In this document: positions 1 through 64,000 of the stretch, one piece after another | Numbering within the stretch: position 1 is the first letter of the stretch | Layout of the letters: each line of letters begins with the position of its first letter | Assembly: GCA_902766595.1 (NCBI GenBank) | Contig: CACXEJ010000072.1 | Coordinates: 4,709 to 68,708, forward strand | Direction: 5' to 3' | Source: Ruminococcus flavefaciens | Lineage (GTDB): Bacteria; Bacillota; Clostridia; Oscillospirales; Ruminococcaceae | Length of the DNA stretch: 64,000 nucleotides | The notes under the pieces: model-generated | Told to the model about the DNA's origin: nothing | Database searches by the model: none | What the model saw: the letters and a program-made list of their open reading frames with translations, nothing else | Translations under genes and position numbers: made by a program

Positions 1-2100
1 GGACTCGGAAGTCTCCTCGGCGGAGGCGGCGGCGGCTCGGACTCCGGTTCAGCCCCCGAAGTAACCGGCGGTTATGTTGCAAGCGCTGAGACTGCTGTCA
101 ATACCGCAGTAGCAGACGGCGCCCGTGCAAAGAGGACTGTTATCAAGGGAAACAATCAGGATACCGTTACACTTATGGTGTATATGTGCGGAACCGATCT
201 TGAGTCCAAGTACGGTATGGCTTCTTCCGATATGGAGGAAATGAGACAGGCAAGTATGTCCTGCAGCGACAACGTCAACATAATAGTATACACAGGCGGC
301 TGTTCAAACTGGAAAACCAGCGGCATCAGCTCCTCAGTGAACCAGATATACCAGATCAATGGCGGCAGCATCAAAAATCTCGTCAGTGACGACGGCAGCA
401 AGCCTATGACGGAAGCTGGCACTCTTTCCTCGTTTATCAAGTATTGCAGCTCCAACTATCCTGCAAACAGAAACGAACTCATCTTCTGGGATCACGGCGG
501 CGGTTCAGTAAGCGGCTACGGCTACGATGAAAAATACAAGAAGAGCGGTTCAATGGACCTTGCGCACATCAGTCAGGCACTCAAGCAGGGGGGAGTAAAG
601 TTCGATTTTATCGGCTTTGACGCCTGCCTTATGGCAACTGCTGAAAACGCACTTATGCTCGACGAGTACGCGGACTACCTCATTGCTTCCGAAGAGACAG
701 AGCCCGGTATCGGCTGGTACTACACAAACTGGCTCTCCGAATTCGGAAAGAACACTTCAATGTCCACACTCGACATCGGCAAGAACATCATTGACGATTT
801 CGTTTCAGAATGTGCAAAGAAGTGCAGAGGTCAGAAGACTACGCTTTCTATCATCGACCTTGCAGAATTCGCAAAGACAGTTCCGCAGGATCTCTCAGAC
901 TTCTCAAAGTCGGTAAGCAGAAAGATAAGCAACAGCGAATATAAAGAGCTCTCAGACGCAAGATATGCTACAAGAGAGTTTGCCGAAAGCTCAAAGATAG
1001 ATCAGGTCGATCTCGTCAACCTCGCTGTGAATATGGGAACTCCCGAGGGCGAAAAGCTCGCTGAGTCCCTGAAAAAGGCAGTAAAGTACAACCGCACCTC
1101 GACCAATATGACAAACGCCTACGGCGTGTCGATATACTTCCCGTACAAGCGTACATCTTATGTTGATCCGGCTTGCAGCACATACACACAGATAGGTATG
1201 GACTCCGATTATGCCGAGTGTATCCGTCAGTTTGCAAAGCTCGAGACCAGCGGTCAGATCGCAGCAGGCGGTTCATCATCACCGCTCAGTACACTCTTCG
1301 GACTCGGCGGTTCATCCGGTTCTTCCGGAAGCGGCGCTGATGTCATCGGACAGCTTCTCGGTTCATTTATGAGCGGCGCGTCCGGAAAGAGCATCGACGG
1401 TCTTGATAAGAGCAACACCGGATTTATGTCCAGTGTCGATGACGATAAAGCTGCCGAGTATGTCTCTCAGCACTACTTTGATCCCAAGAACCTCGTCTGG
1501 GAAGATGATGACGGCAAGTACACTATGGAGCTCCCCGAAGAACAGTGGAATATGGTTCACGCCATAGATATGAATATGTTCTACGATGACGGCAAAGGCT
1601 ACATCGACCTCGGTATCGACAATCTCTTCAAGCGTGACGGCGATACGCTCATTGCCGACACGGATAAGGACTGGGTATCTGTAAACGGACAACCGGTCGC
1701 TTACTACCACACAGACTCCATAAAGGACGATGACGGAAAAAGAGTGGATATGGGCTATTCTCCTGCAATGCTCAACGGCGACAGAGTCAACCTTATAATT
1801 GTTTTTGAGGACGGTGACGGATACATCGCCGGTGCTTCAACTGATTATGTAAACGGTGAGACCGAAACTTCTGCGAAGAATTCCTCCGCTCTGACTCCCG
1901 GAGATAAGATAGACTTCATCTGCGACTACTACTCATACGATATGCAGTATCAGAACTCCTACTATCTCGGTGAAACAATAACAGTGACTGATGATATGAA
2001 GGTGACCAACGAGTCCGTAGGTGACGGTGAAGCTGTGATAACCTACCTGTTTACCGACATCTACAATCAGGAATACTGGTCAGAAGCTATCAAGAAATAA
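1..2100 (+). CDS. Clostripain-family (C11) cysteine peptidase, 5' end outside the window
   Basis: Frame is open from base 1 (GLGSLLGGGGGG...) through the listed ATG at 175; motifs MVYMCGTDLES, WDHGGG (catalytic His) and FDACLM (catalytic Cys). Confidence 0.85.
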   Translation, partial: GLGSLLGGGGGGSDSGSAPEVTGGYVASAETAVNTAVADGARAKRTVIKGNNQDTVTLMVYMCGTDLESKYGMASSDMEEMRQASMSCSDNVNIIVYTGGCSNWKTSGISSSVNQIYQINGGSIKNLVSDDGSKPMTEAGTLSSFIKYCSSNYPANRNELIFWDHGGGSVSGYGYDEKYKKSGSMDLAHISQALKQGGVKFDFIGFDACLMATAENALMLDEYADYLIASEETEPGIGWYYTNWLSEFGKNTSMSTLDIGKNIIDDFVSECAKKCRGQKTTLSIIDLAEFAKTVPQDLSDFSKSVSRKISNSEYKELSDARYATREFAESSKIDQVDLVNLAVNMGTPEGEKLAESLKKAVKYNRTSTNMTNAYGVSIYFPYKRTSYVDPACSTYTQIGMDSDYAECIRQFAKLETSGQIAAGGSSSPLSTLFGLGGSSGSSGSGADVIGQLLGSFMSGASGKSIDGLDKSNTGFMSSVDDDKAAEYVSQHYFDPKNLVWEDDDGKYTMELPEEQWNMVHAIDMNMFYDDGKGYIDLGIDNLFKRDGDTLIADTDKDWVSVNGQPVAYYHTDSIKDDDGKRVDMGYSPAMLNGDRVNLIIVFEDGDGYIAGASTDYVNGETETSAKNSSALTPGDKIDFICDYYSYDMQYQNSYYLGETITVTDDMKVTNESVGDGEAVITYLFTDIYNQEYWSEAIKK

Positions 2101-2112
2101 GAGGGTACTCCT

Positions 2113-2745
2113 ATGGCTTTCGATTTCAAAAAGGAATTCAAGGAATTCTATATGCCCAAGAATAAACCGTCGATCGTAAATTTCCCCAAGGCTAATTACA
2201 TAGCTGTAAGAGGTAAGGGCGATCCGAATGAACCGGACGGAGATTACCAGAAAGCTATCTCCGTTTTGTATGCTGTTGCTTACACGCTGAAAATGAGCTG
2301 CAAAACCGACTATAAAATCCCGGGCTTCTTTGAGTATGTAGTACCTCCGCTTGAAGGCTTCTGGCGGCAGGAAGGCGTTGAAGGCTTTGACTATAACAAC
2401 AAAGCCGGCTGCTGCTGGATCTCTGTCATCAGACTTCCGGACTTCATAACCGAAAAAGACTTCAGATGGGCAGTAGAAACTGCTGCAAAAAAGAAGAAGC
2501 TCGACTGTTCATCTGCGGAATTCCTTACGATAGACGAGGGAATGTGCGTTCAGGTAATGCACATCGGCTCATATGATAATGAACCGGAAACAGTAAAAGC
2601 TATGGACGAATTTCTGACCGAGAACGGCTATATAAATGATCTCAGCAGTGAACGTCTGCACCACGAGATTTACCTTTCTGATCCGAGAAAAACTCCGACT
2701 GATAAACTCAAAACTGTTATCAGGCATCCGATAAAAAAGAAATGA
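2113..2745 (+). CDS. GyrI-like small-molecule-binding domain protein
   Basis: Motifs GKGDPN, PPLEGFW, HIGSYD, HHEIYLSDPRK; GAGGG RBS. Confidence 0.8.
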   Translation: MAFDFKKEFKEFYMPKNKPSIVNFPKANYIAVRGKGDPNEPDGDYQKAISVLYAVAYTLKMSCKTDYKIPGFFEYVVPPLEGFWRQEGVEGFDYNNKAGCCWISVIRLPDFITEKDFRWAVETAAKKKKLDCSSAEFLTIDEGMCVQVMHIGSYDNEPETVKAMDEFLTENGYINDLSSERLHHEIYLSDPRKTPTDKLKTVIRHPIKKK

Positions 2746-2753
2746 CCATACTT

Positions 2754-2781
2754 AAACGGGAGTGCGAAAGCACTCCCGTTT
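2754..2781 (+). terminator. Hairpin, probable intrinsic terminator
   Basis: AAACGGGAGTGC-GAAA-GCACTCCCGTTT perfect inverted repeat just after the stop codon. Confidence 0.7.
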
Positions 2782-2821
2782 GAGTAAAATATAAATTTAT
2801 TTCGCAATTACACTTTACCCC

Positions 2822-2850
2822 TTGACAATTATCTGATTTTGTAGTATAAT
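2822..2850 (+). promoter_or_regulatory. Sigma-A promoter of tRNA-Pro
   Basis: TTGACA (2822-2827), 17 bp spacer, TATAAT (2845-2850). Confidence 0.85.
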
Positions 2851-2861
2851 TGTTGTGTTAT

Positions 2862-2938
2862 CGAGGTGTGGCTCAGTTTGGTAGAGTACTACGTTCGGGA
2901 CGTAGGGGCCGCAGGTTCAAATCCTGTCACCTCGACCA
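2862..2938 (+). tRNA. tRNA-Pro (anticodon CGG)
   Basis: Acceptor stem CGAGGTG/CACCTCG, anticodon arm CTACG-TTCGGGA-CGTAG, T-loop GGTTCAAATCC, encoded CCA end. Confidence 0.97.
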
Positions 2939-2945
2939 TGCGGTT

Positions 2946-3082
2946 AGCCACCGCGGGCTTCCACGTTGACGCTCGCGGTGGCTCGCTTTATTTTTACAGA
3001 AAGCTTACTCTGCTTTCACTCACGGCACTATCATCTATTTCGTATAGCCTGCACAGAAGCGCCCGTCACTAATGTGACGGGC
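2946..3082. repeat. tRNA-trailing structured repeat, copy 1
   Basis: TTCCAC-containing hairpin (2946-2983), T-tract, conserved core, distal hairpin GCCCGTCAC-TAAT-GTGACGGGC (3061-3082); core 2982-3035 matches 39018-39071 at 46/54 ungapped positions (counted by hand). Confidence 0.85.
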
Positions 3083-3220
3083 TCAATTTATAATGAATAG
3101 TGAAAAATGTATAAATCACAAGGTTGCTTTTTCCGGACTTCTGAGGTATAATAAAAGTAATAAACAGCCCACACAGGGTGAGATTTCAATGCGGAAATTT
3201 AAAAAGGAGTATAGAGTCTT

Positions 3221-4774
3221 ATGAAATATGAACCGCTGCTGAAGCATCTGCTTAACTATGATGATATTGTCATTCAGGTGCATCACAATCCCGATGCCGA
3301 TGCTATCGCTTCCGGATTTGCACTTTGCCGCTATCTGAAAAAAAACGGCAAAAAGCCGCGCTTTGTTTACGCAGGAGAACGCGAGATCAGCAAGCCAAAT
3401 ATGCTCATTATGCTGAACAAGCTCGGCATTCAGGTCAGTCATATCAAAAACCTGAACGAAAACGGCGCTCTGCCTCAGCTTCTGATCACAGTCGACTGCT
3501 TTCACGGAGAGGGGAATGTCGGCAGCTTTGCGGCGGAAAACATAATCGTCATCGACCACCACCGTCTCCCGAAGGGAAAGGCAGTTCCGGAACACTCGGT
3601 CATAAAGGAGCATTACGGAAGCTGTGCGGCTGTCATCTATGAGCTGTTCAAGGAGGTCGGCTATGACCTCAACGAGGAACAGAACGTTGCAACGGCACTC
3701 TATTACGGCTTGTATATGGACACGGTAGGACTTTCGGAGATCAGTGAGCCTATGGACCGTGAGCTCCGCGATACCGCAAACTATAACAAAGCGCTCATAC
3801 GCCTGCTTTCAAATACCAATCTGACAGAGGAGGAGCTCAGCATTATCGGCAAAACGCTCAGTACCTGCAAATACTACCCGCATCCCGAAAGCTCCGCAGT
3901 TGCGTATGATCCCTCTCTTCCAAAACAGCATACTGCCTACACCATAGCAGACAACTGCGACCCTAATCTCCTCGGCATTATCTCTGATACTCTCATTCAG
4001 GTCGATATGGTTTCAGACTGCGTTGTCTGCTGTCCGTATCATACCGGATACAAGATCTCCGTCCGCACCTGTACGGACTCTGTCAAGGCACCGGATCTTG
4101 CCGCGTTCATTACCTACGGATACGGCGGAGGCGGCGGACATGATAACAAAGCTGGCGGCTGCATCGACTATCAAAGCTCACTGCCGAAGGATATTATGGA
4201 TTTTATTGCCGACCGTGTACGCGATTTCTTCACAAAGCCCGATGTTATTTTTGCCGGCAGGGAGCACCCCGATTTTTCCGGTGCAGAACGCTTCCGGAAA
4301 AAGGAGGTCGTTCTTGGCTATGTACCAACAGCATTGCTCTCGCCGGACGGAGAAGATATCCATATCCGGACGCTTGAGGGTGATATGACTGTGACACCTG
4401 CTCCGGACATCTATCTGATGGTCGGTGTAATAGGAGAGGTTTATCCCATCACGCGCGAGAAATTCGAGAAAAAATATGTCGCATGTGAGGGGACACCTGA
4501 TGTGTCGACATATTACTATCCGCCTTCAGCACGGATCGGTCAGAAAAAAACAGGCAGTCAGCTCTCGGAATATCTGCGCGGGTGCAAAGCCTCCGGAAAC
4601 AGTGAGATACTTGCAGTGAAGCTGAATAATTTTACGAAGCTCTATTCTCTCTGGGATCAGAAGCATTATATGTACGGCAACATCGGGGATTATATGGCTC
4701 ATCCTGCACATGATGCAAACGATCTCTATATCATACGCGGAGATATCTTTGCAATGACCTATGAAAGCTGCTAA
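3221..4774 (+). CDS. DHH/DHHA1 phosphoesterase with two C-terminal TLEG/PGDYG-like domains
   Basis: HHNPDADA, VDC, IDHH, MDT and GGGGGH..AGG motifs; C-terminal FRKK...TLEGDM...GVIGEVYP...FEKKY and GDYMA...DLYII..DIFAMTY; AAGGAG RBS. Confidence 0.8.
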   Translation: MKYEPLLKHLLNYDDIVIQVHHNPDADAIASGFALCRYLKKNGKKPRFVYAGEREISKPNMLIMLNKLGIQVSHIKNLNENGALPQLLITVDCFHGEGNVGSFAAENIIVIDHHRLPKGKAVPEHSVIKEHYGSCAAVIYELFKEVGYDLNEEQNVATALYYGLYMDTVGLSEISEPMDRELRDTANYNKALIRLLSNTNLTEEELSIIGKTLSTCKYYPHPESSAVAYDPSLPKQHTAYTIADNCDPNLLGIISDTLIQVDMVSDCVVCCPYHTGYKISVRTCTDSVKAPDLAAFITYGYGGGGGHDNKAGGCIDYQSSLPKDIMDFIADRVRDFFTKPDVIFAGREHPDFSGAERFRKKEVVLGYVPTALLSPDGEDIHIRTLEGDMTVTPAPDIYLMVGVIGEVYPITREKFEKKYVACEGTPDVSTYYYPPSARIGQKKTGSQLSEYLRGCKASGNSEILAVKLNNFTKLYSLWDQKHYMYGNIGDYMAHPAHDANDLYIIRGDIFAMTYESC

Positions 4775-4792
4775 TCACATAACCCAAAATCT

Positions 4793-4823
4793 GCGCTCCC
4801 TTCCACGGGGGGCGCTTTATTTA
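4793..4823 (+). terminator. Intrinsic terminator with TTCCAC loop
   Basis: GCGCTCCC-TTCCAC-GGGGGGCGC followed by TTTATTTA; near-identical to 38988-39009. Confidence 0.7.
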
Positions 4824-4899
4824 TCAAAATATCATTAAAGAGGTTGCAATACATCGAAAAATATGCTATTATTTAGAAAAACGATAAAGGAGTCCGACT

Positions 4900-6153
4900 A
4901 TGCGATCTATAATATCCAAACTAACCGACAGCGAATTCTGCCTGCTCGAACAGCTTGCATATCTTGATGAAGACGTAGCAAAGGCTGCTTCAGACGAAGA
5001 AAACGAAGTTGATTTCTACAAGATCAGCGATACAAACAAGGGACAAACTATTGCTCAGATACTCAGCAAATTCGATGAAAAAGCTCTCGGGAACCTCAGA
5101 ACCAACAAGAGCTCCGTGTGTGACGCACAGATCAGCGGAGTCGAGTGGGCAAGGATAATCAAGTTCCTGAAAAACGGAAAGACTGCCTCTCTCGTGCTTG
5201 AGGCTCTTATGCTTGACGAGACTGGCTATCACTCCGTCACAGATAAAGCCGGCAGGAGCTATAATTATCCGCTGGCACTTTGTTTTTCTGACGGCACAGG
5301 CAAAAACGAAAAAGCTATTGTCGTTTTCAAGGGAACGACAGGTCCGCAAGAATGGGCAGACAATGTAAGAGCAGCAGCTCAGTTCGACACGCCTCCCCAG
5401 AGAAGAGCGCTTGAATTTGTTGAAAAAACAGCTGAACGTTTTGGAAGCATCTCGGTAATAGGCCACTCAAAAGGCAGCAACAAGGCAATGTATACAGCGC
5501 TTATGAGTGATAATGTAGAGAGATGTGTGTGCTTCGACGGACAGGGCTTTTCGCGCATATTCCTTCAAACACCCAAGGTCGCTGAACGAATAAAAAAGAG
5601 AGCCTCTCTCATCAAGAACTACTCTCTTACCGGTGATTTCGTGCATATACTCCTGTATCAGATACCCGGCTCAAATCAGTTATTCTGTAAGGGCTACTGC
5701 GTTGACTCGGTAGGCGAGAACCACTCTCCGAACTCTTTCTTCCAGCAGTCATCAGACGGCGAAGATGAAAGTATAAATTCGGAGACAATAATGGTCGGCA
5801 ATACTTCATACATAATCCCTCGCTTCGAGACTGCAAGCGAGAACGAAAGTATCGAAACTCTCCATTCGTTCGTGGACTACCTACTTTCGCGTGATGAGAA
5901 TGTCAACGGAATAATAGATTACCTTGCAACGATACTGCCGATAGTCATAGTCGGCGAAGACGAATCCGGAAATAAATACGACTCACGAGGCAAGCTCAAA
6001 GCAGTGTTCGATGATACGGACAGTCTTACAGCCATTATAACGAACCTGATTGCTTTCGTAAAGGAAAACAAGCTCAACGGCGAATATATTGACTCACTTC
6101 TTGGCGCACTCGGAGTCGATGATGCAGGATTATTCTCGCTCCTGTTAAAATAA
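4900..6153 (+). CDS. DUF2974/Mbeg1-like alpha/beta-hydrolase (lipase)
   Basis: VVFKGT...WADN, nucleophile elbow GHSKG, FDGQGF, DFVH, NHSPNSF; AAGGAG RBS. Confidence 0.75.
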   Translation: MRSIISKLTDSEFCLLEQLAYLDEDVAKAASDEENEVDFYKISDTNKGQTIAQILSKFDEKALGNLRTNKSSVCDAQISGVEWARIIKFLKNGKTASLVLEALMLDETGYHSVTDKAGRSYNYPLALCFSDGTGKNEKAIVVFKGTTGPQEWADNVRAAAQFDTPPQRRALEFVEKTAERFGSISVIGHSKGSNKAMYTALMSDNVERCVCFDGQGFSRIFLQTPKVAERIKKRASLIKNYSLTGDFVHILLYQIPGSNQLFCKGYCVDSVGENHSPNSFFQQSSDGEDESINSETIMVGNTSYIIPRFETASENESIETLHSFVDYLLSRDENVNGIIDYLATILPIVIVGEDESGNKYDSRGKLKAVFDDTDSLTAIITNLIAFVKENKLNGEYIDSLLGALGVDDAGLFSLLLK

Positions 6154-6192
6154 ACGAACGCCCTCTGTCATTGATGATTTAGGAGGATAATT

Positions 6193-7689
6193 ATGAAGAT
6201 AAATCGCATAGTACCGGCACTTCTTGCTGTAATGACAGCATTAAATATTTCCGGTTTAAGTACATCGTCAGCGTCCATACATAATGAAAGTTCTTCCGGT
6301 ATAATGGGCGATGTAAATGCCGACGGCGAGTTCAGTATAGCAGATATTGTACTGTTTCAGAAATGGCTGCTTGCAGCTCCCGGAGCAGAGCTTACAAACT
6401 GGAAAAGCGCCGACTTCTGCGAGGACGGCAAACTCAACGTTTTTGACCTTTGTCTGATGAAGCGCCGTTACATTGATAAAAACTCCGGCACAAAGCTGGT
6501 TTGGTCAGATGAATTCAGCGGCGACTCCCTTGATATGACCAAATGGAGCTACGAGCTCGGAAACTGGAAGCTCGATGCTGACGGAAACTATATCACAAAC
6601 GGCTGGGGCAACAACGAACAGGAGTTCTACACCAACTCAAACGCCTCTGTGAAGAACGGTATCCTCACTATCGCCGCCCGTAAGGAGCACTACTCTGATC
6701 CTGTACAGGGCGAATACGAGTACACCTCCGCACGTCTGAGCTCGCAGCATCTGTTCTCGACCTGCGGCGGACGTATAGAGGTAAGGGCTCGCTGCGACTC
6801 CGGAAAATCTCTCTGGCCTGCAATATGGATGCTGCCCGAGGACAGTGTTTACGGCGGCTGGGCAGCTTCCGGCGAGATCGACATAATGGAAGGGTGGGGA
6901 AGTAACCCCGAGAAAATATGCGGCACTATCCATTTCGGTGACGTATGGCCCAACAACACATACCTGACCAACAACTATAAATTCCCGCAGGGCGACTCCA
7001 GCGAAAACTGGCATACCTACGCAGTTGAATGGGAGCCGGACGAGATACGCTGGTACGTCGATGACACGCTTTACAGCAGGCAGTCTGACTGGTATTCCGT
7101 AAATCACAAGTATCCTGCTCCATTCAATCAGAACTTCTACATAATACTGAACCTTGCAGTCGGCGGCGCATTTGACGGCATCGACGGTATGTACGCTGAT
7201 CCTTCCACATTTGCAAACGGCGAGAAGGATTTCGACATAGACTATGTCCGGGTATACGACCTTGATAAGCCCTTTGAGCCGACTCCCGTGACCTCTCTGC
7301 CGCTTGAGTCCTATATTGAGGGAGCAAATGCTGCTCTCGTCAACAAGGACGGCGAGACAGTTGTCACGATCAACGAAGTCGGTACACTGGAATATGGTGT
7401 AATGGGGCTTAACCGCGGCAACAAGGTCCACGCCGGCGAGACTCACACCTTATCATTTGATGTTTCGTCAAGTGCAGAGCGCGAGATAGTTGTGACTGCC
7501 GAGGACCCTGTATACACTCGCTATCTGAATGAAAAACTGACGATAACTCCTGATAAAAAGCATTACTCATTCGATGTGACTTTTGATGCCGATATGTCAG
7601 TTGACCTCAAATTCCAGCTTGGAAACATCGGAAATGCTTCTTCGATCGGAAGCCACACTGTGACTCTGAGCAATATTGAGTGGAAATAG
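6193..7689 (+). CDS. Secreted dockerin + GH16 beta-1,3-glucanase + CBM4-like domain
   Basis: Signal peptide; dockerin GDVNADGEFSIAD...DFCEDGKLNVFD; WSDEF, WPAIWMLP, catalytic EIDIME, ILNLAVGG. Confidence 0.9.
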   Translation: MKINRIVPALLAVMTALNISGLSTSSASIHNESSSGIMGDVNADGEFSIADIVLFQKWLLAAPGAELTNWKSADFCEDGKLNVFDLCLMKRRYIDKNSGTKLVWSDEFSGDSLDMTKWSYELGNWKLDADGNYITNGWGNNEQEFYTNSNASVKNGILTIAARKEHYSDPVQGEYEYTSARLSSQHLFSTCGGRIEVRARCDSGKSLWPAIWMLPEDSVYGGWAASGEIDIMEGWGSNPEKICGTIHFGDVWPNNTYLTNNYKFPQGDSSENWHTYAVEWEPDEIRWYVDDTLYSRQSDWYSVNHKYPAPFNQNFYIILNLAVGGAFDGIDGMYADPSTFANGEKDFDIDYVRVYDLDKPFEPTPVTSLPLESYIEGANAALVNKDGETVVTINEVGTLEYGVMGLNRGNKVHAGETHTLSFDVSSSAEREIVVTAEDPVYTRYLNEKLTITPDKKHYSFDVTFDADMSVDLKFQLGNIGNASSIGSHTVTLSNIEWK

Positions 7690-7766
7690 TCGTTCCGGCA
7701 CTTGCTATTTTTTCAGCGATGTGTTATAATAGTAATGTTGTATTATAATACTCTCAGGAGGCAATT

Positions 7767-8573
7767 ATGGATAATTACAGTATTGGATTTATAGGTGCCG
7801 GAAATATGGGCACTGCTATTATGAAGGGCATTGCTTCGAGCAGCCTTTCCAACAAGGTAACACTCTACACATTTGATCCCGACAGCTCAAAGGTCGAAGC
7901 TCTCAGCCAGTTTGGCATCAAAGCCTGCTCAAGCGAGTCGGAGCTCACAGCTGCCTGCAAGTATGTATTCCTTGCAGTAAAGCCGCAGATCATCGAAGGC
8001 GTTCTCAAGGCAGCTGCTCCCGGAGCTTCCAAGGATACAGTTTTCGTATCTATTGCTGCCGGAATTACAGACGAATTTGTTGCGAGCCAGACTCTCCCCG
8101 AAGCAAAGGTAATACTCGTTATGCCCAACACTCCGCTTCTTCTCGGTGAAGGCGCTTCCGCTCTTTCACGCAACGACAGAGTTTCTGATGAGGAATTCGA
8201 GTTTATCCTCAATATCTTCAGGATCTGCGGCAAGGCAGCTGTTATCCCCAAGGACAAGATGAAGGAGATAATCGCTATTAACGGAAGCAGTCCTGCGTTT
8301 ATCTACCTTTACGCAAAGGGCTTCATCGACTACGCTGCATCTGTTGGCATCGACGCTGAAGCTGCTACCGAGCTGTTCTCGCAGAGCCTTATCGGTTCAG
8401 CAAAGATGATAACAGACTCCGGTAAAACTATCGACGAGCTCATAAAAATGGTCTCCTCACCCGGAGGAACTACACTTGCAGGGCTTGACCGCCTCTACGA
8501 GGGAAATCTTACAGATACTGTAAAGAAGTGCTGCGAGAGCTGCACCAACAGAGCCTACGAGCTCTCCAAGTAA
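7767..8573 (+). CDS. proC: Pyrroline-5-carboxylate reductase
   Basis: GFIGAGNMG, LAVKPQ, MPNTP, GSSPAF, VSSPGGTT; TTGCTA-17-TATAAT promoter at 7702-7730. Confidence 0.95.
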   Translation: MDNYSIGFIGAGNMGTAIMKGIASSSLSNKVTLYTFDPDSSKVEALSQFGIKACSSESELTAACKYVFLAVKPQIIEGVLKAAAPGASKDTVFVSIAAGITDEFVASQTLPEAKVILVMPNTPLLLGEGASALSRNDRVSDEEFEFILNIFRICGKAAVIPKDKMKEIIAINGSSPAFIYLYAKGFIDYAASVGIDAEAATELFSQSLIGSAKMITDSGKTIDELIKMVSSPGGTTLAGLDRLYEGNLTDTVKKCCESCTNRAYELSK

Positions 8574-8629
8574 GCTGTTCTAACCGGACAGGTTGTCGCA
8601 TATCCTTGAAACAGAAAGGATGATGCGAT

Positions 8630-9226
8630 ATGAAACGTATAGGAACTCTCACTGCAGCCCAGAGCAGAAGGGCTTTCACAATGCTGTTATTCGCATTCAC
8701 AGCGATAGGCGTCATAGCCGGATCAGTATACGGAGCAGCACATCCTGAAAACGGATCATTCTGGCTGCACCAGTATTTCGTACCGGCTCCGCTGAACAGT
8801 CCTATCCCGGCACTGATGAAGGTCACTTTTCTCAGTTCGGCACTCTTTATTGCTGCCGCTTATCTGACAGGACTATTTGCTTTTGGACAACCCTTCGGGT
8901 TCTGTCTGCTGATATACCGCGGCTTTGGTATGGGCTTCTCATCTGCTCTGACTTACACAAGCCTAGGTATACACGCACTGCCGCGGATAACGCTTCTGCT
9001 CCTGCCGAGAGCGCTCGCAGTCACAGTTTTATCCGTACTCGCAGTAAGAGAGCTTATGCGTTCTTCAGGAAATCTCCTGCGTTCACTTACAAGAGGGGAG
9101 ATAAGGGACGACAAGCGTTCCGACCTGAAGCATTACACTCTGAAATTTGCTGTACTGCTCCTGCTGTCGCTATTGATCTCTTTGGCGGACGGAGCGGTAT
9201 TTGCAGTTTTTGCCCGACTCAACTGA
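8630..9226 (+). CDS. spoIIM: Stage II sporulation protein M-like membrane protein
   Basis: About 5 TM helices with G.PF...LLIYRGFGMGFS and LLLP pattern; sigma-E-like element upstream. Confidence 0.55.
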   Translation: MKRIGTLTAAQSRRAFTMLLFAFTAIGVIAGSVYGAAHPENGSFWLHQYFVPAPLNSPIPALMKVTFLSSALFIAAAYLTGLFAFGQPFGFCLLIYRGFGMGFSSALTYTSLGIHALPRITLLLLPRALAVTVLSVLAVRELMRSSGNLLRSLTRGEIRDDKRSDLKHYTLKFAVLLLLSLLISLADGAVFAVFARLN

Positions 9227-9235
9227 ACTGGAGGA

Positions 9236-10180
9236 ATGTTAAAATTGGGTCTGTTTTTTAATGATTATGAAAGCGCAGGCTCGGGAATTTCAAAGAATGC
9301 CCCCAAGAAAAAGGGATTTCGATTGTTTCTGGATATTCTCGGCAGAAAGTTCTGGCAGCTTGCCGGACTAAATCTCCTGTACTTCCTATTTTTTACGCCT
9401 CTTCTGCTGACACTGACAGCGATAAGGTATATCCCTAACAATAATGCAGCGATCGCCGTAATAATCCTGCTGCTGCTTACATTTGCGGTTACTATCGGTC
9501 CGGCAACGGCTGGTATGACCAAGGTAATACGCTGCTACCTCATTGAAAAGCACACGTTCGTGACCCGTGACTTTTTCAAGGGATTCAGGGAAAACTTCAA
9601 AAAAGCAGCCGTAATAGGCTTCATAGACTGCGTTATCGCACTTTCAGCGTTCGCAGCCGTCAACGTCTATCCGGCACTTGCGGTACAGATGAACTCAAAT
9701 CTGATGTATGTGCCGCTCGTCATAACTTACAGCTTTGCGCTCGTGGTCCTGATGATGAACTACTACATCTACCTGATGCTCGTTGCCACGAACCTTTCAC
9801 TGAAAAATCTCATCAAAAACTCATTTGCACTCGCTTTCGTGTCGATGAAGAACAACCTCGTAACAACGCTTATGATCGGCGGAATACTTGCACTTCTCCT
9901 TCCAATAATGAGATTTGCTATGCCGCTGTTTATGACAATACTGCCGTTTTATCCGGCAGCCTTCATCTCATTTGTTATCTGCTTCAACAGCTACCCGGTA
10001 ATACAGAAATACGTCATCAATCCCTACTATGAGAGCATAGGAAAGATCAACCCCGAGCTCACTAACTTTGAGGACGACGACGATGACGAAACTGGTGAAG
10101 AAACTATTTGTGAGGATATGGGCGGCAAGGAAAAGCCCATTGAAAAGCGTAAAAAAGGAAAGGGAAGAAGAATCTCCTGA
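9236..10180 (+). CDS. YesL/DUF624-family membrane protein
   Basis: LNLLY, TIGPATAG, DFFKGFRENFKKA; multiple TM helices and an acidic tail. Confidence 0.7.
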   Translation: MLKLGLFFNDYESAGSGISKNAPKKKGFRLFLDILGRKFWQLAGLNLLYFLFFTPLLLTLTAIRYIPNNNAAIAVIILLLLTFAVTIGPATAGMTKVIRCYLIEKHTFVTRDFFKGFRENFKKAAVIGFIDCVIALSAFAAVNVYPALAVQMNSNLMYVPLVITYSFALVVLMMNYYIYLMLVATNLSLKNLIKNSFALAFVSMKNNLVTTLMIGGILALLLPIMRFAMPLFMTILPFYPAAFISFVICFNSYPVIQKYVINPYYESIGKINPELTNFEDDDDDETGEETICEDMGGKEKPIEKRKKGKGRRIS

Positions 10181-10187
10181 AATAATG

Positions 10188-10255
10188 AGCCGGTACACAA
10201 TGTACCGGCTTTCTTATACATAAAACAAGGCTGCACAGTTAAACTATGCAGCCTT
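10188..10255. terminator. Two hairpin terminators between convergent genes
   Basis: AGCCGGTACA-CAA-TGTACCGGCT (10188-10210) and AAGGCTGCA...TGCAGCCTT (10227-10255). Confidence 0.7.
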
Positions 10256-10265
10256 CCTTCATATT

Positions 10266-13121
10266 TTATTTGGAGTTTACAGGGAACTTTTTGATAAGTC
10301 CGAGCTTATACTGCTGAATAAGAAGTGCATCAGCATTTGAAAGTCCCTTCTTGCCGTCAACGTCAGCGTTCATCTCGCCGCGGGCTGTAATGCTTACCTT
10401 TGAATTGCCCTGAGCATACTTATCAGGGTTAGTAGAAACCTGCATTACAAGTACAGCATCAGCGATATTTACCTGAGCGTCGCAGTTAGCGTCGCCGTAG
10501 TTGTTATCGTCTGTGTTGATAGTTGTACCGGACTTGATAGTTGTAGGCTCACCATCAGGCTTTGTACCATCGGGCTCAACACCCCAGATGAGCTTATCGT
10601 CAGCGTAAATTGTGATCTTATCTGTGATAGCAGCAGCGTCGTTATCGTCCTCAAAGCTTACGAGGTCAGCGTAGCTGTAATCATTTGTCGAATCCCACTT
10701 TACCTTTTCGTAGGTCTTTTCGTCCATCTTGTATCCGAGTGCAAACTGGAATACACGGCTTCCGTAGAAGTCACAGTTCTTCCACTGGATCTCAACGTAG
10801 TAGTTACCCTTATCATCGTACTTAACAGGCTTTTCAGTGAATTTAGCCTCGTTCTTGCCGCTCGAGTAGCCCTTCTCCTGATCGTAGTCGATACGGGAGT
10901 AGATCTGATCAATGTCATATCCGGCTTTTTCGAGCTCGTTTACATTGAAGTAGTATCTTGCCTTGAGGTCGCTCTCAAATCTCGGAGGATCAATAGTTCT
11001 GTTGTAAACAACTACCTTGAGCTGTACACTGTCCTCCTGCTCCTGGTTCTTACCGCCGGCAGCGTAGAGACCAACAGGAAGCGGCTCACCTTCAGCATCT
11101 ATCTGATCGAAACCAGCCTTAGCGTTCTTGGACATATCAAAGTCAGGATTAATGTGATTATCCTTCTCGTACTCCTTGCCCTTAGCACCGTAGAAGTGGT
11201 AAAGTCCTGCAAGGTCGCCGCAGATACCAGCGTTGTAGTCGTCAGTAACTTCGTTATAGATGTAGTCCTTTGTAATGTCGTTGTGGAAATCCTTGAGGTC
11301 AGGTCCGCCTACGAGTGCGCCCCAGAGAGTGTGTACCTGAGCGATAGGATCTTCCATACTCTGCTTAGCCGAGCAGTGAGCTGCACGGTGGTGAGGCTGA
11401 GTAGCGTAGCTGTTGCCGTAACCAACGATATAGGAGTAACCCATAGGGTTGTTACCGAGGATATATTCCATCTGAGCCTTTGCCCACGGGAGGAATACAT
11501 CATCACCAGTGGTCTTAGCGTAAACACAAGCACAGAGACCAGCAGCAGTGTTATAACGAGCGGAACCATAGCCGGAAACAACTGCCCAGCCCTTGGGAGA
11601 CTTAGCAATGAAGTCACCGCTTGTTTCACTATCCGGGAGATCCGGGATCTGATCGCAGGTCATAGGAGTGTTCCAGAGGTAGTCGTCCATACCGAAGTAC
11701 TTGTGACCGTGAACCGGTTCATAGCCCCAATCTGAGCTGTCAACTGTCTTAGCGCAGCCTGACCAGAATTCGAGATTGTAGCGGAAGATGTACCAGTCAC
11801 GGGCTGTATTTGTGATAGGTGCGAGCTTAGCGAAAACACCGCCCCAAACTGTATCCCAGCAGTGAACCCAGATGTTCTGCCAGCAGTTACCAGTATCAGT
11901 GATGATACGCTTCATATAGCCGGTGTAGGGGTGAGCACCCTTATCATTTGTAGTAGTCTCATCAACGTCGATGATAGCCTTGATGTACTTATCGTAAGCA
12001 GCGTCCTTCTGAGTCTCGTCTTCGGCAACAGCTGCATAGTAGAGCCAAACAGCTGCCCATGAGAGCTCATCATAGTCGTAGCTTGAATGATAGAAGCCGC
12101 CGTCGTAACCGAGAACGAGTGAGCTCGGAGTTGTACCGGGCTTCCATTCCTCCTTATGAGTCTTTACAGCGAATTCATAGAGAGCTCTTGCGTACTTGAG
12201 GTTTTCAGCAGCGTACTCGGGATCAGTATCCTTGAAGTTGAGGTAGTTGATAGCGAGTGAAGCTGAAGCGCCGGCACACTGGTCAGGAGCAGGCATTTCC
12301 TCAGTAGCAAAGTAAGCAGGTCTCTTGACTGCACATGAAGATGAAGCAACAACAGTATCGTCTACCTGAAGCTCAGGAGCGCACCAGTAGTTATGGTCGT
12401 TGTTACCCTCGCCTACCTGATAACAATAAGCGATAGCGTTATCGTCGTCATCAAGGAAGGTCGCCTTCATATAGTAGTCGTTGATCCAGCGCATCTCGTC
12501 CTCAACGTGCTTCTGGAGTCCCATATCTATATAGTCCTGACGGAATTCATAGTAGCCCCAGCCAACTGTTGAAGCTGCAAAGCTGCCGGGGAGACCGAAC
12601 TTAACGTGGTCGCCGGCATCGTGCCAACCGCCAGTGAGATCGAGAGTACCGTTCCCGTCCGGATCAAGGAACTTACGGTTTTTCTCGATGAATTTCTCAG
12701 ACATATTAACGCCCTCATAAAGGCCCTTAGCAGCACTGAGTCCGCCGTCGCCGTCGCCTTCACCGATAGGCTGTTTGTCCTCTTTTTCATCCTGTTTCTG
12801 ACCGTTCGTAGAGCCGTCATTCGTGGACTCGCCGTAGAGCTCAGGCATCGGGTTCATAGGCTGGAGCGGGATCTCTCCGTCTTTTACATGGCAGTTTCCG
12901 CGCCATGAATAGTAGCCGTCATTTGCAACCTTGTCGCCGCACTTATTGGCGTCGTAGAAGCAGAGGGTAAGCTGGAGAGCTTCTGCAAAGTTGTCGTAGT
13001 TGTTCGGATTTTCTTTGTCGATCACTGCGGCATTAGCAGCAGGGAAGGACACACTTGAGAGGAGCATCGCAGCTGTTGAAACGCAGGCGATCGACTTTTT
13101 CAGTAAATCGAACTTTTTCAT
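10266..13121 (-). CDS. Cellulosomal GH9 endoglucanase + CBM3 + dockerin
   Basis: Signal peptide; GGWHDAGDHVKF, YILGNNP, QPHHR, GALVGGP, NEVTDDYNAG; CBM3 (ARYYF...WDSTNDYS); C-terminal dockerin GDANCD...DVDGKKGL. Confidence 0.92.
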   Translation of the reverse strand: MKKFDLLKKSIACVSTAAMLLSSVSFPAANAAVIDKENPNNYDNFAEALQLTLCFYDANKCGDKVANDGYYSWRGNCHVKDGEIPLQPMNPMPELYGESTNDGSTNGQKQDEKEDKQPIGEGDGDGGLSAAKGLYEGVNMSEKFIEKNRKFLDPDGNGTLDLTGGWHDAGDHVKFGLPGSFAASTVGWGYYEFRQDYIDMGLQKHVEDEMRWINDYYMKATFLDDDDNAIAYCYQVGEGNNDHNYWCAPELQVDDTVVASSSCAVKRPAYFATEEMPAPDQCAGASASLAINYLNFKDTDPEYAAENLKYARALYEFAVKTHKEEWKPGTTPSSLVLGYDGGFYHSSYDYDELSWAAVWLYYAAVAEDETQKDAAYDKYIKAIIDVDETTTNDKGAHPYTGYMKRIITDTGNCWQNIWVHCWDTVWGGVFAKLAPITNTARDWYIFRYNLEFWSGCAKTVDSSDWGYEPVHGHKYFGMDDYLWNTPMTCDQIPDLPDSETSGDFIAKSPKGWAVVSGYGSARYNTAAGLCACVYAKTTGDDVFLPWAKAQMEYILGNNPMGYSYIVGYGNSYATQPHHRAAHCSAKQSMEDPIAQVHTLWGALVGGPDLKDFHNDITKDYIYNEVTDDYNAGICGDLAGLYHFYGAKGKEYEKDNHINPDFDMSKNAKAGFDQIDAEGEPLPVGLYAAGGKNQEQEDSVQLKVVVYNRTIDPPRFESDLKARYYFNVNELEKAGYDIDQIYSRIDYDQEKGYSSGKNEAKFTEKPVKYDDKGNYYVEIQWKNCDFYGSRVFQFALGYKMDEKTYEKVKWDSTNDYSYADLVSFEDDNDAAAITDKITIYADDKLIWGVEPDGTKPDGEPTTIKSGTTINTDDNNYGDANCDAQVNIADAVLVMQVSTNPDKYAQGNSKVSITARGEMNADVDGKKGLSNADALLIQQYKLGLIKKFPVNSK

Positions 13122-13141
13122 TTAAACATTTCCTTTCTGAA

Positions 13142-13444
13142 TCATTTCAGCAGATTTTTTGCTTTGAGCCTGTCAAAAACTATATTATAGCCGTCATTAC
13201 CGTCTTTGAGGGAACGGTTGACTCTGCTGATAGTTGCTGTACTTGCACCGGTCTCTGTTACGATACTGTTGTACACTCTGTGCTCGTCGAGCAGCTTGGC
13301 AACGTGAAGCCGCTGAGCGAATGATTTCAGTTCTATACTTGTGCAGAGATCATCGAAGAACTTATAGCAGTCATCGACCGATTCAAGTGTAAGAATAGCT
13401 TCAAAAAGCAGATCCATACTTTCTGATCTTATCTTATCTATCAT
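13142..13444 (-). CDS. yerC: YerC/YecD TrpR-like transcriptional regulator
   Basis: LFEAILTL...CYKFFDDLCT..E...AQR...TGASTATISRVNRSL..G.DGY; start moved to ATG 13444 (GGAG RBS). Confidence 0.88.
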   Translation of the reverse strand: MIDKIRSESMDLLFEAILTLESVDDCYKFFDDLCTSIELKSFAQRLHVAKLLDEHRVYNSIVTETGASTATISRVNRSLKDGNDGYNIVFDRLKAKNLLK

Positions 13445-13529
13445 AGTTAAACTCCAATCTGCCGTCCGGCATAAGCATCGTTCTGTCGGGATAAAACCGG
13501 CAAAACGCCTGAATAATTTCACACTTTAC

Positions 13530-13675
13530 ATTTTAGCACATTATTACGCAAAAGTAAAGGGCTTTTGCATAAAAAATCGGCAATTTGCCAGCAAAATGTG
13601 GTATGAAATATGAATTATCCTTAAACGATTATACACCTTTGTGTATATCATACCACATTATTAACAGAATGTAAA
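13530..13675 (-). promoter_or_regulatory. Two tandem sigma-A-like promoters for yerC-GH9
   Basis: TTTACA-17-TATGAT (13675-13647) and TTTACT-17-TAAAAT (13558-13530), both with extended -10 TG. Confidence 0.55.
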
Positions 13676-13826
13676 GAAAATTTTGTAAAGTTCGCAAAAA
13701 ATAGCCATAACGAACAAAAGATAGCAATAAAGCGTGTGCATAATAGACAATCTATCACTTAACAATAAAGCAAAATAGGGCAACCAAATGCAAATCGCGT
13801 AAGGAAGCCCTGATAATTACATTATA

Positions 13827-14876
13827 TTACAAAGAAGCACTGAACAGCAGTTCATCTCTGTGAGGTGAAAACGATCTGAGTTTAGTACCTCCGGCAGCGA
13901 GAACTCTTCCCTTCATATCGCCAACAGGGGAGAACGTATAGCAGCCGTCTCTGCGGTGAGCTGCCCTGAAAACGGTCTCAGTGAGCTTGGAGTCAAAATT
14001 GAATGTGCAGATCTCATCGTTCCTGTGAAAAACGATGCCTTTTTCTGTCACTCTGATCTTAGCCGGGACGCCGTCTCCGAAAATATCAAAACTCATATCA
14101 TCGGTAATATAATTAGCCTTGACGGGTTCAAGCTCAAGGTCGCAGCAGAAACGGTACAGCAAAGCAGCGACTGTTCTTTCAGCAGTATGCAGCCTGTTGA
14201 TTATAGGCGGCACAGGATCACCCAAAAGCAGCGGTATTTCAGGAACTTCTGCTTCAACTATACTATTGAGAGGTTCTCCGAGCGAAGCTCTGTCATCGAA
14301 AATATGGAGAGCTTCTTCATTTATTTCCTGTACCGGGACAGCGTCCGGATACATCCATTTTGCGAGTGACTCATAGGACTGGTGGATATGGCGTTTCAGT
14401 GAAAAATAGGTCATACGGGTAGAGTGGGGGAGACAGCATATATCTGATACCATATGAACTGCTCTTGCAAGATGAGCAGTCGCCTGTTCAGTGAAGCCGG
14501 CTTTCCAGAGCGTAAGTGCCATTGTAAGGTCTTCCTCGAGCATAGTCCTTGCACTCCGCGAAAACTGCGCAATTCCGTTCTTGTAATAGCCGCCGGAGGT
14601 TTTCAGACGGAAGCCAAAGGAATTCGCACCGCAATAGTAATGCATTCCCATACCTTTTTCATAATCTCCGTCGCGGTCAGGCGCACAAGCCATATCTATC
14701 AGCACCTCAAAATGCTTGGTCAGCACTTGTTCTGCTTCCGGCATATATTTATAAAGCAGCGGCAATGCGCGGTCAATCAAAGTTTTATGTACTGACCTGT
14801 ACTCAGTAAGTCTTTTTTTCTCATATTCCGCACGCAGCCGCATCATATTCAGCGCCGCTCTTTTCCACTTTCCCAT
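13827..14876 (-). CDS. Zinc-dependent phospholipase C/P1-nuclease-fold protein
   Basis: Metal-ligand pattern H(KTL), PD, HYY, HMVSD....H, HQSYE; no signal peptide. Confidence 0.6.
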   Translation of the reverse strand: MGKWKRAALNMMRLRAEYEKKRLTEYRSVHKTLIDRALPLLYKYMPEAEQVLTKHFEVLIDMACAPDRDGDYEKGMGMHYYCGANSFGFRLKTSGGYYKNGIAQFSRSARTMLEEDLTMALTLWKAGFTEQATAHLARAVHMVSDICCLPHSTRMTYFSLKRHIHQSYESLAKWMYPDAVPVQEINEEALHIFDDRASLGEPLNSIVEAEVPEIPLLLGDPVPPIINRLHTAERTVAALLYRFCCDLELEPVKANYITDDMSFDIFGDGVPAKIRVTEKGIVFHRNDEICTFNFDSKLTETVFRAAHRRDGCYTFSPVGDMKGRVLAAGGTKLRSFSPHRDELLFSASL

Positions 14877-14899
14877 ATCATCACAGCTTTCAGGATATT

Positions 14900-16030
14900 T
14901 CAGTTAAGAGTCACGGGCAGACCGTTGATCTCAATAGTCGGATCGTCAATATCTATGAGCAGACACCTTCTGCCTTCAACAACACTCGTTCTGACCTTAT
15001 CAGCCGCAGAGGGCTTAATATTCACAGTAATTCCGGGAGAAGTCAGGACTGTCTTGCTCTCTACGATATTCGCAGCAGTTAGCGGTGCATTCCCGCAGAC
15101 CTTCTCAAATACCGGCTCAACCATTTTGACTCTTTCTTCAGGAAGTCCGACATCTGTAAGTATATCTCTCAGTGAAGTGTTATCGATAACCGCTTTATCC
15201 GTGTCGTCCTTGTTTTCCTCAACGACTTCCTGTATTTTTTCATTTACAGTTTTAATTAGCATATAATCAAGATCGTCACCGACAACGCTCTTCAGTATAT
15301 TCTGAAAGCTCGCCTTTTCGTTTTCAGCAGACATAACGAACGTACAGCCGAGAACATCTTCAACAAAGGATATATTTGGCTTATTTGCTGACTTTGTGTA
15401 GTGCATAACGTGGTTTATATCGGTACTCCTGTTGCTGAAAACAGGGTAAAGAAAACCGTCAGAAGGTGCCTTGCTGATAATGAGTTCAGTGTTCATTTTC
15501 TTTGTTATCTCATTATTGAAGGAGTCAAAAACAAAACCGTCATTTCCGGTATTAACAGGACATATAGCTGTAATTATATACTTATAAAGCTCGTCTTCGC
15601 CGTCAGCAAACTCGTCGTTTTTGTCCTTTTTGCGTATCGTGTAGCAGCAAAATGCAGTTATGACCGCATAAGGTCCTTCATACACAAAACTGTTTGCAAT
15701 GTGATTAAGGAAGTCCTCACAGACTACTTCATCCTTTAACTCAGATTTAAGGAGAGTATACAAAATGTTCTGGGGTTTGCCTTCTTCGTACGCTTCGTTC
15801 GGAAACTCATACTCGACAAATGATTTGCCAACGTTCGTATTGAGGACTTTTTTCAGAGTCTCATCATAGACATCGTGCTCTTCAACAGGCATCGTAAGGC
15901 AGGAATTTATGTTATGATAACGGAGGTTCTTTTCAGCGTCCACAAAAGCAGTAAGAATACGCTCCATTATGAAAAATCCGCTCTTGTCCGAAAAATTCTT
16001 TTTGATCTCAGCCGTCTCTTTCTTATTCAT
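14900..16030 (-). CDS. DUF4317 family protein
   Basis: MNKKETAEIKKNF start, AICPV, GFLYPVFSNRSTDIN and EINGL end typical of the family. Confidence 0.8.
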   Translation of the reverse strand: MNKKETAEIKKNFSDKSGFFIMERILTAFVDAEKNLRYHNINSCLTMPVEEHDVYDETLKKVLNTNVGKSFVEYEFPNEAYEEGKPQNILYTLLKSELKDEVVCEDFLNHIANSFVYEGPYAVITAFCCYTIRKKDKNDEFADGEDELYKYIITAICPVNTGNDGFVFDSFNNEITKKMNTELIISKAPSDGFLYPVFSNRSTDINHVMHYTKSANKPNISFVEDVLGCTFVMSAENEKASFQNILKSVVGDDLDYMLIKTVNEKIQEVVEENKDDTDKAVIDNTSLRDILTDVGLPEERVKMVEPVFEKVCGNAPLTAANIVESKTVLTSPGITVNIKPSAADKVRTSVVEGRRCLLIDIDDPTIEINGLPVTLN

Positions 16031-16251
16031 ATTTGCAGTCCTTTCAATTCACATTATAATATATTTATTATAGCGCAATTCGTTGTTATTTTCAAGAGCT
16101 CATTAGAAAAATATCTTCAGTTGCTTATAAAGAAGCGTTTTTGCTTGAAACTGATTATCACTTATGATATAATATGTGTAGAGAAAAATATGATAAAGTT
16201 GCACCAAACTTCCATTTGGTGCAACTATTGATATAGAAACAGAGGTTCCCT

Positions 16252-16713
16252 ATGAAACGCATTATCACAATAGATCTTAAAGATTACGATAAAACTATGA
16301 ATCGCTTTCAACGCCCATCGGTCAGAGGTGTTATAATCAGGAACGGCAAAATCGCTATGGTGTACAGTCAGAAATATGATTATTACAAGTTCCCCGGCGG
16401 CGGCATCGAAAACAACGAGTCCCACACCGAAACTCTTGTCCGTGAAGTCTCCGAAGAAACCGGTCTGACTGTTATTCCTGACTCTGTTAAACCTCTGGGC
16501 TCAGTGCTTCGTATTCAGAAAAGCCTGGCCGCTGATAACGAAATATTTGAACAGGAAAACTTTTATTATACTTGCAATGTGTTGAATTCTGTCGAACCTC
16601 AGTCTCTCGATGCATACGAACTTGATGAAGGCTTCAGGCTTGAGTATGTCGAACCTCTCCATGCTATCAATGTTAACCGTACACACGATCACAGCGGCTA
16701 CGTGCACAGCTGA
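16252..16713 (+). CDS. NUDIX hydrolase with probable C-terminal frameshift (natural end about 16766)
   Basis: Nudix box GGGIENNESHTETLVREVSEETG; alternative frame QLIEREALVLEYIISEALL* ends overlapping the next ATG. Confidence 0.8.
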   Translation: MKRIITIDLKDYDKTMNRFQRPSVRGVIIRNGKIAMVYSQKYDYYKFPGGGIENNESHTETLVREVSEETGLTVIPDSVKPLGSVLRIQKSLAADNEIFEQENFYYTCNVLNSVEPQSLDAYELDEGFRLEYVEPLHAINVNRTHDHSGYVHS

Positions 16714-16762
16714 TCGAGCGCGAAGCACTTGTACTTGAATACATTATAAGTGAGGCACTTTT

Positions 16763-17746
16763 ATGAAAAACTACAACAACAGTGAAAACCCTGAATTCCT
16801 GAATGACTACCTTGTACATATAAAAATAGTTCAGCTGCTGTCCGAGCGTACTATTCAGGAATACTACCTTGATGTGAGATTATTTCTTAAATACGTTTAC
16901 GAAAGCACACATAATACCGGTGCTGATATCGAAGATGTTTCGATAAAGGATATGCAGGCGTCTGAGCTCAGAAAGATCACGGTCTCAGACATTTACAGCT
17001 TCATTTTCTATGCCTCTGACGAACGTAAAAACGCAGATAAAGCCCGTTACAGAAAGGTATCGTCACTGCGCAGCTTTTTCAAGTATCTTGAGAAGGTCGC
17101 GCACCTCATCGACAGCGATCCTACAAAGGATCTTGATGTCCCGGTACCAAAACGTGCTCTCCCGAAATTTCTTTCACTCAAAGAAAGCCTGCGGCTTCTT
17201 GAAGCCTCTGGTTCGTCGGACTCAAAGCGCGACTACTGTATAATAACACTTTTCCTTAACTGCGGTATGCGTCTCAGTGAGCTTGTCGGCATAAACATCA
17301 CAGATATTGACTTCTATGAAAACCGATTAAAAGTCCTCGGTAAAGGCAACAAGGAACGTATGGTGTACCTTAACAATGCCTGCGTTACTGCGCTGAACAG
17401 CTACCTTGAAGTACGCCGTGCAAATCCGAAAGCTGCTGCCGAGCCTGCGCTCTTTATAAGCAATCAGAATAAGCGTATATCCAAACGCCGCGTCCAGCAG
17501 ATTGTGGAAAATACTCTTCAGCAAGCAGGTCTCGACGGTAAAGGCATAACAACTCATAAGCTCCGCCACACCGCTGCTACACTTATGTATCAGTACGGCG
17601 ACGCTGACGTGCTGACACTGAAAGAGCTCCTCGGTCACGCAAGCGTTTCTACTACTGAAATATACACTCATCTGAACGATGATAACGTCCGTAATGCAGT
17701 TGAAAGCAATCCCCTCGCAAATGTTGACAAGAGCAAAAAAGACTGA
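16763..17746 (+). CDS. xerC: XerC/XerD-family tyrosine recombinase
   Basis: Catalytic set GMRLSE, GKGNKER, HKLRH, LGH, TEIY; no flanking mobile-element genes. Confidence 0.8.
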   Translation: MKNYNNSENPEFLNDYLVHIKIVQLLSERTIQEYYLDVRLFLKYVYESTHNTGADIEDVSIKDMQASELRKITVSDIYSFIFYASDERKNADKARYRKVSSLRSFFKYLEKVAHLIDSDPTKDLDVPVPKRALPKFLSLKESLRLLEASGSSDSKRDYCIITLFLNCGMRLSELVGINITDIDFYENRLKVLGKGNKERMVYLNNACVTALNSYLEVRRANPKAAAEPALFISNQNKRISKRRVQQIVENTLQQAGLDGKGITTHKLRHTAATLMYQYGDADVLTLKELLGHASVSTTEIYTHLNDDNVRNAVESNPLANVDKSKKD

Positions 17747-17778
17747 ATAATTTGGTGCAGTTTTTCTTCAAAAAATAT

Positions 17779-17811
17779 AAGCCTGAGAGCAATTGTGTTC
17801 TCAGGCTTTTT
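17779..17811. terminator. Terminator between convergent genes
   Basis: AAGCCTGAGA...TCTCAGGCTT followed by TTT. Confidence 0.7.
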
Positions 17812-17813
17812 CG

Positions 17814-18011
17814 TTATATAATTTTGTACTTTAATATGAGCAAAGCAGCTCCGACTGCAAATGCCAGCATAGCATTGCCACACTTCTTCGTCTGTGCGAT
17901 CGCATCAGGATCATCACGTCTGTCCTCTTTTATCAAAGTCTGAGGAGAGACTTTCATAATAATTCCCAGTATAAGTAATCCTATAAAAGCTATAATTCCT
18001 ATATTATCCAT
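17814..18011 (-). CDS. Small two-TM hypothetical protein
   Basis: 65 aa, two hydrophobic helices, AGGGG RBS, directly follows pyrB. Confidence 0.65.
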   Translation of the reverse strand: MDNIGIIAFIGLLILGIIMKVSPQTLIKEDRRDDPDAIAQTKKCGNAMLAFAVGAALLILKYKII

Positions 18012-18026
18012 AATATCCCCTAAACG

Positions 18027-19109
18027 TTATATCAGCTTTCTCTCGTCACAGTATTCACATTCAAGGAGTGTTTCATCACCGCTCGAACGGAAGCTCTTAG
18101 GGAGGTATTCTTCGTGGTTTGTGATGCATTTTGGATTGCTGCATCTTACTCCGCTGTAAACCTTGCCCTTCAGTGTATCTGAACCCTTCTTCTCACGGAG
18201 TATCGTCAGAATGAGAGCCATTCTTACAAACACGCCGTATTTAGCCTGAGTAAAGTACATTGCACGCTTGTCATCGTCAACATCGACCGTTATCTCGTCA
18301 ACTCTCGGGAGAGGGTGCATAACGATCATATCCTGCTTTGCAAGCTGCATCTTCTTGCGGTCGAGAACATAGGTGTTCTTCTGCGCGAGGTACTCTTCCC
18401 TGCTGGCAAATCTCTCCTGCTGTATTCTCGTCATATAGAGAACGTCAAGCGAACTTATCGCCTCTTCGAGGGTGTTCACCTCTTCAAATGTGCTGCCGTT
18501 AGCCTTGATGATGTCCTTTATGTACGCAGGCATTCTCAGCTCAGGAGTAGATATGAAGATGAATTTATTGTTGCTGAACATACTCAGAGCCTTGCAGAGT
18601 GAGTGAACAGTTCTGCCGTTGATGAGGTCTCCGCACATTCCTATCGTGAGTCCGGAGAGCTTTTTCTTCTCAATTTTGAGAGTGAGGAGGTCAGTGAGAG
18701 TCTGAGTCGGGTGAAGGTGACCGCCGTCACCTGCGTTGATAACAGGGCAGTCGGCAGTCAGAGAGGCAGCCTTTGAAGCTCCAGCTATCGGGTGGCGCAT
18801 TACAAGAACATCTGCATAGTTGCTCACGATCTTCGTTGTATCCTTGATAGTCTCGCCCTTTGAGACCGAAGAATTCGCCGGGTTATCAAATCCGATTATC
18901 TTTCCGCCGAGCCTTATCATAGCGGTCTGGAACGACATCTGGGTTCTGGTCGAAGGCTCATAGAACAGCGTCGCCATTACCTTTCCGTCGCACTCGTGTG
19001 CAAACTTTGTGGGATCGTTGCGTATCTCTTCACCAAGCTCAATAACTTTCTTCCACCACGAAACAGGATAATCACTGAGATCAATAAGATGCTGATATTC
19101 CGAATGCAT
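18027..19109 (-). CDS. pyrB: Aspartate carbamoyltransferase catalytic chain fused to a PyrI-type Zn-binding domain
   Basis: FYEPSTRT, INAGDG..HPTQ, TRIQQERF, MHPLPR; C-terminal CSNPKCITN...CEYC. Confidence 0.93.
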   Translation of the reverse strand: MHSEYQHLIDLSDYPVSWWKKVIELGEEIRNDPTKFAHECDGKVMATLFYEPSTRTQMSFQTAMIRLGGKIIGFDNPANSSVSKGETIKDTTKIVSNYADVLVMRHPIAGASKAASLTADCPVINAGDGGHLHPTQTLTDLLTLKIEKKKLSGLTIGMCGDLINGRTVHSLCKALSMFSNNKFIFISTPELRMPAYIKDIIKANGSTFEEVNTLEEAISSLDVLYMTRIQQERFASREEYLAQKNTYVLDRKKMQLAKQDMIVMHPLPRVDEITVDVDDDKRAMYFTQAKYGVFVRMALILTILREKKGSDTLKGKVYSGVRCSNPKCITNHEEYLPKSFRSSGDETLLECEYCDERKLI

Positions 19110-19129
19110 ATTTTATACCTCCACGTTGA

Positions 19130-19798
19130 TCAAAGAATTTTACTTCCGTTTATTATCATCTCAAAGTTTACCTTGAGAAATTCCGATGCCCTTCTGCAAA
19201 GTATCATTCGCTCCATAAATATCTCAAAATACTCCATAACCGGCGAGATCTCGGTATCTATCCTGAGCTCGAGGATTATTGAGGTATTGTCTTCGTTGAA
19301 GCGGATACGCGACTCTTCAACTGCGTAGTTCACGCGGTCGTGTATATCGAATGTAAGGAAATCCGTGTGGCGGACTCTGGACCTGCGCACATCGGTCTTA
19401 TCCCCTATTATCAGTGCAGCAGAGATAGGATCGAGCGGCTGACCGGTACCCTCATCATGGTTGCCTATCGCAGATATGACCGAACATATCTCGTTTGCCG
19501 GCATACTGAGGTTGTCGAGCAGACGGAAAGCCATTACCGCACCGCTCTGCGCGTGATCGACACGGTTGATAACGTTGCCGATGTCGTGCATTATTGAAGC
19601 CACACGCGCAAGCTCGACCGTTCTTTCATCATAGCCGAGTGTTGAGAGTATCAGACTCGAGGTCGCAGCGACACGCTCAACGTGCGCAAATGAATGTTCA
19701 GTGTAACCGAGCGCCTCGAGTGCTTTGTCCGCACGTCGGATATACTCCATAATATCGGGATTTTGTTTGATGTATTTATATGTTACTATGCTCGCCAT
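19130..19798 (-). CDS. HD-domain phosphohydrolase
   Basis: EHSFAH, MHDIGN, GNHDE, GDKTDVRRSRVR. Confidence 0.85.
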   Translation of the reverse strand: MASIVTYKYIKQNPDIMEYIRRADKALEALGYTEHSFAHVERVAATSSLILSTLGYDERTVELARVASIMHDIGNVINRVDHAQSGAVMAFRLLDNLSMPANEICSVISAIGNHDEGTGQPLDPISAALIIGDKTDVRRSRVRHTDFLTFDIHDRVNYAVEESRIRFNEDNTSIILELRIDTEISPVMEYFEIFMERMILCRRASEFLKVNFEMIINGSKIL

Positions 19799-19816
19799 AA
19801 ACTCTCCTTGCAGTTA

Positions 19817-21688
19817 TCAGTAAGCACCGTTATTCTCAAAGTAAACTTTATACCATATAAGGAAGGAGAATACAGTCCATATCTTTCGGCTGTTGTCAGC
19901 CTTGCCGTTCCTGTGGTCGTCAAGCAGACGAATGAGCGGTTCGGTATTGAAATACTTAGCCGCACTCTCGCTCTCAAAGGCATCGCGGACGATAGTGTAA
20001 TACTTATCCTCCTTCAGCCATACCCTAATAGGTACAGGGAAGCCGAGCTTCTTCTTTGCAGCAGTCTTGGCAGTCTCCTTTGGAGTATCCTTGCGCGCTG
20101 CAAGTCTCATCGCATACTTGGTTATATATTTGGTCTCGTCAGTGCCCTTGTCGTGTGTGACTCTGAACTTGGTCGGTATCTGCTCGGCAAGTCGCATTAC
20201 CTCCTTATCAAGGAACGGTACGCGGAGCTCGAGCGAATTTGCCATACTCATCTTGTCAGCCTTGAGGAGTATGTCCCCTGCCATCCAGAGATGAAGATCA
20301 AGATATTGCATCTTTGTCACATCGTCCTTATTCTTCACACGGTCGAAATACGGCTTTGTTATCTCGGTCGGATCGGGAGCATCAGTCTCAACGCGCAGCA
20401 GAGCCTTTCTCTGTTCAGGTGTGAACATATAGGCGTTTCCGATGAACCTCTCCTCAACGTCCTTACCCTTGCGGACGAAGAAGTTCACTCCCCTCTTCGC
20501 AGGCAGCTTTGAAGCGGCTGCTCCGATACCGCGGCGGATAACACGCGGCAGCTTGTCGTAGAGAGTTCCGTCCGGATCGCTGTAAACATTGTAGCCTCCG
20601 AATATCTCGTCAGCACCCTCGCCGGAGAGAACTACCTTCAGCTTCTCAGAAGCTATATTGCAGACAAAGTAAAGTGCAACAGCCGACGGATCGGCAAGTG
20701 GTTCGTCCATATGATACTGTATCTTCGAGAGACTGTCCCAGTATTCTTCGGGAGTAATGACCTTGCTGGTGTTCTCCTTGCCGATAGCCTTGGAGAAGTT
20801 CTTTGCCCAACCTATCTCGTTGTACTTTTCATCGTTTCCGAAGCCTACTGTAAAAGTCTTGTCAACGTCAGCGATAGCTGCCACATAGCTCGAATCAACG
20901 CCGCTCGAAAGAAACGAGCCGACCTCTACATCAGCTATCTTATGTGCTTCGACCGAGTCGTGGAATGTGTCTGAGATCCTGTTCACCCATTCGTCAAGGA
21001 CAGGCTTGCCGTCCGCGCGGAAGTGAACGTCCCAGTAACGCTTTATAGTGAGCTTGCCGTCCCTGAACTTGAAATAGTGGGCAGGCGGCAGCTTGTATAC
21101 GTTCTTGAAAAATGTCTCGTTTGTCGGTGAATACTGGAAAGTCAGGTAATTTTCGAGAGCGGAAGTGTTGAGTTCCTTCTCAAATGCAGGATGCGGCAGA
21201 AAGCTCTTTATCTCAGAGCCGAACATAAACGTGCCGTTCATCACAGCGTAATACATAGGCTTGATGCCGAAGAAGTCGCGGGCTCCGAAAAGCTCCTTTG
21301 TGTTCTTGTTCCAGATCACAAATGAAAACATACCGCGGAGCATTGCAAGCAGCTTCTCGCCGTACTCCTCATAGCCGTGTATGAGTACCTCGGTATCGGT
21401 ATTTGTCCGGAAAGTGTGTCCGGCAGCCTCGAGCTTTTCCCTGATACTGCGATAGTTGTAGATCTCGCCGTTGAACACGATAACGAGCGACTCGTCCTCG
21501 TTGAATATAGGCTGATCTCCCTGTGAGCTTACGTCAATAATACTGAGACGGCGATGTCCGAGAGCAATATCCGCATCAACGTACTTTCCCTCAGCATCAG
21601 GACCGCGGTGACGTATCCTGTCCATCATCTCTCCGATCACAGTACCGGCATTGTCGATCTCATTTGTGAATCCTACGATTCCGCACAT
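19817..21688 (-). CDS. asnB: Asparagine synthase (glutamine-hydrolysing)/amidotransferase
   Basis: MCGIVG Ntn start, HRGPD, HRRLSIID, FNGEIYN, LSSGVDSS, SGEGADE, ELRVPFLD. Confidence 0.93.
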   Translation of the reverse strand: MCGIVGFTNEIDNAGTVIGEMMDRIRHRGPDAEGKYVDADIALGHRRLSIIDVSSQGDQPIFNEDESLVIVFNGEIYNYRSIREKLEAAGHTFRTNTDTEVLIHGYEEYGEKLLAMLRGMFSFVIWNKNTKELFGARDFFGIKPMYYAVMNGTFMFGSEIKSFLPHPAFEKELNTSALENYLTFQYSPTNETFFKNVYKLPPAHYFKFRDGKLTIKRYWDVHFRADGKPVLDEWVNRISDTFHDSVEAHKIADVEVGSFLSSGVDSSYVAAIADVDKTFTVGFGNDEKYNEIGWAKNFSKAIGKENTSKVITPEEYWDSLSKIQYHMDEPLADPSAVALYFVCNIASEKLKVVLSGEGADEIFGGYNVYSDPDGTLYDKLPRVIRRGIGAAASKLPAKRGVNFFVRKGKDVEERFIGNAYMFTPEQRKALLRVETDAPDPTEITKPYFDRVKNKDDVTKMQYLDLHLWMAGDILLKADKMSMANSLELRVPFLDKEVMRLAEQIPTKFRVTHDKGTDETKYITKYAMRLAARKDTPKETAKTAAKKKLGFPVPIRVWLKEDKYYTIVRDAFESESAAKYFNTEPLIRLLDDHRNGKADNSRKIWTVFSFLIWYKVYFENNGAY

Positions 21689-21857
21689 AAAAAATACCTC
21701 CGTTTCCCTAATAGAATATTATACTACATCTTACAGTTTTTTGCAACACCAACAGGATAATTTCTAAATATTATTTTCTTTAATTAATTTGTACACCATT
21801 GAAATAAAAATACTCCGGTGGTATAATACTTATATAATAATGTAAGGATGTGATATT

Positions 21858-23054
21858 TTGGACAGGATTGATTTTTTCAGGGATCTTTCGATCATAATCG
21901 TTTCGGCAAAACTCTGCGGTCTTATTGCGCAGAAGCTAAAGGTTCCGCAGGTAGTAGGTGAGATAATCGCCGGTCTGCTGATCGGTCCCTGCTGCTTCGG
22001 TATAGTCGGCAATTCAGATTACCTCTCACTCATTGCTGAGATAGGTGTTGTTATGCTGATGTTCGGAGCAGGTCTCGAGACCAACCTCAAGGAGCTCCTC
22101 AAAACCGGACCAAAGGCGTTCATAATTGCCTGCGTCGGAGTATTTACACCGCTTGCAGGCGGTACGCTGCTGTACAGTTCGTTCTATGGCTTTTCGTCCG
22201 TCGGCAGCGAGAGCTTTTACCGGGCAGTATTCATCGGTACCATTATGACTGCGACCTCAGTCGGCATAACAGTCCAGACTCTCAAAGAGCTCGGACATCT
22301 GAAGGAGTCCATCGGTACCCTGATAATGAGTGCCGCTATCATAGACGATGTTATCGGCATCATCGTTCTGACATTCGTTATCGGCTTCAAGAATCCGGAT
22401 TCACAGCCGCTCGACGTTGTGATACACACGGTTCTGTTTGTAGTGCTCAGCTTTGTGGTCGGCGTTATTATGTACTACGTTTTCAAGTTCATTGACAAGC
22501 GCCACCCTCACCAGAGAAGAATCCCTATCCTCGGACTCGCCCTCTGTATGTTTATGGCTTTCGCTGCCGAGGAATTCTTCGGTATCGCTGACATTACCGG
22601 CGCATATGTTGCAGGACTCATTCTGTGCAGCCTCAACGACTCCGACTACATAGCAAGAAAGATCGACATAAATTCCTATATGCTCTTCGGACCGGTATTC
22701 TTTGCAAGCATCGGTCTGAAAACCACACTCAGCGGATTTGACCGCGAAATGCTTCTCTTCTCGCTCGGCTTTGTAGCAGTTGCACTTCTTACCAAAGTCA
22801 TCGGCTGCGGTCTCACTGCAAAGATAATGCGCTACAACCTCAATGACAGTCTCAAGGTCGGAGTCGGTATGATGACAAGAGGCGAAGTTGCTCTCATCGT
22901 CGCACAAAAAGGACTCTCGGTCGATATGCTCGATAAGAAGTATTTTGCTTCAGTTATCCTGCTGATAATCGTTTCCTCAATTTCGACTCCGATAATACTG
23001 AAATTACTGTACTCAAAAAGCGAGAAAGCAGCGGCAGCTGTCACCGATAAGTAA
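21858..23054 (+). CDS. CPA2 cation:proton antiporter (NapA-like)
   Basis: PQVVGEIIAG, TATSVGIT, AAIIDD, GMMTRGEV; about 12 TM helices; TTG start. Confidence 0.88.
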   Translation: MDRIDFFRDLSIIIVSAKLCGLIAQKLKVPQVVGEIIAGLLIGPCCFGIVGNSDYLSLIAEIGVVMLMFGAGLETNLKELLKTGPKAFIIACVGVFTPLAGGTLLYSSFYGFSSVGSESFYRAVFIGTIMTATSVGITVQTLKELGHLKESIGTLIMSAAIIDDVIGIIVLTFVIGFKNPDSQPLDVVIHTVLFVVLSFVVGVIMYYVFKFIDKRHPHQRRIPILGLALCMFMAFAAEEFFGIADITGAYVAGLILCSLNDSDYIARKIDINSYMLFGPVFFASIGLKTTLSGFDREMLLFSLGFVAVALLTKVIGCGLTAKIMRYNLNDSLKVGVGMMTRGEVALIVAQKGLSVDMLDKKYFASVILLIIVSSISTPIILKLLYSKSEKAAAAVTDK

Positions 23055-23077
23055 CAATCTGAAAGGCGGCATTTCAA

Positions 23078-23731
23078 ATGAACAAGGCGTGGTCTGAGCT
23101 CAACAAAGCAATGCAGCTACAAATAAAGAAAAAGGATACCTTCAATGACGGTATCCGGACTCTGTTTCTGCTCAGGAACGAGCTTATGGACACGCTTACC
23201 TCTGTCAGAACGACCACTGACAGAGCCGACTTCAACGCTATGCCTTTCGTTAACGCAAACGGCTATCACAGCAAAACTATTGCCTACTCTATATGGCACA
23301 TATTCCGTATCGAGGATATTGTTGCACATACGCTCATTAATAGTGACGAGCAGGTGTTTTTCAAGGAAAACTATCAGAAGCGTATCGGCTCCTCTATCAT
23401 AACTACCGGAAACGAACTTGTAAAAAATGAAATAGCCAAGTTCTCAGAGCAGCTCAACATCGACGAGCTCTATTCATATATTTCAGAAGTCAAGGCAAGT
23501 ACCGAAAACATTATCCGTTCACTTACGTTCAGCGATATGAAGTCATCAGTCCCAGCCGCAAGAAAAGAGCTTTTGCAATCACTTAACGTCGTCAGCAGCG
23601 ATGAAAGCGCAAGCTGGCTGATAGATTACTGGTGCGGAAAGGACATTCGCGGACTGATACAGATGCCATTCTCAAGGCACTGGATAATGCATATCGAAGC
23701 GAGCTTAAGGATATTGAACAAGCTCAGATAA
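23078..23731 (+). CDS. DinB-like (DinB_2) protein
   Basis: TIAYSIWHIFRIED and RHWIMH histidine pattern. Confidence 0.6.
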   Translation: MNKAWSELNKAMQLQIKKKDTFNDGIRTLFLLRNELMDTLTSVRTTTDRADFNAMPFVNANGYHSKTIAYSIWHIFRIEDIVAHTLINSDEQVFFKENYQKRIGSSIITTGNELVKNEIAKFSEQLNIDELYSYISEVKASTENIIRSLTFSDMKSSVPAARKELLQSLNVVSSDESASWLIDYWCGKDIRGLIQMPFSRHWIMHIEASLRILNKLR

Positions 23732-23733
23732 AA

Positions 23734-23757
23734 ATCCCCGGACATCTGTCCGGGGAT
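23734..23757. terminator. Terminator between convergent genes
   Basis: ATCCCCGGACA-TC-TGTCCGGGGAT. Confidence 0.7.
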
Positions 23758-23761
23758 AGTT

Positions 23762-25183
23762 TTATTCAGAATACAGCAATTCATTATAGGTTTCGATATA
23801 GAGGTCGGCAGAAGCCTTCCAGCTGTAATCGCACTCCATAGCTCGTTTTATGAGGTCGTTCCATACAGGCTTGTTCTCATAATCTGCCTTTGCACGACGC
23901 ACAGCATCGAGCATATCGTTAGCATTGTAGGTCTTGAAGGTAAAGCCGTTGCCGTTTTCGCCGCCGTTGTCCCTGACTGTATCACGCAGACCGCCGGTCT
24001 CACGGACGATAGGTGCAGTACCATATCTCATTGCGATGAGCTGTGCAAGTCCGCACGGCTCGCTCTGAGACGGCATAAGGAACATATCCGAGCCTGCATA
24101 GATCCTTCTCGAGAGCTCCGGCATAAAGCCAAGTGCTACCGCCACTCTGCCGGGATAACGCGCAGCCATTTCGCTGAAAAAGTCCTCGTAGATCTTTTCG
24201 CCGCTTCCAAGCACCGCAAACTTCATACCCATTCCTACTATGTCTTCAAGTACACAGCGGATAAGGTCGATACCCTTGTGGTTTACGAAACGTGTTACGA
24301 TACCGATGACAGGTTCATCGCCCTGCTCGAGTCCGAGCTCGTCACAAAGAGCCTTCTTGCAGGCAGCCTTGCCTGAGATGTCCGAAGCCGAATAGTGACC
24401 GGCAATTGCCGGATCCTTTTCCGGCGCATATAGATCAGTATCTATGCCGTTGAGGATACCTCTGAGCTTGTACTGCTTAGTAACAAGTATGCGGTCAAGA
24501 CCGTGAGCGTACCACGGATCGAGTATCTCCCATGCATAGCTCGGACTTACTGTCGTTATCTTGTCGGCAGCCTCGATCGCGCCCTTCATCATATTTATGT
24601 AACCGTCATATTCGAGTATATTGGAGTTGTACATAGGTATACCCATAACTTCGTTGAGTATCTCCCTGCCGTACTTACCCTGATATTCGATATTGTGTAT
24701 CGTGAACACATTTTTAATGCCGTCGTAGCCCTGCTGGTACTTATAGTAAATGTTGTAGTATACAGGTATCAGAGCGGTCTGCCAGTCATTGCAGTGAATG
24801 ATGTCCGGAGTGAAATCGAGAAATCTTATCATCTCAAGAACTGCTCTGTCAAAGAAAACAAATCTCTCACAATCGTCATAAAAACCGTAAAGGCCGTCCC
24901 TTGAGAAGTAATACTCATTGTCGATGAAGTAGTAGGTTATCCCCTCCCACTCCGCTTCAAATATGCCGCAATACTGCTTGCGCCACGAAACATCAACAGT
25001 TATGTTCTTGACAAACGTCATCTTCTCGCGTAATTCGGGAGAAATGCTCTTGTAAAGCGGTATTACCACACAGCATTCGTGTCCTGCTGCGCTTATCGCT
25101 TTCGGAAGTGAGCCGACAACGTCAGCCAATCCGCCGGAGGCTGCATACGGAACAGCCTCGCTTGCAGCGAATAATATTTTCAT
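23762..25183 (-). CDS. glgA: Glycogen synthase
   Basis: SGGLADV, HCNDWQT, FTIHN, MPSQSEPCGL, TGGLRDTV. Confidence 0.95.
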   Translation of the reverse strand: MKILFAASEAVPYAASGGLADVVGSLPKAISAAGHECCVVIPLYKSISPELREKMTFVKNITVDVSWRKQYCGIFEAEWEGITYYFIDNEYYFSRDGLYGFYDDCERFVFFDRAVLEMIRFLDFTPDIIHCNDWQTALIPVYYNIYYKYQQGYDGIKNVFTIHNIEYQGKYGREILNEVMGIPMYNSNILEYDGYINMMKGAIEAADKITTVSPSYAWEILDPWYAHGLDRILVTKQYKLRGILNGIDTDLYAPEKDPAIAGHYSASDISGKAACKKALCDELGLEQGDEPVIGIVTRFVNHKGIDLIRCVLEDIVGMGMKFAVLGSGEKIYEDFFSEMAARYPGRVAVALGFMPELSRRIYAGSDMFLMPSQSEPCGLAQLIAMRYGTAPIVRETGGLRDTVRDNGGENGNGFTFKTYNANDMLDAVRRAKADYENKPVWNDLIKRAMECDYSWKASADLYIETYNELLYSE

Positions 25184-25199
25184 TTTCAGATCACCGCCG

Positions 25200-26321
25200 T
25201 TAAATCTTTCCGTCCTTGCCGATATACAGCGGATAAGTCTCTGAACCTGTCAGCACCTTTTCGCTGCTTATCTCTACGTTCTTATCTGTGATGACCGATG
25301 TTATGTTACACTTGCTGCCGATCTTAGTTCCCTGGAAGAGAACAGAGTCCTTGACGCAAGTTCCCTTTGCGACCTTAACGCCGCGGAAAAGAATAGAATT
25401 CTCAACAGTACCCTCGATAACACAGCCGTCTGCAATGAGGGAATTCTTAACGCTTGCCTCAATGCCGTACTTAACAGGACCGTTGTCTCCGATCTTGGTA
25501 TAAACAGGAAGATTGGGCTTGAAGAGAGCGTTTCTCTTAGCTGAGTCAAGAAGCAGCCTGTTTGCGCTGTAATAGCTGTGGATACTGTCTATCCTTGTGA
25601 AGAAATCCTTGTGCTCGTAGCCCATTATCTTGTACTCAGACTTCTTGCCCTGAAGTATCTCACGGGTGAAGCTGTACTGATTGCGGCTTGCTGCGTCAAA
25701 TACTATCTTCTTGAGGAAGTCCTTGCTGATAATGAACATCTCCAGCCACATATTACACTCGCCTGTTATCTGAGGATTTACAAGAACGTCCTTGAGACGG
25801 TTCTCTGCATCAAATTCAAGTATAGTAGCGTTGGAATTCTGCTCGCAATTGTATTTTCCCTTGCTGTAAACAAGGGTAATATCAGCCTCTTCAGCCATAT
25901 GCTGCTTAAGCACAGGATTAAAGTCTATTGTTGTAATGACATCGCAGTTTGACATAATAACGTACTTTGCCGATGAATGTTCAACGAAGCTCCATACGTT
26001 GTTAAGAGCATCAAGTCTGCCCTTATAGATACCGCCAGTCTGACTGTAAGGCGGCAGAAGGTGGAGACCGCCCTTTTTACGGGACAGATCCCAGTCACGT
26101 CCTGATCCGAGATGATCGAGGAGTGAACCATAGTTAGATTTCGTGATTACGCCTACTTCGGCAACGCTGGAATTCACCATATTCGACAGCGGGAAATCTA
26201 TAAGACGATAACGTCCCCCGAAAGGTATGGATCCCATAGTCCTCTGCTTTGTAAGCTCCATGACATAGGAATCGTGCATACTTGCAAATATCAATCCTAA
26301 AACATTATAATTTACACTCAT
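25200..26321 (-). CDS. glgD: Glucose-1-phosphate adenylyltransferase subunit GlgD
   Basis: [26 protein letters not shown]; lies between glgC and glgA. Confidence 0.93.
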   Translation of the reverse strand: MSVNYNVLGLIFASMHDSYVMELTKQRTMGSIPFGGRYRLIDFPLSNMVNSSVAEVGVITKSNYGSLLDHLGSGRDWDLSRKKGGLHLLPPYSQTGGIYKGRLDALNNVWSFVEHSSAKYVIMSNCDVITTIDFNPVLKQHMAEEADITLVYSKGKYNCEQNSNATILEFDAENRLKDVLVNPQITGECNMWLEMFIISKDFLKKIVFDAASRNQYSFTREILQGKKSEYKIMGYEHKDFFTRIDSIHSYYSANRLLLDSAKRNALFKPNLPVYTKIGDNGPVKYGIEASVKNSLIADGCVIEGTVENSILFRGVKVAKGTCVKDSVLFQGTKIGSKCNITSVITDKNVEISSEKVLTGSETYPLYIGKDGKI

Positions 26322-26337
26322 AATTAAACTCCTCCGA

Positions 26338-27564
26338 TCAGATATTTTCTCCGATTATTTGCTTTGGTTCAACTACCTTATTCTCGGAAACAGTTACATT
26401 ATGACCAACTACTGCTATGCCCCAGTCATCACGGTTTTCAAAGTTTTCCGGGCTTGCACCAATTTTCGCACCGCTCTCTACAACACAGTCGCCGCCGACG
26501 ATCGCATACTCAACAACTGCACCGGACTTTATAACAGTTCCGGGCATTACGATACTATAATTTACAGTAGCGCCCTCCTCGATAGTAACACCTGAGAACA
26601 CTACAGAGAAATCAACAGTTCCGTCGATAGAGCTTCCCTCTGATATCATAGAGTTCTCGATGTTTGAATTATCACCGATGTACTGAGGCGGCATATTGTT
26701 GTTGCGCGAATAGATCTTCCAGTTGGGATCATAGAGGTCAAGCGGGACACTCGGGCTGAGGAGATCCATATTAGCCTCCCACAGCGAATCAAGAGTTCCG
26801 ACGTCCTTCCAGTAGCCCTCGAACTCGTACGCAAACAGTCTCTGCTTATCGCGGAGCATAGAGGTTATGATGTCCTTGCCGAAGTCCTTTGACCACGGCT
26901 CACCCTTCTCGCGCTTAGCGTTTGCGTCATTCTCGTTCTCGATGAGGTACTTGCGGAGCTTATCCCAGCTGAAAACGTAAATTCCCATTGAAGCAAGCGT
27001 TGACTTGGGCTCCTTTGGCTTCTCAACGAAGTCTGTTACCTGATTTTGCTCATCGCATATCATAATTCCAAATCTTGAAGCCTCTGCCTTCGGAACGTCG
27101 ATTACTGAGATAGTGCAGTCAGCGTTGTTGGCAACGTGGAAATCCACCATTTTGGAATAGTCCATTTTGTAGATATGGTCACCACCGAGCACAACGACGT
27201 ACTCAGGATTATATCTCTCGATAAAACGCATATTCTGGTAGATAGCGTTAGCTGTGCCCTCGTACCACGAAGCGCCTGCCTGAGTCTCATAAGGCGGCAG
27301 AACGTGAACACCGCCGTTCATTTTATCAAGATCCCACGGCTGACCATTTCCGATATATTCATTCAGAACAAGAGGCTGATACTGTGTAAGCACGCCTACT
27401 GTGTCGATACCGGAATTGGTGCAGTTTGAGAGAGGGAAATCTATAAGCCGGTATTTGCCGCCGTAAGGGACTGCCGGTTTTGCGACATTTTTAGTCAATG
27501 CGTAAAGTCTGCTTCCCTGACCGCCTGCCAGGAGCATAGCAACGACTCTTTTCTTTGTGTACAT
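26338..27564 (-). CDS. glgC: Glucose-1-phosphate adenylyltransferase
   Basis: [42 protein letters not shown]. Confidence 0.95.
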
Positions 27565-27600
27565 AGTATTCCTCCTAAGTTGCAGATGTATACCTGTGAA

Positions 27601-29583
27601 TTATTTAGCCTTGGCAGAGCTCTTTGACTTTGCCGAAGTTTTCGTCTTTTTACCAGCCGTAAGCGTGTCAGCTGTCTTTGCAGCTCTCTTCTTGACGGGA
27701 GAGTATTTGAGATAGATGACTGAAAGCGGTGCGAGCGTCATAGAAATGCTGTCATCAAAACCGTGCATAGGAACGCTGTCGGACTTGAACGACTTCTCGG
27801 TAATACCGCTGCCGCCGAAATCAGGGCTGTCAGTATTGAATACCACCTTGTACCTGCCGCTATGAGGAACGCCTATCCTGTAGTCGCGGCGCTCAACGGG
27901 TACAAAGTTGCAGACTGTTATAAGCTCCTCGCCGTCATCGTCGATACGTCTGAAAGCTATTACGCTCTGCTTGTAGTCATCGTTTGAGATCCAGCTGAAA
28001 CCGCTCCACGAGTCATCATTCTGCCAGAGAGGAGAATTCTCCATATAGAACTTGTTCAGCTTTTCAGAGAACTTGAGAAGATTCCTGTGCGAATCAAATT
28101 CCATAAGTCCCCAGTCAAGCTGAGACTTGTAGTCCCACTCCTTCATCTGACCAAACTCCTGTCCCATAAACAGCAGCTTCTTGCCGGGATGTGCCATCAT
28201 ATAAGCCAGAAAAGCACGGTAGGAGGCAAACTTCTGATCGTACTCTCCGGGCATCTTGTTTATCATAGAACACTTTCCGTAAACAACTTCATCGTGCGAG
28301 ATCGGAAGAATGTAGTTTTCCGAGAATGCATAGAAGAAGGAGAAAGTGAGCTTATCGTGATTGAATGAGCGGTATATCGGATCGAGCGACATATAGCTGA
28401 GCATATCGTTCATCCAGCCCATATTCCACTTGAAATTAAAGCCAAGACCGCCTATGTCAGTGGGCTTTGTAACAAGCGGCCACGCAGTTGACTCCTCTGC
28501 TATCATAAGAGCGTCCGGGTGCTTGAGGAAAACAGCTTCGTTAAGGCGCTTGAGGAACTCTACTGCTTCGAGATTCTCGTTGCCGCCGTATACGTTTGCC
28601 GTCCATTCACCGTCACGTCTGTCATAGTCGAGATAAAGCATTGATGCAACCGCGTCTACACGGAGACCGTCTATATGGAACTCATCGAACCAGTAATTCG
28701 CACTTGAAATGAGGAAAGAGCATACTTCAGCCTTGCCATAGTCAAAGACTCTTGTTCCCCACGCCTTGTGTTCCTTTTTGCGGTCGTCTGTATATTCATA
28801 GCAGCAGGTGCCGTCGAATTCATAGAGACCGGCTTCGTCCTTAGGGAAGTGTGCCGGTACCCAGTCGAGTATGACTCCGATGCCGACCTTGTGGAACATA
28901 TCGATCATTTTTCTGAAATCGTCAGGTGTTCCGTAGCGTGAAGTCGGAGCAAAGTATCCGGTCACCTGATAGCCCCACGAACCGTCAAAGGGGTATTCGG
29001 TAAGCGGCATAAACTCTATATGGGTATATGACATTTTTTTGAGATAAGGTATTATTTCCTTTGCAAAGGTCACATAGTCAAGAAAAACTTCATCACCGTA
29101 ATTTTTCCACGAGCTGAGGTGAACCTCATAGATGTTCACAGGGCTTTTGTAGACACTTGTGTGTCTCTTGACCTCATACCAGTCAGAGTCAGTCCACTTG
29201 AAGCTGCTCTCATAGATCTTGGAAGCTGTACCCGGTCTTGTTTCAAAGTGAGAGGCATAGGGATCAGCTTTCATAATAAACCTGCCGTCCTTAGTCTCTA
29301 TGCTGAATTTATACGCATCAAACTGAGAAAGCCCGGAGATCTCTGTCTCCCACACTCCGTCAGCAATGAGGCACATAGGTGATGTATTTCTGTTCCATTC
29401 GTTAAAATCTCCGACGACCGAAACGCTTACAGCATTCGGCGCCCATACGCGGAAAACAAAAATACGATCCCTACCTTTTTTGTAGGAATGCACTCCGAAG
29501 AATTTGTATGCTTCATAATTCTTTCCTTGATAAAACAGATAGAGCGGAAAATCATTGGGGTTTGTTATATTATTAACTGCCAT
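27601..29583 (-). CDS. glgB: 1,4-alpha-glucan branching enzyme
   Basis: [44 protein letters not shown]. Confidence 0.95.
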
Positions 29584-29748
29584 AATTTAGCCTCCTTTGT
29601 TATTTACATTTTAACAGAATTTACTCAATTATTCAAGCTTTTTCGAGAAACGGGTAAAAATTTCGGACAATACGCTAATTTTAATGGCAGTATTTAGTGC
29701 AGTTTGACATATTTTATCTTTTAGTCTCCAGAGAACCTTTGTTGATTT

Positions 29749-32001
29749 TCACATATTAACAAATTGTGAACGGCACATTCTGACACCTATTACCGTAACA
29801 TCGTCAGAGCGCGGCGAAGGGTTAAAAATCTCCGATTTTACGCAGATCTCGTCCACTATCTTCTTGAGATCATTCTCATTCCCGAGCAGTTCCTTGACGT
29901 ACATATATTCGTTTTCGCTCACTCCGTCCGAAAACATTATCAGTATGTCTCCTTCGTCAAATTGACAGTCCCTGTAATAAATCTCAGACTGAGGATAAAT
30001 ACCTATCGGGAAGTTCGGCGCAGCTACTCTTACAAATCCGTCGCGGTTCTTTATCAGAGTAGAAGCTGCACCTGATTTTATAACCGTCAGCTGCCCACTG
30101 TCGAGGTCAATGCGTACAGCGTCGAGAGTCGCAAAGCTCTCCTCCTGTGACTTGGTTACCATTATCGAGTTTATCATTTTTATGGCTGAAATATAGTTCA
30201 CTCCGCTGCCGATCAGCTTCCGAAAAAGCCGCACGACCAGTCTCGACTCAACAGCAGCTTTCCTGCCGCTGCCCATACCGTCAGACAGTATAACGTAGCT
30301 CACACCGGTCCCGTCACCGAACACCATTGATGTATCGCCGTTGTCCTTGTTGCCGCCTGCACACATCGAAGCACCGTAAACTTCAAGTGAGTATTCCGGC
30401 TTTTCATACAATCTCACCCGGACCTCTTTTCCGGAGCTGACTGCCTCAGAGCTCCCGAGCGGTATCCGTAGCTCATCTGATATAAGGTCGCATATCCGCG
30501 AAAAGCTGCGCGGACAGTCTCCGTATGAAAAGTACAGCTCGATGAGCAGTCGGTTCCTGCTGTTGTAGTATGCGATAACGTTATTGTGAACGATGCCGAA
30601 TTTCCTCAGTTTTTCTGCTACCTGACAGCTTACGGAAGATGAGTACCTGACATCAAGACGCTCCCCTGCCGCACTTATCATTTCCTCCATTATCTTTATC
30701 TGCTCAAACATCAGCTGACGGCTTTCGGAAAAACGCATTTCGAGCAGCTTCGCTGTCGCCCTCTGCTTGGAACGTTCCTTGTAAAGCTCTATAAGTTCAT
30801 CGGTGTGGAGGCAGTCACTCAGCTCATAAGGGAAGGTCTCAGCAGAAAACTCCGTGAGCTCACCGAGCTTCCGGAAGCCCCTCTTCGTCGTGCCGTAATT
30901 GTTCTTCCAGCAGAAAAGCCGTTTGAAGCAATGAGTGCAGACCTGTTCACTTATCTCCTCTTCGTCACCAGCAGCGTCAGCTTTGTCGAGAAGCAGCTCC
31001 GCTATCCTCCCCGACTCGCTGCGGACATTTCCTATTGAGTCGGAAAGGAAACTCATACGAGCATTCATAAGCTCCGGCAGTGCATTACTCTCAGAACCTT
31101 CTGTAATAAGCCATCTGTCTGAATAGAACGGTGCCAAAACAGTAAAGACAAAAGCGCCGCAGACAATGTTTATCAGGCTGCTTACCTCCCCCTGAGATAT
31201 ACCAGTAAATACACTTAGCATCACATCTGTCACAACAAATACAACTGCCGAAACTACATATCTGCGCTCTTTCACATAGCCTGTTATGAGTCCGGCAACA
31301 GGCAAGAGGAGGATACTCAAGCCTGTCTCCGGCGAAGCTAAAAACGCTCCGCAAAGTGTCAGTGCGCCGCATACTACACCGCCGGTCTGCCGGTAGAAAT
31401 GAAGTCCGCCGAGAGTAACAGCGGTGCCTGTTATTATACCCAGATCTATCAGCGGGACGTGAGCAGTACACAAGACAGATATTGCAATTGCGTACACCAC
31501 CGAATATGCACAGCCGCCTGATGCTGTCAGATCAATAACGGAGCGCTTTTTTAGACCCGATATTATTATTGCCGCAGAATAGGCTGTATAACCGGAAATC
31601 GCTCCGTAAACTATGTAAAAAATCAGCTTGTACCAGATCTCGCCTATAAGTACCGAAACCGATACTCCTGCCAGAAATACGCTCAATGCCGTACCTATGC
31701 CGCAGAATTTGGGTTCTTCCCTGTCATCAAAGAACAGCTTGATTATGAGTATCATTATCATTGCCGCTATCTTTACGATATTGCGTCCGACGTTTTCACT
31801 TATTATGCTTCTGAGCAGACTGCCCGTGAGCACCGCCGCAGAGGTCGGCAGGCTCAGTGCACCGGCAAGTGAAATATCTGCAAACGTAACTGCCCCGGCA
31901 AGCTGTGCATCTGAAAGCATATAGCCTGCCGACAGTGCAAGCACGAAGCCTCCGGCTGCCTCTGCGGCGGTGCTGCCGTTTTTCTTACGGATACCAATCA
32001 T
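29749..32001 (-). CDS. spoIIE: Stage II sporulation protein E (PP2C phosphatase)
   Basis: About 10 N-terminal TM helices, CTHC...CW motif, SDGMGSG, ATLD, KSGAAST, SDGV, DDVTV. Confidence 0.85.
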   Translation of the reverse strand: MIGIRKKNGSTAAEAAGGFVLALSAGYMLSDAQLAGAVTFADISLAGALSLPTSAAVLTGSLLRSIISENVGRNIVKIAAMIMILIIKLFFDDREEPKFCGIGTALSVFLAGVSVSVLIGEIWYKLIFYIVYGAISGYTAYSAAIIISGLKKRSVIDLTASGGCAYSVVYAIAISVLCTAHVPLIDLGIITGTAVTLGGLHFYRQTGGVVCGALTLCGAFLASPETGLSILLLPVAGLITGYVKERRYVVSAVVFVVTDVMLSVFTGISQGEVSSLINIVCGAFVFTVLAPFYSDRWLITEGSESNALPELMNARMSFLSDSIGNVRSESGRIAELLLDKADAAGDEEEISEQVCTHCFKRLFCWKNNYGTTKRGFRKLGELTEFSAETFPYELSDCLHTDELIELYKERSKQRATAKLLEMRFSESRQLMFEQIKIMEEMISAAGERLDVRYSSSVSCQVAEKLRKFGIVHNNVIAYYNSRNRLLIELYFSYGDCPRSFSRICDLISDELRIPLGSSEAVSSGKEVRVRLYEKPEYSLEVYGASMCAGGNKDNGDTSMVFGDGTGVSYVILSDGMGSGRKAAVESRLVVRLFRKLIGSGVNYISAIKMINSIMVTKSQEESFATLDAVRIDLDSGQLTVIKSGAASTLIKNRDGFVRVAAPNFPIGIYPQSEIYYRDCQFDEGDILIMFSDGVSENEYMYVKELLGNENDLKKIVDEICVKSEIFNPSPRSDDVTVIGVRMCRSQFVNM

Positions 32002-32035
32002 TTTATCTACCTCTTCTCTTTAGTTTTACTAAACT

Positions 32036-32069
32036 ATTATAGCACTCCTCATACGAGAATAATGTCGTA
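32036..32069 (-). promoter_or_regulatory. Putative Spo0A-dependent sigma-A promoter of spoIIE
   Basis: TG-C-TATAAT -10 (32041-32036) lies 21 bp from a 0A-box-like TGTCGTA (32063-32069, + strand). Confidence 0.5.
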
Positions 32070-32151
32070 ATATACAAGCTGGCTTCAAGTCGGAGGCAAC
32101 GTCTATTGACACCTGTGCAGTTAAGTGTTATACTGAATAAAACAGAAAAAG

Positions 32152-32655
32152 GTGATAATAGTGTTCAGTTTTTTCAGACTGTTCGGCAATCAGTACCTCG
32201 GTTTCTGGTTCATAGGACTTTTGCTCTTTGCAATACAGGAAATTCCATATATGCTGATGCCAATTATAAAACTAAACAATGATCCGCTCATGAATATGAA
32301 GGAGTCCTCTCCGACACTCAATATCGCAGAAAAAGTTCTCGGCTCACTCTGCATAGCGCTTATGAGCTTCGTAGTTTGCAGCGACTCCGAGCTTTTTTCA
32401 GTTTCTGCCGGACGCGAGCGGTTATTCTTTGCACTTGCTGCCGCTGTACTGCTCCTGAATTTTGCCGGCTGGGCACTATACTTCTCAGGACATCAGAGCC
32501 TGTTCGTCATAGTGTTCTTCCTCGTGCTGATGCCGCCGCTTTACTACATTTTCATCGGAGTATGGCGGTATAATATCCCTCTTGTTATGACCGGAGCTGC
32601 CTTTCTTGCAGTTCATTTCACGCACGTTTTACGTAACCTTCTCTCAGAACAATAA
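32152..32655 (+). CDS. Hypothetical membrane protein
   Basis: About 5 hydrophobic segments; TTGACA...TATACT promoter upstream; start may be GTG 32161. Confidence 0.7.
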   Translation: MIIVFSFFRLFGNQYLGFWFIGLLLFAIQEIPYMLMPIIKLNNDPLMNMKESSPTLNIAEKVLGSLCIALMSFVVCSDSELFSVSAGRERLFFALAAAVLLLNFAGWALYFSGHQSLFVIVFFLVLMPPLYYIFIGVWRYNIPLVMTGAAFLAVHFTHVLRNLLSEQ

Positions 32656-32656
32656 C

Positions 32657-32688
32657 AAAAAAGCCAGCATATAAAATGCTGGCTTTTT
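32657..32688. terminator. Bidirectional terminator
   Basis: AAAAAGCCAGCAT...ATGCTGGCTTTTT. Confidence 0.8.
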
Positions 32689-32719
32689 CAATAAATCTTG
32701 AATAATGAAGCAATAGCGC

Positions 32720-32796
32720 GGGCGCCGGAACGGCGCCCCTATGGTTATACGTGTCACAATCATCAAACGGCAAGGACGCCCAAAGGGCGCCCCTAC
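32720..32796 (-). repeat. Two GTAG-type REP-like palindromes
   Basis: Minus strand GTAGGGGCGCCCTTTGGGCGTCC (32796-32774) and ATAGGGGCGCCGTTCCGGCGCCC (32742-32720). Confidence 0.55.
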
Positions 32797-32844
32797 AATG
32801 ACTTTGGCATATATTTTCGGCTTTTTATTCTTGATAGATAATGC

Positions 32845-33714
32845 TCAACTAACCTGACCGGAAAAAGCTTTCAGTCTGCACGAAAATTCCATAAGCTCCT
32901 CAAGCTCAAGCTGCTCAAGTCTTGCAGTCTCCGGAAGTCCGGCTACTTTTAACGCCTCATACACAACGTCCTTGGGAAGTCCCATCTGCGACGAAACTGC
33001 GTTGGCGGCAGTCTTTCTGCGCTGCGAAAATCCGCTCTTCACGACCTTGAAGAAATACTTCTCCTCCGCTTCAGGCAAACGCTGTTCAGCAGCAGGATCT
33101 ATACGGATAACAGCCGAGTCAACATTCGGGGAAGGCATAAAGCTGCCCCGCGAAACTCCGAAGAGCTGCCTTGCAGTTCCATAATAATTCACGGCAACTG
33201 TTATCGCTCCTGCGTCCCTTGAACCTACCTTTGCACAAAGTCTCTGCGCGGCTTCCTTCTGAACCATTACCGTTATCGACTCGACCGGCAGTCTGCTCTC
33301 AAGCAGAAGCATTATAACAGGCGATGTTATGTAATACGGCAGATTTGCACACACCGACGCCCTCAGACCGGCAAACTCCTCGCGTATTATCCTGTGAAGA
33401 TCACACTTCATAACGTCCTCATTGAATATCTTCACGTTGCTGAAATCAGCAAGTGTTTCTTCAAGTATTGGCAGCAGACGTGTGTCTATCTCAACTGCTG
33501 CGACCTTATTGGCACGTTTAGCAAGCTCGGCTGTCAGAACGCCGATACCAGTGCCGATCTCAAGGACTCCGAAGCCCTCCGCAGCATTGCCCATTTCAGC
33601 AATCTTAGGACAAATATCCGGATTAATTATGAAATTCTGTCCGAGTCCCTTTGAAAAGCTGAAACCGTGTCGGGACAGTATATCCTTGACCGTCCCTATA
33701 TTTGTAAGAACCAT
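32845..33714 (-). CDS. rsmA: 16S rRNA m6,2A dimethyltransferase
   Basis: KGLGQNF, EIGTGIG, ANLPYYITSP, MVQKE, PSPNVDS, QRRKT. Confidence 0.95.
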   Translation of the reverse strand: MVLTNIGTVKDILSRHGFSFSKGLGQNFIINPDICPKIAEMGNAAEGFGVLEIGTGIGVLTAELAKRANKVAAVEIDTRLLPILEETLADFSNVKIFNEDVMKCDLHRIIREEFAGLRASVCANLPYYITSPVIMLLLESRLPVESITVMVQKEAAQRLCAKVGSRDAGAITVAVNYYGTARQLFGVSRGSFMPSPNVDSAVIRIDPAAEQRLPEAEEKYFFKVVKSGFSQRRKTAANAVSSQMGLPKDVVYEALKVAGLPETARLEQLELEELMEFSCRLKAFSGQVS

Positions 33715-33717
33715 ATT

Positions 33718-33987
33718 TTACTCCTGTACCTTATGACGTTCCTTCTGCGAAAACTCGCTCTGCTTTGCATCGTTGAGCTTCTCCATATTGTTTACAAGAT
33801 AGTCCGCAGAACGGTAAGCACGCTGAAAATTCATATCGGCAAAATGACATTTCAGATCAATATACTCACCGTCGATAATAATATCTATCTCGTTGATCTG
33901 ACGTCCGGTATACTTGTTTGCCGCATACTTTATGTATTCATCTATCTCAGCTCTTTCCATTTCTCCGCCAATAACATTGATCTTCAT
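33718..33987 (-). CDS. Small protein resembling the NrdD C-terminal glycyl-radical tail, with Gly replaced by Asp
   Basis: AAGGAGG RBS before ATG 33987; FQRAYRSADYLV...LNDAKQSE......H aligns with the NrdD RIRRITGYLV...FNDAK..E...R..H pattern. Confidence 0.65.
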   Translation of the reverse strand: MKINVIGGEMERAEIDEYIKYAANKYTGRQINEIDIIIDGEYIDLKCHFADMNFQRAYRSADYLVNNMEKLNDAKQSEFSQKERHKVQE

Positions 33988-34007
33988 AATTGCCTCCTTT
34001 ACGATCG

Positions 34008-35600
34008 TCATAAGTTGTTTAGTTTGTTTATAACAGCTTCGGCGCACTTCATTCCGTCAACTGCTGCCGAAACTATTCCGCCTGCATAGCCTGCACCCTC
34101 TCCGCACGGATAGAGTCCCTTAACTGATACAGAACGGAGATCATCTCCCCTGTCAATACGCACCGGTGAACTGCTTCTGCTCTCGACGCCTGTTAGCACA
34201 GCATCGGGAGAGTCAAAACCCGGTATTTTCTTTCCCATTTCCGGGATACCGAGCCGAAGAGTCTCGCAGACAAAGTCCGGGAGATATTCGTCCGGTGAAG
34301 CTGCTTTCACTCCCGGACGGTAAGAAGGTAAGACCTTTCCGAAGCCATCAGAAAGAGTTCTGCTGAGAAAATCTCCGACTTTTATACACGGAGCGAAGTA
34401 GCTGCTTCCTCCGGCTCTGTAAGCCTTTTCCTCTATTTCACGCTGGAAATACATTCCTGCGAGCGGGTGATCCGTGCCGTAATCAGCAGTATCTACGTTG
34501 ACAAGAAGGGCACTGTTTGAGTTCTCCGCATCACGGGCAAAGCAGCTCATACCATTCACAGCGAGTCTGCCCTCCTCGGAAGAAGCTGCCATTACATAGC
34601 CGCCCGGACACATACAGAACGTATAAAGTGCCCTGCCGTTCGGAAGATGAACTGCCAGCTTATAGTCCGCAGCCTTCAGCGCAGGGTGACCTGAACTATC
34701 GCCGTACATAGCCCTGTCAATATTCTCACGTCTGTGCTCTATACGGACACCGACTGCAAAGTTTTTCTGTGAGAGGCTGATCTGCTTTTCGTAAAGCATC
34801 TCAAAAATGTCCCTCGCACTATGACCTGCTGCGAGTATAACATTATGCGTCACAATACTATGCGATGAACCGTCTTCTGTATACTCTACCGATGTTACTG
34901 TACCGCCGGTCATACTCAGCTCGGTCACTTTCGCGCCAAAATGCACTTCGCCGCCGAGTGAGATGACTCGCTCCCTAAGAGACTTTACAGCGCCGCGTAG
35001 CTTATCCGTGCCGATATGCGGCTTTGCAAGATACATTATCTCCTCCGGTGCACCGAACTCGACAAAGCGCTCGATTATCCAGCCTATCCTGCCGTCTCTG
35101 ATACCGGTATTCAGCTTGCCGTCCGAAAACGTTCCTGCACCGCCCTCACCGAACTGCACATTGCACTCGGTATCGAGCTTACCGGTACTCCGGAACTCAT
35201 CGACCTTTTCACAGCGGCGGTCAACGTCGAGGCCTCGCTCAAGCACTATCGGTCTTGCACCCGCCATTGCAAGCACAAGCGCCGCAAACATTCCTGCCGG
35301 ACCAAATCCCACAATGACCGGTCTCTCAGAATTTGCCGGAACAGTCCCTGTTTTGTATTCCGTATATGTAACTTCAGAGGCGTTTTTCAGCCTTTTCAGC
35401 AGCTTGGCATTATCTGTTTCAATATCAATAGAAAGTATAAAATGCACATCGCTCTTTTTCCGCGCGTCCACTGATTTTTTGAACAGCTTAACGCTTCTGA
35501 TCTGTCTGCTTTCGATTTTAAGTTTTCGGCAGCAGAAAACTCTGAGGTCGCTCAGATCATCGCTGAGAGCCGCCCTGATACCTGTAACTCTGATTATCAT
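34008..35600 (-). CDS. FAD-dependent oxidoreductase
   Basis: VGFGPAG, FGEGGAGTFSDGKL, PHIGTD, FCMCPGG, GEGAGYAGGI; start ATG 35600 overlaps the upstream stop. Confidence 0.88.
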   Translation of the reverse strand: MIIRVTGIRAALSDDLSDLRVFCCRKLKIESRQIRSVKLFKKSVDARKKSDVHFILSIDIETDNAKLLKRLKNASEVTYTEYKTGTVPANSERPVIVGFGPAGMFAALVLAMAGARPIVLERGLDVDRRCEKVDEFRSTGKLDTECNVQFGEGGAGTFSDGKLNTGIRDGRIGWIIERFVEFGAPEEIMYLAKPHIGTDKLRGAVKSLRERVISLGGEVHFGAKVTELSMTGGTVTSVEYTEDGSSHSIVTHNVILAAGHSARDIFEMLYEKQISLSQKNFAVGVRIEHRRENIDRAMYGDSSGHPALKAADYKLAVHLPNGRALYTFCMCPGGYVMAASSEEGRLAVNGMSCFARDAENSNSALLVNVDTADYGTDHPLAGMYFQREIEEKAYRAGGSSYFAPCIKVGDFLSRTLSDGFGKVLPSYRPGVKAASPDEYLPDFVCETLRLGIPEMGKKIPGFDSPDAVLTGVESRSSSPVRIDRGDDLRSVSVKGLYPCGEGAGYAGGIVSAAVDGMKCAEAVINKLNNL

Positions 35601-36832
35601 TTCAGCTCCCCTTTCAGCGACAATGCGCAGTTCCTGCCGGCAATAATTCCCGATGACCACGCCCATTGCAGGTTATATCCGCCGCAGTCCCCGACTGTAT
35701 CAAGTATTTCACCGCATAAGTACACGTCCTTAAAGCGCCTGAGCTCAAGTGCGTCAGTGACCTCATCTGCAGCGATACCGCCGAGAGTTGCCTGAGCATT
35801 CTGCCACGGTGAAGCTCCGGAAACATCAAAGCTGCATCTCTTTATCCTATTCGTGAGTACCTTTACATCACTCGCTGTAACGCCAGAAACCGTCTCCGTC
35901 ATAGGTCTTTTCAGCGTGGTCTTTACAAGATAGACCGCAAGATTTTTGCAGAACATACCAGTAAGAAGTTCATTCAGCTCACAGTCAGAACGCATTTGCG
36001 CTGCCGATCTTATGTAATCTGCAACTTCCTGTTCGCTCATATCAGGTGCAAGATCAAGTTCAAGACGGAGACTTTTGTCGTACTTGCCGAACAGATAAGC
36101 CATATTGAACACGCATATGCCGGAGAGCGAGTTCTCAGTGAACTGCACCTCGCCCTTTTCTTCACGAAGCAGCCTGCCGTCCGCAAAGGCTCTTACAACA
36201 CATTTTGCCCGGACTCCCTTGAGTCCCTTAACCCTTTCGCTGTCAACACGCAGAGGAGCAACTGCCGGAACGATCTTCCCGAGCTTTACTCCTTTTCCGC
36301 GAAGGAGTCTCAGAACTGAACCGTCTGTGCCCATATTCGGCGCAGCATAACCGCCGGCTGCTATTATCAGTCGCCTGCACTCTATGCTTCTGCCATCTGC
36401 GGAAGCAACTGAAAAGCCGCTCTTAGCCTGAACTATATCCCTGACCTCGAAGCCGCATACCTCAGTAACACCAAGTCCTTTAAGGCGCAGTCTCAGCGCA
36501 TTGAGCACCGATGCAGCACTTCCGCTGTAAGGGTACATACGCCCCTGTTCATCGGCAGTGCAAAGGATACCATACTCTGCGAAGAACTCCTCAGCAGAAG
36601 GCGTTTTCTCAATAAATATCAGCGCATCAAATGAGCCGTGATAATTATCTGGTGAAAGCTCTCTGTTGCTGAGATTGCACTTACCGTTGCCGGTAGAAAG
36701 CAGCTTCTTTCCTATTCTGTCAAGTCTTTCGCATATCATCACATCAGCCCGGGGATAACACTTTTTCGCTTCACAGGCAGCCGTTATGCCGGAAGCACCT
36801 CCGCCGATCACCAAAATATCTGTACGCATCAT
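35597..36832 (-). CDS. HI0933/YhiN-family flavoprotein
   Basis: IGGGASG, KLLSTGNGKCN, TLGGI, GDCGGYNLQWAWSSG. Confidence 0.9.
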   Translation of the reverse strand: MMRTDILVIGGGASGITAACEAKKCYPRADVMICERLDRIGKKLLSTGNGKCNLSNRELSPDNYHGSFDALIFIEKTPSAEEFFAEYGILCTADEQGRMYPYSGSAASVLNALRLRLKGLGVTEVCGFEVRDIVQAKSGFSVASADGRSIECRRLIIAAGGYAAPNMGTDGSVLRLLRGKGVKLGKIVPAVAPLRVDSERVKGLKGVRAKCVVRAFADGRLLREEKGEVQFTENSLSGICVFNMAYLFGKYDKSLRLELDLAPDMSEQEVADYIRSAAQMRSDCELNELLTGMFCKNLAVYLVKTTLKRPMTETVSGVTASDVKVLTNRIKRCSFDVSGASPWQNAQATLGGIAADEVTDALELRRFKDVYLCGEILDTVGDCGGYNLQWAWSSGIIAGRNCALSLKGELK

Positions 36833-37728
36833 TTACCTGCCTGCTTTTCCGGCAGAACGTCTATTATTGCTACCTCCGGACGGTTATTGAACCTTATCGG
36901 CAGCGGTGAAACGCCGATACCGGAAGTAATGAACATAGTTCCGCCTTTATAATCAAATGTTCCCTTGTCGTAAACTTCCATATCCTTGAACTGCGGGAAC
37001 CATTCACCTGCATCTGAATAGAAAACAGGTCCCATATCAAAGGGCAGCTGTACCATACAGCCATGAGTGTCGGCACAGAGCGTTAGATCCGCTCCGAACT
37101 CCTCAAACTTCTTATAATTCGGTATATGGGCAAGAAGTATGTTATAGCAGCTCTCATCCGGCTGGAACTCATTGAACAGATTGAAGGTCTCGCTGTAATA
37201 CACATTGTCGATACCATACACACAGACATCATTGCCCTTGATATTTATCTTCTCTGACTTGTAATCCATAACATGAGCTCCGGCTTTACGCTGGGCTTCA
37301 ATGTATTTGCGATCGGTATCGTGCTCACCATTGACAAAGAAGACCGGATAGCCCTCCTTAACAATATCAGCAGTGAGATCAATGGGTATCTGCCTGAGCT
37401 CCTGTGGACTGTCTGTGGTGTACATATCACCGAGTATCATAACTGCATCGGGATCGTTCTTCTTGATCCTTTTACAGATGCTTTTGTTGCTTATACCGTG
37501 CTTTGTGGCGTGCTGGTCGCTTATGACCGCTATCCTTATCGGTTCTTTGATCTTTGAAGAATAAAGAGTAACATTTGTTGTTCTGAGCGTATAGTTGTTG
37601 AACCACCATATCATAATCAGGACAAAAAGTACAGCAAACACTCTCGACCATTTGAACAGTTCTTTCTTCTTTGGTTTCTTTTTTGCCGCAGTCTGCGGCT
37701 TGTCATCTCTTTCTTTTGTCTCTGTCAT
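36829..37728 (-). CDS. Membrane-anchored metallophosphoesterase (YkuE-like)
   Basis: One TM helix; ISDQH, LGD, GEHD, LAH.P, ADTHG, ITSGIG...RFNNRPE; start ATG 37728. Confidence 0.8.
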   Translation of the reverse strand: MTETKERDDKPQTAAKKKPKKKELFKWSRVFAVLFVLIMIWWFNNYTLRTTNVTLYSSKIKEPIRIAVISDQHATKHGISNKSICKRIKKNDPDAVMILGDMYTTDSPQELRQIPIDLTADIVKEGYPVFFVNGEHDTDRKYIEAQRKAGAHVMDYKSEKINIKGNDVCVYGIDNVYYSETFNLFNEFQPDESCYNILLAHIPNYKKFEEFGADLTLCADTHGCMVQLPFDMGPVFYSDAGEWFPQFKDMEVYDKGTFDYKGGTMFITSGIGVSPLPIRFNNRPEVAIIDVLPEKQAGK

Positions 37729-37729
37729 T

Positions 37730-38629
37730 TTATTGTTCCTTAATGTGTACATCAAGCTGGCTGAACGGTATCTCGATACCATTTTCATCGAAGCTCGATT
37801 TCACAGCTTCTATCATACTATATCTTACATTGAAGTAATCATCGTTATTCACCCATACCAGAACGTCTATCGCAACTGAATGGTCGCTGTGCGCCGACAT
37901 ACGGACAAGCGGTTCCGGCGACTTGAGTATCAGCTTGTTATCAGCTGCGGCAGTAAGTATGAGTTCACGCGCCCTCTGATAATCGGCAGCGTAGCTTATG
38001 TCAAATTTCAGGTCAATTCGCCGTGTCGGGCTTTCGGTGTAGTTTATTATCTTTCCCTCGGAGACTTTGCCGTTCGGGATAAAAACGGTCTTGTTGTCGA
38101 AGGTGATTATCTTGGTGTACAGTATGCTTATCGTATCGACCTTGCCGACAGAACCGTCTATCTCGAGAATATCTCCAGCCGCAAAAGGCTTCGAGAACAG
38201 TATTATAAAACCGCCGGCAAGATTTGAAAGACAGTTTTGAAGCGCAAGTGAGACTGCGAGTCCTGCCGCACCGAATATCGTTATGATCGATGACATAGGC
38301 ACTTTAAGCAGCGAAAGTACGATTATTACGATATTAATATAGAGGATTATCTTGATAAACGATACAAGGAAATTCTTTGCGGCGTTATCAATATTTGACC
38401 TCTTCATCGCACGGCGTACGATCCTCAAAATGATCTTGACAACAATAACGCCGAACACAAATACCAGAAGCGCTACAAGCATCGACGGTATCGCATCTTT
38501 AAACTTATCAAGCCCTTTTTCCAGAACGCCTGCTGTTTTGGTGACCTGCTGCTGAACAGTAACGCTTGTTGTAGTATCAGTAACAGATGTGGCATCTTCT
38601 GAAAGGAGCGTAGTTATCTCTTTCTGCAT
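37730..38629 (-). CDS. mscS: Small-conductance mechanosensitive channel
   Basis: GAAGLAVSLALQ..LSNLAGG, KPF..GD, IPNG, GIEIPF.QLDVH. Confidence 0.9.
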   Translation of the reverse strand: MQKEITTLLSEDATSVTDTTTSVTVQQQVTKTAGVLEKGLDKFKDAIPSMLVALLVFVFGVIVVKIILRIVRRAMKRSNIDNAAKNFLVSFIKIILYINIVIIVLSLLKVPMSSIITIFGAAGLAVSLALQNCLSNLAGGFIILFSKPFAAGDILEIDGSVGKVDTISILYTKIITFDNKTVFIPNGKVSEGKIINYTESPTRRIDLKFDISYAADYQRARELILTAAADNKLILKSPEPLVRMSAHSDHSVAIDVLVWVNNDDYFNVRYSMIEAVKSSFDENGIEIPFSQLDVHIKEQ

Positions 38630-38742
38630 TTATATCTCCCTTTGCATATACTTATATTTATTATAACAGATTTATACAGAAAGGTCAATACAAACATATA
38701 GCCGCACTCGAAAGTTAAAATAATAAAATTAATTCTCAACTG

Positions 38743-38771
38743 TTGATTTTGAGAGGAGTATATGGTATAAT
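38743..38771 (+). promoter_or_regulatory. Sigma-A promoter of tRNA-Arg
   Basis: TTGATT, 17 bp spacer, TATAAT with extended TG. Confidence 0.7.
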
Positions 38772-38783
38772 ATTTATGTTAAT

Positions 38784-38860
38784 GTCCCAATAGCTCAGTA
38801 GGATAGAGCGACTGCCTCCTAAGCAGTAGGCCGGAGGTTCGACTCCTCTTTGGGACGCCA
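38784..38860 (+). tRNA. tRNA-Arg (anticodon CCT)
   Basis: Acceptor GTCCCAA/TTGGGAC, anticodon arm ACTGC-CTCCTAA-GCAGT, GGTTCGACTCC T-arm, CCA end. Confidence 0.97.
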
Positions 38861-38863
38861 CCG

Positions 38864-39116
38864 GCGAGCTGCCGGGCGCTTCCACGAAGCCGCTCGCAAG
38901 CTCGCTTATTTTTTTACGGAAATGTTACTCTCCTTTCGCTAATTGCACTGTCACCAATATTTTTACAGTTTGCACAATACAGCGCCTGTGCCCCCTTCCA
39001 CGGGGGCGCTCGTTTTACTCGCTTGCTTTTTACAAAAGGTTTACTCTGCTGTCGCTCATGGCACTATCATCAAATTTATAATACCCACAAAAACGCCCGC
39101 CACTGATGTGACGGAC
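38864..39116. repeat. tRNA-trailing structured repeat, tandem copies 2 and 3
   Basis: Units 38864-38986 and 38987-39116, each with a TTCCAC hairpin and the CTCGCTT..TTTTTAC...TTACTCT.CT.TCGCT...GCACT.TCA core; homologous to 2946-3082. Confidence 0.85.
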
Positions 39117-39138
39117 TTAAATAATATTGCAGCATCAT

Positions 39139-39170
39139 AAAAAGGACGCTCCAACAGGAGCGTCCTTTTT
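39139..39170. terminator. Bidirectional terminator (pta)
   Basis: AAAAAGGACGCTCC-AACA-GGAGCGTCCTTTTT. Confidence 0.85.
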
Positions 39171-39180
39171 AGCTTTGCGA

Positions 39181-40197
39181 TCAAGCCATACCAGCTGTAA
39201 TGATAGCCATCTTATAAACCTCATCAGCTGTGCAGCCTCTTGAGAGGTCGTTGATAGGAGCATTGAGTCCCTGAAGAATAGGACCGTAAGCCTCAAATCC
39301 ACCGAGTCTCTGAGCGATCTTGTAACCAATGTTACCAGCCTCGATGAGCGGGAAGATGAATGTATTAGCCTGTCCTGCAACCTTTGAATCAGGGCACTTT
39401 GTCTTTGCAACTTCAGCAGAAACAGCAGCGTCGAACTGGAACTCACCGTCAATAACGAGGTTCGGATCGAGCTGGCGAGCCTCGATAACAGCATCGTGGC
39501 TGAGCTGAACTGTGCCGCCCTTACCAGAGCCGTATGTTGAGAAGCTGAGTACAGCTACCTTAGGATCAATACCGAAGAAATCAGCGGTTCTTGCAGTCTC
39601 AACAGCAACCTCTGCAAGCTGTCTTGCAGCTGAGAGAACAACATTGCCGTCCTTGTCGAGTCTGTCAGAGTAGCTGAGATTGATAGCGCAGTCGCCCATA
39701 GCTATCTTCTCTTCCTTGCCATCCTTTTCTCTGAAGAGGATAAATGAAGAGCTTACGAGGTTTGAACCCTTCTTTGTCTTGATTATCTGAAGTGCAGGTC
39801 TTACTGTATCAGCTGTTGAATATGTAGCGCCTCCGAGAAGAGCGTCAGCCTTGCCAGCCTTAACGAGCATTGTTCCGAAATAGTTTGACTTCTGAAGAAA
39901 TGAACGGCACTCGTCCTCAGTCATCTTGCCCTTACGGAGCTCTGCCATCTGTGTAACGAGAGCATCCATTTCGGGATAAGTTACGGGATCAAGGATCTCA
40001 GCTCCGTCGATGTTGAAGCCGCCTGCTTTAGCAGCTGACTTTACTTCGTCAACGTTTCCGCAGAGGATCACGCCCATAAGACCTTCTTTAAGCAGTCTGT
40101 CTGCTGCTGAGAGGATACGGTTGTCGTTACCCTCGGTAAAAACGATAGTTTTCTTACTGGACTTTAAATTTGCGATAAGTTTGTCAAACATACCCAT
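39181..40197 (-). CDS. pta: Phosphate acetyltransferase
   Basis: IVFTEG, TVRPALQIIKT, LSFSTYGS, DGEFQFDAA, GNIGYKIAQRLG, NDLSRGC. Confidence 0.95.
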   Translation of the reverse strand: MGMFDKLIANLKSSKKTIVFTEGNDNRILSAADRLLKEGLMGVILCGNVDEVKSAAKAGGFNIDGAEILDPVTYPEMDALVTQMAELRKGKMTEDECRSFLQKSNYFGTMLVKAGKADALLGGATYSTADTVRPALQIIKTKKGSNLVSSSFILFREKDGKEEKIAMGDCAINLSYSDRLDKDGNVVLSAARQLAEVAVETARTADFFGIDPKVAVLSFSTYGSGKGGTVQLSHDAVIEARQLDPNLVIDGEFQFDAAVSAEVAKTKCPDSKVAGQANTFIFPLIEAGNIGYKIAQRLGGFEAYGPILQGLNAPINDLSRGCTADEVYKMAIITAGMA

Positions 40198-40326
40198 TTT
40201 ATTTTTACCTCCAAAGTAAAATTTCTTTTAATATTATATCACAACCCGGAATATTTTTCAATACCTATTTTGATTTTTTACTGACAAACAAAAAACGGTA
40301 CTACACAAGGCAGTACCGTCATCATA

Positions 40327-40797
40327 TCATTCGATAGTAACTTTCTTCATAACCTGAGGCTCAACAGGCTTGTCATTGTAGTCGGTAGCAGTTTCAGCTA
40401 TCTCATCTACAACTTCCATACCCTCAACGACCTTGCCGAAAGCAGCATAGTTACCGTCAAGATGAGGAGCGTCCTCGTGCATAATGAAGAACTGTGAACC
40501 AGCAGAGTCAGGCATCATTGAACGAGCCATAGAGAGAACTCCTCTTGTGTGCTTGAGATCGTTCTTTACGCCGTTTGAAGCAAATTCGCCCTTGATGTGC
40601 CAGCCGGGACCACCTGTGCCGGTACCGTTGGGACAGCCGCCCTGTATCATAAATCCAGGTATTACTCTATGGAAAGTAAGTCCGTCATAGAAGCCGTTCT
40701 TGACGAGCTTTTCAAAGTTTTCACAAGAGATAGGTGCGATATCAGGATAGAGTTCTATCTTGATCTTTTTGCCGTTTGCCATTTCGATTACAACCAT
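40327..40797 (-). CDS. Cyclophilin-type peptidyl-prolyl isomerase
   Basis: FHRVIPGFMIQGG, LSMAR, AGSQFFI, HLDGNYAAFG. Confidence 0.93.
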   Translation of the reverse strand: MVVIEMANGKKIKIELYPDIAPISCENFEKLVKNGFYDGLTFHRVIPGFMIQGGCPNGTGTGGPGWHIKGEFASNGVKNDLKHTRGVLSMARSMMPDSAGSQFFIMHEDAPHLDGNYAAFGKVVEGMEVVDEIAETATDYNDKPVEPQVMKKVTIE

Positions 40798-40811
40798 TGA
40801 TCTTTCCTCCG

Positions 40812-41516
40812 TTAGCCAATTTTAATGTGTATAGTCGACGATGGTCTTACCGGATCATCACCGGGATCATCAGTCGACGTGTAATACTCAGAGTACTTTT
40901 CGCGGTATTCCTCAAGAGGATTTTTCCCCGAAGCAAACTGAGTAGTTACTTCCTGTCCGTTTTCATCGACGTATTTCGTCGAGACTACTCTTCCGAGTAT
41001 ATCAGTAACATATTCTATGTGAGGGTCACCAGCAAGTTCAGTTTCGGAAACGACGGTCTCGTTTTCCTCAACAACTCGTCCGAGAATATCAGTTACATAT
41101 TGTTTTTCAACGTGAGTAGTCGGCTCAGTAGTATCAGTTTCCTGCGCAGGGATAGTTTCCACTACTCTGCCGAGAATATCTGTGACATATTCAACTCCGG
41201 CAGCGTCCGTCAGCTTAGTTGTTTCACTGTCAGTACCGTCCCCGGCAGTTTCAGTTACAGTACCTTCCTCATCCGTGTCGGTCGGCGTAGTATTTCCGAA
41301 AGTAAAAGTATTGCCGGGATTATTACCGGTAGTTTTTCCGGCAGTAATTTCTGAAGCAGAAGTGTCTGATGTCAGCCTGTTATTTGTGACCGCTTTTGAC
41401 TTGTTGCTTTTTTTGTTAGTATTATCAATATTCATCGCGCAGGACCTTCCGGCAAGTATTACAAGGAATGCTGCCAGCATAGCGATAAATATAGCTATAA
41501 CTCTTCTGTTTTCCAA
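40812..41516 (-). CDS. Membrane-anchored T/E-rich protein with three YVTDILGRVV repeats
   Basis: N-terminal TM helix, TTG start after GGAGG, three exact decapeptide repeats. Confidence 0.75.
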   Translation of the reverse strand: MENRRVIAIFIAMLAAFLVILAGRSCAMNIDNTNKKSNKSKAVTNNRLTSDTSASEITAGKTTGNNPGNTFTFGNTTPTDTDEEGTVTETAGDGTDSETTKLTDAAGVEYVTDILGRVVETIPAQETDTTEPTTHVEKQYVTDILGRVVEENETVVSETELAGDPHIEYVTDILGRVVSTKYVDENGQEVTTQFASGKNPLEEYREKYSEYYTSTDDPGDDPVRPSSTIHIKIG

Positions 41517-41638
41517 ATCAGCTGCACCTCCTGATGCCGCGCAGATAATTCATATATACATATTATACTTGCTTTTTCATAATATGTCAAGCATAAGCAG
41601 AAGAAAAGCCGGCACTCAGGTGAGTACCGGCATAGCAC

Positions 41639-43729
41639 TTATAATTTGTCGATAATACCAAGCTTGAACTGCTGTATGAGCAGAGCATCAGCGTTGGTGA
41701 GTCCCTTCTTTCCGTCAACATCAGCATTGATAAATCCCTTGCTGGATATGGCTTTTTCGTCCTTGCTGTCTGGACCATACTTATCCGGATTTGTTGCCAC
41801 CTGCATTACGAGGACAGCATCAGCGATATTCACCTGATGATCAAGGTTTGCATCGCCTTTCAGAACAGGGAGAGTTGCTGTAAGTTTTACAGTCACAGTG
41901 TACGAACCATTCGCATTCTTGACTATTTCTCCGGCATTGGTCGGGCACTTGTATCCGGTCGGCAGGGCATCGTTCTTGATGTTTACAGATGTCAGTGCCC
42001 AGCCTGACTTTATATTCAATTCTTCGTCGCATATGAAATTATTTGAAGTTACCTGCGGACCTGCAAGATCAACATAGTCTCCGTATTCTCCGGTCTCAGG
42101 ATCAACCGTGCGGATTTCAAACGGGAGTCTGTAATCAAATTTATCTGTGAGCTCAAGAGGCTTGCCTGTGTCATAGTCGAGAAGTTTTACCTCAACCTGA
42201 CCGGGCTTGAGATATGAGCCGGCAGCAGTCTTGACTCTGGCTACAATATCCATCGAGTTCGTGTAATCATAGTCGAATGTTTCATTGGTATAGAGATTTG
42301 CAAATACATCATCAGAGTTTGTAAAGCTGAATTTATCTGCCTTTTCGTAAAGCTCTGCAAGTTCGTCCTTTATTACTGTCGGATTTGACTCCGCATTGAA
42401 AACAGGTCCGGTAAGCAGCCATCCGCCGGGAACATCGTCCTTCTTAACTCCTATATCAGTACCTATCGAATAATTATGCTCCTTGACGTAGCTGTCTGGA
42501 ATGAGCTCGCCTGTATCATAGTCAATAAGTGTAATCCTTACCTCACCGTAATCCAGATCCATCGGTATAAAGGTAAATCCTGCCTCTTCTGCTGATTTCT
42601 GAGTGGCTGAGTCCGGACGTCCGAAAATAACTCCGTTATATGAATACTCTCTGTCATAAACGTTGCTTATATCTTTATCGCTGATCTGACAGTCAGGATT
42701 GATAACTGTGACTGATTTCAGGTTTTTACAGCCGTCAAATACAGATGAACCGTTCATACCGCCGAGCTGTTTCACTTCTCCCGGCAGGGTTATATGTTCA
42801 ATACCTGTTCCTGCAAAGGCAGCCGTACCTATCTTGCCGACATAACCCGGTATCTTTACTTCTTTGAGGTCTTCGCAGTCCTCAAACATTGAATTCGGGA
42901 TCTCAGTAATGTACTTAGGCAGTTTTACTTCAGTCAATGAAGAACAGCTTGCAAATGCAGATCTGCCTATCACCTCTATACTGTCAGGAATACTTACAGA
43001 TTTAAGTGAAGTACAGCGCTTGAAAGCCTCGTCATCTATTTTGATAACAGAGTCCGGTATAGTGATCTCTTTTATGGACGAGCGCTCAAATGCACAATAG
43101 CCAATACTTTTTACCGAATCCGGAAGTGTGACTTTCTCGAAATCAGTATCGTAAAATGCGCAGGAAGCTATTTCCGTAACAGTGTCCGGAACAGTATATA
43201 TGAGTTTATCCTTGAATTCCTCCTTATCAGAGTAAAAATTATAAGCCCTGATAAGGATAGTTTTATCCTTGTTAAAGAGAACGCCGTCCTGAGATGAATA
43301 ATTCGGATTATTTTCATCAACAGTTACAGATTTAAAGCGGATAGGATCAATCGGGCCTGCTTCAAAATGCAAGTAACAAGCCTCGATCTCCTCAACAGAT
43401 GCCGGAATAAACAGCTCGTCTATATAGTAACATCCATAGAAAGCTGTGCCTTTGATCTTTACGACCGGAACTCCTTTTATCTCTTCAGGAATAGCAAGAT
43501 CTCCGCTGAAAGTCTCATCACATTTCACTACCTCGGCATAGGCTTCGATCTCATTTTCAGGATCTGACGGATAGATGCGATATGTGAGAGCTTTTTCAGT
43601 GACCTCTTCATATGCATTTTCTTCTTCGGCGTTTGCAGTGATGATGTTGCTTTTTGTGTGTGGAAGTACCGTCGGGATCGCTCCTCCGACGATACACAGT
43701 GCTAAGACTGCTGCGATTAGTTTTCTCAT
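41639..43729 (-). CDS. Secreted BspA-type leucine-rich-repeat protein with dockerin
   Basis: Signal peptide; LRR_5 repeats (IPDSV..I...AF..C.SL); C-terminal dockerin GDANLD...DVDGKKGL. Confidence 0.88.
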   Translation of the reverse strand: MRKLIAAVLALCIVGGAIPTVLPHTKSNIITANAEEENAYEEVTEKALTYRIYPSDPENEIEAYAEVVKCDETFSGDLAIPEEIKGVPVVKIKGTAFYGCYYIDELFIPASVEEIEACYLHFEAGPIDPIRFKSVTVDENNPNYSSQDGVLFNKDKTILIRAYNFYSDKEEFKDKLIYTVPDTVTEIASCAFYDTDFEKVTLPDSVKSIGYCAFERSSIKEITIPDSVIKIDDEAFKRCTSLKSVSIPDSIEVIGRSAFASCSSLTEVKLPKYITEIPNSMFEDCEDLKEVKIPGYVGKIGTAAFAGTGIEHITLPGEVKQLGGMNGSSVFDGCKNLKSVTVINPDCQISDKDISNVYDREYSYNGVIFGRPDSATQKSAEEAGFTFIPMDLDYGEVRITLIDYDTGELIPDSYVKEHNYSIGTDIGVKKDDVPGGWLLTGPVFNAESNPTVIKDELAELYEKADKFSFTNSDDVFANLYTNETFDYDYTNSMDIVARVKTAAGSYLKPGQVEVKLLDYDTGKPLELTDKFDYRLPFEIRTVDPETGEYGDYVDLAGPQVTSNNFICDEELNIKSGWALTSVNIKNDALPTGYKCPTNAGEIVKNANGSYTVTVKLTATLPVLKGDANLDHQVNIADAVLVMQVATNPDKYGPDSKDEKAISSKGFINADVDGKKGLTNADALLIQQFKLGIIDKL

Positions 43730-43895
43730 GTTTTACCCCTCCCAAGGTTAAAATTTATACATCTATAATAACAAGTTTTAAGGCAATTGTCAATACCATT
43801 AGGTGAATTTGCATAAATATTTAAGATTTATTTAATAATCAGAGACCTCTCCGCTCTGAAAAGTCCTTTCCGAAGCCCGATAAGCGGCTTTCGTA

Positions 43896-43924
43896 TTGAC
43901 AAAAACAACGTTCTGTGGTACAAT
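43896..43924 (+). promoter_or_regulatory. Sigma-A promoter of gltX-metG
   Basis: TTGACA, 17 bp spacer, TACAAT with extended TG. Confidence 0.75.
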
Positions 43925-43962
43925 ATATTGTATTATGTATTACTTTATAAAGGTGTGTTATT

Positions 43963-45597
43963 ATGGACTATATCAGACTTGCAGATATTCTTTTCCCCGA
44001 TGTAACAGCTTCTCCTGAAGATATGGAGCAGAAGTTCCCTCCGCGTTCTCTTCCCGAGGGTGCCTGCGTTACCAGAATCGGTCCCAGCCCGACAGGCTTC
44101 GTTCATCTCGGAAATCTCTATAATGCTCTTATAGGCGAGCGCCTCGCCCACCAGTCAAACGGCGTTTTCTATCTCCGTATCGAGGATACCGACAACAAGC
44201 GTGAGGTCGAGGGTGCTGTCGAGACAGTTATCAATGCTATGAACTACTTCGGCGTAAACTTCGATGAGGGTGCAGTTTCGAACGGTGATAACGGCAGCTA
44301 CGGTCCCTACCGCCAGAGACAGCGCAAGGATATTTACCACGTTTTTGCAAAGCACCTCGTTCAGAGAGGTCTCGCTTATCCCTGCTTCCTCACAGCCGAG
44401 GAGATAGACGCTCTCCGTGAGCAGCAGACCGCTGTCAAGGAGAACCCCGGCATCTACGGAAAGTACGCAAAGTACCGTGACACTTCCATAGAGGAAGTTC
44501 AGCAGCTTATCGCTTCCGGTAAGGAATGGGTGCTCCGCTACCGCGGCACAGAAACTGACGAATACATCTCAGTAAACGATGCTATCCGCGGCAAGGTCGA
44601 AATGCCTCGAAACAATATGGATTTCGTTCTCCTCAAGAGTGACGGTATCCCGACATACCACTTTGCTCACGTCGTTGACGACCACCTTATGCGTTCTACT
44701 CACGTTATCCGCGGCGAGGAATGGCTCTCCTCACTTCCTATGCACGTTGAGCTCTTCAACGCTCTCGGCTGGCAGCAGCCTATCTACTGCCACACAGCTA
44801 CCCTTATGAAGCTCGAGAACGGCGGAAAGCGCAAGCTCTCCAAGCGTAAGGATCCCGAGCTCGCACTCTCCTACTACCAGCAGGAGGGTATCAGCCCTGA
44901 CGCTATATGGGAATTCCTCCTCACAGTCCTCAACTCCAACTTCGAGGAGTGGAGACTTGCAGATCCCGATGCTGACTATAAGGATTTCCCCTACTCGCTC
45001 TCAAAGATGTCAATTTCCGGAGCACTCGTTGACCTCGACAAGCTCCGTAATATCTCCAAGGACGTCATCGGCAGAATGCCGGCTGAAAAGATCATGGAAA
45101 GCTGGCTCGAATGGTGCGACGAGTACAACAAGGACTATGCTGATCTCATCAGAAAGTACCCCGAGCGCACTCTTGCCGCACTCAACGTCGGCAGAAACGC
45201 TGCAAAACCTCGTAAGGATCTCGAGACATGGAAACAGGCTTGCGACTTTATGAGCTTCTACTACGATGAGACCTTCAAGGTAACAGATGAAATGCCCGCT
45301 GAATGTGACGAAGCTACACGCAAGCAGTTCTTTGCTGAATACCTCGCTTCATACGACCACAATGATGACTCCGCAGCGTGGTTCGATAAGGTAAAGGCTC
45401 TCACAGACAAGCTCGGTTTTGCAGTAAAGCCCAAGGATTTCAAGAAAAATCCCGACCAGTTCAAGGGCAGTATCGTACACATCACAAATATGCTCCGTAT
45501 AGCTCTCACAGGTCACGCAAACGCGCCTGACATCCACGAGGTCAGCCACGTTCTCGGTGAGGACATCGTAAGAGCAAGACTCGCAAAGTGGTGCTGA
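43963..45597 (+). CDS. gltX: Glutamate--tRNA ligase
   Basis: RIGPSPTGFVHLGN, LRIEDTD, GPYRQ, HVIRGEEW, KLSKR. Confidence 0.92.
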   Translation: MDYIRLADILFPDVTASPEDMEQKFPPRSLPEGACVTRIGPSPTGFVHLGNLYNALIGERLAHQSNGVFYLRIEDTDNKREVEGAVETVINAMNYFGVNFDEGAVSNGDNGSYGPYRQRQRKDIYHVFAKHLVQRGLAYPCFLTAEEIDALREQQTAVKENPGIYGKYAKYRDTSIEEVQQLIASGKEWVLRYRGTETDEYISVNDAIRGKVEMPRNNMDFVLLKSDGIPTYHFAHVVDDHLMRSTHVIRGEEWLSSLPMHVELFNALGWQQPIYCHTATLMKLENGGKRKLSKRKDPELALSYYQQEGISPDAIWEFLLTVLNSNFEEWRLADPDADYKDFPYSLSKMSISGALVDLDKLRNISKDVIGRMPAEKIMESWLEWCDEYNKDYADLIRKYPERTLAALNVGRNAAKPRKDLETWKQACDFMSFYYDETFKVTDEMPAECDEATRKQFFAEYLASYDHNDDSAAWFDKVKALTDKLGFAVKPKDFKKNPDQFKGSIVHITNMLRIALTGHANAPDIHEVSHVLGEDIVRARLAKWC

Positions 45598-45634
45598 GTC
45601 CGATCGAAATACAACATCAAGGAAGGTTTTACTT

Positions 45635-47656
45635 ATGGCTAAGAATAAAGATGGCAACAACGGCAAGCCATTCGAGATACCGCGTCCGGTCTTCCCGAAA
45701 AGAGCCGTAATAACAGGCGGTATGCCTTATGGCAACAAGGAGCTCCATTTCGGCCACGTTGGCGGAATGTTCGTTTTCGCTGACACATTCGCAAGATTTA
45801 TGCGCGACCGTATTGGCAAGGAAAATGTTATCTTCGTCGGCGGCACAGACTGCTACGGCTCCCCTATCGCCGAGGGCTGGAGAGTCAAGGTCGAGAAGGG
45901 CGAATTCAGCGGAACTCTCGAAGAATTCGTTCAGCACAACCACGACAAACAGCAGGAAACTCTCGATGCTTACGGCATCTCGCCTAACCTCTTTGCAGCC
46001 TCCGGTCTCGGACGTTCAAAGGAGATACACGCAGAAGTGACCGACTGGTTCATCAGCTCACTTTACAAGAAAGGTCAGCTCAGCAAGATCTCGACTATGC
46101 AGTTCTTCGATGAAAAGGCAGGCGTGTTCCTCAACGGCAGACAGGTCGTTGGAAAGTGTCCTGTCGAGGGCTGTACATCTGAAAAGGGCTACGCAGACGA
46201 GTGTGACCTCGGTCATCAGTATATGCCCGAAAACCTCCTCAATCCGGTCAGCACACTCACCGGTGAGACTCCTACTATGAAGCCCGTCACCAACTGGTAC
46301 TTCAAGCTCCGCGACTACGAGGAGCTTATGAAGGAATGGATCGAGGAGCTCAAGAAGCGCAAGGACATACGTCCGGTCGTATGGAAGACTATCGACGAAT
46401 TCCTCAAGCCGCCGGTCATCTATGTAAAGCGCGAGTTTGAAGAGAAATACTTCTCGCTCAAGGACTCAATGCCCGCGCACGAATACCTCGAAGAGCCCAA
46501 GAAGCCTTCGTTCACGATACAATTCAGCAAGCTATCCGACTGCGACGAAGCCTGCCGCGTCCTCACACAGAACGGCATACGCTACCGTACAGGAAAGACT
46601 CTCGTTCCGTTCCGACTCACCGGAAACATCGAATGGGGCGTTCCTGCACCTGTTATGGACGGCGAGGAAGGTCTCACAGTATGGGTATGGCCCGAGTCAC
46701 TCTGGGCTCCTATCTCTTTCACACAGACCTATCTCGAAAAGGTCGGCAAGGACCGCGAGCTCTGGAAGGATTACTGGTGCAGCAAGGACTCTACCGTTTA
46801 TCAGTTCATCGGTCAGGACAACATCTATTTCTACGGCATCGCAGAGCCTGCAATGTGGATGGCTCAGCAGGCTTCAGAGACAAAGACCTCAACTCCGCCC
46901 GAGGGAGAGCTCCAGATGCCGGTGATCGTTGCAAATCACCACATTCTCTTCCTTGATAAGAAGGCTTCAAGCTCCGGCGCAGTAAAGCCTCCTATGGCTG
47001 AAGATTTGCTCAGTCACTACACGCCCGAGCAGCTCCGTATGCACTGGCTCGGACTCGGTCTCGGACAGCGTTCTGTCAGCTTTATGCCCAAGCCCTACAA
47101 CCCTGACGCTAAGCCCGATGATGCTGATCCCGTTGTAAAGGACGGTCTGCTTCTCTCGAATGTTTACAACCGTATGATAAGAACTGCTTTCTATACAGCA
47201 CAGAAAGAGCTCGACGGAATTATGCCTGACAACGCTCCCGAGGAGCAGTTCCTCGCTGACGCTAAAAAAGCTGTTCTCGACTACGAAAGACATATGTCAA
47301 AGTTTGCTTTCCACCAGTGTACCTACGTTCTCGACAGCTATATCAGAAACGGCAGTAAATATATGGCTAAGGCTCTCAACGGAGAATATCCGGACAAGGA
47401 ACAGCTCAAGCAGGCGCTCGCAAACCTCTTCTATATGATCCGTATAGCCGGAGTTCTGCTTCATCCTATGGCTCCCTTCGGAACCGAAAAGCTCCGCGAG
47501 TATTTGCAGGTCGATGAAAGGATATGGTCTTGGGATACTATCCTTGAGCCCCTCACCTACTTCACAGGCAGCGGACACAAGCTCAAGTTCCTGCCCCCGA
47601 GAACCGACTTCTTCACACGTCACGAAAGTCAGTTCGCAGCCGATACAAACGAATGA
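45635..47656 (+). CDS. metG: Methionine--tRNA ligase (divergent, no C-terminal dimerisation domain)
   Basis: PYGN..LHFGH, GTDCYG, Zn knuckle GKCP...ADECD, WGVP.P, WVWPES, FIGQDNIYFY, KASSS. Confidence 0.85.
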   Translation: MAKNKDGNNGKPFEIPRPVFPKRAVITGGMPYGNKELHFGHVGGMFVFADTFARFMRDRIGKENVIFVGGTDCYGSPIAEGWRVKVEKGEFSGTLEEFVQHNHDKQQETLDAYGISPNLFAASGLGRSKEIHAEVTDWFISSLYKKGQLSKISTMQFFDEKAGVFLNGRQVVGKCPVEGCTSEKGYADECDLGHQYMPENLLNPVSTLTGETPTMKPVTNWYFKLRDYEELMKEWIEELKKRKDIRPVVWKTIDEFLKPPVIYVKREFEEKYFSLKDSMPAHEYLEEPKKPSFTIQFSKLSDCDEACRVLTQNGIRYRTGKTLVPFRLTGNIEWGVPAPVMDGEEGLTVWVWPESLWAPISFTQTYLEKVGKDRELWKDYWCSKDSTVYQFIGQDNIYFYGIAEPAMWMAQQASETKTSTPPEGELQMPVIVANHHILFLDKKASSSGAVKPPMAEDLLSHYTPEQLRMHWLGLGLGQRSVSFMPKPYNPDAKPDDADPVVKDGLLLSNVYNRMIRTAFYTAQKELDGIMPDNAPEEQFLADAKKAVLDYERHMSKFAFHQCTYVLDSYIRNGSKYMAKALNGEYPDKEQLKQALANLFYMIRIAGVLLHPMAPFGTEKLREYLQVDERIWSWDTILEPLTYFTGSGHKLKFLPPRTDFFTRHESQFAADTNE

Positions 47657-47657
47657 T

Positions 47658-47697
47658 AAAAAAGCCCGAAGACGTTCAGAACGCCTCCGGGCTTTTT
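47658..47697. terminator. Bidirectional terminator
   Basis: AAAAAAGCCCG...CGGGCTTTTT. Confidence 0.75.
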
Positions 47698-47716
47698 CTT
47701 TACAGCGGAACTGCTG

Positions 47717-48052
47717 TTACTTTTTAAGAAGATTTTTCCTTGCTTCAGGGTTATTGTTGATTATCATTGCGAGATCGTCACAGTTCTCCATTTCCGGGCA
47801 GCTGCCGCAGGTATCGGCTCCCCTTTTCATTGCGCATTGTCTTATCGGACAAAGCGAGTCACAGTAGGGAGTTTTTGCACCGTTTACCCGGCAGCCCTCG
47901 CAGTTTATCATATCCGGAGTGATCGTTACTCCGTTGAGTTCCGACCATTTCTCCGCAATGCTTTTGCGCAGTCCGTCATCATTGTTCAGAGTTGCTGTAC
48001 GAGCCTCACACTTTTCGCAGTCCAGACCGCAGTACGCAATAAGTTCCCTCAT
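47717..48052 (-). CDS. DUF3795 Cys-rich protein
   Basis: IAYCGLDC..C, CEGCR, CPIRQC...CGSC...C; AGGAGG RBS. Confidence 0.85.
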   Translation of the reverse strand: MRELIAYCGLDCEKCEARTATLNNDDGLRKSIAEKWSELNGVTITPDMINCEGCRVNGAKTPYCDSLCPIRQCAMKRGADTCGSCPEMENCDDLAMIINNNPEARKNLLKK

Positions 48053-48114
48053 ATCTTACCTCCTGTTATAACAAGTGCCTCCGTTATTTCCAGAGGCACT
48101 TATTTTTTCGGAAA

Positions 48115-51100
48115 TCAGAAACCTCCGAAAGGATCGTTTCTGTTCTTCTTACCGGACTTAGCAGTCGGTTCTTCGTAACCGAAGATGTCATACTCGGTTG
48201 TAACCTCCTGCTTTTCCTTTTTAGGCTTGCGCACAGGCTCAATACCGTGCTCCTTGAGGTAATCGTCAGCAAGGTCGGAAGCTCCGCCCATATCCATCTG
48301 GAACACTGAATCGTATACAGCATCAGCCGATGACTGAGAGTAGTCTCCGGAGTCGCACTTGCTGTTTACCTGCTTGATATAGCGCTCTGTAAGGAACGAA
48401 AGGTACTTCTTCTGTATGCTTGAGTCGCTTACGCTTCCGTCATAGAGACGCTCAGCAGAAACGAGCTCCTGATCGCGAAGCTGCATAAATACAGTTGTTG
48501 CAGCAGAACGGTATATCGTCACAACGCTTATGGTTATGAGCGTACAAATTCCCATAGCCACGAGCTTGGCTGTTATGACCGTAGGAGACTGCTTTTCACG
48601 TTTTTCAGTTTCAGGCAGCCAGAGCGGCACTCTGTGTACCTCTTCTCCGCAAACGCGGCAGAAACGAGTGTCCTTTCCGACAACTCCTCCGCACTTGCGG
48701 CAGACCTTGTTTTTCTTGCTTCTTCTGTATGCAAAAATGCACTCAACGATCACGAATACTGTGAGAAGTATTCCGATGATAATTGCAGCAGCTGTCTTTG
48801 CAGCCTTGCCCTTGACCTTACCCTTGCCGTTCTTGCCGGCTGTGTAGGACTCATCGAACTTACCGTCGCCGTCGCTGTCCACATCAAGAACAGTCTTGCC
48901 GGAAGCCTTGGTGTTGGTGCTGATGATAGTGCCTTTGCTTATCGGTACATCGCTGAACGTTCTTACATCTGAATATTCTCCGTCCTCATCGGCAAAGCTG
49001 ATAGAGTAGTCCATCGTACCCTCGCCGGTACCGTTGATGCATATCTCGTAATTTGTATCGTTATCGAGTCTGAGAACCTTTATCTCGTTATTCTCGCCCT
49101 CGAAGCCAAGTGAACCGAATGAAGCTCTTGTGCTTAGATCCTCGGGATCAGAGGAGAGTACCTCGCCGCTGCACTTTACTGTGACGTCAACCGGGCAGGC
49201 AATTCTTACTACAATGCTATACTTGCCGCCGACATTGTCTGCAAGGTCATTGAAGGCATAAGCCATATCCTCGCTGGTCTTAACGTTGTATGAGTAGCCG
49301 GGTGAAGCAATATCGTTCATCAGCTTCTGTGCTTCCTGGAGCTGTGTGCCGTCGAGTTTATGGAAGAAGCCGAGCGAATACATTATTACGCCCTTATCCT
49401 TGACCTCTGAAGCACGCTTCCTGATAGCAGAGTCATATTTTCCGTCCTCGCCGGTCGGACCTGTTTCAGGGTAACCGTCACTCATTACGAACATCAGCTT
49501 TCTGTCACTGTCTGTCTGCTCAAGAAGCTCGTAAGCCTTGTCAATACCGTCGTACATATTTGTACCGCCGTCAGCTCTCAGCTTCTGGATAGCGTCTACG
49601 AGCTCTGCCCTGTCACTGCACGATATTACAGCAGTATTTGCGTAATCGGAATAGGGCACGAGACTTATATCTACGCTGGGATTTTCAGTGAGAACGTAGT
49701 CCACGAACTTCACAGCAGCCTGAATGGTCTCGCTTATAGGAGTTCCTCTCATACTGCCCGATACATCGAGAACAAGAGCGACTGAACGCTTTAATGAACC
49801 AAATTTGGTCTTGAGGTTTTCAGATTTTTTGTACTCGCCAGCCTTGTTGTCAGGTGACTCCTTATTCACGATAAAGTCGCGTATCTCATACGTTACGCCG
49901 CCGTTACGGTCGGAAAGAGTCATAGTATATATACCGGGCTCGAGTCCGCCTAAATTAAACACTGGCTCGCTGAGATCATTGTCAATGACCTTTTCGCCGT
50001 CCGATGAACGGGAAACGGTCAGATGACACTCGCTGTACTTTTCGGAATTTGCATTGTATACGGTAAACTCTGCATCGCTTGAATATGCTGCACTGAATGT
50101 ACGCGCATAACCGGAACGGCTTATACCTACAGCATCAAATGCATTGATGATGTTCATTATCTGACTGTCGTTAAGAGCATATTTATCAGGAACGTCCTTG
50201 TTGTCCCTCAGCTGCATAGCGATAGTCGTTATAAGATCACGGAACTGCTCATAGCTCATATCTGTTACGATAAAAGGTATCGCTGTATAGTAGAGATATG
50301 CGAGCTGTTCTGGTGTAATGGCTTCCTGATCGTTGTTCTTCTGCGTCATAAGGTAAGCAGAATGAGAAATGATCGTGCTGTCATGGAGAAGTTCCTCGTG
50401 TGTGAGACCTGTGCTCTTTCCGCAGGTATCCTCGATAGTTACAGCATTTCCGGACGCAGAGGGATTTTTCATAGAACGATACCCCTTGCTGTTGGGCTCA
50501 CCTGTCTCCCAGTTGCAGGAGTTGCTGTGGTCACCGAAACCGCCGTCATCAAAGTCCTCGATAAGCTCAGCAAAAATATCTGCAAGTCCCTGCATATAAA
50601 CGCTGTTATCAGCTATATCATAAGGCAGGATAGCCTTGACATACTCTCTTGCAATGTCATTTGCATCAGAACTGTCAATAAAAGCTAAAGCAGCTCTTCC
50701 GGGCTTGCTCTCGTCCTCAGATACAGATTCCTGATATCTTACTGTAAGTTCTTCCTCGGAAGATTCAGCTCTGAGATAAGTGCGCTGGTGTTCAGAAGCC
50801 TTATCGACCAGAATGTAGCAGTTCTCAAGGGAGGCTGCTCCAAGAATATTTCCAAAGAAACTCTCAACGCTTTTGATCTCGGACAGCAGCTCAACAGCTT
50901 TAGCATTGCTCTCCTTAGCTGACTGGAAGCCGTCATTTTCGTCAAATCCGGCATAAACATAGATGTTTTTTTCCTCGTCAAAAACGTCGCTTTCCTTTTC
51001 AGCTTTTTTCTTCTTTGGCTGTGCTTTTGTTGTAGTCTTTGTCTCAGTTTCGGTATCGCTCTCAGAAGCGTTCTCTGTCTGAGTTTCGGTCACAGTTTCA

Positions 51101-52086
51101 GACTGTGTTTCCGTTGAAGTTTCAGAGAGAGTCTCATCATCTGAGCTTGTTTCAGTTTCAGAGTCAGACTGTGTTTCAGACTCTTCGTCGGTCTCAGTCT
51201 CAGTTTCCTCTTCTGTCTCTTCCTCAGTTTCTTCTTCAACCGGTTCATACTTTCTGAACTGATAAGTTGAAAAATCACTGCTCTGCTTGCCGATACAGTT
51301 GAGCTTGTAAAGCACCTCACCGGTGTCAGCATCGGCTATGATATTCTGCACCGCATTGTCAGTGATCTTATCATACACAGTAAATGAATAGCTCATATGC
51401 GGCTTTTCATCTTTGTCGATAACTATCCATGAGCCGTTGTTGCGGATAGAGTATTCTTTGTCGTTATTCACCTGATATTCGGATTTAAGATACTTCGCTA
51501 CTTCACCCTTGACATCATTTTCACTCATCTGAGCCTTCGGGATATAGTCCTCAGCAAACTTGAAATAGCTTCCGGCAATAGCAATGAGATTGCCCTTCTT
51601 ATCGGCAATTACCTTCATATCGTGACCGAATACCGGATAGCCGTTCTTCATCTGACGCAGAGCGTATGTATCGAATATCTTGCCCTCATTGAGAAAACGC
51701 ATCTTGAATTCATTCTGAGGGTCAATAATACCGTAATCGCCTTTGAGCGCACCAAGTGCAGCAATGGCACTGTCTGAATCAGTTATGACAATATCAGACT
51801 TGCCGCTGATACCTGCTGCTCTGTACGATATAACACCCTTGCCCTCAGCTTCTGCCTTAGCCTTTTTCTCAGCAATGGACTCCTCCTGAATAAGAAGCTG
51901 CTCCTCGGAGATCTCCTCGGCAGCCATAGTGTCCTTCGGCCCTTTGCCGAATATATTATATATACAGAATGCATCAATAATAGATGTTGCAGCAATGACT
52001 ACGATCATAAGCCATGTAAGCATTCTGAGTCCGCCACGCTTCTTCTGCTTTTCAGAGGAAGCCTTGCTCTTTTCATTCTCTTGCAT
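48115..52086 (-). CDS. Large membrane protein: FTP + PepSY + inactive M4 peptidase + VWA + zinc ribbon
   Basis: TM helix; LRQMKNGYPVFG (FTP); DADTGEVL (PepSY); M4-like GLADIFAE, HDSTIISHSAYLM, AFDAVGI but no HExxH; VWA DVSGS..GGT..SDG; TM, CRKC..CRVC, TM. Start could be 52101. Confidence 0.75.
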   Translation of the reverse strand: MQENEKSKASSEKQKKRGGLRMLTWLMIVVIAATSIIDAFCIYNIFGKGPKDTMAAEEISEEQLLIQEESIAEKKAKAEAEGKGVISYRAAGISGKSDIVITDSDSAIAALGALKGDYGIIDPQNEFKMRFLNEGKIFDTYALRQMKNGYPVFGHDMKVIADKKGNLIAIAGSYFKFAEDYIPKAQMSENDVKGEVAKYLKSEYQVNNDKEYSIRNNGSWIVIDKDEKPHMSYSFTVYDKITDNAVQNIIADADTGEVLYKLNCIGKQSSDFSTYQFRKYEPVEEETEEETEEETETETDEESETQSDSETETSSDDETLSETSTETQSETVTETQTENASESDTETETKTTTKAQPKKKKAEKESDVFDEEKNIYVYAGFDENDGFQSAKESNAKAVELLSEIKSVESFFGNILGAASLENCYILVDKASEHQRTYLRAESSEEELTVRYQESVSEDESKPGRAALAFIDSSDANDIAREYVKAILPYDIADNSVYMQGLADIFAELIEDFDDGGFGDHSNSCNWETGEPNSKGYRSMKNPSASGNAVTIEDTCGKSTGLTHEELLHDSTIISHSAYLMTQKNNDQEAITPEQLAYLYYTAIPFIVTDMSYEQFRDLITTIAMQLRDNKDVPDKYALNDSQIMNIINAFDAVGISRSGYARTFSAAYSSDAEFTVYNANSEKYSECHLTVSRSSDGEKVIDNDLSEPVFNLGGLEPGIYTMTLSDRNGGVTYEIRDFIVNKESPDNKAGEYKKSENLKTKFGSLKRSVALVLDVSGSMRGTPISETIQAAVKFVDYVLTENPSVDISLVPYSDYANTAVISCSDRAELVDAIQKLRADGGTNMYDGIDKAYELLEQTDSDRKLMFVMSDGYPETGPTGEDGKYDSAIRKRASEVKDKGVIMYSLGFFHKLDGTQLQEAQKLMNDIASPGYSYNVKTSEDMAYAFNDLADNVGGKYSIVVRIACPVDVTVKCSGEVLSSDPEDLSTRASFGSLGFEGENNEIKVLRLDNDTNYEICINGTGEGTMDYSISFADEDGEYSDVRTFSDVPISKGTIISTNTKASGKTVLDVDSDGDGKFDESYTAGKNGKGKVKGKAAKTAAAIIIGILLTVFVIVECIFAYRRSKKNKVCRKCGGVVGKDTRFCRVCGEEVHRVPLWLPETEKREKQSPTVITAKLVAMGICTLITISVVTIYRSAATTVFMQLRDQELVSAERLYDGSVSDSSIQKKYLSFLTERYIKQVNSKCDSGDYSQSSADAVYDSVFQMDMGGASDLADDYLKEHGIEPVRKPKKEKQEVTTEYDIFGYEEPTAKSGKKNRNDPFGGF

Positions 52087-52175
52087 ATTCACACCCACCA
52101 TTCATATTTAAAAGGACGACTCTGCTGATAGAGCCGAGCCGTCCTTAGTTTTGTCAATGTAACAGTAATGGTCGA

Positions 52176-52922
52176 TTACTTGCCGAAGCTGAAGCTCTTT
52201 GCAGGAGCCTTGGAGTCGTCGTCATTCTTGAGTGATGAAGCAACTACATAAGAACCTACGATAAAGATGAGAAGGAAGAGCATCCAGAAGATGAGTGTCC
52301 ATGTAGGACCGCCCTTGACCTTTGTCTTCTCCATCTCATCCTTGAGCTTGCCCTTGAGATAGAATGCCTCAATGAAGAGGAAGAGTCTTCCGAAGAGAAG
52401 GAACACAGCAGATGCACCAAGGGAAAGAACTGCAAAGTTGTACTTCTTTGAAATATACATAAATGCCCAGCCTGCTAAACCAGCTACTGCGCCGATAGTT
52501 GCAACTACTTCGATGAACTTAACGAATTTTGTGAAGCCGTTATCAGCGATGCTGTCGTCCTCATCAGACTCATCACAAACTGCTGAGAATGAAGTTCTGC
52601 TCCAGTCGCTCCACTTCTGATACTTGTACTTTGTCTTCATAAACTCAGTATGGTAAGTACCGAAGATACCCATAATGATGTAGAATACCATTAATACGGG
52701 AATGATCTTCTTAAGATCAAACTTGATGTTTGCCTTGTCGAGAGCTCCGAGAGCACTCTTTCCGGCATTGCTGAACGGATTGGGAGCTGCTGCGGGAGCG
52801 GGTGCAGGTGCAGGTGCTGCTGCCTGAGCGGGAGCCTGAGCTGCTGCGTCGTTTGCTGCTCCGCAGTTGGGACAATGTGCTGCATTGTCAGGGATCTGTT
52901 TGCCACAATTCTTACAAAACAT
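52176..52922 (-). CDS. Zinc-ribbon membrane protein (4 TM)
   Basis: MFCKNCG...CPNCG, Ala/Pro linker, four TM helices. Confidence 0.8.
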   Translation of the reverse strand: MFCKNCGKQIPDNAAHCPNCGAANDAAAQAPAQAAAPAPAPAPAAAPNPFSNAGKSALGALDKANIKFDLKKIIPVLMVFYIIMGIFGTYHTEFMKTKYKYQKWSDWSRTSFSAVCDESDEDDSIADNGFTKFVKFIEVVATIGAVAGLAGWAFMYISKKYNFAVLSLGASAVFLLFGRLFLFIEAFYLKGKLKDEMEKTKVKGGPTWTLIFWMLFLLIFIVGSYVVASSLKNDDDSKAPAKSFSFGK

Positions 52923-53025
52923 AATTTTTTCCTCACTTTTCTTTTATAATGTTTATACGTATGATTCCGGCTGAAAGCCTGCCGGAGCCGGCTATATTAC
53001 AGCCGTGTGCCGGCTGGAATATGCG

Positions 53026-54222
53026 TTAAAGCGTCAATAATTCCTCTTGTTCCTTTTTCAGAGTTTTTACGGAGTATACCGCAGCAGCTGCTGCCGCAAT
53101 GCAGACAGCCATCATAATAATAGGAACAGGACTGAACAGATATTTATAATCGGTAAAGTTTTCTTCCATATCAAATCTTTTGACCTGATCATAGAGTCTG
53201 TCGTTCTGCTTGATGCGGAAAAGAATATTGCATATATATCCGATGACCGGCAGGAGCGAAGAAACCGCTGCAAGTCTCAGAGAGATAATATTCTTTTTCA
53301 CAAATACCATAACAGCAGCTACAATAGAAAGCAGCGCAGACAGCAGAACGACCACATAGTTGATTATGAATAAAGTCTTCAGGTAACTATCACCAAGAGC
53401 CTCAAAAAAATCGTCAGGTTTCATATAGTAGATCATAAAATAGTTGTTCAGTAGATCGCTGCTTACCTTATAATCAGAACGATAATTCTGGTAAGCATAC
53501 GAATAACAGACCACACCAAACGCAAGAAACAGCGCGATTATGACTGTAAAGAACGGCATATACCCTAAAATGCTGCCCTTGTCATACTTGTCATTTATAC
53601 TGATATGAAAAGCTTTGCTCGAAACTCTGAAACACATTCCTGCGACCAGGAGTTCGGCAATTATCAGCACGACCGCCGGCACACTGAACGCCAGTGACGA
53701 AGAAAGCCCTGATTCCGAGCGCTCGTGAATATAATATATGAAATTGGCTATATGAGCAAGCGGAATTATTAGAGCGCTCTTCCCGACGGAAGAAGCCGCT
53801 TTGTCATAATCCCTTTTCAGAAGCTGTATCAGTGCCAGCACCAGTAAAGCTGCCGAAAGTGCTGCTATTCCAATGTCTATATATGTAACTGCTTTGCTCC
53901 AATTATCGGTGGTATCCGAAAACTTTTCAGGACCGAGACCAATAAGAGCTTCAACGGCACTGTCCATTGACATCGAGATATACATCGTTCTGTCGCCTTT
54001 GTCGATTTTGACATAAGTAAGGCTGACTTTAAAAATACCGGATATAAGAAACATTACCGTCACTATCATAGTACATATCATAATGACACGTTCTTTTGTC
54101 TGGCTCAGCTGAACGGGAGAAAAGCCTCCCTCAAGCGGCTCTGACTGAACTTTTCCGCAGTTGAAGCAATAATCGCTTCCGTCCGGGAGCTCTGCGCCGC
54201 ATCTGTTGCAATTCAATTTCAA
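53026..54222 (-). CDS. Zinc-ribbon membrane protein (about 8 TM)
   Basis: CNRCG...CFNCG followed by about 8 TM helices; TTG start after AAGGGGG. Confidence 0.75.
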   Translation of the reverse strand: MKLNCNRCGAELPDGSDYCFNCGKVQSEPLEGGFSPVQLSQTKERVIMICTMIVTVMFLISGIFKVSLTYVKIDKGDRTMYISMSMDSAVEALIGLGPEKFSDTTDNWSKAVTYIDIGIAALSAALLVLALIQLLKRDYDKAASSVGKSALIIPLAHIANFIYYIHERSESGLSSSLAFSVPAVVLIIAELLVAGMCFRVSSKAFHISINDKYDKGSILGYMPFFTVIIALFLAFGVVCYSYAYQNYRSDYKVSSDLLNNYFMIYYMKPDDFFEALGDSYLKTLFIINYVVVLLSALLSIVAAVMVFVKKNIISLRLAAVSSLLPVIGYICNILFRIKQNDRLYDQVKRFDMEENFTDYKYLFSPVPIIMMAVCIAAAAAAVYSVKTLKKEQEELLTL

Positions 54223-54239
54223 TCCCCCCTTTTCTGATA

Positions 54240-55961
54240 TCAGGCTGTCTTTTCGAGCCTTATATCGTAAAGAGTTACGCTGCTGTAATCAACACCGCCT
54301 AGATACAGTGCTATCTCAGCGTTATCATCATCAGCAGAAGCTGTAAATTCTGCTTCAAACGGTGATCTCTCGCCGTTATTCACAAATCTGCCTGAATAGA
54401 ACTCATTATCTCTTCCCCTGACAACGACTTTATTTCCGTCATCTGTGTCCTGCGAGGAAGTACACTTGAAGCTGAGTCTGTATCTGCTGCCTTTTTTTAG
54501 CTGTATACCGGAAATAACCGCCTGTACATCAGCATCCTTATCCCCGCCGCCGACGATATTCACCCAGAATGATCTGTCATAATCGGAGAAGTAAGTTGCG
54601 GCACTTGCACCGGAAGTCTCGCTGCAGCTGACACTGTATTCAGCCTCAGCAGCTGCATCAAGTCCGAGCTTATCCGACTCTATGCCCAATACACTGCATA
54701 TCTTGTCAGCGAGCAGATAAGCGTTTTTCTGCTGAGTCACAGCAGAGGGATGCCAGTCAGCACCAAAGCCATCTGCCTGAGTCTGCGTAGGCGACTGATA
54801 GCTCATTATGCGCTCATCAGCTGTCTTTTTCTTATAACGGGAAATAGCCTCCTCTATCATAGGGTACATATCAGTGCAGCCCATAATGCCGATCGTGCAT
54901 ATGATATAGGAGTCGGGATTGTTCCTGCGGACAGTCTCAAGGAAGCTCTCATAAGCTTCTATGAATTCAGCACCGCGGTCCTCAGGAGATCTCTCAACAT
55001 AAGTTGCGTCATTTGTACCGAGATTGATAACTACAACATCATTCTTCGTACTGCTGAAATCCCACGGCACGGAGTAGCTTTTGCCCGGACCTACATTCTC
55101 ATACAGCGTCGGAACGAGACTGCTCTCATTCTTGTCACCGCTCGGAGTATATCCGGAAATAATACCGTGTCCACTGTAAGAAACGGCACTGTAATCCGCA
55201 CCGAGCTTCTCTGCTGTGAGATAGGCATATGACTTCATAAAGTTCTCGGTAGTTGTTTTGAACGGTTCGTTCTGATCGGCAGCCTCAACACCATATGCGC
55301 AAGTGATCGAATCACCTATGAATTCGATGTTCAGTTCCTTTTTTTCAGTTGGTATGACAGGATGAGCCACTTCGGAAAGCGTGTTTATCCCGGAAATACC
55401 TACCGCACCGTTAGTTGCTTCGGAAAGATGTATGATCCTGACGTCGGCAATACGGTTCTTGTCACCGCTGAAGAGCGTGATCTCTTTCGATTTCTCGCCC
55501 ATTGTGCCGTCAGCAACGATCTCACCGTCAACGATAACGGCATATCTTGCCTGATGTGATGTGCCGTTGTAGATACTGCCGTCACCGCAGAGAGTTACAG
55601 AAGCCGCTTTGGCATTTACCTTGAACTCCGCAGATGAACCGCTCTGAACGAGCCACATAACATCATTTTCATAAAGATTTCTGCCTATGTACCTGACGTT
55701 CTCTTCGGAAGCCTTACAGACACATTCTCTGAATACGCCCGAACCTACATAAGCTCTGCGCATAGAGATCATATCGTAAACATCAACACGTCCGTTTCCG
55801 TCAACGTCCTGACCGGCTTTTACCGGCTGAACACCAAGAAGTGAGCTTCGCATATCCCTGAGATCATCAATGCTGTACTTTTTATCAGCAGCACTTACAG
55901 ACGAAGTCAGTGAAGTCGAGACGGCAGCTGCCGTAATCGCGGCAAATAACTTCTTCCTCAA
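54240..55961 (-). CDS. Secreted SGNH esterase (CE2-like) with partial dockerin and C-terminal CBM-like domain
   Basis: Signal peptide from TTG 55961; DVDGNGRVDVYD; IGDSITCAYG, NLGTND, DWHP. Confidence 0.8.
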   Translation of the reverse strand: MRKKLFAAITAAAVSTSLTSSVSAADKKYSIDDLRDMRSSLLGVQPVKAGQDVDGNGRVDVYDMISMRRAYVGSGVFRECVCKASEENVRYIGRNLYENDVMWLVQSGSSAEFKVNAKAASVTLCGDGSIYNGTSHQARYAVIVDGEIVADGTMGEKSKEITLFSGDKNRIADVRIIHLSEATNGAVGISGINTLSEVAHPVIPTEKKELNIEFIGDSITCAYGVEAADQNEPFKTTTENFMKSYAYLTAEKLGADYSAVSYSGHGIISGYTPSGDKNESSLVPTLYENVGPGKSYSVPWDFSSTKNDVVVINLGTNDATYVERSPEDRGAEFIEAYESFLETVRRNNPDSYIICTIGIMGCTDMYPMIEEAISRYKKKTADERIMSYQSPTQTQADGFGADWHPSAVTQQKNAYLLADKICSVLGIESDKLGLDAAAEAEYSVSCSETSGASAATYFSDYDRSFWVNIVGGGDKDADVQAVISGIQLKKGSRYRLSFKCTSSQDTDDGNKVVVRGRDNEFYSGRFVNNGERSPFEAEFTASADDDNAEIALYLGGVDYSSVTLYDIRLEKTA

Positions 55962-56080
55962 GAACAAGCCCACCTTTCTGTTCAATGTACATACCACTAT
56001 TATATATTATTTCTTTACTGCTGTCAAGCGATATTTAACAAAAGTCTTTATCAATTATTGCGATTTAGGCTCAATAAGCA

Positions 56081-56109
56081 AAAAGAGTGCGCTCTGGCAC
56101 TCTTTTTTC
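56081..56109. terminator. Terminator of the sleC operon
   Basis: AAAAGAGTGC...GCACTCTTTT. Confidence 0.75.
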
Positions 56110-56111
56110 AT

Positions 56112-56633
56112 TCACTGCGTTATTGTACGGTCGATATGTTCGCAGCAGCGCACAAGCATATTCCATGTACCGCTGTCGACCTTTCCCGTCATCGGAAGTC
56201 CTACTCTCTTCTGAAAAAGCTTTACAGCATCTGCGGTCGCTGTGTTATAGTTTCCGCATATATCCACGCAAGGCGCGTTTTCGTAGTGTTCACCGATGTC
56301 GTTCAGCATTGCCTGAACTATATAGATGAGCTGTCCCTTGTCGCCGTTTCCTGCGACATATCTCGCAGAAGGGAAAACATTATACGGCTCCGGTGCAGAA
56401 TCTATATTACTCCGGTAGACACGAACTATCTTGTTCCAAGTGGCTGTGTCTGTATTTCCCGTCTCCGGCAGTCCGTATTCCCTCTGAAACGCTCTTACAG
56501 CTATTGCTGTATCAGCTCCGTAAACGCCGTCCGGTATCACCTGCGGTATCTTGCTGTTAAACAGCGAAATAGCGTACAGATAGCGTTGGAGCTCATATAT
56601 GTGCTGACGGCGCTGCTGACTTGTATATGCCAT
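56112..56633 (-). CDS. Tandem peptidoglycan-binding (PG_binding_1) domain protein
   Basis: DGVYG..T..AVRAFQ...GL..TG..D..TW pattern present twice. Confidence 0.88.
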   Translation of the reverse strand: MAYTSQQRRQHIYELQRYLYAISLFNSKIPQVIPDGVYGADTAIAVRAFQREYGLPETGNTDTATWNKIVRVYRSNIDSAPEPYNVFPSARYVAGNGDKGQLIYIVQAMLNDIGEHYENAPCVDICGNYNTATADAVKLFQKRVGLPMTGKVDSGTWNMLVRCCEHIDRTITQ

Positions 56634-56649
56634 ATTACTCCCCTCCTAC

Positions 56650-58047
56650 TTATTCAGCCTCTATCGTATAGCCCGGCGACTGATAAGGTCTCTTGTCAAA
56701 GCCGTATTTCAGGTCTGAGTACACTCCGGCTATCCTGTCCCACGTCACTGCACCTACGATGCCTGTCGGATTTATGCCGAACTGCCGCTGAAAAGCCGTT
56801 ACGGACTGCCTTGTTACAGGTCCGAAGTAGCCGGTGTTATTCACAGCCGGTATATCCGGATAAGTGGCACTTATCAGTGTCAGATACTCCTGTATCAGCT
56901 TCACTGAGTCGTTCTGGTCACCCTCGCGCAGAACGGTTCCCGGATAAAGCGCAACTGCCGTATATTTCGGAGGTACCGACTCAGCTATGCCCTGATAAGC
57001 CCTGTAAAGGTCGTTGCGCGTAGCACGGTCTACCTCCCCGGTCTGCGGAAGTCCGAAAACACGCTGGAAGGACTTAACAGAACGTTCAGTCTTTTCGCCG
57101 AAATATCCTGTTATCTCAACAGGCTCTACCGCAGCATAATAAGCTCCGATGACCGCAAGATAATACTGAAGCATACTCACCTCTATGCTCTGCATACCTA
57201 TCTTCAAGTCCTCAGTGTAACGCTTTTCAACCTCATCGTAGCGCACTCCCTCGGAGTCAAGCTCGGCGATCCGCTTGACACTCGTGTAGATGTAGGTTAT
57301 CCTGTACCAAGTCGATTCGTTCACTATGCCGGTGACCTCAAGTCCGAAAACCTCCTGAAACTTCCTGACGGCTGCCTCTGTTGCTGCATCAAAGATACCG
57401 TCAGCTGCCGGTATCTTGGGTATTGCCGGGTAGTTTCCGGATATTCTGTTCAAGTAGATCTGAAGCGAACGGACGTCGTTGCCTGCCGAACCGAATTGCA
57501 GGTCTATGCCCGGATAGGAGGGCATTGTCGTTCTGACAGGCGCGTTTTTAACAATGTCGATGTCGTCTCCGTAGTAATACTGCAAGATCTCATACGGGGT
57601 GAGTCCGCGGTTCGCAAGGTCAACAGTCCCCCATTGTGAAAGCCCCTCACAGGTAACAGTGGTTCCGTTGCAGAACGCTGTGAACAGCGGCTCTATCTTC
57701 CCCTGCCTCCTTACATAATCGTTGAAAAGCTCATCTACAAGATAGCTTATATTCTGGAAATACTCCCTGCCGTTGATAAACTTCTGATCGTACTGCGTGG
57801 TAGCTGTTATATCAAAATCATACCCCCTCGACCTGTACCACTCCGTGTAAATGCGGTTCAGTGCAAACGAGGTTATCGCATAAATATTTGCACGAAGCGC
57901 ATTTTCAGGCCACGTCGGGAATATCTCGCTCGAAGCAACATTCTTGATGTAGGACGAAAATGCTACCGTTACATTCGGCGCGTCGGAGTCCGGTGTACCG
58001 AGGTGTACAGTTATTGTCTCGGGGATATATGGTGTTCCGCTAAGCAT
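56650..58047 (-). CDS. sleC: Spore cortex-lytic enzyme SleC (catalytic domain + PG-binding repeats, no pro-region)
   Basis: IPETITVHLG, YIKNVASSEIFPTWP, FALNRIYTEWYR, LSQWG; three PG_binding_1 repeats. Confidence 0.85.
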   Translation of the reverse strand: MLSGTPYIPETITVHLGTPDSDAPNVTVAFSSYIKNVASSEIFPTWPENALRANIYAITSFALNRIYTEWYRSRGYDFDITATTQYDQKFINGREYFQNISYLVDELFNDYVRRQGKIEPLFTAFCNGTTVTCEGLSQWGTVDLANRGLTPYEILQYYYGDDIDIVKNAPVRTTMPSYPGIDLQFGSAGNDVRSLQIYLNRISGNYPAIPKIPAADGIFDAATEAAVRKFQEVFGLEVTGIVNESTWYRITYIYTSVKRIAELDSEGVRYDEVEKRYTEDLKIGMQSIEVSMLQYYLAVIGAYYAAVEPVEITGYFGEKTERSVKSFQRVFGLPQTGEVDRATRNDLYRAYQGIAESVPPKYTAVALYPGTVLREGDQNDSVKLIQEYLTLISATYPDIPAVNNTGYFGPVTRQSVTAFQRQFGINPTGIVGAVTWDRIAGVYSDLKYGFDKRPYQSPGYTIEAE

Positions 58048-58059
58048 CTCTCGACCTCC

Positions 58060-58797
58060 TCAGGACGGCTGCCGGAGATCCGGTTCCTGATTGAAATAGG
58101 TCATAGTCTCATCGGAAGGATCCATAAACGCCGGAACAGGTATCATACTGAAATTCTGCACTGAGGTTATCCCGGAAAATACCGGAACATCTACACTTCT
58201 TGCATTGAAATAGCCCTTCGCTGTAACGCTCACGTCAAAGAGGTTATACGGTCTGCTGTCGGGCGACGGAGACTGTGACAGCCCCAGTGCAGGAACCGGC
58301 ACCTCGAACCTCGGCGATGTGCCGTTCAGGTCAGTAACACCGGAAGCGAGTATCATACGATTTCCGCCTACTATCGCAGTTACAAGGACAGTCGCTCCGG
58401 CTATCGCCTCGGACTCCTCCCCGGCACGGACATTCACAAGTATATACCCCTTTGAAGTTCCGAGGCTCTCCTCCGAAACATACTCCGGCGGCTTTGAGTC
58501 CATATCATCGTACATATCCTCATCATCACCGAGATCAGTCAGATCAGGCTCCGGATAGCGTGAATTGTAGTCCTCCTCGACATCTTCAGGATTATCTTCA
58601 TCCTCGTGAGGACCAAAAGCAGAGTCGTCCGGCGCATCAGCATCTACATCTTCTATATCCTCGGAAATACTGCTGTAATCATCACCGTTTCCCTCAGCAG
58701 TGACCGGCTCTGACGAGTGCTCCTCCGGCTCTGGGATCCTTCTGCCGTACATCGCCATCATCTCTCTTTTATATCGTTCAAGATCATTACTGTTCAT
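58060..58797 (-). CDS. Stand-alone SleC N-terminal (pre/pro)-like domain with acidic N-terminus
   Basis: GYILVNV...TDLNG.S....PVP...SQSP...RPY..FDVSVTAKGY......VFSGITSVQ..MIP; start ATG 58797 after AAGGAGG. Confidence 0.7.
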   Translation of the reverse strand: MNSNDLERYKREMMAMYGRRIPEPEEHSSEPVTAEGNGDDYSSISEDIEDVDADAPDDSAFGPHEDEDNPEDVEEDYNSRYPEPDLTDLGDDEDMYDDMDSKPPEYVSEESLGTSKGYILVNVRAGEESEAIAGATVLVTAIVGGNRMILASGVTDLNGTSPRFEVPVPALGLSQSPSPDSRPYNLFDVSVTAKGYFNARSVDVPVFSGITSVQNFSMIPVPAFMDPSDETMTYFNQEPDLRQPS

Positions 58798-58880
58798 TTC
58801 ATACGCCTCCTTTTTCTGATTATATTCATCACAACGTCCGGATATTACAGAAAATGCTCTTTTCAGAGCCCTGTCCGCTA

Positions 58881-58909
58881 TTGACATATAAAGGAATATG
58901 TTGTATAAT
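58881..58909 (+). promoter_or_regulatory. Sigma-A promoter of pdxK
   Basis: TTGACA, 17 bp spacer, TATAAT. Confidence 0.8.
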
Positions 58910-58947
58910 CATTATGCGAGATATGACGTTAAGAAAGAATGATATAT

Positions 58948-59787
58948 ATGAAAAGGATAGTTACAATTCAGGATATTTCCTGCTTTGGCAAGTGTTCGCT
59001 GACAGTCGCCCTGCCTATAATATCGGTTATGGGCATCGAAACAGCTGTCATACCCACAGCAGTCCTCTCAACTCACACCGGAAAAGGCTTTTCAGGCTAT
59101 ACCTTCCGCGAACTGACCAGCGATATTCCGGATATTTCCAGACACTGGCAGTCTATGGATCTGAAATTCGATGCTATCTATACCGGCTATCTTGGTTCGG
59201 TAGAACAGGTGCAGATCGTTTCGGACTTCTTTGACAGCTTCGGCAGAGAGGACAATTTCATCGTCGTTGATCCGGTTCTCGGGGACGGCGGTTCACTGTA
59301 TGCTGGTATGACTCAGGATTTTGTCACTGAGATGAGAAAGCTCTGCCGCAAGGCTGACTACATACTCCCGAATATGACCGAAGCTGCATTTCTGCTCGGT
59401 ATCCCATATTCTCAGGAACACGACCAGAGCTCCGTTGAGAATATTCTCAGGCAGCTTGCCGCTCTCGGCTGTGCGACGCCTATTATTACCGGTGTACGCT
59501 TCGACAGCGAGTCTCAGGGCGCTGCTGCTTATGACTCGGCAAATGACAAATTCTACTACTCATTCAGCAAGAGCGTTGACAAGACCGTTCACGGTACCGG
59601 CGACATTTTTGCAAGCGTTTTCACAGGCGCTGTAACTCTTGGCAAAAGCCTTGAACGCTCCCTGAATATCGCCGTCAGATACACCTATGACTGTATCGAA
59701 GCCACCCTGCCGTGCTTTGACGAAATGTGGTACGGCACCTGCTTTGAAGCCTGTCTCGGCAATCTGATAACCTATCTGAACGAATAG
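58948..59787 (+). CDS. pdxK: Pyridoxal/pyridoxamine kinase
   Basis: IQDISCFGKCSL, PTAVLSTHT, YTGYLGS, VDPVLGD, PNMTEA, HGTGD. Confidence 0.85.
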   Translation: MKRIVTIQDISCFGKCSLTVALPIISVMGIETAVIPTAVLSTHTGKGFSGYTFRELTSDIPDISRHWQSMDLKFDAIYTGYLGSVEQVQIVSDFFDSFGREDNFIVVDPVLGDGGSLYAGMTQDFVTEMRKLCRKADYILPNMTEAAFLLGIPYSQEHDQSSVENILRQLAALGCATPIITGVRFDSESQGAAAYDSANDKFYYSFSKSVDKTVHGTGDIFASVFTGAVTLGKSLERSLNIAVRYTYDCIEATLPCFDEMWYGTCFEACLGNLITYLNE

Positions 59788-59910
59788 CAATTATTAGCCG
59801 ATTGTGACTTGTAACAAGTATTTCAACTATTTTCAGCAAATATCTGCCATTTAAAACAAAACTCCGGCAGAGTATTGACAAATATGCTGCAATAGTGTAA
59901 TATAATAAGG

Positions 59911-59991
59911 TAACAATTGAATATCAATGAAACAATGGCGTTTCGATTGTACAAATATTTTTTACAGTCGAAATGCCTCTTTTTATATTTT
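59911..59991 (+). promoter_or_regulatory. Leader attenuator with an ANTAR-type hexaloop hairpin overlapping a terminator
   Basis: GAAAC-AATGGC-GTTTC (59929-59944) overlaps the 5' arm of GGCGTTTCGATTGTA...TACAGTCGAAATGCC-TCTTTTT (59937-59984). Confidence 0.65.
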
Positions 59992-60007
59992 CAAGGAGGA
60001 TTTATTT

Positions 60008-62113
60008 ATGTCAGAAAAACAGGAATCAAAGAATGTCGCTGACTTTTTCGGCTGTAACGTCTTCAACGACAAGGTTATGCGCGAAAGGCTTCCCAAGGAC
60101 GTTTACAGAGCTGTCCGCAATACCAAGAAGCTCGGCTGTCCGCTCGCTCCCGAGATCGCAGGCGCTGTCGCTCACGCAATGAAGGAATGGGCTATCGAAA
60201 AGGGCGCTACTCATTATACACACTGGTTCCAGCCTATGACCGGCGTAACTGCCGAAAAGCACGACGCTTTCCTCAACCCGGCTGAAAGAGGCGGTATCCT
60301 CCTCGAATTCTCCGGCAAGGAGCTCGTAAAAGGCGAAGCTGACGCTTCTTCATTCCCGTCAGGCGGTCTGCGTTCCACCTTTGAGGCAAGAGGATATACA
60401 GCGTGGGATCCGACTTCAAACGCATTCGTCAAGGACGGTTCGCTCTATATACCTACCGCTTTCACATCATACACCGGTGAAACTCTCGACAAAAAGACTC
60501 CTCTGCTCCGTTCTATGGAGGTACTCAGCGAACAGGCTCTCCGTATCCTCCGTCTCTTCGGAAACACAACTGCAACAAGAGTTATCACTACTGTTGGTCC
60601 TGAACAGGAATACTTCCTCGTTGACAAGAAATACTACGAAGCCCGTGAGGATCTCGTTATAACCGGACGTACACTCTTTGGCGCAAAGCCCCCCAAGGGA
60701 CAGGAGCTCGAGGATCATTACTACGGAAATATCAACCAGAGAGTTTCTGACTATATGAAGGATCTCGACGATGAGCTCTGGAAGCTCGGCATCTATGCCA
60801 AGACAAAGCACAACGAAGTTGCTCCGGCTCAGCACGAGCTCGCTCCCGTTTTCACTAACACAAACTTAGCTGCTGACCACAATCAGCTCACTATGGAAAT
60901 GATGAAGAAGGTCGCTGCAAAGCACGGTCTTTACTGCCTCCTCCACGAAAAGCCTTTCGCAGGCGTAAACGGTTCAGGCAAGCACAACAACTGGTCTATG
61001 TCCTCAAACGACGGTCAGAACCTCCTCAACCCCGGCTCTGATCCCCAGAACAACCTCCAGTTCCTGACCTTCCTCTGCGCTATCATCAAGGGCGTTCACG
61101 AATACGCTCCGCTTCTCAGACTTTCCGCTGCTTCTGCCGGAAACGACCACAGACTCGGCGCAAATGAAGCTCCTCCGGCTATCGTGTCTATGTTCATCGG
61201 TACAGAGCTTCAGGGAGTTATCGACGCACTTGAAGTCGGCGAGAAGTACCGTTCAACAGACGACAAGACCTTCGAGATCGGCGTTGACGTTCTCCCCGAT
61301 TTCCCGAAGGATACAACAGACCGCAACCGTACATCTCCCTTTGCTTTCACCGGAAACAAGTTCGAGTTCCGTATGCTCGGCTCTGCGGACTCAATTTCCT
61401 GCACAAACACTATCATAAATACTATCGTTGCCGAGGAACTCTGCCAGATAGCCGACGAACTCGAAGGCTCAAAGGACTTCAACAGCGACCTCAAGAAGCT
61501 GCTCGCAAAGATAATCAAGGAGCACAAGGCTATCATCTACAACGGCAACGGCTATTCCGACGAATGGCTCAACGAAGCTGTTAACGTAAGAAAGCTCCCC
61601 AACCTTGTTTCAACTCCTGATGCTCTCCCTGAGTACATCACTCCCAAGAGCATTGCACTTTTTGAGAAATTCAAGGTATATACCGAGGCTGAGCTGAAAG
61701 CGCGTACAGAGGTTCTCCTTGAGAATTACAGCAAGGTGCTCAACATCGAAGCTCTCACTATGCTTGAGCTCGTAAAGAAGAATATTCTTCCCGCTTGTAT
61801 CAGATTTACAAAGGATCTCTGCGACACAGGCAACGCGAAGAAGGCTATGGGTATCGAACCCGAGGTCGAAAAGGAACTTGCCGGCAAGATCTCTGACCTA
61901 ACAAAGGCTATCTACAAAGAAGCTGCTGTCCTTGAGGAAAAGGTCATCGCTGCTCAGGACAAGGAGGAAGGTCTCCAGATGGCTCGCTACTACCGCGACG
62001 AGGTATTCGCTCAGATGCAAACACTCCGCGCTATCGTTGACGAGACCGAGACAAATGTAAGCGAAGATTACTGGCCGCTCCCGTCCTACTCCAAGCTCCT
62101 CTTCACTGTCTGA
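60008..62113 (+). CDS. glnN: Glutamine synthetase type III
   Basis: HYTHWFQP, EKHDAF, DASSFPSGG, GPEQEYF, HNEVAP.QHE, NGSGKHNNWS, DRNRTSPFAFTGNKFEFR; start ATG 60008 after AAGGAGG. Confidence 0.93.
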   Translation: MSEKQESKNVADFFGCNVFNDKVMRERLPKDVYRAVRNTKKLGCPLAPEIAGAVAHAMKEWAIEKGATHYTHWFQPMTGVTAEKHDAFLNPAERGGILLEFSGKELVKGEADASSFPSGGLRSTFEARGYTAWDPTSNAFVKDGSLYIPTAFTSYTGETLDKKTPLLRSMEVLSEQALRILRLFGNTTATRVITTVGPEQEYFLVDKKYYEAREDLVITGRTLFGAKPPKGQELEDHYYGNINQRVSDYMKDLDDELWKLGIYAKTKHNEVAPAQHELAPVFTNTNLAADHNQLTMEMMKKVAAKHGLYCLLHEKPFAGVNGSGKHNNWSMSSNDGQNLLNPGSDPQNNLQFLTFLCAIIKGVHEYAPLLRLSAASAGNDHRLGANEAPPAIVSMFIGTELQGVIDALEVGEKYRSTDDKTFEIGVDVLPDFPKDTTDRNRTSPFAFTGNKFEFRMLGSADSISCTNTIINTIVAEELCQIADELEGSKDFNSDLKKLLAKIIKEHKAIIYNGNGYSDEWLNEAVNVRKLPNLVSTPDALPEYITPKSIALFEKFKVYTEAELKARTEVLLENYSKVLNIEALTMLELVKKNILPACIRFTKDLCDTGNAKKAMGIEPEVEKELAGKISDLTKAIYKEAAVLEEKVIAAQDKEEGLQMARYYRDEVFAQMQTLRAIVDETETNVSEDYWPLPSYSKLLFTV

Positions 62114-62132
62114 TAACGGATATATAAAAACT

Positions 62133-62175
62133 AAAAGCTCCCTGAACAGTTTAAGCTGTTCACGGGAGCTTTTTA
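62133..62175. terminator. Bidirectional terminator
   Basis: AAAAGCTCCCTGAACAG...CTGTTCACGGGAGCTTTTT. Confidence 0.8.
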
Positions 62176-62177
62176 TG

Positions 62178-62492
62178 TCACTTTTTCTTTTTCGGTACAG
62201 GAAGTTCATCATACATAGCATTGAGAAGCTCGCTGAGGAACTGTTTATCGTCGATCTCATCTACCAGCAGCATCTCCTTTGCTCCTTCATAAGGGAGTTC
62301 GAGCGGAGCTTCAGGCATTAGCTTCCTTGCAGAGGCAGTTGGCTTAACAAGCAGCCTGTCGTCGTAGATACCTCCGACTATCTTCCCCTGATAATATAAG
62401 ATATACTCCCCCATCATCGCGCGGTACGATATACCGCTCAGATCAGAAAGCTGTTCCAGCACGAAGCCGAGGTATTCTTTGGTCGAAGCCAT
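62178..62492 (-). CDS. TfoX/Sxy N-terminal domain protein
   Basis: MASTKEYL.FVLEQL, RAMMGEY, GGIYDDRLLVK, PYEGAK; GGAGG RBS. Confidence 0.85.
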   Translation of the reverse strand: MASTKEYLGFVLEQLSDLSGISYRAMMGEYILYYQGKIVGGIYDDRLLVKPTASARKLMPEAPLELPYEGAKEMLLVDEIDDKQFLSELLNAMYDELPVPKKKK

Positions 62493-62505
62493 ATTCCCTC
62501 CCCTT

Positions 62506-63294
62506 TCAGATAAGTCCGAAGTGCCTGAGTGCATTTGCTATTCCGTCCTCCTCTATCGGAGTCGTGATATATGACACATACGGATATATTTTTTCTGCAC
62601 CGCCCATTGCGATACTGTTAGGCACAGCCTGAAGCATAGGCAGATCGTTCATACTGTCACCGATCGCGTAGGCATTCTCGTAAGGGATACCGAGCTTTTT
62701 CAGTATAAGATCAATGGCAGTCGCCTTTGAAAAGCCGAGCGGCACGTTCTCATAAAAACCATGTCCGCGGTCGATTATCGAAAAGTATTTACCGACCTCT
62801 TTTTTGAAGAGCTCAAAATCACAGCCGTCGTTTACCCATATAACGAACTTGTCAAAAATAAAGCTGTCGTCCTCGACACGCCCTGTTATGTCAATTCCGC
62901 TCTCAACGAAGTTTTCGAGAAAGTCCCTGAGATCATCTGTGACCGGCGCTTTATCGTCAAAATAGTAGCCGTCTGTGTGCTCGTAGACCGGCGTAACTCC
63001 GCAGCGCCGCATAAGCTCTGCTATCTCACGGCAGAAGCTCTGTTCGAGCTTATTGTGAAGAAGAACTTCACCGCCGTACTCAATGTAAGTTCCGCAGCCG
63101 CATATACAGCCGTCGAAGCCGAGTCCACGGACTTTTTCGCTTATATTGAAAGCGGTCCTGCCGGAATTGATAAAGGTGAGATTGCCTTTTTTGCGCGTCT
63201 CACTGATAGCATATTTCGTGCTTTCAGGTAAAAGCATTCTTGCGTCTTCTGTGACGATAGTACCGTCAATATCGAAAAAAATGATAGAGGACAT
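62506..63294 (-). CDS. Cof-type HAD hydrolase (subfamily IIB)
   Basis: DIDGT, NSGR, SKATAI, GDSMND; TTGACA-17-TATAAT on the minus strand at 63356-63328. Confidence 0.9.
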   Translation of the reverse strand: MSSIIFFDIDGTIVTEDARMLLPESTKYAISETRKKGNLTFINSGRTAFNISEKVRGLGFDGCICGCGTYIEYGGEVLLHNKLEQSFCREIAELMRRCGVTPVYEHTDGYYFDDKAPVTDDLRDFLENFVESGIDITGRVEDDSFIFDKFVIWVNDGCDFELFKKEVGKYFSIIDRGHGFYENVPLGFSKATAIDLILKKLGIPYENAYAIGDSMNDLPMLQAVPNSIAMGGAEKIYPYVSYITTPIEEDGIANALRHFGLI

Positions 63295-63417
63295 TTTTTC
63301 ACTCCTATAAATTATCTGGCTTCTAATATTATAATACATTGTCAGCAATTTGTCAATCATCAGCTATTGCTTTATTTTCCGAGGTGTGGTATAATCTGTC
63401 TGTAAGGAAGTGATACT

Positions 63418-63930
63418 ATGCTGCATATTTACACCGGAAACGGCAAGGGTAAGACCACTGCTGCCGTCGGACTTGCTGTCAGAGCTTGCGGTGCAGGGCT
63501 CAGGGTAGCTGTTTTCCAGTTCCTGAAAAACGGCAGCTCCTCCGAAATAAGCGTCCTCCGCAGTCTGCCGGGAATGACTGTTGAAACCTGCGAATGCTGC
63601 AATAAATTCGTTTTCCGTATGTCGGAGGAGGAAAAGTCTGCGGTCAAAAAAAGGCACAACGAAGAGTTATCTGCTGCTATTGAACTTGTCCGCTCCGGAA
63701 AGGCTGATATGCTGATAATGGACGAACTCATAGGTGCTTTTAATATGAAGCTCGTTGACGAAAATAACGCACTGCTCCTGACTGAGCTTGCCAAGGACTG
63801 TGAGATAGTCCTCACCGGCAGAGATCCCGATGAGCGCTTCATAGCTGCGGCTGATTATGTGAGTGAAATAGCTCCGGTACGCCACCCATATGAAAAAGGC
63901 ATCACCGCCCGCAAGGGTATCGAATACTGA
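63418..63930 (+). CDS. cobO: Cob(I)yrinic acid a,c-diamide adenosyltransferase
   Basis: YTGNGKGKTTAA, QFLK, MDE, LTGR, ADYVSE, HPY..G..ARKGIEY. Confidence 0.9.
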   Translation: MLHIYTGNGKGKTTAAVGLAVRACGAGLRVAVFQFLKNGSSSEISVLRSLPGMTVETCECCNKFVFRMSEEEKSAVKKRHNEELSAAIELVRSGKADMLIMDELIGAFNMKLVDENNALLLTELAKDCEIVLTGRDPDERFIAAADYVSEIAPVRHPYEKGITARKGIEY

Positions 63931-63956
63931 AAAAGCTCCCCACAGGGAGCTTTTTT
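63931..63956. terminator. Bidirectional terminator
   Basis: AAAAGCTCCC-CACA-GGGAGCTTTTTT. Confidence 0.8.
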
Positions 63957-64000
63957 CATTCAGCCTTAGTTTTCCTCATCTCTTCGATTATACGAAGATC
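63956..64000 (-). CDS. 3' end of a convergent gene running out of the window
   Basis: Open frame DLRIIEEMRKTKAE* ending at the terminator. Confidence 0.45.
   Translation of the reverse strand, partial: DLRIIEEMRKTKAE

Follow-up and report, generated by a model that had tools for sequence, protein, structure and literature searches.

A modular non-coding repeat family directly behind tRNA and protein genes of Ruminococcus

The window analyzed here, a 64,000-nucleotide stretch of Ruminococcus flavefaciens DNA, carries three units of an unnamed, genus-restricted and non-coding repeat family whose members lie directly behind tRNA and protein genes. Small intergenic repeats are known in a few model bacteria and are poorly understood, and the present family adds an undescribed one from an important rumen fibre-degrading genus. 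Three of its traits are unusual: the units are anchored exactly at gene ends, at the CCA of tRNAs and at the stop codons of core-metabolism genes; they consist mostly of conserved linear sequence without a conserved helix; and at two orthologous loci, PFOR (pyruvate:ferredoxin oxidoreductase) and asd (aspartate-semialdehyde dehydrogenase), they are conserved above the level of synonymous sites. On balance we lean, by a modest degree, towards reading the units as old, constrained, modular gene-end trailer repeats that are co-transcribed with the gene in front of them and would act in cis as RNA. Mobility and a specific targeting of tRNA genes are not supported for the family.

Units and closing modules of the window

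The sequence-only reading had placed the same element once behind each of two tRNA genes. ARAGORN finds two tRNA genes in the window, for Pro(cgg) and Arg(cct), and the repeat behind them is real: the core at 2982-3035 matches 39018-39071 at 46 of 54 positions without gaps, as had been stated, and the best unrelated 54-mer of the window, on either strand, reaches 29 of 54. The count does not hold, however, as a three-way alignment resolves three units, one behind tRNA-Pro and a head-to-tail pair behind tRNA-Arg (Table 1), with the repeat finder placing the matching blocks of the pair at a spacing of 116-117 nt. The supposed single element behind tRNA-Arg was put together from both members of this pair, its proximal hairpin belonging to the first unit and its matching core to the second.

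Table 1. Positions of the units, their parts and their host genes in the window
Feature	Position	Strand	Evidence or remark
tRNA-Pro(cgg)	2862-2938	+	Host gene of first unit; CCA end 2938; ARAGORN, Rfam tRNA 64.2 bits
Trailer unit, Pro copy	2939-3055	+	nhmmer E=2e-40; covariance model 87.3 bits; inverted repeats
Pro copy, lead hairpin	2940-2954	+	Sequence
Pro copy, alternative long stem	2946-2964 paired with 2965-2983	+	Inverted repeats
CTTCCACG in the three units	2958-2965, 38879-38886, 38995-39002	+	Sequence
Pro copy, CGCTCG..CTCGCT after CTTCCACG, then T-run	T-run end 2995	+	
Pro copy, block 2 (TCTGCTTTCACTCACGGCAC)	3009-3028	+	
Pro copy, tail, last letters ..GCACA	end 3055	+	
Closing module C behind Pro copy	3056-3121	+	GAAGC, hairpin, conserved tail TCAATTTATAATGAATAG...
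Terminator-like hairpin of this module C, GCCCGTCAC-TAAT-GTGACGGGC	3061-3082	+	
Solo TTCCAC-loop hairpin, GCGCTCCC-TTCCAC-GGGGGGCGC, with T-run	4793-4815	+	Sequence, terminator scan, hairpin census
tRNA-Arg(cct)	38784-38860	+	Host gene of tandem pair; ARAGORN, ORF map
Trailer unit, Arg copy 1	38861-38981	+	Covariance model 83.2 bits; nhmmer; direct repeats at 116-nt spacing
Arg copy 1, lead hairpin CCGGC-GAGCT-GCCGG	38861-38875	+	0 nt from CCA
Arg copy 1, TTCCACG; block 2	38880-38886; 38929-38948	+	Tail ends ..CAATACA
Trailer unit, Arg copy 2	38977-39089	+	Covariance model 89.1 bits; nhmmer
Arg copy 2, lead hairpin	~38977-38991	+	Re-uses tail of Arg copy 1
Arg copy 2, hairpin GTGCCCCC-TTCCAC-GGGGGCGC; block 2	38988-39009; 39045-39064	+	
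Closing module C of Arg array	39090-39138	+	AAAAC, hairpin GCCCGCCAC-TGAT-GTGACGGAC at 39095-39116, then TTAAATAATATTG..
Bidirectional intrinsic terminator	39138-39171	.	Inverted repeat, 100% complementary over 15 nt

The two distal hairpins were likewise located, at 3061-3082 and 39095-39116, but they had wrongly been counted as part of the element. Each belongs to a closing terminator module outside the repeating unit (module C), which closes four arrays in the genome, including those at tRNA-Arg, C118 and tRNA-Gln(ctg), and which also stands alone right behind tRNA-Gln(ttg) (C32:11096), where the junction reads CCA-GAAAC-GCCCGTCGCC... Other genomes also give BLAST matches to the module C part alone. 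In the Arg array, a bidirectional intrinsic terminator is common to the array and the convergent pta gene (39181-40197, - strand), which was assigned from a Pfam PTA_PTB match on its orthologue; an alignment with the relatives G014 and G063 reveals that this terminator is homologous to the one kept in G014, which is element-free.

Units occur in tandem one to four or more times, and module C ends some of these arrays. Fragments are found as well. A hairpin census indicates that TTCCAC loops on GC stems are almost confined to the family, and solo hairpins of this kind score as terminators at 4793-4815, 18 nt past the stop of a DHH gene, and behind tRNA-Leu(taa). Judged by its sequence, the first of these is a unit fragment that would act as an ordinary intrinsic terminator. 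A second repeat family has the lead hairpin in common and a different body (GGCAGTTTCGCGG..), so the system as a whole is a mosaic of modules.

The assembly from which the window derives (2.47 Mb, 145 contigs, 82% complete) contains, by nhmmer, some 20 full units besides a few fragments, and 23 matches to a covariance model made from 40 copies. With this model, at least one match is found in 97 of 150 sampled genomes of the genus, many of which have at least 27, and in none of 149 other genera of the taxonomic family, each sampled by one genome. A near-complete relative, G062, carries 43 units on a single chromosome. A pattern scan of GTDB species representatives gave true matches only in genomes of the Ruminococcus flavefaciens group, the remainder being chance matches. 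The family could not be linked to a described element, in keeping with the sequence-only reading, which had recognized none: in an Rfam search of the window, tRNA alone reaches the gathering threshold and nothing of note lies over the units at E<=10, and at 16 other loci of the genome the matches are confined to tRNA, 5S, T-box and lysine riboswitch models and lie outside the units. The Rfam models for RtT (RF00391) and for HDV-like, hatchet, hammerhead and twister ribozymes do not reach the gathering threshold and have no match to a unit at E<=10, and nothing relevant emerged from the literature, which was searched for named repeats of Ruminococcus and for bacterial repeats downstream of tRNA genes. 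Membership of a named family is excluded by the tests run. A coding function is ruled out, because units differ from one another by single-base indels and contain stops in every frame.

Anatomy and conserved structure of the unit

Each unit is ~95-125 nt long and consists of a lead hairpin, a first conserved block, a variable spacer, a second conserved block and a tail. The lead hairpin is a GC-rich element of 15 nt with a 6-bp stem and an AGC, TGC or TGA loop, typically of the form GC-NNNN-AGC-N'N'N'N'-GC, in which the stem sequence varies freely and the pairing is kept. In 102 distinct copies, 96% of its cells are paired and all six pairs covary, with 190 double-change cells; this was reached by none of 500 shuffles, and slid controls gave 18-56%. 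The covariation is likewise seen on a structure-neutral MAFFT alignment. Its wobble pairs comprise 17 of the G-U type and seven of the A-C type, an excess that weakly favors folding of the sense strand, and the hairpin could equally form in single-stranded DNA.

The remainder of the unit is conserved by sequence. Block 1 comprises YTTCCACG, CGCTCG, 4-5 nt and CTCGCTYAC, without a conserved helix, and is separated by a spacer of ~12 nt from block 2, TCTGCTTTCGCTYACGGCAC, which is the most conserved part of the unit. The tail of ~25 nt ends in ..ACA, and the unit body as a whole is 61% pyrimidine, with more C than G. In one subfamily, found at tRNA genes, the TTCCAC of block 1 forms the loop of a GC stem that is followed by a T-run, producing a terminator-like structure whose stem borrows the 3' strand of the lead hairpin. 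TTCCAC had been described as invariant, yet the family also contains TTTCAC, AACCAC and TGCCAC. The related claim that the proximal stems stay paired is correct for the 15-nt lead hairpin, which covaries, but not for the stem containing TTCCAC, which is paired in just 66% of cells family-wide. Beyond the lead hairpin, neither RNAalifold nor an all-against-all scan of column pairs supports a further helix or pseudoknot. The scan does report a three-way linkage of columns 7, 17 and 37, which is the 3' strand of the hairpin pairing alternatively with the TTCCAC stem in one subfamily, and a linkage of columns 37 and 70 that belongs to no helix.

The terminator-like form of the tRNA subfamily raises the question of whether the units are simply the intrinsic terminators of tRNA genes, made alike by gene conversion. 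The GC stem, TTCCAC loop and T-run of this subfamily and the solo hairpins that score as terminators would fit such an origin. We nevertheless consider it very unlikely, as conservation continues for 60-70 nt past the T-run into block 2, and as the stem and T-run are missing in many units, including those at PFOR, those of G062 and those that serve as spacers in tRNA clusters. Moreover, a separate canonical terminator lies beyond the units at PFOR, tRNA-Arg and several other loci checked.

A second alternative is that the units are RNA processing signals, either a new self-cleaving ribozyme or a specific RNase site. Cleavage at the 5' edge of the unit would then fix the exact 3' end of the upstream RNA, and unit-length RNAs would be released from arrays and tRNA clusters. 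This reading would account for the first base of the unit lying 0-1 nt from a CCA or stop codon at many independent loci, for cluster units that span exactly from CCA to position +1 of the next tRNA, and for tandem arrays of unit length; strongly conserved nucleotides outside helices are also a feature of catalytic cores. A structured cis-regulatory or catalytic RNA is expected to have several helices, however, and covariation supports only the 6-bp lead hairpin and neither a further helix nor a pseudoknot. G is scarce in the conserved blocks, which leaves few pairing partners, no Rfam ribozyme model matches even at E<=10, and restriction to one genus would be unusual for a ribozyme class, all of which makes a processing signal of this kind unlikely.

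Candidate protein-binding sites within the unit were also considered. A weak 9/12 match to a sigma-70 promoter at 2966-2994 is not conserved across copies and was discarded. Likenesses to sigma-54, ECF, cre, parS, DnaA-box and boxA sequences, judged by eye, amount to at most half a site and leave the polarity of the units unexplained.

Placement at gene ends and tests for mobility

At least eight of the 33 tRNA genes that ARAGORN calls in the genome have a family member directly behind the CCA; many of the remaining genes are located at contig ends or in tight clusters, and others have plain terminators. In this genome, units start 0-1 nt from the CCA of the tRNAs for Pro(cgg), Arg(cct), Arg(ccg), Gln(ctg), Met, Leu(caa) and Ala(cgc), and tRNA-Leu(taa) has a family fragment at the same distance, while elsewhere units adjoin (0-1 nt) the CCA of Gln, Cys, Tyr, Arg, Leu and Ser tRNAs. 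The tRNA clusters of several relatives, arranged Gln-unit-Cys-unit-Gln, have units as their spacers, which fill the whole gap from one CCA to the start of the following tRNA. Protein genes are adjoined with the same precision: units lie within 0-1 nt of the stops of asd, PFOR, glgA (glycogen synthase) and rpoD, and in all, ten or more different protein genes have a unit set against their stop codon. Among the best 30 units of G062, six stand at 0 or -1 nt from the stops of vanY, pta, DUF711, guaB, purB and luxS, in one case with the first G of the unit completing a TAG stop; about six follow partial units, about five follow a canonical terminator, two lie beside the start of a divergent gene, and three lie behind tRNA or tRNA-like ends. 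The association with tRNA 3' ends that the sequence-only reading proposed is therefore correct as a strong enrichment, whereas specific targeting is not supported. Occurrence away from tRNA genes, which that reading had said would count against it, is seen in part, as just these three of the best 30 copies of G062 follow a tRNA or tRNA-like end.

The direction of the unit is that of the upstream gene wherever it can be read, with two exceptions; one inverted copy occurs in L090. Orientation is not tied to the replication strand, as units of either direction alternate along 1.9-2.9 Mb of G062. Around tRNA-Arg in the window, GC skew is uniformly negative; this gene and its units are on the + strand and have a - strand gene on either side.

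A further alternative is a DNA-level site, which could be the recombination or attachment scar of integrative elements at tRNA genes, or a binding array for a DNA-binding protein. In its favor, TCGCTCAC occurs twice per unit, block 1 resembles half a parS site through TTCCACG, which we take to be the left half of the Bacillus parS consensus, and the lead hairpin is a 15-bp interrupted palindrome that is common to the second repeat family. In addition, two units follow tRNA-like 3' ends for which there is no ARAGORN call (C118:130-172, and C27 with its orthologue L181). On the other side, no unit copies or complements the 3' end of its own tRNA beyond chance: the longest shared and complementary words average 5.5 and 4.8 nt, compared with 5.4 and 4.9 nt in a control that used the units of other tRNAs, so the recombination scar that had been proposed finds no counterpart in any copy. 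The hosts comprise more than ten different tRNAs and more than ten protein genes; a symmetric DNA site would not need to follow the orientation of the upstream gene, and the units lie inside transcription units, ahead of the terminator. We therefore regard a DNA site as improbable, slightly more so than a processing signal.

A possible though doubtful explanation is that the units are non-autonomous mobile elements, MITE- or REP-like, that are put at the 3' ends of tRNA and other genes by an enzyme encoded elsewhere. The variation between genomes is what speaks for it. Copy number ranges from 0 to more than 43 per genome, and the site behind tRNA-Arg(cct) holds two units here, ~1.3 units of another subfamily in L102 and none in G063 or in G014, the closest relative, which have an ordinary terminator instead. 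Similarly, a unit lies behind tRNA-Cys in three genomes, at the place where a fourth has tRNA-Phe. Tandem arrays, the mosaic of modules and an A preceding the unit in 54 of 99 copies would also be in line with mobility. The empty and filled alleles that had been sought are thus seen at tRNA-Arg(cct), but there the entire trailer is replaced and not interrupted, which allelic replacement via the conserved flanks explains at least as well as transposition. The tRNA-Pro site is uninformative in this respect: the five relatives that have the DHH orthologue show an unrelated upstream region with no tRNA.

The units themselves lack the marks of transposition, and the suggestion of an active mobile element fails on several of them. 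Terminal inverted repeats are absent, the only inverted repeats being local hairpins and the unit ends GC.. and ..ACA not being complementary, and no direct repeats flank the units as target-site duplications. The only letter common to the flanks is the final A of CCA, TAA or TGA, so a target, if there was one, was not defined by sequence. Near-identical copies are not found at unlinked loci; over 125 nt, identity between the best unlinked pairs is 52-87% and only tandem neighbors reach 94%, which gives no sign of a recent burst. A RAYT or IS200-type partner was ruled out, as Y1/HUH transposases (Y1_Tnp, PF01797) do not track the presence of the element: none turned up in this genome (82% complete); of the 97 element-positive genomes, 58 are without one, some of them carrying 20 or more units; and 14 genomes free of the element do have one. 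A longer copy that carries a gene was not seen among the loci inspected; the spaced copies of L090, considered as an autonomous form, turned out to be independent units at the ends of ordinary genes and not the ends of one element.

The unit at PFOR is 78% identical to its orthologue in G062 and 52% identical to its best paralogue, which indicates vertical inheritance. Over the first 100 nt past the stop, PFOR and asd are 76-77% identical between species, compared with 55-59% at four-fold sites; at glgA the values are 54% for the trailer and 44% for four-fold sites. Alignments reveal that the blocks are kept as spacers and tails drift. One exception is the comparison of G062 with UBA3730 at PFOR, where the element is 64% and four-fold sites are 87% identical because a hairpin was inserted or swapped. 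In addition, the same tRNA is followed by different subfamilies in different species. Together, the polymorphic presence, the varying copy number and the change of subfamily make the turnover look more like that of a selfish repeat than that of an essential signal.

Proposed role and relation to known repeats

In the reading that we favor, the units would be transcribed, whether as 3' trailers, as 3' UTRs or as spacers between tRNAs, and would act on the RNA that carries them, as their position suggests. Because the lead hairpin begins right at the end of the gene, there is no room for a promoter in between, and gene and unit are very probably transcribed together. This hairpin, joined in the tRNA subfamily by the TTCCAC hairpin and its T-run, may serve as a barrier at the RNA 3' end or as a partial, leaky terminator, and the conserved single-stranded pyrimidine blocks may be a platform that binds a putative protein or RNA factor. 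Old copies would persist mainly by vertical descent under purifying selection and not by active transposition. Tandem duplication, the shuffling of modules and recombination that replaces one allele by another would occur occasionally. The zero-length spacers could be the product of a deletion bias acting between two constrained features. As the genus packs its tRNA genes 0-6 nt apart, exact abutment need not imply targeted insertion if such a bias operates.

More tentatively, and with a good deal less confidence, the units can be read as a new type of 3'-trailer RNA signal, largely unstructured and anchored by its hairpin at the last functional nucleotide, that is recognized by a putative Ruminococcus factor. 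Candidates for this factor are RNases, termination factors and RNA-binding proteins. The signal would determine where the upstream RNA ends, how stable it is or how it is released, and the units within tRNA clusters would be excised as discrete RNAs of ~110 nt. If this is true, the units would constitute a system of transcript 'punctuation' in bacteria and not junk repeats.

With a repeatable middle unit, distinct end modules, an intergenic location and a narrow host range, the family is best read, by analogy with BOX, REP/BIME and RtT, as an interspersed mosaic intergenic repeat, a BOX-like working class and not a sequence family. The pneumococcal BOX, RUP and SPRITE repeats occur in a narrow range of hosts, turn over slowly and are co-transcribed with neighboring genes (PMC3049150, Croucher et al. 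2011). BOX, with its boxA-boxB(n)-boxC layout, is the closest in build, being a small, non-coding, modular repeat with a tandem middle and a distinct closing module, and it further resembles the present family in having tens of copies, a species or genus range, slow turnover and co-transcription with its neighbors, the last of these being very probable for the present units (PMC3049150). The sequences are unrelated, however, and the units described here are polar and pressed to the 3' end of the upstream gene. Whereas the pneumococcal repeats are described as extensively structured, most of the present unit has no conserved helix (PMC3049150). RUP, moreover, has IS-like ends, which the units lack.

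In enterobacteria and pseudomonads, REP/BIME-REPIN elements are imperfect palindromes of ~35 nt that carry a conserved GTAG at the 5' end, lie in inverted pairs and are associated with RAYT, a Y1 HUH transposase. The present units have no GTAG tetranucleotide at the 5' end, no inverted-pair (REPIN) layout and no dependence on a RAYT: their lead hairpin starts with GC, is only 15 nt long and is followed by ~75 nt of conserved linear sequence, and units are joined head to tail and not inverted. Liang and Deutscher have reportedly worked on REPs near stop codons. Points of likeness are the GC-rich extragenic hairpins with compensatory stem changes, the location in 3' UTRs and intergenic sites and the mosaics of several motifs (review, PMC3184786).

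Among tRNA-associated elements, the nearest in position is RtT (RF00391), which is found behind tyrT of E. coli as tandem units directly distal to the tRNA gene. RtT repeats are transcribed with the tRNA and released by tRNA processing, and the tRNA-spacer RNA 3'ETS-leuZ is a precedent for a functional RNA derived from such a spacer. Unlike RtT, the present family follows many tRNAs as well as protein genes, and it has no RF00391 match. No base-pairing target emerged from a short-word BLAST, which returned only chance-level 12-13-mers when the conserved blocks were compared with both strands of the genome. Two further systems share single features. The neisserial mosaic elements, RS units parted by dRS3, use a palindromic linker hairpin that is common to different repeat families, and the mycobacterial MIRUs form direct tandem units that follow gene orientation and start at a stop codon. 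Both are unrelated in sequence to the present family, and MIRUs have small ORFs overlapping the neighboring genes, which the units do not.

The units also have practical consequences. They break short-read assemblies, and several copies in this genome lie at contig ends; they are worth masking or annotating when 3' UTRs, terminators and small RNAs are predicted in Ruminococcus.

Trailers, tRNA-like ends and the DHH locus

Module C, the terminator-like hairpin and conserved tail that closes unit arrays, also stands by itself behind one tRNA gene, where it reads GCCCGTCGCC-TAC-GCGATGGGC followed by TTAAATAATATTGAATA, with the CCA located 5 nt upstream. This solo copy resembles what the tRNA-Pro, tRNA-Arg and tRNA-Gln(ctg) trailers would be without their units, and module C alone was matched in other genomes by BLAST. 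At the DHH/DHHA1 gene (window 3221-4774), the coding sequence is 86-90% identical in five relatives, but when these are compared with this genome over window 2746-3220, similarity begins just ~25 nt upstream of the ATG. The tRNA-Pro gene and its unit are absent upstream of the DHH gene in all five relatives. At least three distinct arrangements of upstream neighbours occur among them, one of which is common to two relatives. The location of the DHH gene is thus rearrangement-prone.

Other units lie behind tRNA-like 3' ends that consist of a T-arm, an acceptor 3' strand and CCA (C118, C27 and L181), none of which is called by ARAGORN or Rfam. These ends may be 3' fragments of tRNA or tmRNA genes left by integrative elements, or they may be unusual tRNA-like genes.

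Features associated with the units (G000, the window's own assembly; G062, a near-complete relative; C, contig; L, extracted locus)
Feature	Genome	Location	Strand	Context
Solo module C	G000	C32:11075-11096	-	directly after tRNA-Gln(ttg)
tRNA-like end 5' of unit	G000	C118:130-172 (L148)
tRNA-like end 5' of unit	G000	C27:1545-1590 (L155)		G062 orthologue, L181
Tandem array	G000	C121:4031-4372; C99:1-94		after glycogen synthase gene
Short unit variant	G000	C38:6241-6615 (L163)
Second family copies	G000	C56:448 and 537; C100:88; C114:3453; C35:40
Second family copies, further loci		L006; L069; L082; L101
Further common module	G000	C23:229-270; C54:40-106; C35:4755-4797
Units alternating with purine-rich repeat	R. 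flavefaciens MAG RUG10802	L015:1380-1520; L026:3900-4080

Arrays, chromosomal distribution and a short variant

The glycogen synthase array contains at least four units with a 111-nt period and extends off two contig ends; here the short-read assembly is broken by the unit repeats. On the ~3.5-Mb chromosome of the near-complete relative (contig C1), 30 of the 43 units lie within 1.9-2.9 Mb in both orientations, a clustering that could reflect origin proximity or the grouping of highly expressed genes. In the short variant, two other hairpins precede TTCCACG and block 2, and a promoter-like site and T-box leader (Rfam, 128 bits) are positioned immediately downstream.

Other repeats beside the units

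The lead hairpin of the first family, 15 nt long, recurs in a second repeat family (e.g. GCGGGGAGCCCCCGC), where it is followed by GGCAGTTTCGCGG, another hairpin and TTTTYCCGC. As in the first family, copies start directly after a tRNA CCA, and a copy can stand 5' of a first-family unit. The further common module, ACTAAATTGATGACATGCCC plus the terminator AAAAAAGCCCGAAATATCGGGCTTTT, is located 3' of tRNA-Arg(ccg) and its unit, as well as 3' of tRNA-Lys; on C35 the reverse complement of this module precedes the unit. The purine-rich repeat in RUG10802, another repeat without a name, contains GGGAGGAAAGGGAGAGGGAGAGGGAAAAGAG and lies inside a GGCGGC/GCCGCC stem.

Follow-up and report, generated by a model that had tools for sequence, protein, structure and literature searches.

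The window, i.e. the entire stretch of 64,000 nucleotides of Ruminococcus flavefaciens DNA analysed here, carries a gene for a 517 aa protein that combines a DHH-DHHA1 phosphodiesterase with a C-terminal PGDYG-type domain (Table 1). The open reading frame is complete and preceded by a ribosome-binding site. A strong intrinsic terminator is located downstream of the stop codon, and therefore, the gene is considered to be monocistronic. Its surroundings are ordinary and comprise tRNA-Pro, a GyrI-like protein, hydrolases and proC. No TIR gene was found among the flanking genes. The nucleotide identity of the gene to its close relatives amounts to 84-89%, and the conserved stretch reaches from about 20 nt upstream of the ATG to the stop codon, whereas the flanks change in almost all of these relatives. 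The initial annotation had located the gene in a tRNA hotspot next to a lipase gene. The tRNA-Pro gene and one relative (locus L004), which also adjoins a tRNA-Pro gene but in inverted orientation, hint at such a hotspot. A lipase-like neighbour does exist in the form of an Mbeg1-like alpha/beta hydrolase gene, but it is not a conserved partner: Across 79 loci from other species, no homologue of it recurs among the neighbours of the DHH gene. Furthermore, a terminator and a promoter-like site are situated between the two genes. Hence, the hydrolase was discarded as a candidate partner.

Table 1. Features of the gene and its immediate surroundings (positions in the window; residues refer to the 517 aa protein).
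Feature	Position	Strand	Evidence
tRNA-Pro(CGG), 5' of the gene; context only, outside the gene	2862..2938	+	ARAGORN
Ribosome-binding site, AAAGGAG-type, 11 nt 5' of the ATG	3203..3209	+	direct sequence reading
Complete ORF, DHH-DHHA1 phosphodiesterase with PGDYG-type domain	3221..4774	+	517 aa, stop-free
DHH domain, residues 16-163 (H21, D25xD27, D92, D112-H113-H114; D167 just past it)	3266..3709	+	Pfam PF01368, E 7.7e-18
DHHA1 domain, residues 241-323, GGGH at 304-307	3941..4189	+	Pfam PF02272, E 1e-3, below cut-off
Linker strand and N-terminal beta-hairpin extension, residues 345-376, conserved K360 and G366	4253..4348	+	predicted model m833708b11b67, fragment strands 12-16, 21-25; conservation
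TLEG half, residues 356-428	4286..4504
PGDYG-superfamily domain, residues 377-517: TLEG half, insert, GDY half	4349..4771	+	hhalign, AlphaFold, phrog_419, fold matches
GDY half, residues 440-517	4538..4771
Intrinsic terminator, 9-bp stem with 7 GC pairs, T run; 19 nt past the stop codon	4793..4815	+
Mbeg1-like alpha/beta hydrolase gene, neighbour of the DHH gene	4900-6153

The DHH domain scores 65.4 bits on PF01368 compared to a cut-off of 28.1. All its metal-binding residues from H21 to D167 are present and invariant among 37 aligned family members. The DHHA1 match of the window protein is weak (20 bits on PF02272 vs. a cut-off of 25.9); PF02272 is matched by all 37 members with a best E of 8.4e-7, and the GGGH motif is invariant in them, too. 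Over about 350 residues, the two-domain fold resembles those of GdpP, TmPDE, Rv2837c, NrnA and DhhP (Foldseek, E 1e-16 to 1e-15, target TM 0.60-0.67). Thus, the intact DHH-DHHA1 catalytic set of the GdpP/NrnA/Pde2 type, which had been recognized in the initial annotation, was confirmed both by the motifs and by fold comparison (E ~1e-16). By sequence, the DHH half is nearest to family II pyrophosphatases (E 1e-8); the second domain is a DHHA1 and not the DHHA2 domain of these enzymes. GdpP, Pde2/NrnA, TmPDE and Rv2837c cleave c-di-AMP, pApA, pAp and short RNAs. The window protein is best read as one of the stand-alone DHH-DHHA1 phosphodiesterases, soluble and located in the cytoplasm. The same genome encodes a second DHH protein of 322 aa on another contig (C43), which could cover the housekeeping duty of NrnA.

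The C-terminal region displays the motifs FRKKEVV..IRTLEGD..GVIGEVYP..REKFEKKY, followed by GNIGDYMA..DLYIIRGDIFAMTY, at the place at which they had been reported before. This region is retained in more than 1000 full-length homologues and matches by itself 279 representative proteins. Judged by these alignments, the conservation of the TLEG and GDY halves is far beyond chance. The AlphaFold model of the region (pLDDT 92.5) is all-beta and composed of two small beta-barrels and two short helices. PF14083, the Pfam family PGDYG, did not yield a single match in the window protein or fragments of it, even at E 10, i.e. the Pfam gathering score is not reached. In 10 of the 37 family members, weak matches were detected (best E 0.0029). 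When the C-terminal family profile was aligned to canonical PF14083 with hhalign, a probability of 98.8% and an E of 5.6e-16 over 113 columns were obtained. The targets were six domains with PF14083 scores of 63.9-98 bits or an E of 5e-94. Therefore, the motifs do fall into the PGDYG superfamily as proposed before. In contrast, the view of two PGDYG modules had to be revised. The TLEG and GDY halves are only weakly alike (hhalign probability 43%, E 2.4e-4), and in the alignment, both halves jointly correspond to one canonical PGDYG domain. Consequently, the region is better read as one expanded PGDYG-type domain of two SH3-like halves, which are separated by an insert of about 20-25 residues within residues 430-456. 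Conserved residues comprise K360, R383, E386, D388, E406, Y408, W478, D490, D501, Y503 and Y514. Such Lys, Arg, Asp, Glu and aromatic residues would suit a putative nucleotide pocket. A Foldseek comparison of the C-terminal model with the PDB gave no hit at E <= 1e-3, and a profile search of PDB sequences with this region returned nothing meaningful. The closest solved folds are SH3/Tudor-like barrels (Z <= 4.6, VIA-align, 48,161 chains). A new fold cannot be concluded from the absence of a solved relative in these PDB comparisons.

Phage proteins contain this type of domain, as had been assumed: The C-terminal region matches phrog_419 (E 2.6e-8), and fold matches to its model were found in the ESM Atlas and in BFVD, the latter including proteins named PGDYG. 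A tblastn search of the region against 50,697 phage records revealed two unverified faecal virome scaffolds. Both encode full DHH fusions instead of stand-alone phage proteins, and one of them has a TIR gene upstream. Two proteins of about 165 aa (P0127 and P0137) appeared to consist of the domain alone. However, only 15-31 nt separate their starts from contig ends, so that they might be incomplete and were not counted as an architecture of their own. Stand-alone forms are supported by the BFVD and Atlas fold matches only. Among 301 genomes of the same class, canonical PF14083 was not found above the cut-off. A literature search on PGDYG/PF14083, with a coverage that lacks most subscription journals, did not retrieve any paper on the family.

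Genomic context links the family to TIR proteins. Using a full-length family alignment, 79 species-level loci, each with a full-length homologue, were gathered from other species. In 53 of them, a TIR gene directly adjoins the DHH gene, in 51 cases on the same strand. The two genes are mostly less than about 80 bp apart, with a few gaps of up to about 230 bp and some overlaps. The TIR gene is located upstream of the DHH gene at some loci and downstream at others. At three further loci, it lies within three genes of the DHH gene. Homologues at 21 loci lack a TIR neighbour and are surrounded by ordinary genes, e.g. for transporters, GH2, PtsI or RadA. The TIR partners share a common plan: A TIR domain is followed by one hydrophobic helix, as in a single-pass membrane protein, and by an outward domain. 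The outer part comprises two propellers at 39 loci, DUF6273 at 17 and NPCBM at one. Of 55 partner TIR sequences, 96% have retained a Glu at the catalytic TIR position (W-x-x-x-E helix), and E90 is invariant in a TIR alignment that includes the TIR domain of the window genome. PADLOC yielded only weak ThsB or SAVED-TIR matches for the TIR domains and has no model for the window protein, the 654 aa protein described below or the Mbeg1-like neighbour. When a complex between the cytoplasmic part of a partner TIR protein (residues 1-195) and the C-terminal domain was predicted, the score was 0.00, which speaks neither for nor against an interaction.

The TIR linkage tracks the C-terminal domain and not the DHH part. 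Two REC-cyclase proteins (P0217 and P0256) end in the same C-terminal domain and have a gene for a 302 aa TIR protein directly upstream. A protein composed of DHH, the domain and GGDEF (P0128) is encoded next to a divergent 932 aa TIR protein. Furthermore, P0250 unites TIR, DHH and the C-terminal domain in a single chain. The fusion partners of the domain, DHH, class III cyclase and GGDEF, all make or break nucleotide messengers, as would be expected for a ligand-sensing input domain. The suggestion that the enzyme is a signal-regulated phosphodiesterase is compatible with the TIR linkage uncovered by this neighbourhood survey.

In the window genome, a single TIR gene was found. It is located on another contig (C73), unlinked to the DHH gene, and is paired with a gene for a 654 aa membrane protein. 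This means, the DHH enzyme need not be the effector of this TIR protein, which has another conserved partner. All four close relatives whose DHH gene is unlinked likewise contain the TIR receptor paired with the 654 aa protein. By contrast, no 654 aa homologue was found in any of five relatives with TIR-DHH adjacency, and each of them has a single TIR receptor, which leaves the DHH enzyme as the only partner visible there. More than 595 genomes carry the DHH family. Its distribution is sporadic: In an even sample of 200 genomes from the same taxonomic family, it was detected in 10, and it is absent from both sampled genomes of the same genus. Eight of the 10 carriers but only 37 of the 190 non-carriers encode a TIR_2 protein (Fisher p 1.2e-4, with kin that are not independent).

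Since the family is usually found beside a membrane TIR gene in gut and rumen Clostridia, it is probably part of an undescribed TIR signalling pathway. Intact catalytic motifs, PGDYG homology, genomic linkage, fusions and the predicted fold are the observations on which a model can be built. We consider the chance about even that a nucleotide made by a TIR protein acts on the PGDYG-type domain and thereby controls a GdpP/NrnA-type phosphodiesterase. The domain would be the receiver for a small NAD-derived nucleotide provided by a TIR-domain protein, which would then make a signal and not merely use up NAD, and ligand binding would switch or direct the phosphodiesterase. Inferred parts of this model are the binding of a ligand and its identity, the substrate of the enzyme and the direction in which it is regulated. 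The DHH enzyme might act as output or as modulator of the TIR pathway. The usual partner has the layout of a Toll-like receptor with the TIR domain inside, one membrane helix and two beta-propellers or DUF6273 outside. With this layout, the likely flow leads from an outside cue to the TIR product, further to the PGDYG-type domain and finally to a change in the nucleotide pool. In the window genome, the lone DHH gene with its own terminator could be served in trans by the TIR protein encoded on contig C73. A literature search on Thoeris and DHH, again with a coverage that lacks most subscription journals, retrieved no paper on the family or on a TIR-DHH pairing.

Ring nucleases and a membrane-associated DHH-DHHA1 nuclease degrade the cyclic oligoadenylates of type III CRISPR systems. 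Likewise, the family might terminate a signal: DHH-DHHA1 would degrade the TIR-made nucleotide, the PGDYG-type domain would capture this substrate, and the effector would be found elsewhere, here in the form of the 654 aa protein. We regard this as rather unlikely. The pairing of TIR receptor and 654 aa protein in the window genome and the four unlinked relatives is in agreement with it, as are small RyR-domain proteins encoded beside the DHH gene at three loci (L017, L020 and L035). In addition, the similarity of the DHH half to family II pyrophosphatases would fit, since TIR products contain a pyrophosphate bond. However, the five relatives with adjacent genes apparently manage with one TIR receptor and without a 654 aa homologue, and the cyclase and GGDEF fusions of the domain are outputs and not degraders. 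Furthermore, the protein contains DHHA1 rather than the pyrophosphatase domain DHHA2, and the fold as a whole most resembles GdpP/NrnA.

It counts against the receiver model that SH3/Tudor-like barrels are more familiar as peptide or nucleic acid binders than as receptors of small ligands. It is conceivable, albeit improbable, that the PGDYG-type domain is a protein adaptor that binds a protein or peptide, e.g. the TIR domain or a phage- or cell-wall-derived peptide, and recruits the phosphodiesterase to the membrane receptor. The genetic linkage to a membrane TIR receptor would be explained in this way, and peptides are the typical ligands of SH3, Tudor and similar small barrels, the only solved look-alikes. 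On the other hand, the domain is fused to enzymes of nucleotide-messenger turnover and is also linked to the 302 aa TIR proteins, which are soluble, and its conserved charged and aromatic residues (K360 to Y514) would suit a putative nucleotide pocket.

Even less probable is a housekeeping nanoRNase or pAp phosphatase with an accessory C-terminal domain, for which the TIR neighbourhood would have no functional meaning in the case of the window copy. Although this copy lacks a TIR neighbour and has ordinary surroundings, as do a quarter of the loci, a housekeeping gene would hardly be confined to 10 of 200 genomes of the same family, nor would its flanks be expected to differ in nearly all close relatives despite the high identity of the gene itself. 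Moreover, a separate 322 aa DHH protein is available in this genome, and TIR adjacency at 53 of 79 loci together with a TIR-DHH fusion can hardly be ascribed to chance. Finally, the idea put forward in the initial annotation that the C-terminal modules are of the type of the anti-CBASS sponge Acb4 and capture cyclic dinucleotides is in accordance only with the general concept of a nucleotide-binding small phage-borne domain and with the existence of phage proteins with such a fold; it appears extremely improbable, and membership in the Acb4 family is already refuted by profile and model comparisons, as Acb4 (PDB 9E4W) belongs to PF13876 and forms tetramers with a dsRBD-like alpha-beta-beta-beta-alpha fold, whereas the window protein has no PF13876 match at E up to 10, its C-terminal model is all-beta with two short helices, and CBASS genes were not seen beside any homologue.

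What is known of bacterial TIR signalling stems mainly from Thoeris-type defence in the cytoplasm: The TIR product switches on effectors by which the infected cell is arrested or killed. The family presented here suggests a different wiring: TIR domains are located on membrane receptors, and the partner combines a phosphodiesterase of the c-di-AMP/nanoRNA type with a PGDYG domain frequent in phages. A more far-reaching proposal, which we put forward only tentatively, is that the PGDYG fold is an unrecognised receptor for TIR-made nucleotides attached to messenger enzymes, and that stand-alone PGDYG proteins of phages are sponges for the same signal. An outside sensor, an inner TIR domain and a nucleotide relay would then reset c-di-AMP, cNMP or c-di-GMP rather than kill the cell. 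If the domain binds the TIR product, an uncharacterised Pfam family would gain a function, and a bridge would exist between NAD-derived TIR signals and the classical second-messenger networks of Clostridia that are abundant in gut and rumen. In this case, phage sponge candidates of a new class would also emerge. The window alone is of smaller value: It provides an intact unlinked copy and, thereby, a natural case of an enzyme encoded in trans to its presumed TIR protein.

Compared to known systems, the window protein shares fold, metal motifs and GGGH with the stand-alone DHH-DHHA1 enzymes, among them the GdpP catalytic domain (5xsp), TmPDE (TM1595, 5o25), Rv2837c/CnpB (5cet), NrnA/Pde2 (8iu7, 5j21) and Borrelia DhhP (9r7o). 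However, its identity to them is only 15-21%, it contains an additional C-terminal PGDYG-type region of 170 residues, and its family is sporadic instead of universal and genomically linked to TIR genes. With PF14083, an uncharacterised phage and bacterial family considered here together with PHROG 419 and 4502, homology extends over the whole domain including the TLEG and PGDY/W motifs. In contrast to PF14083, the window domain has an N-terminal hairpin extension and the insert between the halves, is fused to an enzyme and not stand-alone, and remains below all Pfam thresholds. Acb4 and the window domain only have in common that they are small domains also found in phages, whereas family and fold differ. 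The closest parallel on the side of TIR-signalling defence is Thoeris (ThsB plus effector), of which types I-XI and 29 further predicted types have been described (Yirmiya et al., bioRxiv 10.64898/2025.12.03.692087). Neither the text and four supplements of that study nor PADLOC contain a DHH effector or a PGDYG sensor. As in Thoeris, relatives of the window gene form a two-gene unit of a TIR protein and a candidate ligand-binding domain joined to an enzyme, and the distribution is patchy. The window copy differs by lacking an adjoining TIR gene. Furthermore, in contrast to Thoeris, the TIR partner of the family spans the membrane once and exposes large domains to the outside.

P0001 (517 aa) shares its full architecture, DHH and DHHA1 followed by a C-terminal PGDYG-type domain, with more than 1000 proteins of ~500 aa. 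Its relatives are encoded in at least 595 species genomes, and in public records the homologs are named Ruminococcus or Oscillospiraceae. Open reading frames were called in 79 loci carrying homologs, and the neighbouring proteins were clustered. Two clusters dominate, one of ~1000-1135 aa (39 loci) and one of ~480-560 aa (17 loci). Both are encoded nearly always directly beside the P0001 homolog and on the same strand. In both, Pfam detects an N-terminal TIR domain. Behind it, the larger proteins have two WD40-type propellers and the smaller ones DUF6273; in one TIR partner, NPCBM replaces these modules. Since exactly one hydrophobic helix lies immediately past the TIR domain in nearly all partners, the predicted layout is TIR inside and sensor outside. 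At the catalytic position of the TIR domain, 96% of the partner sequences have a Glu. Scored with a TIR profile built from the neighbour proteins, an adjacent TIR gene is present in 53 of the 79 loci, upstream of the P0001 homolog at some and downstream at others, and at most three genes away in three further loci. The profile found none near the homolog in 21 loci, the window included; the remaining two are cut by contig ends.

A search with P0001 residues 345-517 alone revealed the same domain in other architectures. Four proteins with a REC and a class III cyclase domain (P0208, P0217, P0222, P0256) end in it, P0128 combines DHH, the PGDYG-type domain and GGDEF, and in P0177 (432 aa) the domain follows a 7TM region. 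P0250 (689 aa) unites TIR-DHH-DHHA1 and the PGDYG-type domain in one chain, and P0221 (3743 aa) has numerous PGDYG repeats together with an annexin repeat and a zeta-toxin-like/AAA_33 kinase domain. A soluble 302-aa TIR protein is encoded directly upstream of the cyclase fusion in both cases looked up, and the P0128 gene has a divergent 932-aa TIR neighbour. This means, the PGDYG-type domain accompanies TIR genes irrespective of the fused enzyme, and each of the fused enzymes synthesises or degrades nucleotide messengers. Together, these observations are the main argument for regarding the domain as a putative receiver of a TIR signal. In the best reading, which has about an even chance of being correct, a TIR-made nucleotide would bind the PGDYG-type domain and thereby set the phosphodiesterase activity.

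The P0001 gene is single-copy in its genome, whose assembly is 82% complete. Exactly one TIR gene was found there, on a separate contig. Its product (1129 aa) has the TIR-helix-propeller order, and its gene overlaps that of a second protein (654 aa), which bears a helix at its N-terminus and matches the RyR domain weakly. All four close relatives with an unlinked DHH gene have this pair too, the 654-aa protein (55-74% identity) following the TIR gene. One TIR receptor is likewise present in each of five relatives with TIR-DHH adjacency. Therefore, a single TIR receptor and a single DHH-PGDYG enzyme are encoded in each of these genomes, whether linked or unlinked, and the window holds the unlinked version. 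In the main rival explanation, the P0001 enzyme destroys the TIR product, and the 654-aa or an RyR-type protein is the true effector. We consider this unlikely, if the strongest of the alternatives; a 654-aa homolog was not found in any of the five relatives with TIR-DHH adjacency. In three loci (L017, 7699-7998; L020, 9489-9773; L035, 6783-7085), the immediate neighbour of the DHH-PGDYG gene encodes a small protein of ~99 aa; these proteins cluster together. That of L017 is a single RyR domain (PF02026, E 3e-35), and such proteins may recur as a third member of the TIR-linked set. In one close relative, the gene of the TIR receptor homolog (locus L098, G203:C32:22334-25756) is interrupted in frame by a TGA stop codon and could be a pseudogene.

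Residues 345-517 of P0001 have no sequence match in Pfam, NCBIfam or PDB, and match PHROG 419 (E 2.6e-8) and PHROG 4502. Modelled alone with 43 relatives (pLDDT 92.5), the region is predicted to form a pair of small beta-barrels, with a short helix and a strand at the end of each. Solved structures yielded only SH3/Tudor-like barrels (Z <= 4.6). A role of the barrel domain as a protein adaptor is improbable. Among viral predicted structures, five match the whole region (E 1.5e-7 to 3e-4, query TM 0.53-0.63), and phage proteins named PGDYG match half of it. A partly phage-derived 172-aa cluster of the ESM Atlas matches with TM 0.71 both ways. The initial annotation had proposed two PGDYG-like modules. 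PGDYG homology was corroborated using longer relatives (P0139, P0186, P0235 and others) that have a bona fide PF14083 domain after the homologous region: The profiles align end to end (probability 98.8%, E 5.6e-16). The division into two modules did not hold, because the TLEG and GDY halves align, respectively, to the first and second half of a single PF14083 domain; the mutual likeness of the two halves is weak (hhalign probability 43%). Hence, the region is one PGDYG-superfamily domain, expanded by a hairpin at its N-terminus and by ~20-25 inserted residues.

In the catalytic half, Pfam DHH covers residues 16-163 (E 7.7e-18), and DHHA1 matches weakly at 241-323. The catalytic set, previously described as intact, is so: the metal-coordinating residues H21, D25, D27, D92, D112-H113-H114 and D167 and the GGGH motif (304-307) are invariant in an alignment of 37 homologs. 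By sequence alone, family II pyrophosphatases are nearest to the DHH domain. In the AlphaFold model of the whole protein (mean pLDDT 87), ~350 residues match the GdpP catalytic domain, Thermotoga TmPDE, Rv2837c, NrnA/Pde2 and Borrelia DhhP (E ~1e-16, target TM 0.60-0.67). The presence of DHHA1 with GGGH and the overall modelled fold place P0001 with the nucleotide and nanoRNA phosphodiesterases. A 14-residue insertion, ESSAVAYDPSLPKQH (window 3890-3934, residues 224-238), separates DHH and DHHA1. It is found in the window's clade and absent from more distant family members, and is the model's lowest-confidence stretch (pLDDT 65-75).

Features of the P0001 locus (window) and of the TIR locus in the same genome
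Feature	Coordinates	Strand	Remarks
Clostripain-family peptidase gene	1-2100		upstream of P0001
GyrI-like gene	2113-2745		upstream of P0001
tRNA-Pro(CGG)	2862-2938		upstream of P0001
Ribosome-binding site of P0001 gene	3203-3209		AAAGGAG-type
P0001 gene	3221-4774	+	single open frame, 517 codons
Strong intrinsic terminator	4793-4815		9-bp stem, 7 GC pairs, T run; 19 bases past P0001 stop codon
Promoter-like site	4844-4872		for gene after P0001
Mbeg1-like alpha/beta hydrolase gene	4900-6153		downstream of P0001; PF11187, E 1.7e-11; own promoter-like site
GH16 gene	6193-7689		type I dockerin, CBM4/9 module; after Mbeg1-like gene
TIR gene + 654-aa protein gene	3909-9262 (contig C73, locus L086)	minus	4-nt overlap

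The P0001 gene is monocistronic, since its own terminator precedes a promoter-like site of the downstream gene. The dockerin-bearing GH16 enzyme is typical for cellulosomal Ruminococcus. Because the flanking DNA of close relatives (84-89% nt identity in the gene) is unlike that of the window, the gene behaves as an accessory cassette; that P0001 is a plain housekeeping enzyme is highly improbable. The exception is locus L004, where 3748-8643 corresponds to window 64-4775: The DHH gene lies beside the same tRNA-Pro and clostripain-type peptidase gene, inverted relative to both, which suggests a rearrangement at the tRNA-Pro locus. Of 200 genomes sampled evenly from the same family, 10 have the PGDYG-type domain. 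A TIR_2 gene is present in 8 of these 10 and in 37 of the 190 genomes without the domain (Fisher p 1.2e-4, related genomes not being independent), and in 5 carriers a TIR gene lies on the same contig, within ~1-2.5 kb of the domain match. Full DHH-PGDYG genes are also found on two scaffolds of human faecal viromes, which are unverified and labelled 'Bacteriophage sp.' (L100, MT836910.1, 1560-4414; L101, MT836060.1, 2927-5149), in one of them with a TIR gene (451 aa) immediately upstream. Unless these scaffolds are bacterial, the TIR-DHH pair travels on a mobile element or phage.

No PADLOC model matches P0001. DHH and PGDYG are absent from the main text and the examined supplements of a systematic TIR survey (Yirmiya et al., bioRxiv 10.64898/2025.12.03.692087, December 2025), and a literature search found no paper mentioning PGDYG or PF14083. 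The initial annotation had suggested a kinship of the C-terminal region with Acb4. However, Acb4 belongs to PF13876 and has a dsRBD-like fold, so that this type is rejected for the region and the corresponding reading is scarcely credible.
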